In this document: piece by piece, positions 1 to 15,543 of the stretch
How positions within the stretch are numbered: the stretch's first letter is position 1
How the letters are laid out: each line of letters opens with the position of its first letter
Assembly (NCBI GenBank): GCA_965612865.1
Contig: CBFDTJ010000034.1
Coordinates: forward strand, 1 to 15,543
From: an uncultured bacterium
GTDB taxonomy: Bacteria > Caldisericota > Caldisericia > B22-G15
Direction of reading: 5' to 3'
Length of the DNA: 15,543 nt
Made by a program: the position numbers and the translations under genes
The notes under the pieces: generated by a model
What the model was told of the DNA's origin: nothing
The model's input: the letters and a program-made list of their open reading frames with translations, nothing else
Databases searched by the model: none

Positions 1-913
1 AGATAATATAAGTTTTCTGTGGATTCATATTCCAGTAGGCAGCAAAGGAATCAATTATGGTGTGTAGTATTATCATAAGTATAAGAGATTTCATTCCCCA
101 GCCTCTTTTCTCTGCATAGGAAAAGAGAGATGTGGTTCCTGTGTGGAAGAAGAACGCAAGAAGTCTTTCAATAAGACTAAGAATAGAGAGTGTACCTGCT
201 GATAAGGCTGATAAGAAGATAAACAGCGATTCTCCAAACCCGAATCCACTTCCAACATAGAGCGCATTAATAATTTTCTTTTTTCTCGAGAAGTAGTATT
301 TAGGAATTTCCTGAAATACAGCTGCTATAAAACCAATCCATAAAGATAGAACAACTGGGTTTTTGAAGCTTATCAGTTTCTGAACAAAGGGTTGAACAAT
401 AAGTATGATTAAAAGGATTCCAATGCCTATTATAAAATCTTTCCAGATGAACTTTCTTAGTATCAAAAATATTATTAAAAGACCTATTAATCCACCAATA
501 AGAGGATATGGGGTTGTAAACGAGAATGGAAATCTAAAATGTATGCCAGCAATTTTATTATCTTCCATGGTGATTATAAAAGTTATGGTTTTCTTTCCAA
601 GGATTGTTTCATAGTAATAGTTTCTATACTTCCCTTTCTCTTCTTCTTTTGTCAACTTATATGACTTCAGTTCTCCATATGATGATACAAGGTGATTCCT
701 TAATTTCTCAAAAGTATCCTTTTTAAAAGCTGTCTTCATTAAATCTGTTAAGTGTGACTCTATGAGTGAGTAATCATTAAGCTCAAACGCTTTAAAGAAT
801 TTTTCAGCCACTTCCTTTTGGTTTTCATTGATTACTCCATAAACTGAATGGGTGCTAAGTAGTAGTACAAAAAGCATAAAAGTAATAATGACAAATCTTA
901 ACCTTTTATTCAT
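1..913 (-). CDS. Signal peptide + soluble DUF3887-like domain fused to a YhfC/PrsW-like (glutamic-type) intramembrane protease domain; 3' end runs off the window
   Basis: Not in the ORF track. Manual translation from ATG at 913 (SD AGGAGG upstream) is open for 304 codons to the window edge: MNKRLRFVIITFMLFVLLLSTHSVYG...AEKFFKAFELNDYS...LVSSYGELKSY...EDNKIAGIHF, then several TM helices with motifs AAVFQEIPKY, GSGFGFGE, ERLLAFFFH and LHTIID, matching the motif pattern of the YhfC/PrsW/CPBP clan. Confidence 0.8.
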   Translation of the reverse strand, partial: MNKRLRFVIITFMLFVLLLSTHSVYGVINENQKEVAEKFFKAFELNDYSLIESHLTDLMKTAFKKDTFEKLRNHLVSSYGELKSYKLTKEEEKGKYRNYYYETILGKKTITFIITMEDNKIAGIHFRFPFSFTTPYPLIGGLIGLLIIFLILRKFIWKDFIIGIGILLIILIVQPFVQKLISFKNPVVLSLWIGFIAAVFQEIPKYYFSRKKKIINALYVGSGFGFGESLFIFLSALSAGTLSILSLIERLLAFFFHTGTTSLFSYAEKRGWGMKSLILMIILHTIIDSFAAYWNMNPQKTYII

Positions 914-943
914 ACCCACCTCCTAACAATCTAAACCAAATTA

Positions 944-972
944 ATGATAACCTGTTAAACCCCGTGTGTCAA
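944..972 (-). promoter_or_regulatory. sigma70-type promoter for the intramembrane protease gene
   Basis: Minus strand TTGACA (972-967), 17-nt spacer, TATCAT (949-944), about 30 nt upstream of the ATG at 913 and starting 2 nt after the livM stop. Confidence 0.7.
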
Positions 973-974
973 AA

Positions 975-1901
975 CTAAACTTTCTTCTTAAACAGATTGG
1001 GGAGGTAGATTAGACCCTGAGGGAGGAGCATCATAATTAAAATTATCATAATTCCATTAAATACATAGGGAGAGAAGGAGGTTCTTGCAAAAAACACGGG
1101 TATTATTGTGATAAATATTGCTCCAAGAATTGATCCAGGGACAGATCCAAGACCACCTATTACAATCATTGCAAGGAAGTTGAGAGATGCACCAAGACCA
1201 AAATCGTTAGGTGAGATGTAAGATACTGTGTGAGCGTAAAGGCTTCCAGAGATTCCTGCAAAGAAGGCTGAAATCACAAATACAAGGATTTTATAATAAG
1301 AGACATTTATTCCAAGTGAGCTTGCGAGAATCTCATTTTCTCTTAAGCTCTTAAGGGCTCTTCCCGTTTTTGAATTTATGAGGTTTATTAATAAAATAAC
1401 AGTAATTACAAGAAATATCAGGGATAAATAGTATTTGGAGAGGTCAGAAGAAAAACTCAATCCAAAGATTTCTGGTGATGGTATCTCTTTTATTCCATGA
1501 TATCCACCTGTAAATGAAAGGTAACCTATTATCTGAGTTATCGCAATTCCAAATGCCATTGTTACAAGGGCAAGGTAAAAGCCAGTAACTCTTAATGAAG
1601 GAAAGCCTATTAAAATTCCAAATAAACTCGAGACAATTCCAGCGATTATTAAACTTGGAAGGAATGGAAGGTTAAGTTTCATTACAAGTAGTGTTGAGGT
1701 GTATGCTCCTATTCCCATAAATGCAGCATGTCCAAGAGAGAGTTGCCCTGCTATTCCAAGTAAAAGATTAAATGATATAGCGCCAATGGAGTAGATAAGT
1801 GCAAGGGTTAAAAGATATATTATGAAACTCTTGTTAAGAAAAAATAGAGGAAAAAGAATGGCTATTATAAGAGAGACAATTACAAGATTTTTCCCTTTCA
1901 T
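975..1901 (-). CDS. livM: Liv/HAAT-family ABC transporter permease (LivM-like)
   Basis: 308 aa hydrophobic protein with GQLSLGHAAFMGIGAY, GFYLALVT and MIVIGGLGSVPGSILGA motifs. ATGA overlap with the upstream permease. Confidence 0.92.
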   Translation of the reverse strand: MKGKNLVIVSLIIAILFPLFFLNKSFIIYLLTLALIYSIGAISFNLLLGIAGQLSLGHAAFMGIGAYTSTLLVMKLNLPFLPSLIIAGIVSSLFGILIGFPSLRVTGFYLALVTMAFGIAITQIIGYLSFTGGYHGIKEIPSPEIFGLSFSSDLSKYYLSLIFLVITVILLINLINSKTGRALKSLRENEILASSLGINVSYYKILVFVISAFFAGISGSLYAHTVSYISPNDFGLGASLNFLAMIVIGGLGSVPGSILGAIFITIIPVFFARTSFSPYVFNGIMIILIMMLLPQGLIYLPNLFKKKV

Positions 1902-2770
1902 GCTCTCTTTACCTCCTTTCTGCCCATTAAACCGTGGGGACGTATAAGAAGTATGACTATTATTATGATGAGGGAGAGTGTAACCTTTAATTTTGTTGTT
2001 ATATAGGCTGCAATGAGATTCTCAAGCACTCCAAGAAGGAGACCACCAACAATTGCACCGGGAATGCTTGTAAAGCCACCAAGAACTGCTGCTGTAAAAG
2101 CCTTGATCTGAATTTCCTGCATCATATTTGAATGAAGATACAGGTTTGGTGCAACAAATACACCAGCAAGAAGACCAAGAATTGCAGAGAATCCCCATGT
2201 AAATGAAAGGACAGTTCCTATCCTTATGCCCATCAATCTCGAAGCCAATTCATCTTGAACAGTTGCTCTCATTGCTATTCCGTGAATTGAAAACTTTAAG
2301 AAGAGAAATAGACCAACTATAATTGCGATTGATATGATAAAAACAAAGAGACTGTATTTGTCAATTACAACACTACCTAAAAATATTGGTTCTCTATTCA
2401 CAAGGGATGGAAAAAGTTTCTCTTGAGTTCCCCATATAGTGGTAGCAAGTCCATTCAGGATCATTAAAAGCCCAAGGGTTATTATCATCATTCCTGCATG
2501 GGTTTTTTCTCTGACTGGTCTTAATAATCCCCTTTCAATGGCCATTCCAAATAGAAAGGCAAAGCCTATGCTTATAATTATCGATAGATATAGGGGAAGT
2601 TTTAAATATGTAAGAAGAGTATAGACTATAAATGTGGAGAACATTGCCATTTCTCCATGGGCAAAATTTACAACTCCAGAGGTTATAAAGACCAGCACAA
2701 TTCCAAGAGCTGCCAGAGCATATATACTACCCCAAAAAAGACCACTTACAACATTTTGAAGAAAAAACAT
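1898..2770 (-). CDS. livH: Liv/HAAT-family ABC transporter permease (LivH-like)
   Basis: 290 aa with GSIYALAALG, VVNFAHGEMAM, KAFTAAVLGG and RPHGLMG motifs typical of LivH. Confidence 0.92.
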   Translation of the reverse strand: MFFLQNVVSGLFWGSIYALAALGIVLVFITSGVVNFAHGEMAMFSTFIVYTLLTYLKLPLYLSIIISIGFAFLFGMAIERGLLRPVREKTHAGMMIITLGLLMILNGLATTIWGTQEKLFPSLVNREPIFLGSVVIDKYSLFVFIISIAIIVGLFLFLKFSIHGIAMRATVQDELASRLMGIRIGTVLSFTWGFSAILGLLAGVFVAPNLYLHSNMMQEIQIKAFTAAVLGGFTSIPGAIVGGLLLGVLENLIAAYITTKLKVTLSLIIIIVILLIRPHGLMGRKEVKRA

Positions 2771-2772
2771 TC

Positions 2773-3477
2773 TTACCTCCCAAGATAATATTTCCTGACT
2801 TCTTTTGTTTTTAAAAGTTCTTCACTTTTTCCCTCAAAGGCTATTTTTCCAACCTCAAGTATGTATGAGTAGTTGCTTATTTTAAGTGCCTGATAGGCAT
2901 TCTGTTCCACAAGGAGCACAGATACACCTGATTTATTTATTTCCTTTATGATACTGAATATTTCCTGTACCAGTATTGGTGCAAGACCCAGGGATGGTTC
3001 ATCCAAAAGAAGAATTTTTGGATTACTCATAAGGGCTCTTCCAATTGCAAGCATCTGTTGTTCTCCACCTGAGAGTGTACCTGCAAGCTGGTTTTCCCTC
3101 TCCTTCAGAACAGGAAAGTATGAGTAGATTTTGTCTAAATCTTTTAGACTCCCCTTTTTATCCTTTCTTATGTATGTTCCAAGAATTAAATTTTCCTTTA
3201 CAGTAAGCTCTGGAAATATCCTTCTTCCCTCTGGTACCATAGAGATTCCAAGTCTTACAATATCTTCTGGAGCATGTCCTGTTATATCTCTATCAGAAAA
3301 TAACACTTTCCCCTTATCAGGTTTTAGAAATCCACAGATTGTCTTGAGTGTTGTTGTTTTTCCGGCACCGTTTGGACCAAGCAGTGAAACTATGCTTCCT
3401 TCTTCTATCTCAAGGGATACACCTGATAACGCCTTAACAGGACCATAACTTACATAAAGGTTATCAACTTTTAACAT
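2773..3477 (-). CDS. livF: ABC ATP-binding subunit (LivF-like)
   Basis: Walker A GPNGAGKT, VPEGRRIF, signature LSGGEQQ, Walker B LLLDEPSLGLAP, LVEQN. Confidence 0.95.
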   Translation of the reverse strand: MLKVDNLYVSYGPVKALSGVSLEIEEGSIVSLLGPNGAGKTTTLKTICGFLKPDKGKVLFSDRDITGHAPEDIVRLGISMVPEGRRIFPELTVKENLILGTYIRKDKKGSLKDLDKIYSYFPVLKERENQLAGTLSGGEQQMLAIGRALMSNPKILLLDEPSLGLAPILVQEIFSIIKEINKSGVSVLLVEQNAYQALKISNYSYILEVGKIAFEGKSEELLKTKEVRKYYLGR

Positions 3478-4240
3478 TCTCTTCCTCCCCTAAGTAAGCC
3501 TCTATGACCTTATTATTGTTTCTTATCTCCTCAGGTTTTCCCTCAGCAATCTTTTCTCCAAAGTTTATTACCGTTACAGTATCGGAAATATCCATCACAA
3601 CAGACATATCATGTTCAATTAGAAAAAGGGTGAGATTTCTTTCCTCTTTTAGTTTAATCAGTGTCTCTTTCAGTTTCACCTTTTCCGTTGTTGTTAATCC
3701 AGAGGTTGGCTCGTCAAGAAGCAGGATTTCTGGATCAGCCATGAGTACCCTTCCAATATCTACCAGTTTCTGTATTCCGTATGGAACAGACAAAGGATAA
3801 TGATAGAGATAATTTTTAAAGCCAAGCTCCTCAGCTATTTTTATAGCCTTCTCTATGCCCTTTTTGTCAAAACTTTTTACTCTGTTTGTGCTTAAAAACT
3901 CTTCAAAGATATTTGTTTTAATCCACCTGTGATAACCTATAAGCATATTTTCCAGTATGTTTAAAAATTTAAAAAGCATAAGATTCTGAAATGTTCTTCC
4001 TATTCCCAGTTGAATTATGGAGTGAGGATGTTTGCTCAGTATATTTGTTCCGTCGTAGTAAATTTCACCTGATTGAGGGCTGACTATTCTGCTTATCGTA
4101 TTGAAAACAGTTGTCTTCCCTGCACCATTTGGACCTATAAGTGAATGAATTTCATCCTCCTTTATATCCATTGAGAGATTTTTTACCGCTGTTACTCCTC
4201 CAAATTTCACTGTTAGATTCTTAATATTCAGTTCACCCAT
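3464..4240 (-). CDS. livG: ABC ATP-binding subunit (LivG-like)
   Basis: Walker A GPNGAGKT, GIGRTFQN, PYG-type signature (SVPYGIQK), LLLDEP, LIEHDM, C-terminal VIEAYLG. Confidence 0.93.
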   Translation of the reverse strand: MGELNIKNLTVKFGGVTAVKNLSMDIKEDEIHSLIGPNGAGKTTVFNTISRIVSPQSGEIYYDGTNILSKHPHSIIQLGIGRTFQNLMLFKFLNILENMLIGYHRWIKTNIFEEFLSTNRVKSFDKKGIEKAIKIAEELGFKNYLYHYPLSVPYGIQKLVDIGRVLMADPEILLLDEPTSGLTTTEKVKLKETLIKLKEERNLTLFLIEHDMSVVMDISDTVTVINFGEKIAEGKPEEIRNNNKVIEAYLGEEENVKS

Positions 4241-4249
4241 GCTTCCTCC

Positions 4250-4281
4250 TTTAGAAGGGGAGGATTTCCTCCCCTTCTAAA
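4250..4281. other. Perfect intergenic inverted repeat (probable mRNA-stabilising or attenuating hairpin) between the binding-protein gene and livG
   Basis: TTTAGAAGGGGAGGA-TT-TCCTCCCCTTCTAAA, 15-bp perfect arms. No U-tract follows on the transcribed strand; the livG SD follows instead. Confidence 0.75.
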
Positions 4282-4289
4282 AATTTTAC

Positions 4290-5864
4290 CTAATCAGCAA
4301 TGGAAATCCAATCTGAAACTTTAGTCCACATGCCGTCCTTTACCTGCATGAAGTACATAGACTTCTTTCCAGAACGATCATTTGGAGCATATGTTATATC
4401 CTTTGCAAGCATTCCTGACCAGTGCTTGAATGTTTCAAGTGCCCACACAAGCCTCTCTCTTGTTGGAGGAGAACCAGCTCTTCTTAACCCTTCAACAAAA
4501 ACTTCTCCAGCAATCCAACCTGCCATGGCATAGGCGCTTGGAATTTCTCCTGGATGATACTTATCCCATAATTCATAGAACTTTTTAACTCCTGGATCCT
4601 TCAAGTCTGCAAAGACCCATGCTGATACATATGTTCCCTCTGCAGCTTCTTTTCCAGCAAGGGTTATAAGCAGTGGATCTGCATTGGGGTATGTTGTTAC
4701 AAACTTTGTCTTAAGTCCCAGTGAGTAAGCTGTTTTAAGGATTATTGATGCAGGTTTAAGGAGAGCATACATTATAACAACATCAGGTTTTACCTGTTTT
4801 AATTTTAGTACATACGATGTTAAATCAACTTCAGTTGGACTGAAACCAACTTCTATTACAGGCTTTTTGCCATACTTTTCAAGACCCTTCTTTACACCAT
4901 TCAATCCCTCTGTTCCAATATCATCTGTTTCATAAATTACTGCAATTTTATCCGCCTTTAACTCCTCAACAATATACTTTGCCATTATCTGACCTTCATT
5001 TGTAAAGTTTGGCTGAACTGCAAAGATGTAGTTCTTTGGTGGATATGCAAGTTTACTTGATCCACTTCCCTGATATACAAATGGAACCTTGTTTTCATTA
5101 AGATAATCCATCACTGCAAGACATCCTGGAGTTCCAAGTCCACCAACTATTGCAAAAACCTTATCCACCTCAACCATTCTCTTTACAGCTGCAATGGTCT
5201 TTGCTGGATTGAATTGGTCATCCTCAACAATGAGTTTAATCTTTCTTCCATATACTCCACCATTGTCATTTATGTAGTTGTAGTAGGTTTTATAACCCTT
5301 TACAAACTCAATTCCAATGGGAGCAACAGGGCCTGAAAGTGCTGCAAAGGCTCCAATTTTTATCTCCTTATCTGTAACACCTGGAATTGTTCTTGGAATA
5401 AGCTTTGATTGTATGTAAACCTGTCTTCCAAAAGCATCATAGAATACAAAGTATCCTGCAGTTTCTGAGATAAAGCGAAGTGGAACCATTGTTCTTCCAG
5501 GAGGGACAATTTTTGGAGCAACATCAATTACTATCTTTTTACCGTTTACATATACTTCCTTCTTCCCGATGAAGAGTTCAATGGTCTTCCCCTCTATCTT
5601 AACAGTTACTTTTCTTAACACTCCGTCCCAACCTACTTCACCACCAAGTGCTTCAATGACAAATCTGATTGGTACAAGAGTCCTCCCATTTTCTATGAAT
5701 GGAGCAACATCCATCTCCCTTTCAACACCGTTAACCATATACTTCTTCTCTCCAATTTTCATAACAATGGAGATCTCTGCTCCTGCTCTTACTGAGCCAA
5801 TAAGAGCAAAGGAACCCAGTAGAGCAAGAGATACCACTAAAATTACTGCCAAAAGCTTTTTCAT
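4290..5864 (-). CDS. ABC substrate-binding protein (PBP type 1, Liv-like) with N-terminal copper amine oxidase-like (stalk) domain
   Basis: Sec signal peptide without lipobox Cys. aa ~32-152 carry two DVAP-x-I..GRT(L/M)VP(I/L)RF repeats typical of Cu_amine_oxidN1/stalk domains. From aa ~160 PGVTDKEIKIG...LSGP...YINDNGGVYGRKI...EDDQFNP is a Liv-type type-1 binding fold. Confidence 0.9.
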   Translation of the reverse strand: MKKLLAVILVVSLALLGSFALIGSVRAGAEISIVMKIGEKKYMVNGVEREMDVAPFIENGRTLVPIRFVIEALGGEVGWDGVLRKVTVKIEGKTIELFIGKKEVYVNGKKIVIDVAPKIVPPGRTMVPLRFISETAGYFVFYDAFGRQVYIQSKLIPRTIPGVTDKEIKIGAFAALSGPVAPIGIEFVKGYKTYYNYINDNGGVYGRKIKLIVEDDQFNPAKTIAAVKRMVEVDKVFAIVGGLGTPGCLAVMDYLNENKVPFVYQGSGSSKLAYPPKNYIFAVQPNFTNEGQIMAKYIVEELKADKIAVIYETDDIGTEGLNGVKKGLEKYGKKPVIEVGFSPTEVDLTSYVLKLKQVKPDVVIMYALLKPASIILKTAYSLGLKTKFVTTYPNADPLLITLAGKEAAEGTYVSAWVFADLKDPGVKKFYELWDKYHPGEIPSAYAMAGWIAGEVFVEGLRRAGSPPTRERLVWALETFKHWSGMLAKDITYAPNDRSGKKSMYFMQVKDGMWTKVSDWISIAD

Positions 5865-5877
5865 ACTTAACCTCCTT

Positions 5878-7047
5878 TTAAATTTTTTTAAGTATTAGTG
5901 AAATTGCCTGTCCTCCCCCTATACAGAGGGAAACAAGCCCCAGTTTTTTACCACTCCTTTTTAACTCATGGAGGAGTTTCACAGTAAGGATCGCTCCAGT
6001 GGCACCAATAGGATGCCCAAGAGCAATTGCTCCTCCATTTACATTCAACTTCTCATCCGGTATGTTAAGTTCCTTCTTTATTGCAATGGCAATTGCAGCA
6101 AAAGCTTCGTTGATTTCAAAAAGATCAATATCTGAAATTGTAAGATTTGCTTTCTTAAGAGAATCTCTTATGGCATACACCGGTGCAATTCCAAAGTATT
6201 TTGGATCAACTGCTTTAATTGAGTATGAAATTACTTTTCCAAAGACCGGAAGGGCATTTTTTCTCAAAGTATCTTCATCTGAAATAATCATTGCCGCTGC
6301 ACCTGAATTTAAACCAGGTGCATTTCCAGCAGTGATTGTTCCACCCTTTTTAAAGGCTGGTTTTAATCTTGAAAGTTTTTCAAGGGAGGTATCAAATCTT
6401 ACAGTTTCATCCACTTCAAACACACCATCCTTTAATTTCACTGGAACAATCTGGTCTTTAAATCTTCCCTCTTCAATTGCCCTTTTTGCCTTTCTGTGGC
6501 TTTCAAGGGCAAACCTGTCCTGTTCTTCTCTTGTAATTTTGTACTTCGGGACAAGGTATTCATCTGTAAGGAATCCAGAATGTTTATCGTAGAAGGCATC
6601 GTTTAACCCATCTCTTGTTATAGCGTCATAGATTGTGGAGTCTCCAAGTCTATATCCCCACCTCCCTTTCATGATTAAGTATGGAGCCTGATCCATATTT
6701 TCCATTCCACCTGCAATTACAATTCTTGAAAAACCAGATTGTATTTCCTGTATCCCTGTGATAATTGCCTGAAGTCCAGACCCGCACACTCTATTTACAG
6801 TCATTGCTGGAACTTCTTGAGATACTCCACCAAAAATTGCTGCCTGTCTTGAAGGGTTCATCTTCTCTCCTGCAAGAATCACATTTCCCATAACTACATC
6901 GTCAAAGATATCCGATTCAAGCCTTGTGGTCTCAAGAATCCTCTCTATTACAATTCCTCCCAGTTTTGGAGCTGGTATGTCCTTTAAGCTTCCTCCAAAT
7001 TTTCCCACAGGAGTTCTAAAAGGTGCACTTAAGAAAACTTCAACCAT
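5878..7047 (-). CDS. Acetyl-CoA C-acetyltransferase (thiolase)
   Basis: VNRVCGSG (catalytic Cys), NEAF, GHPIGATG and CIGGG motifs all intact; 389 aa. Confidence 0.95.
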   Translation of the reverse strand: MVEVFLSAPFRTPVGKFGGSLKDIPAPKLGGIVIERILETTRLESDIFDDVVMGNVILAGEKMNPSRQAAIFGGVSQEVPAMTVNRVCGSGLQAIITGIQEIQSGFSRIVIAGGMENMDQAPYLIMKGRWGYRLGDSTIYDAITRDGLNDAFYDKHSGFLTDEYLVPKYKITREEQDRFALESHRKAKRAIEEGRFKDQIVPVKLKDGVFEVDETVRFDTSLEKLSRLKPAFKKGGTITAGNAPGLNSGAAAMIISDEDTLRKNALPVFGKVISYSIKAVDPKYFGIAPVYAIRDSLKKANLTISDIDLFEINEAFAAIAIAIKKELNIPDEKLNVNGGAIALGHPIGATGAILTVKLLHELKRSGKKLGLVSLCIGGGQAISLILKKI

Positions 7048-7055
7048 TTCTCCTC

Positions 7056-8354
7056 CTAAACAATATTTAGTTTTTTTGCTTCAAACAGAAGTTTCTCCCT
7101 AAACTTTGGATGAGCAATCTTTATAAGGGATAGAGCCCTATCCCTTACACTTTTACCCCTCAGATGAGCCACTCCATACTCTGTTACAACATAATCAACA
7201 TCCTGTCTCGGAACAGTTATGTAGCTTCCCTCTGGAAGGGCTGGAACAATTGTTGATATGGTTTCATTCTTCACCGTTGAACGAAGAGCAATTATTCCCT
7301 TTCCTCCCTTTGATAAAACTGCCCCTCTGTGTGTATCAAGTTGACCACCTGTCCCTGTGTATTGTTTCACACCAAAGGATTCTGAACACACCTGTCCTGA
7401 GAGATCAACCATTAAGGATGTATTTATGCTTACCATCTTTTCATTCTTTGAAACTATGTATGGATCATTTACAACAGAGCCCCTTAAGAGTTCTATTGAG
7501 ATGTTGTTATCTATAAAATCATAGAGTTTTTTTGTTCCCATGGCGAAAGTTCCAACCATTTTTCCCTTCCATACACTTTTTCTCTGATTTGTAATTACAC
7601 CTTTGTAAAACAGGTCAACCATTCCATCTGTTAGCATCTCAGTGTGTATTCCTAAATCCCTTTTATCTACCAAGAATTTTGTAATTGCGTTTGGTATTCC
7701 CCCGATTCCAAGTTGAAGAGTTGAACCATCCTCAATAAGTTCTGAAATGTTTTCACCTATTCTCTTTTCAACTTCTGTTGGTTCAATGGATGGAAATTCT
7801 AAAAGTGGTGAGTTGTACTCTACAAAATAATCAACATACTCTATGTTCAGCTGTGTATCACCAAATGTCCTTGGAAGATTCTCATTTATCTCTATTATCA
7901 CTGTCTTTGCCTTCTCAATCATCTCCTTCTCGTACACCAAAGATAGAGACAGAGATAAAAATCCCTTTTCGTCAACCGGTGTTCCAGTGCCGATAAAGAC
8001 ATCTATCTTCTCACTATCTATTTTGTCAGTTCCTGCAGCATGAAGGTTGTTTGGTATGTATGTTATTTTTTCCTTTTTGTATAAATCTCTCTCAAAACTT
8101 CCAAGATACCAGCTTTCCATTTTAAATGGTGCATTTTCTTTGTCAACAAACCTGTAAAATTCGTACTCCTTCAGTAAAAGACAGGTTATAAGTTTTACAT
8201 TCTCGACTTTGTCCTTGATGAGGTGAAGATTTGATAGAAGTCCTGGCGGTTGCGAGGGTCCAAGAGCAACAACAACAGTATCATTTGATTTGATTTTACT
8301 CAATGCCTCTTCAATGGAGACCAATTTTCTTTTGTAAGCTTCTTCTACATTCAT
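7056..8354 (-). CDS. Acetyl-CoA hydrolase/transferase family protein (4-hydroxybutyrate CoA-transferase-like)
   Basis: LPRTFGD, DGSTLQLGIGGIPNA, HTEMLTDG (catalytic Glu), TGGQLD, DYVVTEYGVAHLRGKS, IAHPKFRE. Confidence 0.92.
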   Translation of the reverse strand: MNVEEAYKRKLVSIEEALSKIKSNDTVVVALGPSQPPGLLSNLHLIKDKVENVKLITCLLLKEYEFYRFVDKENAPFKMESWYLGSFERDLYKKEKITYIPNNLHAAGTDKIDSEKIDVFIGTGTPVDEKGFLSLSLSLVYEKEMIEKAKTVIIEINENLPRTFGDTQLNIEYVDYFVEYNSPLLEFPSIEPTEVEKRIGENISELIEDGSTLQLGIGGIPNAITKFLVDKRDLGIHTEMLTDGMVDLFYKGVITNQRKSVWKGKMVGTFAMGTKKLYDFIDNNISIELLRGSVVNDPYIVSKNEKMVSINTSLMVDLSGQVCSESFGVKQYTGTGGQLDTHRGAVLSKGGKGIIALRSTVKNETISTIVPALPEGSYITVPRQDVDYVVTEYGVAHLRGKSVRDRALSLIKIAHPKFREKLLFEAKKLNIV

Positions 8355-9559
8355 ACCTCCTCCTTTAAAACACCCTTCAATCCATGCATAATAAAATTAA
8401 GCGTGGTCAATGTTACCTTCTTACTCATTTCCTTACTCTCTTCAAGAACAAACCATTTCATTCCAACACAGTGACCTATCCCCATAAGAGATAAAGCCAG
8501 AGCCTCTGGATCAGTTTTTATAATCTCTCCAAACTTCATTCCTATTCCAAGCCCTTTTTTGTATGGAGACAGGAGTCTTTTGTAGTACCATGCGCCAATT
8601 TCTCTATCAACAAATTCTGCTTCTCTCACTATTCTGTAGTCATTACCTATGTTTCTAAAGAGGTGGAAGAACGCCTGAAAACCAGCATTTTCAATCTCCC
8701 TCCTGTCATCAAAGTTCTTTGTGTATTCCCACGACCTTTTTCTCAATAAGTAGTTTATGTACTTTACAAGCTCCCATAATATTTCCTTCTTACTGTTAAA
8801 ATAAAGATAGATTGTGCCAAGTCCTATTCTGGATTCTCTTGCTATATCCATCATTTGGGTTTCCGAGTATCCTCTTTCCCCAAAAAGTTTTTCTGCTGAT
8901 GAAAGGATTTTTCTTTTTGTTTCCTCTCCCTTGGTGAGTATTTCGTCGCTCTTTTCCTCAACCTCTCTTTCTTTAACGATGTATGGTTTAAAATCTCCTT
9001 TTCTATCAATCCCCCTTTCTATCAACTTAAAAGCTGCTTCAATCTTCTTATTCTCTATCTCTTTATTGTCCCATATGAGATAATTTATGACTATGAAGTA
9101 AACACTGCCAAGGATTGAGAAAGATAAAGTCTCAAGATCTATATTCTTTTTGACTTTGTCTTTAAGCACATCTTCTATCTCATTTGTGGTTTTTTTGTAG
9201 AAATCCCTTACAAGATCTTTATTTACAAATTCCACTTCCCGAAAGATGTCATAGAGAGTGGTGTTTTCGCTTATGTAATTGATGTATGAGAGAAGTATGC
9301 TCTTTATCAATTTCAGTGCATTTTTTCCTCTTTTTTCCTTTTCTATTCTTTCAACTAAACCATCCTCAAATCTTTTAACAAGGGCAAAGTATATCTCTTC
9401 TTTGTTTTTAAAGTATCTGTAAATGCTTGCATTGGAAAGTCCTATTCTTTCAGCAATTTTTTTAATAGACGCATTCTTAAAACCGTTTTCTTTGAATGTA
9501 ACGATTGCGCTTTCCAGTATTTTTTCCTTTGTTTTTTTACCCCTTAAGGTTTTCTCCAT
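8351..9559 (-). CDS. Tandem (double) TetR/AcrR family transcriptional regulator
   Basis: 402 aa with two TetR HTHs (KKIAERIGLSNASIYRYFKNKEEI and MDIARESRIGLGTIYLYFNSKKEI) and duplicated C-domain motifs (REVEFV / REAEFV). Confidence 0.9.
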   Translation of the reverse strand: MEKTLRGKKTKEKILESAIVTFKENGFKNASIKKIAERIGLSNASIYRYFKNKEEIYFALVKRFEDGLVERIEKEKRGKNALKLIKSILLSYINYISENTTLYDIFREVEFVNKDLVRDFYKKTTNEIEDVLKDKVKKNIDLETLSFSILGSVYFIVINYLIWDNKEIENKKIEAAFKLIERGIDRKGDFKPYIVKEREVEEKSDEILTKGEETKRKILSSAEKLFGERGYSETQMMDIARESRIGLGTIYLYFNSKKEILWELVKYINYLLRKRSWEYTKNFDDRREIENAGFQAFFHLFRNIGNDYRIVREAEFVDREIGAWYYKRLLSPYKKGLGIGMKFGEIIKTDPEALALSLMGIGHCVGMKWFVLEESKEMSKKVTLTTLNFIMHGLKGVLKEEV

Positions 9560-10299
9560 CAGGGAATTAACCCTCCATCAACTCCAATAATCTGTCCATT
9601 TATAAATGATGATTCATCAGAAGACAGGAACAAGAGAAGGTTTGCAACATCCTCTGGTTCTCCCATTCTACCAAGTGGTGTTTTCTCAATCATAATATTT
9701 ATAACTTTCTCAGGAACTCTTGCCGTCATCTCTGTTCTTATGAAACCTGGAGCCACTGCGTTTGCTCTTATCCCCTTCCTTCCAAGTTCCTTTGCCCATG
9801 TTTTTGTCATTCCAATTATTCCAGCTTTGCTTGCTGCGTAGTTTGTTTGACCGATATTTCCATAAACTCCAACAACAGATGATATGCTTATAATATTTCC
9901 CTTTCCTCTCTCAAGCATGTATGGTACGACAGCCTTTGTTGTGTTGAATACTCCAGTAAGATTTACCGCTATAACCCTATTCCAGTCTTCTATATCCATT
10001 TTGCTTAAGAAACCATCTCTTGTAATTCCTGCATTATTTATAAGAACGTCAATTTTTCCAAATTTTTCATAAACTTTTTTAACTGCATCTGACACACTCT
10101 TGAAATCTGTCACATCAGCTTTAATTGCTTCCACTATTCCGTATTTTTCAATTTCTTTTTTTGCTTCAGTGAGTCTTTCTTCATTGATGTCGAATATAAC
10201 AACTTTTGCTCCCTCTTTTGCAAGAAGTTTTGCAGTTTCCTTTCCTATTCCCCCGGCACCACCTGTAATTATTACCACCTTATCCTTTACTCTGTCCAT
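9559..10299 (-). CDS. Short-chain dehydrogenase, FabG/PhaB-like 3-oxoacyl reductase / 3-hydroxyacyl-CoA dehydrogenase
   Basis: TGGAGGIG, NNAGITRD, GNIGQTNYAASK, VAPGFI, VDGG. Stop overlaps the TetR start (TGATG). Confidence 0.9.
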   Translation of the reverse strand: MDRVKDKVVIITGGAGGIGKETAKLLAKEGAKVVIFDINEERLTEAKKEIEKYGIVEAIKADVTDFKSVSDAVKKVYEKFGKIDVLINNAGITRDGFLSKMDIEDWNRVIAVNLTGVFNTTKAVVPYMLERGKGNIISISSVVGVYGNIGQTNYAASKAGIIGMTKTWAKELGRKGIRANAVAPGFIRTEMTARVPEKVINIMIEKTPLGRMGEPEDVANLLLFLSSDESSFINGQIIGVDGGLIP

Positions 10300-10308
10300 T
10301 TTTCCTCC

Positions 10309-11298
10309 TTAAACCCACTTAAATACAGAAGCTGACATTACATATCCTGCTCCTGAAGTGCAAAATGCAACATAATCTCCCTTTTTGATCTTACCTTCCT
10401 TGAGTGCATCATAAAGAGCCATGAAAACACAAGCTGATCCTGTATAACCAAACTTATCCATTATCCAGTGAGTTTTTGTAAGAGGAAGTCCAAGTCTATT
10501 CATTGCTTCTTCAATATCTGAGAGTCTCACCTGCGTGAATAAAACCATGTTAAGATCTTTCACGTCAATTCCAGCTTTTTTGCATGCCTTTTTTACCAGA
10601 TTGGGCCAATTGGCATAGTTTACATCTGGTGGATACTTGTGAAAATTTGGATGAAACCTTAGAAGATGCTCTTTTTTCTCCACCATTTCTTTGGTTATTG
10701 GATATTTTGTTCCAACATATATTCCATAGGAATCCCAGTACTGTCCATCAGTTACCATTGTTGAAGCTATATAGCCGGGTTCACTGGATTTTGTGAGTAT
10801 TACTGCAGATGCTCCATCTCCAAACATTGGTGCAAGAACTTTATTATCCCAATCAAGCCATTTGCTCATTCCATAGGATGCAACAACGAGAACATTGTTT
10901 ATCTCTGGATCAAGCATTATATGTTGAGAAGCAATTGTCATGCCAATTACAGCATCTGTGCATGCAGCATTCACATCAAAAGCTGCTGCATTTTTTGCTC
11001 CCAGCTTGTACTGAATGATGGGTCCAGTGGGTGGTGTAACAATATCCGGTGTATCAGTTGTAAGGATAATTAAATCTAAATCCTCAGCCTTCATGTTTGC
11101 CTCTTTCAGAGCAACTTTAGCCGCTTCAACTGCCATGTCAGATGCAGACTCGTCTGGTGCTGAAACGTGCCTTAGTTTAATTCCAGATAGGTACTCTGTT
11201 ACATCGTATCCAAGTCTTTTACTGAGCTCTTCGTTTGTTATAACTTTTTCAGGGAGGTACATTCCCGCTCCAGCGATTTTTGCAAATCTTTTTTCCAT
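10309..11298 (-). CDS. Ketoacyl-ACP synthase III (FabH)-family protein with non-canonical catalytic residues
   Basis: YLPEKVITNEEL, FDVNAAC (Cys113), FGDGASAV, SGAG. The HQAN and GNT motifs are replaced by TQVR and GYT. Confidence 0.9.
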   Translation of the reverse strand: MEKRFAKIAGAGMYLPEKVITNEELSKRLGYDVTEYLSGIKLRHVSAPDESASDMAVEAAKVALKEANMKAEDLDLIILTTDTPDIVTPPTGPIIQYKLGAKNAAAFDVNAACTDAVIGMTIASQHIMLDPEINNVLVVASYGMSKWLDWDNKVLAPMFGDGASAVILTKSSEPGYIASTMVTDGQYWDSYGIYVGTKYPITKEMVEKKEHLLRFHPNFHKYPPDVNYANWPNLVKKACKKAGIDVKDLNMVLFTQVRLSDIEEAMNRLGLPLTKTHWIMDKFGYTGSACVFMALYDALKEGKIKKGDYVAFCTSGAGYVMSASVFKWV

Positions 11299-11320
11299 GT
11301 CTCCTCCTTTTTAAAATAAT

Positions 11321-12385
11321 TTAGCCATTTTCCTTTATGAAATTTACAAGAATTTCGTTGAACTCTTTTCTCTTCTCAATATGGGGTGAATGAGCGGTAT
11401 CTTTTATAACCACTTCGAAGTACTTTCCACCTTTCTCTTTGTATTTTTCAAATACGTACTTTGTCTGAGCAATCATTGGTTGAGGTGGAAAAATGCTTTC
11501 CCCTGGATAGTTTGGAACAAAACCCATTTTTCCAAGATATCCAATGTCAAAAAAGGAGTTGTCAGATACAATCTTATCTTCTGAACCTCTCACCCATAGA
11601 ATTGGTGGTTTTGGGTTTACATCTACAATTCCACTTGTGTTAAAGTATTTTGGAGATATTGCATTTATCGGTCCAAACTTACCTGGGGCATAGAAGGGCC
11701 AATTCTTAGAAGGGACTGAATCACCTGGATACTTATCTGGTCCAATTTTTTCAAGAAGTGAAGCAGTTAAATAGTCTTCTTCTCTTTCTGGTCTGAATGG
11801 TGGTTTAAAGTAAAATTTGTTAATTACATTTCTTGGAGAATTTATACTTGATTCACTTCTATCCCTGTTTTTAATTCTTTCTACAAACTCTGGATTTACT
11901 CCACCTGCTCCTGAACCAGCAAAATCATCATAGCATGGTGTCCCCTTCTCATCCTTTGTCCCACTAAATCCAAATGGTGATACAGGAGCTATAACTGTTA
12001 GTGTTTTTACCTTTTCTGGATGATCAAGTAAATACTGCATGACAACTCCGCCTCCCACCGACCATCCCACAAGGTGAACTTTATCCAAATTAAGAGCATT
12101 TAATAACGAATCTAAGTCATCCGACCAATCTTTTGCACCTTTTGTGGCATCTATAATCTTATCTTCTGTTAAACCGTATCCCCTTAAGTCTGGTGCAATT
12201 CCAAAAAACTCTTCTGATAGATCAACAATATTTTCTTCAAAGTATGTTCCAGAAGTGAAATTTCCGTGAATGAAAATGATGGGTTCTCCCTTTCTCTTTT
12301 CAGAGAAGTGAACATTCATCTCTATGCGGTCTGTTTTTACCATTTTCTCCTCTATCCCCTCTAAAACATTTGGTTTCTCTTCCAT
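11321..12385 (-). CDS. Alpha/beta-fold serine hydrolase (esterase / intracellular PHA-depolymerase-like)
   Basis: HGNFTS oxyanion loop, PDLRGYG, lipase box GWSVG (Ser109), RGSED (Asp270), AHSPH (His332). No signal peptide; SD AGGAGGT at 12397-12391. Confidence 0.88.
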   Translation of the reverse strand: MEEKPNVLEGIEEKMVKTDRIEMNVHFSEKRKGEPIIFIHGNFTSGTYFEENIVDLSEEFFGIAPDLRGYGLTEDKIIDATKGAKDWSDDLDSLLNALNLDKVHLVGWSVGGGVVMQYLLDHPEKVKTLTVIAPVSPFGFSGTKDEKGTPCYDDFAGSGAGGVNPEFVERIKNRDRSESSINSPRNVINKFYFKPPFRPEREEDYLTASLLEKIGPDKYPGDSVPSKNWPFYAPGKFGPINAISPKYFNTSGIVDVNPKPPILWVRGSEDKIVSDNSFFDIGYLGKMGFVPNYPGESIFPPQPMIAQTKYVFEKYKEKGGKYFEVVIKDTAHSPHIEKRKEFNEILVNFIKENG

Positions 12386-12455
12386 CCTTCACCTCCTTAA
12401 AATTTGTTCTTAAGCCTAAAGACCCCTTTTAGGAGCGTCATTCTTCCCCATTATT

Positions 12456-12497
12456 ATTATACCTGAATCAGGTAAAACATTATACCTGAATCAGTTG
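12456..12497. promoter_or_regulatory. Two tandem palindromic operators (probable TetR-binding sites)
   Basis: Perfect palindrome TACCTGA-A-TCAGGTA at 12460-12474 and imperfect copy TACCTGAATCAGTTG at 12483-12497. Exact 16-bp direct repeat ATTATACCTGAATCAG at 12456-12471 and 12479-12494 (23-bp period). Confidence 0.8.
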
Positions 12498-12499
12498 TA

Positions 12500-12527
12500 A
12501 TTTTATACTAAATTTTTAATTTGTCAA
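12500..12527 (-). promoter_or_regulatory. sigma70-type promoter of the hydrolase-to-livM operon
   Basis: Minus strand TTGACA (12527-12522), 16-nt spacer, TAAAAT (12505-12500). The predicted start site (~12493) falls inside the upstream operator. Confidence 0.7.
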
Positions 12528-12561
12528 GAGAGTGTAAAAATACTTAACCTGTGGGGTTTTT

Positions 12562-13668
12562 TTAATCTTCCTCTCGCTCCATAACTCCCCACTCAGCAAG
12601 AAACAAAGGTTTGTTTGGAAAAAGGGTAGTCAATTCTTTGTATATAGGTTCCATTTTCTCCTCGAATTTTACCCAGGGTTCATCATGTGTTTGGGCTCCA
12701 TATAAGCTAAATCCTATCCAATCTACGTATTCATCTCCTGGATAATAATTCTCAATTTTGTTCCACTCTTCTTGAGGATACGATTCATCATTTGGCTGGA
12801 AATACCAGATAGCATTTTTTACATTTTTTTCTCTGAATAAATTTACAATGTGACGAAAAGCATCCACGAATCTTTCCGGTCCATCTGGTTTATCGGGATC
12901 TCCATAGGTTCTCTTTTTTCCTCCACCCTGAAATACTCCAGACCAGGGAAACCAGTCTCCATTCATTTCAACACCAAACGTGACCATTACAGGTTTACCA
13001 TAATCTTTTATAGTATCTGCCCACCTAGAAATAAAAGAGTCAAAGTCTCCATTTATGATTCTTTGAAGAGAGTACCTTGGCTGGTATTCAGGCTCCCAGT
13101 ATGGCTCTCCCCACGGCATAAATCTAACAAGCGGTATTGCTCCATACTTTGAGATTTCACCAAGATTCTTTCTTGATACGTAATTTCTTCCAAAAAAGAC
13201 AGAGAATGGAACAAAGGCTACTGATTTTCCTGAGAGTTTTTCAAAATTTATTAGTTCTTCCCCTTTTACAGAATCTTCATACTCTCCCCATCCTGGAAAA
13301 ACTCCTGTATAACAACCATTCTCAGGTGTAACTATTGTGTTGTCCTGAACAACAAGACCTTCCTTTCCTATGAAGTAGGAAGATTTAATTCCCCTTCTGT
13401 AAGCTTTCAAAGCTTCATCTGATGAGTTTATCCTTAAATCAGACCAGCTTCCATCATCGTTTTCCCATTTCTCGTGGTACACTATGGCAATTTTTACCTT
13501 CGTATATTTAATTTGAAACAAAGTTAATGCATCTTGATACCAGGCTGCCTTTGAATCCTTCACATATACAAGGAGGGGTTCCTTTGTAAAGGTGCAGCCA
13601 TTAGATATTATTATGATATTTGTAATCAATATAATTAATAATATTAGAAATATATTTCTTTTAATCAT
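12562..13668 (-). CDS. Secreted or membrane-anchored GH26-like glycoside hydrolase, apparently circularly permuted
   Basis: N-terminal hydrophobic signal ending in NGC (possible lipoprotein). GH26 motifs EMNGDWFPW (acid/base Glu234), YYPGDEYVDWIG and KPLFLAEWG (nucleophile Glu359). Start overlaps the upstream stop. Confidence 0.85.
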   Translation of the reverse strand: MIKRNIFLILLIILITNIIIISNGCTFTKEPLLVYVKDSKAAWYQDALTLFQIKYTKVKIAIVYHEKWENDDGSWSDLRINSSDEALKAYRRGIKSSYFIGKEGLVVQDNTIVTPENGCYTGVFPGWGEYEDSVKGEELINFEKLSGKSVAFVPFSVFFGRNYVSRKNLGEISKYGAIPLVRFMPWGEPYWEPEYQPRYSLQRIINGDFDSFISRWADTIKDYGKPVMVTFGVEMNGDWFPWSGVFQGGGKKRTYGDPDKPDGPERFVDAFRHIVNLFREKNVKNAIWYFQPNDESYPQEEWNKIENYYPGDEYVDWIGFSLYGAQTHDEPWVKFEEKMEPIYKELTTLFPNKPLFLAEWGVMEREED

Positions 13669-13987
13669 CTTTCTTCTTGGTTAATATAATTATAACTCCT
13701 GAGGCAATGATTAACAGACTTATTAAAGTTGGAATCAGGGAAAAATTAAAGAAAAACATCATACAACCACCAAAGATTATTAAACTTATACCTCCAATAA
13801 ATTCCCATTTCCATGAGATAAGAACCAATACAATAAATACAATCCAGGGTAAGGCATTGGGACTGTTCTTTATAATACCTTCAATTCCCCCTCCATACCT
13901 TTCTGTCCCGGATAAAATCGCAAAGAGAGTTATTAAAATTCCAAAGATTAATAAGATGTATCTTAATACATTTCTAACCCTTTCCAT
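13661..13987 (-). CDS. Small hypothetical membrane protein (about 4 TM helices, 108 aa)
   Basis: Hydrophobic ORF MERVRNVLRYILLIFGILITLFAILSG...NSPNALPW...WKWEFIGG. ATG at 13987 preferred over the track's TTG at 14023, which coincides with a -35 box. Confidence 0.75.
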   Translation of the reverse strand: MERVRNVLRYILLIFGILITLFAILSGTERYGGGIEGIIKNSPNALPWIVFIVLVLISWKWEFIGGISLIIFGGCMMFFFNFSLIPTLISLLIIASGVIIILTKKKDD

Positions 13988-13994
13988 TTCTCTC

Positions 13995-14023
13995 TTTATA
14001 TATACAAAGAACCCCCTTGTCAA
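13995..14023 (-). promoter_or_regulatory. Possible sigma70 promoter for the membrane protein + GH26 pair
   Basis: TTGACA (14023-14018), 17-nt spacer, TATAAA (14000-13995). The -10 lacks the conserved final T. Confidence 0.4.
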
Positions 14024-14035
14024 TGTTGAAAAGTT

Positions 14036-14857
14036 TTATCTGATTTCAATTACTTTCCCTACTCCATACTCGATAAAATTTCCCTTATACTCCTTTCTGA
14101 AAGCTTCTCCTATTAAATCACCTGTGCAATGGGATGGTGCAACCTTTTCTACTTGCAATTTTCTAAATTCTTTAATGCAAGATACGGGAGGACGGTGAAA
14201 TCCTCCTAAAACTAAATAAATATCTTTTTTCATCAATTCCTTAGCTCTCTTTACAATATTTACAATTCCGGGATGGGCACAGCCTGTAATAACTACCAAT
14301 CCCTTTTTTGAATCAATAATCAAAGATTGCTCTTTTGGAGGTCCATAGAGTTCTCCGGTTGTATAAACAAAATCAGAAATTTTTCCTGGAGTTGAAATCT
14401 CTACAAATTCGGCTCCCTTTTTGGTTATCATATTTTTAATAGATTTAGGAAAGGAACTCGGAATGAAGACCGTAACGTCACTGTTTCTCTCTAAAAAACC
14501 TTCCAATCCTCCTAAATGATCACCGTGAATATGAGAGATAACTACTTTCTTGATTGAGGCAGGGTTGATACCTAATTTTTCCATATTAAAAAGCAAAATT
14601 TCTGAGTTTCCTCCAGTATCAAAAAGTATTAGCTCCTTAGGGGTTTTTATTATAGTAGCAAAGCCCCAGGCAGTTTTCAGTTCTGGGTCTATTTGGTAGT
14701 TGTCATATACGGAAATCAAAGTTATTTCAGATTTTTCTTCTTTTTCTAATTCGATAGAAACTTCTGGCGGGGTTACTTTTCCTCTTTGAACTAAAAACCA
14801 AATTCCTGCCCCTATCAAAACCAGGATTCCTATTAAGATTAAGATTTTGAGATTCAT
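14036..14857 (-). CDS. MBL-fold metallo-hydrolase (COG1237 / DHPS-like MBL group) with N-terminal membrane anchor
   Basis: YDN, WGF, LFDTG, SHIHGDHLGG, TGCAHPG, GGFH and PSHCTG motifs. ATG at 14857 has GAGGT 9 nt upstream (the track uses TTG at 14866). Confidence 0.88.
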   Translation of the reverse strand: MNLKILILIGILVLIGAGIWFLVQRGKVTPPEVSIELEKEEKSEITLISVYDNYQIDPELKTAWGFATIIKTPKELILFDTGGNSEILLFNMEKLGINPASIKKVVISHIHGDHLGGLEGFLERNSDVTVFIPSSFPKSIKNMITKKGAEFVEISTPGKISDFVYTTGELYGPPKEQSLIIDSKKGLVVITGCAHPGIVNIVKRAKELMKKDIYLVLGGFHRPPVSCIKEFRKLQVEKVAPSHCTGDLIGEAFRKEYKGNFIEYGVGKVIEIR

Positions 14858-14862
14858 ATCAA

Positions 14863-15313
14863 TCAAACCTCAATTATTTTCCCTGCTCCACCTTCAACAT
14901 ATGTGTAAGCCTCCTATAATACCATAAACTTTACCGAATTGAGATGCTGTCTTAATGATATGTTCCATTCTTGGATGCGAGCATCCAGGTATTATCACAA
15001 TACCTTTTTCTGTCTCAACACAAAGAGATTGTTCTATTCCATCAAGTTCACCTGTAGAGTAGATCCCCTTATAAAGCTTGGTAGGCTTTTCACTTCAATA
15101 AATTCTCTTGCATTCATTGCTTCAGAAAAATAAGAGGGAATCCAGAGTTTTACTTGGTTATTCAGGCGAAGAAAAGATGAAAGACCTCCTACGTGATCTC
15201 CGTGGAGATGAGAGATAAAAATATCTTCAATTTCTTTTGGATTGATTTTAAGTTTTTGCATATTTGAAAGCAAAACTAAACGCAGTGTTGTCATAAATAA
15301 TGGTAACTTTCAT
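14863..15313 (-). pseudogene. Decayed paralogous MBL-fold metallo-hydrolase gene
   Basis: SD AAGGAGG + ATG at 15313 gives [12 protein letters not shown]; frame change at ~15278 to VLLSNMQKL...[10 protein letters not shown]...EVK; 1-nt frameshift at A-run 15087-15090 to [22 protein letters not shown]...PGCSHP...GGLH; frame change at ~14902 to YVEGGAGKIIEV-stop (14865-14863). Confidence 0.85.
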
Positions 15314-15475
15314 TTTTCTACCTCCTTACGCAATTTTTCATCTAAACTTCCATCAGGAAGCATCCAATCTGGATGCATTTCACCTTTCTCCTCCTTCTGA
15401 TAACGAACACAAATTTCCCAATCCCCTTTGCAATACAATTCTATCCACTTCTTATCCAATTTCCCTTCCTCATAA
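15310..15475 (-). CDS. C-terminal part of a small hypothetical Cys-containing protein, 5' end lost at the contig end
   Basis: YEEGKLDKKWIELYCKGDWEICVRYQKEEKGEMHPDWMLPDGSLDEKLRKEVEK-stop, with ATGA overlap to the MBL pseudogene start. The track's first 14 aa (MPSLVGSEMCIRDS) derive from adapter. Confidence 0.7.
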
Positions 15476-15543
15476 CTGTCTCTTATACACATCTCCGAGC
15501 CCACGAGACTAGGCATGATCTCGTATGCCGTCTTCTGCTTGAA
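15476..15543 (+). other. Illumina Nextera adapter read-through (sequencing artefact)
   Basis: CTGTCTCTTATACACATCT (Tn5 mosaic end, 15476-15494) + CCGAGCCCACGAGAC (15495-15509) + 8-nt index TAGGCATG (15510-15517, matches N706) + ATCTCGTATGCCGTCTTCTGCTTG (P7, 15518-15541) + AA. Confidence 0.99.

Follow-up and report, generated by a model that had tools for sequence, protein, structure and literature searches.

A FabH-fold protein encoded in a Liv-type importer operon belongs to a KAS III branch with a replaced Cys-His-Asn triad

The 15,543-nucleotide stretch of DNA analysed here (the window) carries, at 10309..11298 on the reverse strand, a gene for a 329-aa protein that has the fold of FabH and lacks two of its three catalytic residues. 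Does such a protein still start fatty acid synthesis, and, if not, which reaction could it catalyze? The frame has no internal stop and is preceded by AGGAGG, a strong ribosome-binding site. The protein shows the KAS III fold with both FabH Pfam domains (ACP_syn_III, 72.3 bits; ACP_syn_III_C, 80.3 bits), and the top Foldseek matches of its AlphaFold2 model (pLDDT 88.9) are FabHs (TM 0.84-0.88, identity ≤31%), namely those of Escherichia coli (1hn9/6x7r), N. meningitidis (4ryb), B. subtilis (FabHA, 8vd9), and A. aeolicus (2ebd). With these it shares a nucleophilic Cys at a helix N-terminus and a Gly-rich oxyanion loop (Gly316/Gly318). It misses all NCBIfam FabH cut-offs (NF006829, 218 versus 249 bits; TIGR00747, 197.6 versus 292.1; NF005308, 200.3 versus 315). 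Searches of the PDB with HMMER and Foldseek returned nothing closer than ordinary FabHs, and the clade described below is therefore without a structure in the PDB; the ESM Atlas search returned generic "ketoacyl-ACP synthase III" clusters only. The residues that matter for the argument are as follows.

11053..11055, reverse strand: codon of Asp82 (counted from the gene start at 11298), an acidic residue found clade-wide at the position of the catalytic Glu of HMG-CoA synthase
10962-10960, reverse strand: Cys113 (TGC), the nucleophile, equivalent to E. coli Cys112 by sequence and alignment
10956-10954, reverse strand: Asp115 (GAT), from the sequence
10536-10534, reverse strand: Thr255 (ACG), at the His244 position by sequence and alignment
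10446-10444, reverse strand: Tyr285 (TAT), at the Asn274 position by sequence and alignment
10431-10429, reverse strand: Cys290 (TGT), from the sequence

A sequence-only reading of this gene had claimed Cys-Thr-Tyr in place of Cys-His-Asn, and the codon positions and two alignments confirm it. HMMER places "FTQVR" on "PHQAN" and "GYTGSA" on "GNTSAA" of the solved FabHs. In a MAFFT alignment with E. coli FabH (from NC_000913.3), Cys113, Thr255, and Tyr285 correspond to Cys112, His244, and Asn274, and the 30-residue spacing of the last two is therefore equal in both proteins, as had been proposed. The Thr codon differs from CAC and CAT at all three positions, in agreement with the earlier remark that ACG lies several substitutions away from a His codon. 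In FabH, His244 and Asn274 serve malonyl decarboxylation and enolate stabilization. Because both are gone, the protein is not expected to form the carbanion of malonyl decarboxylation. Ser260 occupies the column of E. coli Arg249, the ACP-docking residue. Of 106 canonical proteins, 80 have Arg in this column, as do 2 of the 20 distant relatives with the replaced triad; among 119 close relatives the five commonest residues are Ser (26), Asn (25), Ala (16), Gly (16), and Asp (12). In the clade alignment Phe87 of FabH is replaced by Thr or Ser and Phe304 by Ser, and the FabH loop Gly209-x-x-x-Phe213/Lys214 (past Met207) is rebuilt, with Pro223 at Gly209 and gaps aligned to Phe213/Lys214.

These replacements are not peculiar to one genome. 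In the close family, which comprises the query and 120 relatives of 52-95% identity, Cys113, Gln256, and Tyr285 are each invariant (121/121), while position 255 is Asn in 74 sequences, Thr in 47, and His in none. Thus, the TQ and GYT motifs, on whose conservation in homologues the sequence-only reading had staked its claim, are held as Thr/Asn255, Gln256, and Tyr285 in 121/121. Not all of its details fared equally well: the Asp two residues after the Cys (Asp115, in ACTD) is invariant in the close family (121/121) but occurs in only 1 of the 20 distant representatives, and the "extra" Cys290 lies at a variable position (Ser 75, Cys 45, gap 1 of 121). Tyr285 is also present in 119/119 full-length close relatives and in 20/20 distant representatives of these "x-Tyr" proteins, and none of the 139 aligned x-Tyr proteins retains His244 or Asn274. 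Asp82 is found in 119/119 close and 19/20 distant representatives, at a column where canonical FabHs have Ser, Val, and other residues. A check of the columns of the aligned x-Tyr proteins revealed no His conserved clade-wide (fragments of <300 aa were left out of the E. coli-column counts and of the Asp82 and His counts). His216 and His220 were considered as a relocated catalytic His and dropped as a clade-wide feature: all 121 members of the close family have His216, which varies in the distant x-Tyr proteins. In the loop that holds the two residues, HMMER and MAFFT disagree on the alignment to FabH, and the model is at its weakest (pLDDT 60-82).

In a tree of 162 rows (35 randomly sampled of the 119 full-length close relatives, the 20 distant x-Tyr proteins, and 107 canonical proteins), all x-Tyr proteins fall on one side of one branch (SH-like support, 91). 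The clade signature comprises Asp82, Cys113, Thr/Asn/Ser255-Gln256, Gly284-Tyr285, and Ser315-Gly316, all of which the window's protein carries. A pattern scan of species genomes found 274 matching stretches in many bacterial phyla and in archaea, including Thermofilum, Bathyarchaeia, and Njordarchaeota. Archaea generally have no ACP. Named clade members are labeled "ketoacyl-ACP synthase III" or "FabH" in public sources, and we found neither an open-access paper nor a bioRxiv preprint that describes a clade of the KAS III fold whose triad positions hold Thr/Asn and Tyr, although subscription journals may differ.

The gene lies within a tight operon of 11 genes with intergenic gaps of -14 to 55 nt, for which the same open-access and bioRxiv literature yielded no description. 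From the promoter side, the features are as follows.

12527..12500, reverse strand: promoter-like site TTGACA-16-TAAAAT, of putative function
12485-12495 and 12462-12472, reverse strand: two palindromes of the type ACCTGA-T-TCAGGT after the promoter-like site, a candidate operator
11321..12385, reverse strand: alpha/beta-hydrolase (Pfam Abhydrolase_1), 354 aa, with a GWSVG serine motif; it opens the operon, separated by 22 nt from the FabH-like gene
10309..11298, reverse strand: the FabH-fold gene of the Asp-Cys-Thr/Asn-Tyr clade (P0001)
9559..10299, reverse strand: FabG-like short-chain reductase, 9 nt downstream of the FabH-like gene (NF004198, 316 bits, cut-off 296; TIGR01830, 309.9 bits, cut-off 297.75)
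8351..9559, reverse strand: tandem (double) TetR regulator, 402 aa, with two TetR_N stretches
7056..8354, reverse strand: CoA-transferase of the acetyl-CoA hydrolase/transferase family (butyryl-CoA:acetate CoA-transferase model, 306.5 bits, below cut-off)
5878..7047, reverse strand: BktB/PhaA-like thiolase (TIGR01930, 444 bits, above cut-off)
975..5864, reverse strand: Liv-type ABC importer as a whole, from profile searches
4290-5864, reverse strand: binding protein of the importer
3464-4240, reverse strand: LivG
2773-3477, reverse strand: LivF
1898-2770, reverse strand: LivH
975-1901, reverse strand: LivM

Ser109, Asp270/275, and His332 of the hydrolase are invariant in 19 orthologs. Its top NCBIfam and PDB matches are PHB depolymerases, far below cut-off and over the N-terminal half only. 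The reductase belongs to the R-specific FabG/PhaB type, not to the 3-beta-HSD type.

Hydrolase, reductase, and CoA-activating neighbors recur across phyla. We compared 54 related loci that extend ≥1.3 kb to either side. Of these, 32 have a hydrolase within 300 nt, and 50 have one within 6 kb; the 6-kb range also contains a FabG-like SDR in 35 loci and an AMP-ligase, which a Pfam scan did not find in the window's operon, in 33. A double TetR gene is near the clade gene in 27 of 80 loci. A sister genus has the same operon, in which the other genes are 38-72% identical to those of the window, while the x-Tyr gene is a paralog of 44-45% identity, accompanied by two different small hydrolases; the hydrolase and the FabH-like gene therefore change together. 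For partner hydrolases from other phyla, a PcaD-type enol-lactonase was the top match in 6 of 7 sampled, below cut-off, and clade-wide these proteins look like generic PcaD-type esterases or lactonases.

Our best reading is that the gene product is an ACP-independent, non-decarboxylating acyl-CoA enzyme. The second of these properties had already been suggested for it, and gains support from the replacement of His244 and Asn274 throughout a monophyletic clade, the loss of Arg249, and the missed FabH cut-offs. We consider it very probable that the following hold jointly: the protein is not a FabH, it belongs to a large, monophyletic, uncharacterized KAS III branch, it takes an acyl group from CoA onto Cys113, and it serves an operon for uptake and breakdown of an ester, a lactone, or a 3-hydroxy or 3-oxo acid. 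Specifically, the acyl group of a CoA thioester, rather than of ACP, would move onto Cys113. Asp82 would probably act as general base, and Tyr285 and Thr255 would probably serve as hydrogen-bond donor and acid; that Asp82 and Tyr285 lie near Cys113 is predicted from homology only. The partner of the enzyme would be the Ser-hydrolase of the preceding gene, 22 nt away. Under TetR control, the operon would import an ester, a lactone, or a 3-hydroxy or 3-oxo acid; the CoA-transferase would activate the acid, the FabG-like reductase would oxidize the 3-hydroxyacyl-CoA, and the thiolase would cleave the product.

For the second half-reaction we tentatively propose a ping-pong mechanism in which an oxygen ester and CoA exchange an acyl group. 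A hydroxyacyl ester, activated with CoA, would be attacked by Cys113 at its ester carbonyl; Tyr285 would protonate the leaving hydroxyl, and CoA would take the acyl group. Each ester bond would then yield one acyl-CoA without further ATP. In effect, a FabH fold would follow a "reverse PHA-synthase" logic. General part and second half-reaction together, this explanation is the best that we have, and we put its probability at about 0.45. The PHB-depolymerase-like hydrolase, the R-type FabG/PhaB reductase, the BktB/PhaA-like thiolase, and the failure to find PhaC (TIGR01836, PF07167) in the window's genome fit such a step, although the absence of PhaC is not proven because the genome is 87.6% complete. 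CoA thiolysis of 3-hydroxybutyrate oligomer esters, which had been suggested earlier, would likewise fit the gene content of the window's operon. A classical PHA cycle was rejected, as no PhaC was found in this incomplete genome. In its most specific form, that of a FabH-fold enzyme cleaving oxygen esters (CoA-activated 3-hydroxyacyl oligomers or lactone-derived esters) with CoA and not water, as the mirror image of PHA synthase, we regard the proposal as doubtful.

Acyl transfer to hydroxyls on the KAS III fold has a precedent, by analogy, in CerJ and ChlB3, which transfer a thioester's acyl group via Cys without condensation (PMC9573744). However, these enzymes have a Cys-His-Asp triad, and CerJ H295N is reported to be inactive (PMC9573744), and thus CerJ-type O-acyltransferases need a His, while the x-Tyr clade has none conserved. 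The analogy drawn by the sequence-only reading is therefore a loose one. No Asp stands 5-6 residues past Tyr285 in the window's protein, compared with CerJ and ChlB3 by their described triad only; the match to ChlB3 (7eqi) is weaker in HMMER (E = 1.2e-15) than those to FabHs (2e-45), and CerJ and ChlB3 belong to antibiotic gene clusters and not to an importer operon. Other observations also weigh against the ester-to-CoA step. An acidic base at the HMG-CoA synthase position is a classic sign of proton abstraction in C-C chemistry rather than of acyl transfer. The loci usually contain a CoA-transferase or an AMP-ligase, and free acids would therefore be activated anyway; a Ser-hydrolase is nearly always present, and esters may therefore simply be hydrolyzed. 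The PHB-depolymerase matches are weak and partial, and the partner hydrolases of other phyla are PcaD-like.

The first of these observations points to a different second half-reaction, a non-decarboxylative C-C step of the thiolase, HMG-CoA synthase, or OleA kind, that is, a Claisen or aldol reaction, or its reverse, on short 3-oxo- or 3-hydroxyacyl-CoA. We regard it as rather unlikely. Asp82 would abstract or return the alpha-proton, Tyr285 and Thr255 would polarize the carbonyl or alkoxide, and Cys113 would carry the acyl group; the step would be coupled to the adjacent FabG-like ketoreductase, and the partner hydrolase may release the product. The HMG-CoA synthase triad is Glu/Cys/His, with the Glu 32 residues ahead of the Cys (PMC11522927). 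Asp82 lies in the same column, 31-32 residues ahead of Cys113, and in hhalign it pairs with Glu80 of the HMGCS-like protein that the window's genome encodes. This position fits a C-C step as well as acyl transfer. Like HMG-CoA synthase, the protein is proposed to use CoA-type substrates without decarboxylation. Hydrogen-bond donors are always present at both old triad positions (Thr/Asn/Ser and Tyr), Gln256 is retained, and the FabG-like SDR is adjacent (≤300 nt) in 24 of the 54 loci. The x-Tyr gene directly follows genes for an SCPx-type thiolase and a DUF35 protein in 12-14 of 80 loci, an arrangement that matches the gene order of the archaeal thiolase/DUF35/HMGCS trio. Thiolase-superfamily sites repurposed for aldol chemistry are known from Sal/Ltp2 (PMC12329534). 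In contrast, the HMG-CoA synthase triad itself is not matched: hhalign places Asp82, Cys113, and Thr255 at its columns, so that the clade has Asp for Glu and Thr or Asn for the His that polarizes the acceptor carbonyl. The oxyanion-hole Ser of HMG-CoA synthase aligns with Ala317 and not with Ser315, and the HMGCS models score far below cut-off (61.9 versus 244, 44.2 versus 360, and 37.8 versus 353 bits). Moreover, the operon already has a normal thiolase, which leaves an extra C-C step without an obvious substrate; the importer, TetR regulator, and CoA-transferase suggest breakdown and not synthesis; and the strongest neighbor link is to hydrolases and not to reductases.

OleA is likewise non-decarboxylative, with a carboxylate base, and keeps Cys-His-Asn. 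The window's protein lacks the His and Asn, and the X. campestris OleA structures match only residues 28-139, its N-terminal third (E ~1e-14). The clade and its neighbors share family names with OleA and OleBCD (KAS III-like protein, alpha/beta-hydrolase, AMP-ligase, SDR), whereas the window has a CoA-transferase for the ligase, whose role would therefore be CoA activation, as well as an SDR of the FabG type and an importer, TetR regulator, and thiolase. We rejected an Ole-like olefin or beta-lactone pathway on these grounds.

Could the protein be a working starter enzyme of fatty acid synthesis with unusual residues? A search of nine genomes from the family to which the window belongs, including three that are 100% complete, found no canonical FabH (best ACP_syn_III_C matches all ≤95 bits), and the five matches translated (G000, G001, G003, G004, and G006) are all of the x-Tyr type. 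FabF is present in G000 and in 5/5 other genomes tested, and the window's genome has a FAS II cluster, fabZ-fabD-fabG-acpP-fabF, on contig C54. The FabH-like gene, however, lies outside that cluster, in the importer operon, and its product lacks the ACP-docking Arg as well as His244 and Asn274. Genomes from other families of this class (G009, G013, and G014) encode an x-Tyr protein alongside a FabH with the canonical Cys/His/Asn/Arg. A congeneric genome that is 91% complete gave no KAS III-fold match, and the clade is present in archaea. Such a role is thus very improbable. An inactive or decaying FabH paralog without a catalytic role, which the loss of two triad residues might suggest, has a negligible chance of being correct, because the gene is under purifying selection (dN/dS of 0.055 versus a congeneric ortholog) and the clade-specific replacements are strictly conserved in relatives. 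In addition, 28 sequences of 53-81% identity share 60 invariant columns, the frame is intact, and the ribosome-binding site is strong.

As judged from its residues, the x-Tyr branch is almost certainly unable to perform FabH chemistry, and reconstructions that count the clade as a fatty acid synthesis gene are therefore wrong. This weighs most in Caldisericaceae-like genomes, where the x-Tyr gene is the only KAS III-fold gene. The catalytic sets of the thiolase superfamily are Cys-His-Asn, Cys-His-His, Cys-His-Cys, and Glu-Cys-His, and a conserved Asp-Cys-Thr/Asn-Tyr would add a further solution on this fold. The constant association of the clade with a serine hydrolase and a CoA-activating enzyme suggests that anaerobic communities have an unrecognized route of uptake and breakdown. 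If CoA-dependent ester cleavage is correct, energy-poor anaerobes and archaea would keep ester-bond energy as acyl-CoA, and the hydrolase, the Asp-Cys-Tyr KAS III-fold enzyme, and the CoA-activating enzyme would form a new and widespread catabolic module.

A complex prediction for the FabH-like protein and the 354-aa hydrolase scored 0.00 (mark, 0.32) and weighs neither way. The palindrome of the candidate operator is not common to other clade loci (exact match in 2 of 110); in the window it has three matches versus 0.28 expected by chance, a number that 2 of 200 shuffles reach.

The FabH-like gene (window 10309-11298, minus strand) is an intact frame of 329 codons preceded by an AGGAGG ribosome-binding site, and both FabH domains are detected in its product by Pfam. 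A sequence-only reading had proposed that Cys-Thr-Tyr replaces the Cys-His-Asn triad of FabH in this protein, and the codons read from the sequence bear this out:

10962-10960, minus strand: codon of Cys113
10536-10534, minus strand: codon of Thr255 (ACG)
10446-10444, minus strand: codon of Tyr285 (TAT)

HMMER alignments agree, placing FTQVR on PHQAN and GYTGSA on GNTSAA of solved FabHs, as does the alignment with E. coli FabH, where the three residues correspond to Cys112, His244 and Asn274. The codon check also located Asp115 and Cys290, as proposed. An AlphaFold2 model (28 sequences, pLDDT 88.9) is least confident at residues 190-230, and its Foldseek matches are ordinary FabHs and BioZ only (TM 0.84-0.88, at most 31% identity). 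There appears to be no solved structure for any member of the x-Tyr clade, that is, the KAS III-fold relatives with Cys, Thr/Asn/Ser for the FabH His and Tyr for the FabH Asn.

The substitutions are conserved among homologues. In the query and the best 120 of 1767 relatives from a word-indexed search (52-95% identical), Cys113, Gln256 and Tyr285 are invariant, Asp115 is kept in 121 of 121 sequences, and position 255 is Asn in 74, Thr in 47 and His in none. The extra Cys290 is not conserved (Ser in 75, Cys in 45, one gap). The dN/dS ratio of the gene, compared with the ortholog of a congeneric genome, is 0.055. An exhaustive search of 1.84 billion representatives with HMMER yielded 13256 matches; the best 150 of these were aligned with the query (151 rows), and among the full-length proteins 22 carry Cys, Thr-Asn-Ser and Tyr, and 106 carry Cys/His/Asn. 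On a FastTree phylogeny of 162 rows, which included a random sample of 35 of 119 close relatives, a single branch (SH-like support 91) separates the x-Tyr proteins (55 rows) from all others, and the x-Tyr state requires one change, whereas none of 500 label shuffles needed so few. We infer from these patterns that the substitutions reflect neither chance nor gene decay. No description of the clade was found in the literature searched, and public sources name its members FabH.

Further residues distinguish the clade, as seen when two x-Tyr sets (119 close relatives, 20 distant representatives) were compared with 107 canonical (Cys/His/Asn) proteins. Asp82 occurs in 119 of 119 close relatives and 19 of 20 distant ones, at a position where canonical FabHs have Ser, Val and others. 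Tyr142, Met144, Pro223, Asn227, Trp231, Gly287 and Ser315 are also clade specific; Ser315 stands at E. coli FabH Phe304, and a Thr or Ser stands at Phe87. In the column of the ACP-docking Arg249, Arg is present in 80 of 106 canonical proteins and 2 of 20 distant x-Tyr proteins; for the 119 close relatives it is not one of the five residues listed as most frequent. Asp115 and His216 are restricted to the close family. In a profile-profile alignment, Asp82 falls on Glu80 of the HMG-CoA-synthase-like protein from the same genome. This Glu80 lies 32 residues ahead of the same protein's Cys112, an arrangement that matches the HMG synthase triad Glu82/Cys114/His250 given in an excerpt of PMC11522927.

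The gene belongs to a run of 11 minus-strand genes with gaps of -14 to 55 nt, in the order Ser-hydrolase, FabH-like, FabG-like SDR, double TetR, CoA-transferase, thiolase, Liv-type binding protein and LivGFHM. Details of individual features are as follows:

First gene, minus strand: Ser-hydrolase, 354 aa, GWSVG motif, Ser109 and His332 unchanged across 19 orthologs
Downstream of the FabH-like gene, minus strand: FabG-like SDR, passing two FabG models
8351-9559, minus strand: double TetR, two TetR units fused in tandem in one 402-aa protein
After the CoA-transferase, minus strand: BktB/PhaA-like thiolase
4290-5864, minus strand: Liv-type binding protein, copper-amine-oxidase-N1 domain (residues 44-151) N-terminal to Peripla_BP_6
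12462-12527, ahead of the hydrolase gene: near-consensus promoter TTGACA-16-TAAAAT, then two ACCTGA-T-TCAGGT-type palindromes 23 nt apart

The palindromes may be the operator to which the double TetR binds; a scan of related loci found them missing from most. Elsewhere in the window, neighboring ORFs at 14036-14866 and 15034-15294 each match the first part of the metallo-beta-lactamase fold; the 86-aa ORF is possibly a fragment or duplicate.

Scanning species genomes with a sequence pattern identified 274 relatives, of which 80 loci were kept. The loci belong to Caldisericota, Bipolaricaulota, Thermotogae-labelled bins, Dehalococcoidia, Anaerolineae, Ignavibacteria and Syntrophales, and to the archaeal Bathyarchaeia and Njordarchaeota; a Thermofilum member of the clade is 47% identical. 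Near the FabH-like gene, with neighbor families checked by Pfam on 49 neighbors, are hydrolases of a small type (54 of 80 loci) or the 354-aa type (24), SDRs (44), AMP-ligases (42), binding proteins (34), the double TetR fusion (27), an SCPx-thiolase (14) and DUF35 (12). Where at least 1.3 kb was available on both sides, a hydrolase gene is found no more than 300 nt away at 32 of 54 loci and no more than 6 kb away at 50. In the same operon of a sister genus (L108, G006:C1:333000-352000; L109, G003:C10:1-16000), other genes are 38-72% identical to those of the window, the FabH-like gene is an x-Tyr paralog (44-45% identical, without Asp115), and two small hydrolases replace the 354-aa one. Because both were swapped together, the hydrolase and FabH-like genes behave as one exchangeable pair.

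In FabH, His244 and Asn274 are required for malonyl-ACP decarboxylation, not for acylation of the Cys. With Cys kept and both partners replaced, the enzyme should be acylatable but would form no carbanion by decarboxylating malonyl-ACP. Loss of the ACP-docking Arg and the presence of the clade in archaea make CoA esters its probable substrates. The likely base is Asp82, while Tyr285 and Thr255 would serve as hydrogen-bond donor and acid. For the second half-reaction we prefer acyl exchange between an oxygen ester and CoA, at a probability of about 0.35. This would give every operon gene a role; the best matches of the hydrolase, although far below cut-off, are PHB depolymerases, and PhaC was not found in the 87.6%-complete genome. 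Against acyl exchange, six of seven partner hydrolases from other phyla resemble PcaD-type lactonases, and CerJ-type transferases require a His, according to an excerpt of PMC9573744.

Somewhat less probable, and itself tentative, is C-C chemistry by proton abstraction, as in thiolase, HMGCS or OleA, for which the HMGCS-like Asp82, the adjoining ketoreductase and the thiolase-DUF35 neighbors in 12-14 of 80 loci argue. In Bipolaricaulota and Thermotogae-labelled bins (L032, L034, L036-L039, L041-L044, L047 and others), the SCPx-type thiolase and DUF35 genes lie directly upstream of the FabH-like gene, arranged as in the archaeal thiolase/DUF35/HMG-CoA synthase trio, with three SDRs and an enoyl-CoA hydratase downstream.

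The genome itself (1.42 Mb) has a FAS II cluster on contig C54 (fabZ 464-904, fabD 907-1824, fabG 1811-2566, acpP about 2603-2797, fabF 2816-4060) from which fabH is missing. Neither a canonical FabH nor any ACP_syn_III_C match above 95 bits was found in nine genomes of the window's family, three of them 100% complete; the five matches translated are all of the x-Tyr type, and one genome (91% complete) had no match. Twelve genomes represent the other four families of the class: translation showed a Cys/His/Asn/Arg FabH in 11, and the twelfth has an untranslated match of the same score. Three of these genomes also carry an x-Tyr gene. FabF is present in five of five family members tested, and with this and the cluster retained, FAS II in this family seems to operate with no canonical FabH. 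This leaves a small probability that the FabH-like protein is the fatty-acid starter enzyme, against which stand its lost FabH residues, its importer-type operon and the archaeal clade members. The only other ACP_syn_III_C match in the genome is the HMGCS-like gene. On contig C17 (positions 1-3210), this archaeal-style gene (793-1842) is directly followed by a thiolase-like gene (1844-3001). An open-ended ORF at about positions 1-70 of that contig reads CLLYTSDAADE, which we take to resemble a translated Nextera adapter; this end of the contig may therefore be adapter-derived.

Follow-up and report, generated by a model that had tools for sequence, protein, structure and literature searches.

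The gene at positions 12562–13668 (minus strand) of the window, as we call the whole 15,543-nt stretch of DNA analysed here, encodes a glycoside hydrolase of the GH26 family whose chain is circularly permuted. The explanation that best accounts for the data as a whole is that its 368-residue product is a secreted, probably lipid-anchored, retaining GH26 enzyme, in which the C-terminal end of the (β/α)8 barrel has been relocated in front of the barrel core, and that this order originated by permutation-by-duplication; we give this reading a probability of about 0.85.

The window gene encodes a GH26 barrel with both catalytic glutamates

GH26 enzymes are TIM barrels of clan GH-A, retaining, and act by double displacement. 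A previous interpretation of this DNA from its letters alone (the sequence-only reading) had described an intact minus-strand frame over 12562–13668, with a chain that ends shortly after the nucleophile motif. ORF and translation agree on both points: the frame yields 368 residues, and its stop codon (12562–12564, minus strand) lies nine residues past E359 (...LAE359WGVMEREED*). The Pfam model PF02156 matches the protein with 49.3 bits (cut-off 20.2; E = 5.9e-13) over residues 203–328 only, which spans about one third of the model. Where two GH26 HMM matches in swapped order had been expected, Pfam returned this single stretch, and the NCBIfam profiles gave nothing meaningful for this protein.

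Solved relatives were more informative. A phmmer search of the PDB retrieved ten chains containing CtLic26A, the GH26 β-1,3-1,4-glucanase module of Clostridium thermocellum endoglucanase H (PDB entries 2bv9, 2bvd, 2cip, 2cit, 2v3g and 2vi0), at E-values from 8e-24 to 7e-21, with other GH26 chains weaker. CtLic26A, of the same family and fold, ranks first as a match to the window protein both in sequence (E = 2e-22) and in structure. E234 (codon 12967–12969, minus strand; motif TFGVE on β4) aligns with the glutamate of ...LHEANGDWYPW in CtLic26A, and E359 (codon 12592–12594, minus strand; motif FLAEWG on β7) with that of ...IIAEFAS. We take E234 and E359 to be the acid/base and the nucleophile, respectively, in line with the GH26 literature, and their CtLic26A counterparts to have the same roles. 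Both had been said to be kept, and both are indeed invariant across 47 aligned permuted homologues. In the AlphaFold model, E234 lies just after strand 227–231 and E359 within strand 355–361, so that sequence similarity, (β/α)8 fold and glutamates at the ends of strands 4 and 7 all place the protein in GH26. The residues before the acid/base glutamate are Gly-Val in the window subfamily and Leu-His in CtLic26A. The absence of this histidine, singled out earlier as a feature of the window protein, is real but not peculiar to it: the histidine is missing from all 79 motif-matching proteins among 121 close homologues, permuted and canonical alike, and its absence is a trait of the subfamily.

The C-terminal barrel elements precede the core

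We then mapped the chain onto canonical GH26 proteins. It begins with a hydrophobic signal or anchor helix (residues 1–25; 13594–13668, minus strand) that ends at Cys25 of a lipobox-like ...SNGC motif, delimited from the model and the alignment, and a short flexible tether (residues 26–37; 13558–13593, minus strand; pLDDT <50 at residues 27–33) leads from Cys25 to the domain. The relocated segment (residues 38–101; 13366–13557, minus strand), defined by alignment with CtLic26A and with 68 canonical homologues, corresponds to the C-terminal end of canonical GH26 proteins. It is followed by a linker (residues 102–114, KEGLVVQDNTIVT; 13327–13365, minus strand) bridging the former C- and N-termini, which starts like canonical tails (K...) and finishes like canonical heads (...KILP), and by the barrel core with strands β1 to β7 (residues 115–368; 12565–13326, minus strand), delimited by VIA-align and by DSSP on the model. 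The assignment of residues 39–101 to nucleotides 13554–13366 of the minus strand in the sequence-only reading was correct, as was their resemblance to GH26 C-termini. With phmmer, residues 38–94 align with positions 230–280 of the CtLic26A chain (i-E = 0.003, or 2.9e-5 against a fusion construct) and residues 191–362 with positions 69–225 (i-E = 1.6e-17), hence in swapped order, and the 64-residue segment matches the C-termini of close canonical relatives with E-values down to 1e-28. The motif KxxW...W/YxHE...RINSSxEALxAYR is present in both CtLic26A and the window protein, and the 47-sequence alignment conserves K40, W43, E66, D77, L78, R79, S82 and S83 within the segment.

The AlphaFold model (pLDDT 93.3, pTM 0.87) has eight strands with alternating helices, and within the relocated segment pLDDT is ≥94 from residue 41 onward. 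The segment is predicted to comprise helix α7 (39–53), strand β8 (58–64), a hairpin (67–77) and helix α8 (84–94). DSSP on this model gives the order α7, β8, α8, β1 (119–124) ... β7 (355–361), the permuted order that structure prediction had been expected to return: α7-β8-α8-linker-β1...β7 in the window protein, versus β1...β7-α7-β8-α8 in CtLic26A. The best Foldseek matches to the model are CtLic26A entries (E = 4e-16). VIA-align superposes residues 117–368 on residues 7–230 of 2cip_A with Z = 22.2 and an rmsd of 2.0 Å over 219 aligned residues at 28–29% identity, and its best 35 rows are all GH26 barrels (Z 15.4–22.2). Note that the GH26 chains 7xs3, 7xjr and 6ueh align from model residue 49–54 on (Z 16.4–16.7); on the predicted structure, this is the barrel turned by one unit with strand 58–64 within the sheet, where it would sit between β7 and β1. 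As judged from the alignments, the N-terminal part of the window protein corresponds to the C-terminal part of CtLic26A and of the 68 canonical homologues, and vice versa, and the resulting connectivity differs from that of every solved GH26 member. The window protein further differs from CtLic26A by extra loops (e.g. 243–261) and by its putative lipoprotein-type N-terminus. Overall, the PDB alignments, the model, the order in homologues and an independent contig (see below for the last two) support the view that this GH26 (β/α)8 barrel has been circularly permuted in nature.

Secretion, anchoring and candidate substrates

The N-terminal helix spans residues 3–22 of the model, is hydrophobic and leads into ...SNGC25. 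Cysteine is the majority residue at this column of the 47-sequence alignment, and a crude pattern scan found a lipobox-like cysteine in 35 of the 47 permuted proteins whose N-terminal sequence was long enough. The strict lipobox consensus is L-[AS]-[GA]-C, from which the SNGC of the window protein departs as a non-canonical variant. From its sequence, the protein is probably a lipid-anchored lipoprotein. Since the barrel and both catalytic glutamates are intact, ordinary GH26 action by double displacement on a β-glycan chain is expected, and the protein should, by its sequence, be a retaining endo-β-glycanase.

Fusions and neighbours of homologues give hints to the substrate. Among long homologues, 12 of 22 are fused to a GH114 domain (PF03537). 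Glycan-synthesis or exopolysaccharide (EPS)-type neighbours occur at 10 of 29 loci, three of these ten carrying a gene for a ~1100-residue CE4 deacetylase + GT2 synthase directly upstream, and the neighbours of homologues include CE4+GT2, DUF2334, GT1/GT2 and GH39 genes. The GH114 fusions and the deacetylase-synthase genes suggest a GH26 clade acting on microbial exopolysaccharide. The window gene itself has no carbohydrate-related neighbour, so this idea draws only on other loci. It is nevertheless our best guess, a tentative one with the odds against it, that the substrate would be a β-linked microbial exopolysaccharide and not plant mannan.

The enzyme may instead be an ordinary degrader of plant or algal β-glycans (lichenan, mixed-linkage glucan or mannan) that serves nutrition, a reading that we regard as a serious possibility short of even odds. 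The closest solved structure is a lichenase, the characterised GH26 activities known to us are all on mannan, β-1,3-xylan or lichenan, and no EPS genes lie near the window gene. This reading fits less well with a subfamily that lacks the histidine preceding the acid/base glutamate of CtLic26A, with the partial Pfam match, with the GH114 fusions and the glycan-synthesis neighbours of homologues, and with a small host genome (1.42 Mb) in which the window gene is the sole GH26.

Both orders coexist in one subfamily and changed more than once

A search for homologues of the same order had been proposed, and it was productive. The permuted order is found in 51 of 119 close homologues when the window's own two are excluded, that is, in 53 of 121 proteins, with the other 68 canonical; core and segment are in one chain in all 121. 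Among canonical relatives P0013 comes closest, with core and segment identities of 70% and 71%, respectively. Canonical members (such as P0013, P0018 and P0021) share the motifs and secretion signals of the window protein and carry a loop of ~6 residues (WPxKGD) past the nucleophile strand, where the permuted chain stops. At the level of genome loci, 11 of 80 have the permuted order, in Bacteroidota, Chlorobiota and Epsilonproteobacteria. Only 1 of 40 relatives has a homologue of the window gene, and that homologue is canonical.

The distribution of the two orders was analysed on two trees. A tree built from the core alone (116 rows) requires nine order changes, of which its starred branches force at least two, and on this tree a single split, put to the AU test, gives ΔlnL = 145 and p-AU = 0.002. 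For the second tree, rows with long branches or odd composition were removed, leaving a core+segment set of 87 rows and 316 columns; it needs eight order changes with at least three forced, and a single split is again rejected (AU test, ΔlnL = 231, p = 2e-6). Both AU tests are based on ‘quick’ tree searches. The linkers carry a local signature in each large clade: in the group of the window protein, they begin with KEGL... and the canonical tails of that group begin with K..., and in the other large group, linkers read ..xxF..KLLP, with canonical tails in ..xxF and canonical heads in ..KLLP.

These data indicate that the chain order changed more than once within this GH26 subfamily, most likely with two or three origins of the permutation or more; if permuted and canonical genes have recombined, the count of events may be too high. 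A single ancient permutation, scattered afterwards by horizontal transfer, by recombination or gene conversion involving canonical paralogues, or in appearance only by tree error, would account for the cut point being identical in all permuted clades (end at ~EWGVxE(R), segment directly after the signal peptide), and it gains from the fact that strongly supported branches force just two to three changes, the other five to seven falling on weak branches of trees from ‘quick’ searches. We consider it improbable nonetheless, given the two AU rejections, the resemblance of linkers to local canonical tails and heads, and four independent tandem duplications (see below), which mean that the raw material recurs.

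Tandem duplication is the most likely route

Permutation-by-duplication and fission-fusion are given as the two standard models of circular permutation in PMC3320104. Under the first, an in-frame tandem duplication would give a core-seg-core-seg chain, and the seg-core order of the permuted proteins would remain once the leading core and the trailing segment were lost. An exhaustive search of representatives, the only search in which tandem fusions came up, found three in-frame core-seg-core-seg fusions (P0161, P0211 and P0248) and one protein with two cores (P0236), the two halves within each of these four being 54–65% identical. The window protein (P0001) aligns over residues 37–366 with residues 291–611 of P0161 in one collinear HSP (E = 4e-40) that runs across the junction between the first segment and the second core, as expected under permutation-by-duplication. 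Note that the tandem fusions share just 29–35% identity with the window protein and need not be direct ancestors of any permuted clade. Tandem arrays of separate GH26 genes occur as well, three at locus L075 and two at L082.

The word-indexed search for longer proteins contained no tandem fusion, its 22 matches each having a single canonical GH26 domain. Half-truncated seg-core-seg intermediates were absent from the 121 close homologues, the part of the family (6201 representatives in all) that was covered for a second segment or core, and a segment HMM run over 118 head and tail pieces found no remnant segment. Two candidates were set aside: the 57-residue C-terminal extension of P0005, considered as a decayed second segment, was supported neither by BLAST nor by the segment HMM, and the head of P0114, the sole segment-HMM match, is the protein's own first helix trimmed by BLAST.

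The other standard model, in which the barrel came apart into two genes, one for the core and a small one for α7-β8-α8, that were later re-fused in reverse order, could draw on the 24 of 80 genome loci that show a core without a segment detectable with the window's segment as probe. These ‘core only’ loci are, however, the most divergent ones, where a 64-residue probe should fail. A search for shorter proteins returned ten matches, all pieces of full-length-type proteins, with no stand-alone segment among them, core and segment share one chain in every close homologue, and the in-frame tandem fusions that exist are those predicted by duplication, which together make a split and re-fusion very improbable. 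We infer that the origin was most likely permutation-by-duplication.

The gene is a clean presence/absence block

A mis-joined assembly at the segment junctions had been named among the findings that would overturn the permutation, but an independent metagenome contig crosses both of them: in run X4, a 1246-nt contig spans 12502–13747 with one difference and no joints inside the gene. The window contig is of metagenome type and ends in ~68 bases of sequencing adapter, as a chimeric contig or a binning artefact might, yet the chance that the swapped order is such an artefact is negligible, given that this run, not flagged as a possible source, carries the same arrangement, that the order recurs in 51 other proteins of diverse origin, and that the gene has an unbroken frame, conserved catalytic residues and natural variants that are mostly synonymous (12 of 17, with five non-synonymous).

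The gene lies in a block of 1141 nt (12540–13680, unstranded) delimited by contig alignments, which is replaced by 43 nt in a same-genus genome. There, contig positions 1–441 (G001:C19, locus L085) correspond to window positions 14121–13681 and positions 485–3196 to 12539–9826. Gene-absent contigs joining about 12532/12539 to 13681/13697 were also found in runs X2, X4 and X5. The permuted GH26 gene is thus a clean gene-sized indel, missing from close relatives. Its base composition shows no contrast with the flanks, and its last codons briefly match the 43-nt filler, over a stretch whose length is insufficient to distinguish loss from gain. The neighbours in the window encode an alpha/beta hydrolase, FabH-like, SDR, TetR, CoA-transferase and thiolase proteins, a branched-chain amino-acid ABC transporter, a DUF7670 protein and an MBL-fold protein, among which we found no functional link to the GH26 gene.

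Discussion

Natural circular permutations of the TIM barrel are, to our knowledge, rare and usually reflect one old event that divides whole families. Among glycoside hydrolases, the GH70 glucansucrases (relative to GH13) and the GH16 lichenase of Fibrobacter succinogenes are naturally permuted. GH13_19 MalS is a further natural permutation of a glycoside-hydrolase fold, according to PMC10223318. In these three cases catalysis is kept despite the permutation, as is predicted for GH26, but they concern other families and other cut sites; in GH26, unlike in these, permuted and canonical proteins of one subfamily are up to 70% identical, several changes of order have taken place and tandem fusions of the intermediate type survive. 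No published description of a permuted GH26 was found in the literature searched, which did not extend to subscription journals, and among the papers listed, those naming GH26 together with GH114 were CAZyme surveys.

What the permuted order might bring to the cell can be framed in terms of geometry. Counted from the lipobox cysteine, the median tether is 9 residues in permuted proteins versus 24 in canonical ones. In the permuted form, the N- and C-termini would no longer lie at the bottom of the barrel but on its catalytic face, and a lipid anchor ~9 residues away, against ~24 in the canonical form, would hold the active site to the surface of the cell itself; there, it could trim nascent exopolysaccharide and not digest food glycans. 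It is conceivable, but in our view unlikely, that the subfamily represents a repeated and possibly reversible permutation fed by recurrent tandem duplications, with the permuted form selected for this anchoring geometry.

Permuted GH26 proteins are only partly caught by the Pfam model, and annotation that depends on domain order, as well as sequential structure aligners, would misread them. Here, a single subfamily contains canonical and permuted forms that are up to 70% identical, with the order switched repeatedly at the loop directly after the nucleophile, and the stepwise permutation-by-duplication route can be tested directly on natural sequences. The subfamily offers matched natural pairs for studying the effects of permutation on folding, stability and membrane-anchoring geometry, and a GH26 clade acting on exopolysaccharide, if true, would broaden the known scope of the family.

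A natural permutation of the GH26 barrel

The sequence-only reading took the reverse-strand ORF at 12562–13668 for a natural circular permutation of a GH26 barrel, in which the helix α7–strand β8–helix α8 unit (residues ~39–101, the segment) precedes strands β1–β7 (from residue ~115 on, the core). The permutation is upheld by a swapped-order alignment to PDB chains, the order of elements in a structure model, 51 of 119 other homologues and an independent spanning contig. The frame is intact and encodes 368 residues, ending in KPLFLAE359WGVMEREED, nine residues past Glu359, and residues 39–101 correspond to nt 13554–13366. The two GH26 matches expected in swapped order were obtained with phmmer against all PDB chains: query 191–362 aligns with residues 69–225 of CtLic26A, the lichenase module of Clostridium thermocellum endoglucanase H (i-E 1.6e-17), and query 38–94 with residues 230–280 (i-E 0.003 for 2bv9, 2.9e-5 for a fusion construct). 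They were not obtained with the Pfam GH26 HMM (PF02156), which matches residues 203–328 only (49.3 bits, cut-off 20.2); NCBIfam profiles gave no useful match to the protein. The proposed likeness of the segment motif to GH26 C-termini extends residue by residue along the C-terminal end of CtLic26A. Across an alignment (A1) of 47 homologues of the same permuted order, both catalytic Glu, as claimed, and many barrel residues are invariant, and K40, W43, E66, D77, L78, R79, S82 and S83 are conserved inside the relocated segment.

A structure model built from A1 (mean pLDDT 93.3, pTM 0.87) begins with a signal or anchor helix (residues 3–22) and a low-confidence tether (pLDDT < 50 at 27–33), followed by a helix (39–53), a strand (58–64), a small hairpin (67–77) and a helix (84–94), and then by seven more strand–helix units (strands 119–124, 152–158, 178–184, 227–231, 286–290, 317–323 and 355–361). 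E234 lies just past the fourth of these later strands and E359 inside the last. The top Foldseek ranks are CtLic26A entries (E 4e-16), and VIA-align superposes model residues 117–368 on residues 7–230 of 2cip_A (Z 22.2, rmsd 2.0 Å, 219 residues aligned); the core therefore corresponds to the canonical barrel from β1 to β7. This sequential aligner leaves over precisely the stretch of CtLic26A that query 38–94 matches in sequence. A few GH26 chains (7xs3, 7xjr and 6ueh) align from model residue 49–54 on (Z 16.4–16.7), which in the model would represent a barrel turned by one unit with strand 58–64 within the sheet. The prediction thus agrees with residues 39–101 being the last barrel elements, as helix, strand and helix precede β1–β7, although we infer the placement of strand 58–64 and its exact neighbours in the sheet.

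Misassembly can be dismissed, as among contigs from four public runs compared with window 12300–13900, a 1246-nt contig of metagenome run X4, which carries no flag as a possible source of the window, spans 12502–13747 with one difference and no joint within the gene. Seventeen natural variants are listed within the gene, 12 synonymous and 5 nonsynonymous.

Spread and recurrence of the permuted order

Homologues with the same order were sought among the query and the best 120 of 531 homology matches: 53 of these 121 proteins are segment-first (two of them the window protein itself and the representative of its cluster) and 68 segment-last. Within this set the closest canonical relative, P0013, has a core identity of 70% and a segment identity of 71%, and permuted relatives extend down to ~40% identity. 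With one genome per species, 80 loci comprised 11 permuted and 45 canonical ones; the remaining 24 had no match to the window's segment probe at E ≤ 1e-3. The permuted loci belong to Bacteroidales, Flavobacteriales, Chlorobiota and one Epsilonproteobacteria MAG, to which the source names of protein matches add Cloacimonadota, Deferrimicrobium and a Promethearchaeia archaeon.

On an unrooted tree of the core alone (quick maximum-likelihood search, 116 rows once the duplicate of the window protein and four fragments were removed), nine order changes are required, at least two of them forced by strongly supported branches, and a single permuted/canonical split is rejected (AU test, ΔlnL 145.5, p 0.0021). 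The core and segment columns together (87 rows, 316 columns, quick search, without seven fragmentary or partly matching rows, four on long branches, five of odd composition and all near-copies above 85% identity) give an unrooted tree requiring eight changes, at least three forced, and also reject the single split (ΔlnL 230.7, p 2e-6). Recombination of permuted with canonical genes could have raised the number of changes on either tree. All other GH26 structures have the canonical order. Circular permutation is known from other glycoside-hydrolase families; searches of the literature outside subscription journals turned up no account of a permuted GH26.

Junctions and route of origin

In all permuted proteins examined the segment begins directly after the signal peptide, a linker of 10–17 residues joins it to the core, and the chain stops 0–7 residues from the motif EWGVxE(R), except in P0005, which has a 57-residue extension. 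In canonical relatives a short loop, typically WPxKGD, separates the nucleophile strand from the segment, and the mature N-terminus reads ...KILP or ...KLLP immediately ahead of the core. The permuted linker, judged from its letters, reads like the start of a canonical tail joined to the end of a canonical head. The linker of the window's group is KEGLxxQxxxIxP, and adjacent canonical tails start with K; the other large group has QTTAQFDNNKLLP or TSxxRYSxDSMKVLP, and its canonical relatives have tails such as TTPRF, SKANF and KQKPIF and heads ending in KLLP.

Searched exhaustively with HMMER, 1.84 billion representative proteins yielded 6201 relatives at E ≤ 1e-3 (240 at E ≤ 1e-30). Segment and core HMMs mapped on 136 previously unseen proteins among the best 150 relatives gave 101 core–segment, 18 core-only, 6 segment–core, 6 core–core–segment, 3 core–segment–core–segment (P0161, P0211 and P0248) and 2 core–core arrangements. 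An insertion interrupts a single core in five of the core–core–segment proteins; the remaining one, P0236, contains two complete cores. The halves of each tandem protein share 54–65% identity with each other versus 29.5–43% with the window core, and the tandem proteins are therefore separate duplications. By BLASTP, residues 37–366 of the window protein align with P0161 291–611 in a single collinear stretch across the junction of segment 1 and core 2 (E 4e-40), which is the signature of the permutation-by-duplication model described in PMC3320104. A half-truncated intermediate was not found among close homologues by BLAST or by the segment HMM on head and tail pieces. Origin by fission and fusion is spoken against, since a search for shorter homologous proteins found no stand-alone segment gene. 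Separate GH26 genes also stand in tandem, two at L082 and three consecutive at L075 (2054–5867, a Pseudomonadales MAG), the latter on the same strand, with a multi-pass membrane region fused N-terminally to the first.

Genomic setting of the gene

The window makes up contig C34 of an 87.6%-complete assembly of 1.42 Mb, in which this gene is the sole GH26. Among 40 relatives searched, one, of the same class, has a homologue, of canonical order in a 657-aa frame; none was found in two same-genus and six same-family genomes. In the same-genus genome G001, locus L085 (contig C19) matches window 14121–13681 at 1–441 (88%) and 12539–9826 at 485–3196 (92%); 43 nt (442–484) therefore stand in place of window 12540–13680 (1141 nt), a clean indel the size of the gene that separates the two genomes. 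Contigs of runs X2, X4 and X5 carry the same gene-less joint, a hint only because the matching sides are short (30–39 letters); forms with and without the gene seem to coexist within single metagenomes. The distribution is best matched by gain through transfer, with loss as a possible alternative.

The genes around it offer no functional clue. Upstream, the gene of a DUF7670 membrane protein shares 8 nt with the beginning of the GH26 frame, and the C-terminal end of its product differs in G001. Elsewhere on the reverse strand, 8351–9559 encodes a 402-aa doubled TetR regulator (two TetR_N stretches) flanked by fatty-acid/CoA genes (SDR, FabH-like, CoA-transferase, thiolase), and 4290–5864 a branched-chain amino-acid ABC transporter substrate-binding protein with PF07833 (copper-amine-oxidase-N1-like) N-terminal to Peripla_BP_6. 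An 86-aa ORF with an HxHxDH metallo-β-lactamase motif (15034–15294, reverse strand), adjoining a full MBL-fold gene (14036–14866), may represent a shortened paralogue or a gene interrupted where the contig stops. The last ~68 bases (15476–15543) read CTGTCTCTTATACACATCT... and then index and flow-cell sequence, presumably Illumina Nextera adapter read-through; this contamination, of no biological meaning, yields spurious ORFs with the tell-tale peptide ...SYTHLRAHET....

Possible substrate and orientation at the membrane

From the invariant Glu pair, the barrel residues and the conserved segment residues, the window protein would be expected to be an active retaining β-glycanase. CtLic26A has His before the acid/base Glu, whereas none of the 79 motif-matching proteins (of 121) does; the commonest pair there is G-V (46/79). 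A GH114 domain (PF03537) is fused in 12 of 22 long homologues (P0123, P0124, P0127, P0129–P0132, P0135, P0136 and P0140–P0142), and a separate GH114 gene (L013:5064–6065) lies just downstream at one permuted locus. The literature matches for this pairing were CAZyme surveys, and none of the papers found takes it up. GH114 is known for endo-α-1,4-galactosaminidases acting on galactosaminogalactan. Glycan-related neighbours occur at 10 of 29 loci examined: in three, a ~1100-aa polysaccharide deacetylase (CE4) and GT2 chitin-synthase/PgaC-like protein lies directly upstream of a canonical GH26 gene on the same strand (L009:639–4025, L016:576–3890, L022:505–3843), and the rest have CE4, DUF2334, GT1/GT2, GH114, GH39 or DegT genes. 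The three may form a compact synthase–deacetylase–hydrolase exopolysaccharide module; their hosts are Verrucomicrobia and Thermodesulfobacteriota/Desulfobulbus MAGs, and the L016 protein adds a GH18-like N-terminal part. Fusions and neighbours point to microbial exopolysaccharide as a possible substrate, a context of other loci that is absent at the window.

The canonical termini of a (β/α)8 barrel lie at its bottom, and it follows from this established topology that the new termini (α7 start, β7 end) lie at the catalytic face. A crude lipobox scan, restricted to proteins whose N-terminal sequence was long enough, finds a candidate anchoring Cys in 35 of 47 permuted versus 22 of 65 canonical ones, with a median tether to the domain of 9 residues (3–13) versus 24 (12–37). 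With termini at the catalytic face and a short tether, permuted enzymes may thus, as a speculation, have their active site held near the membrane.
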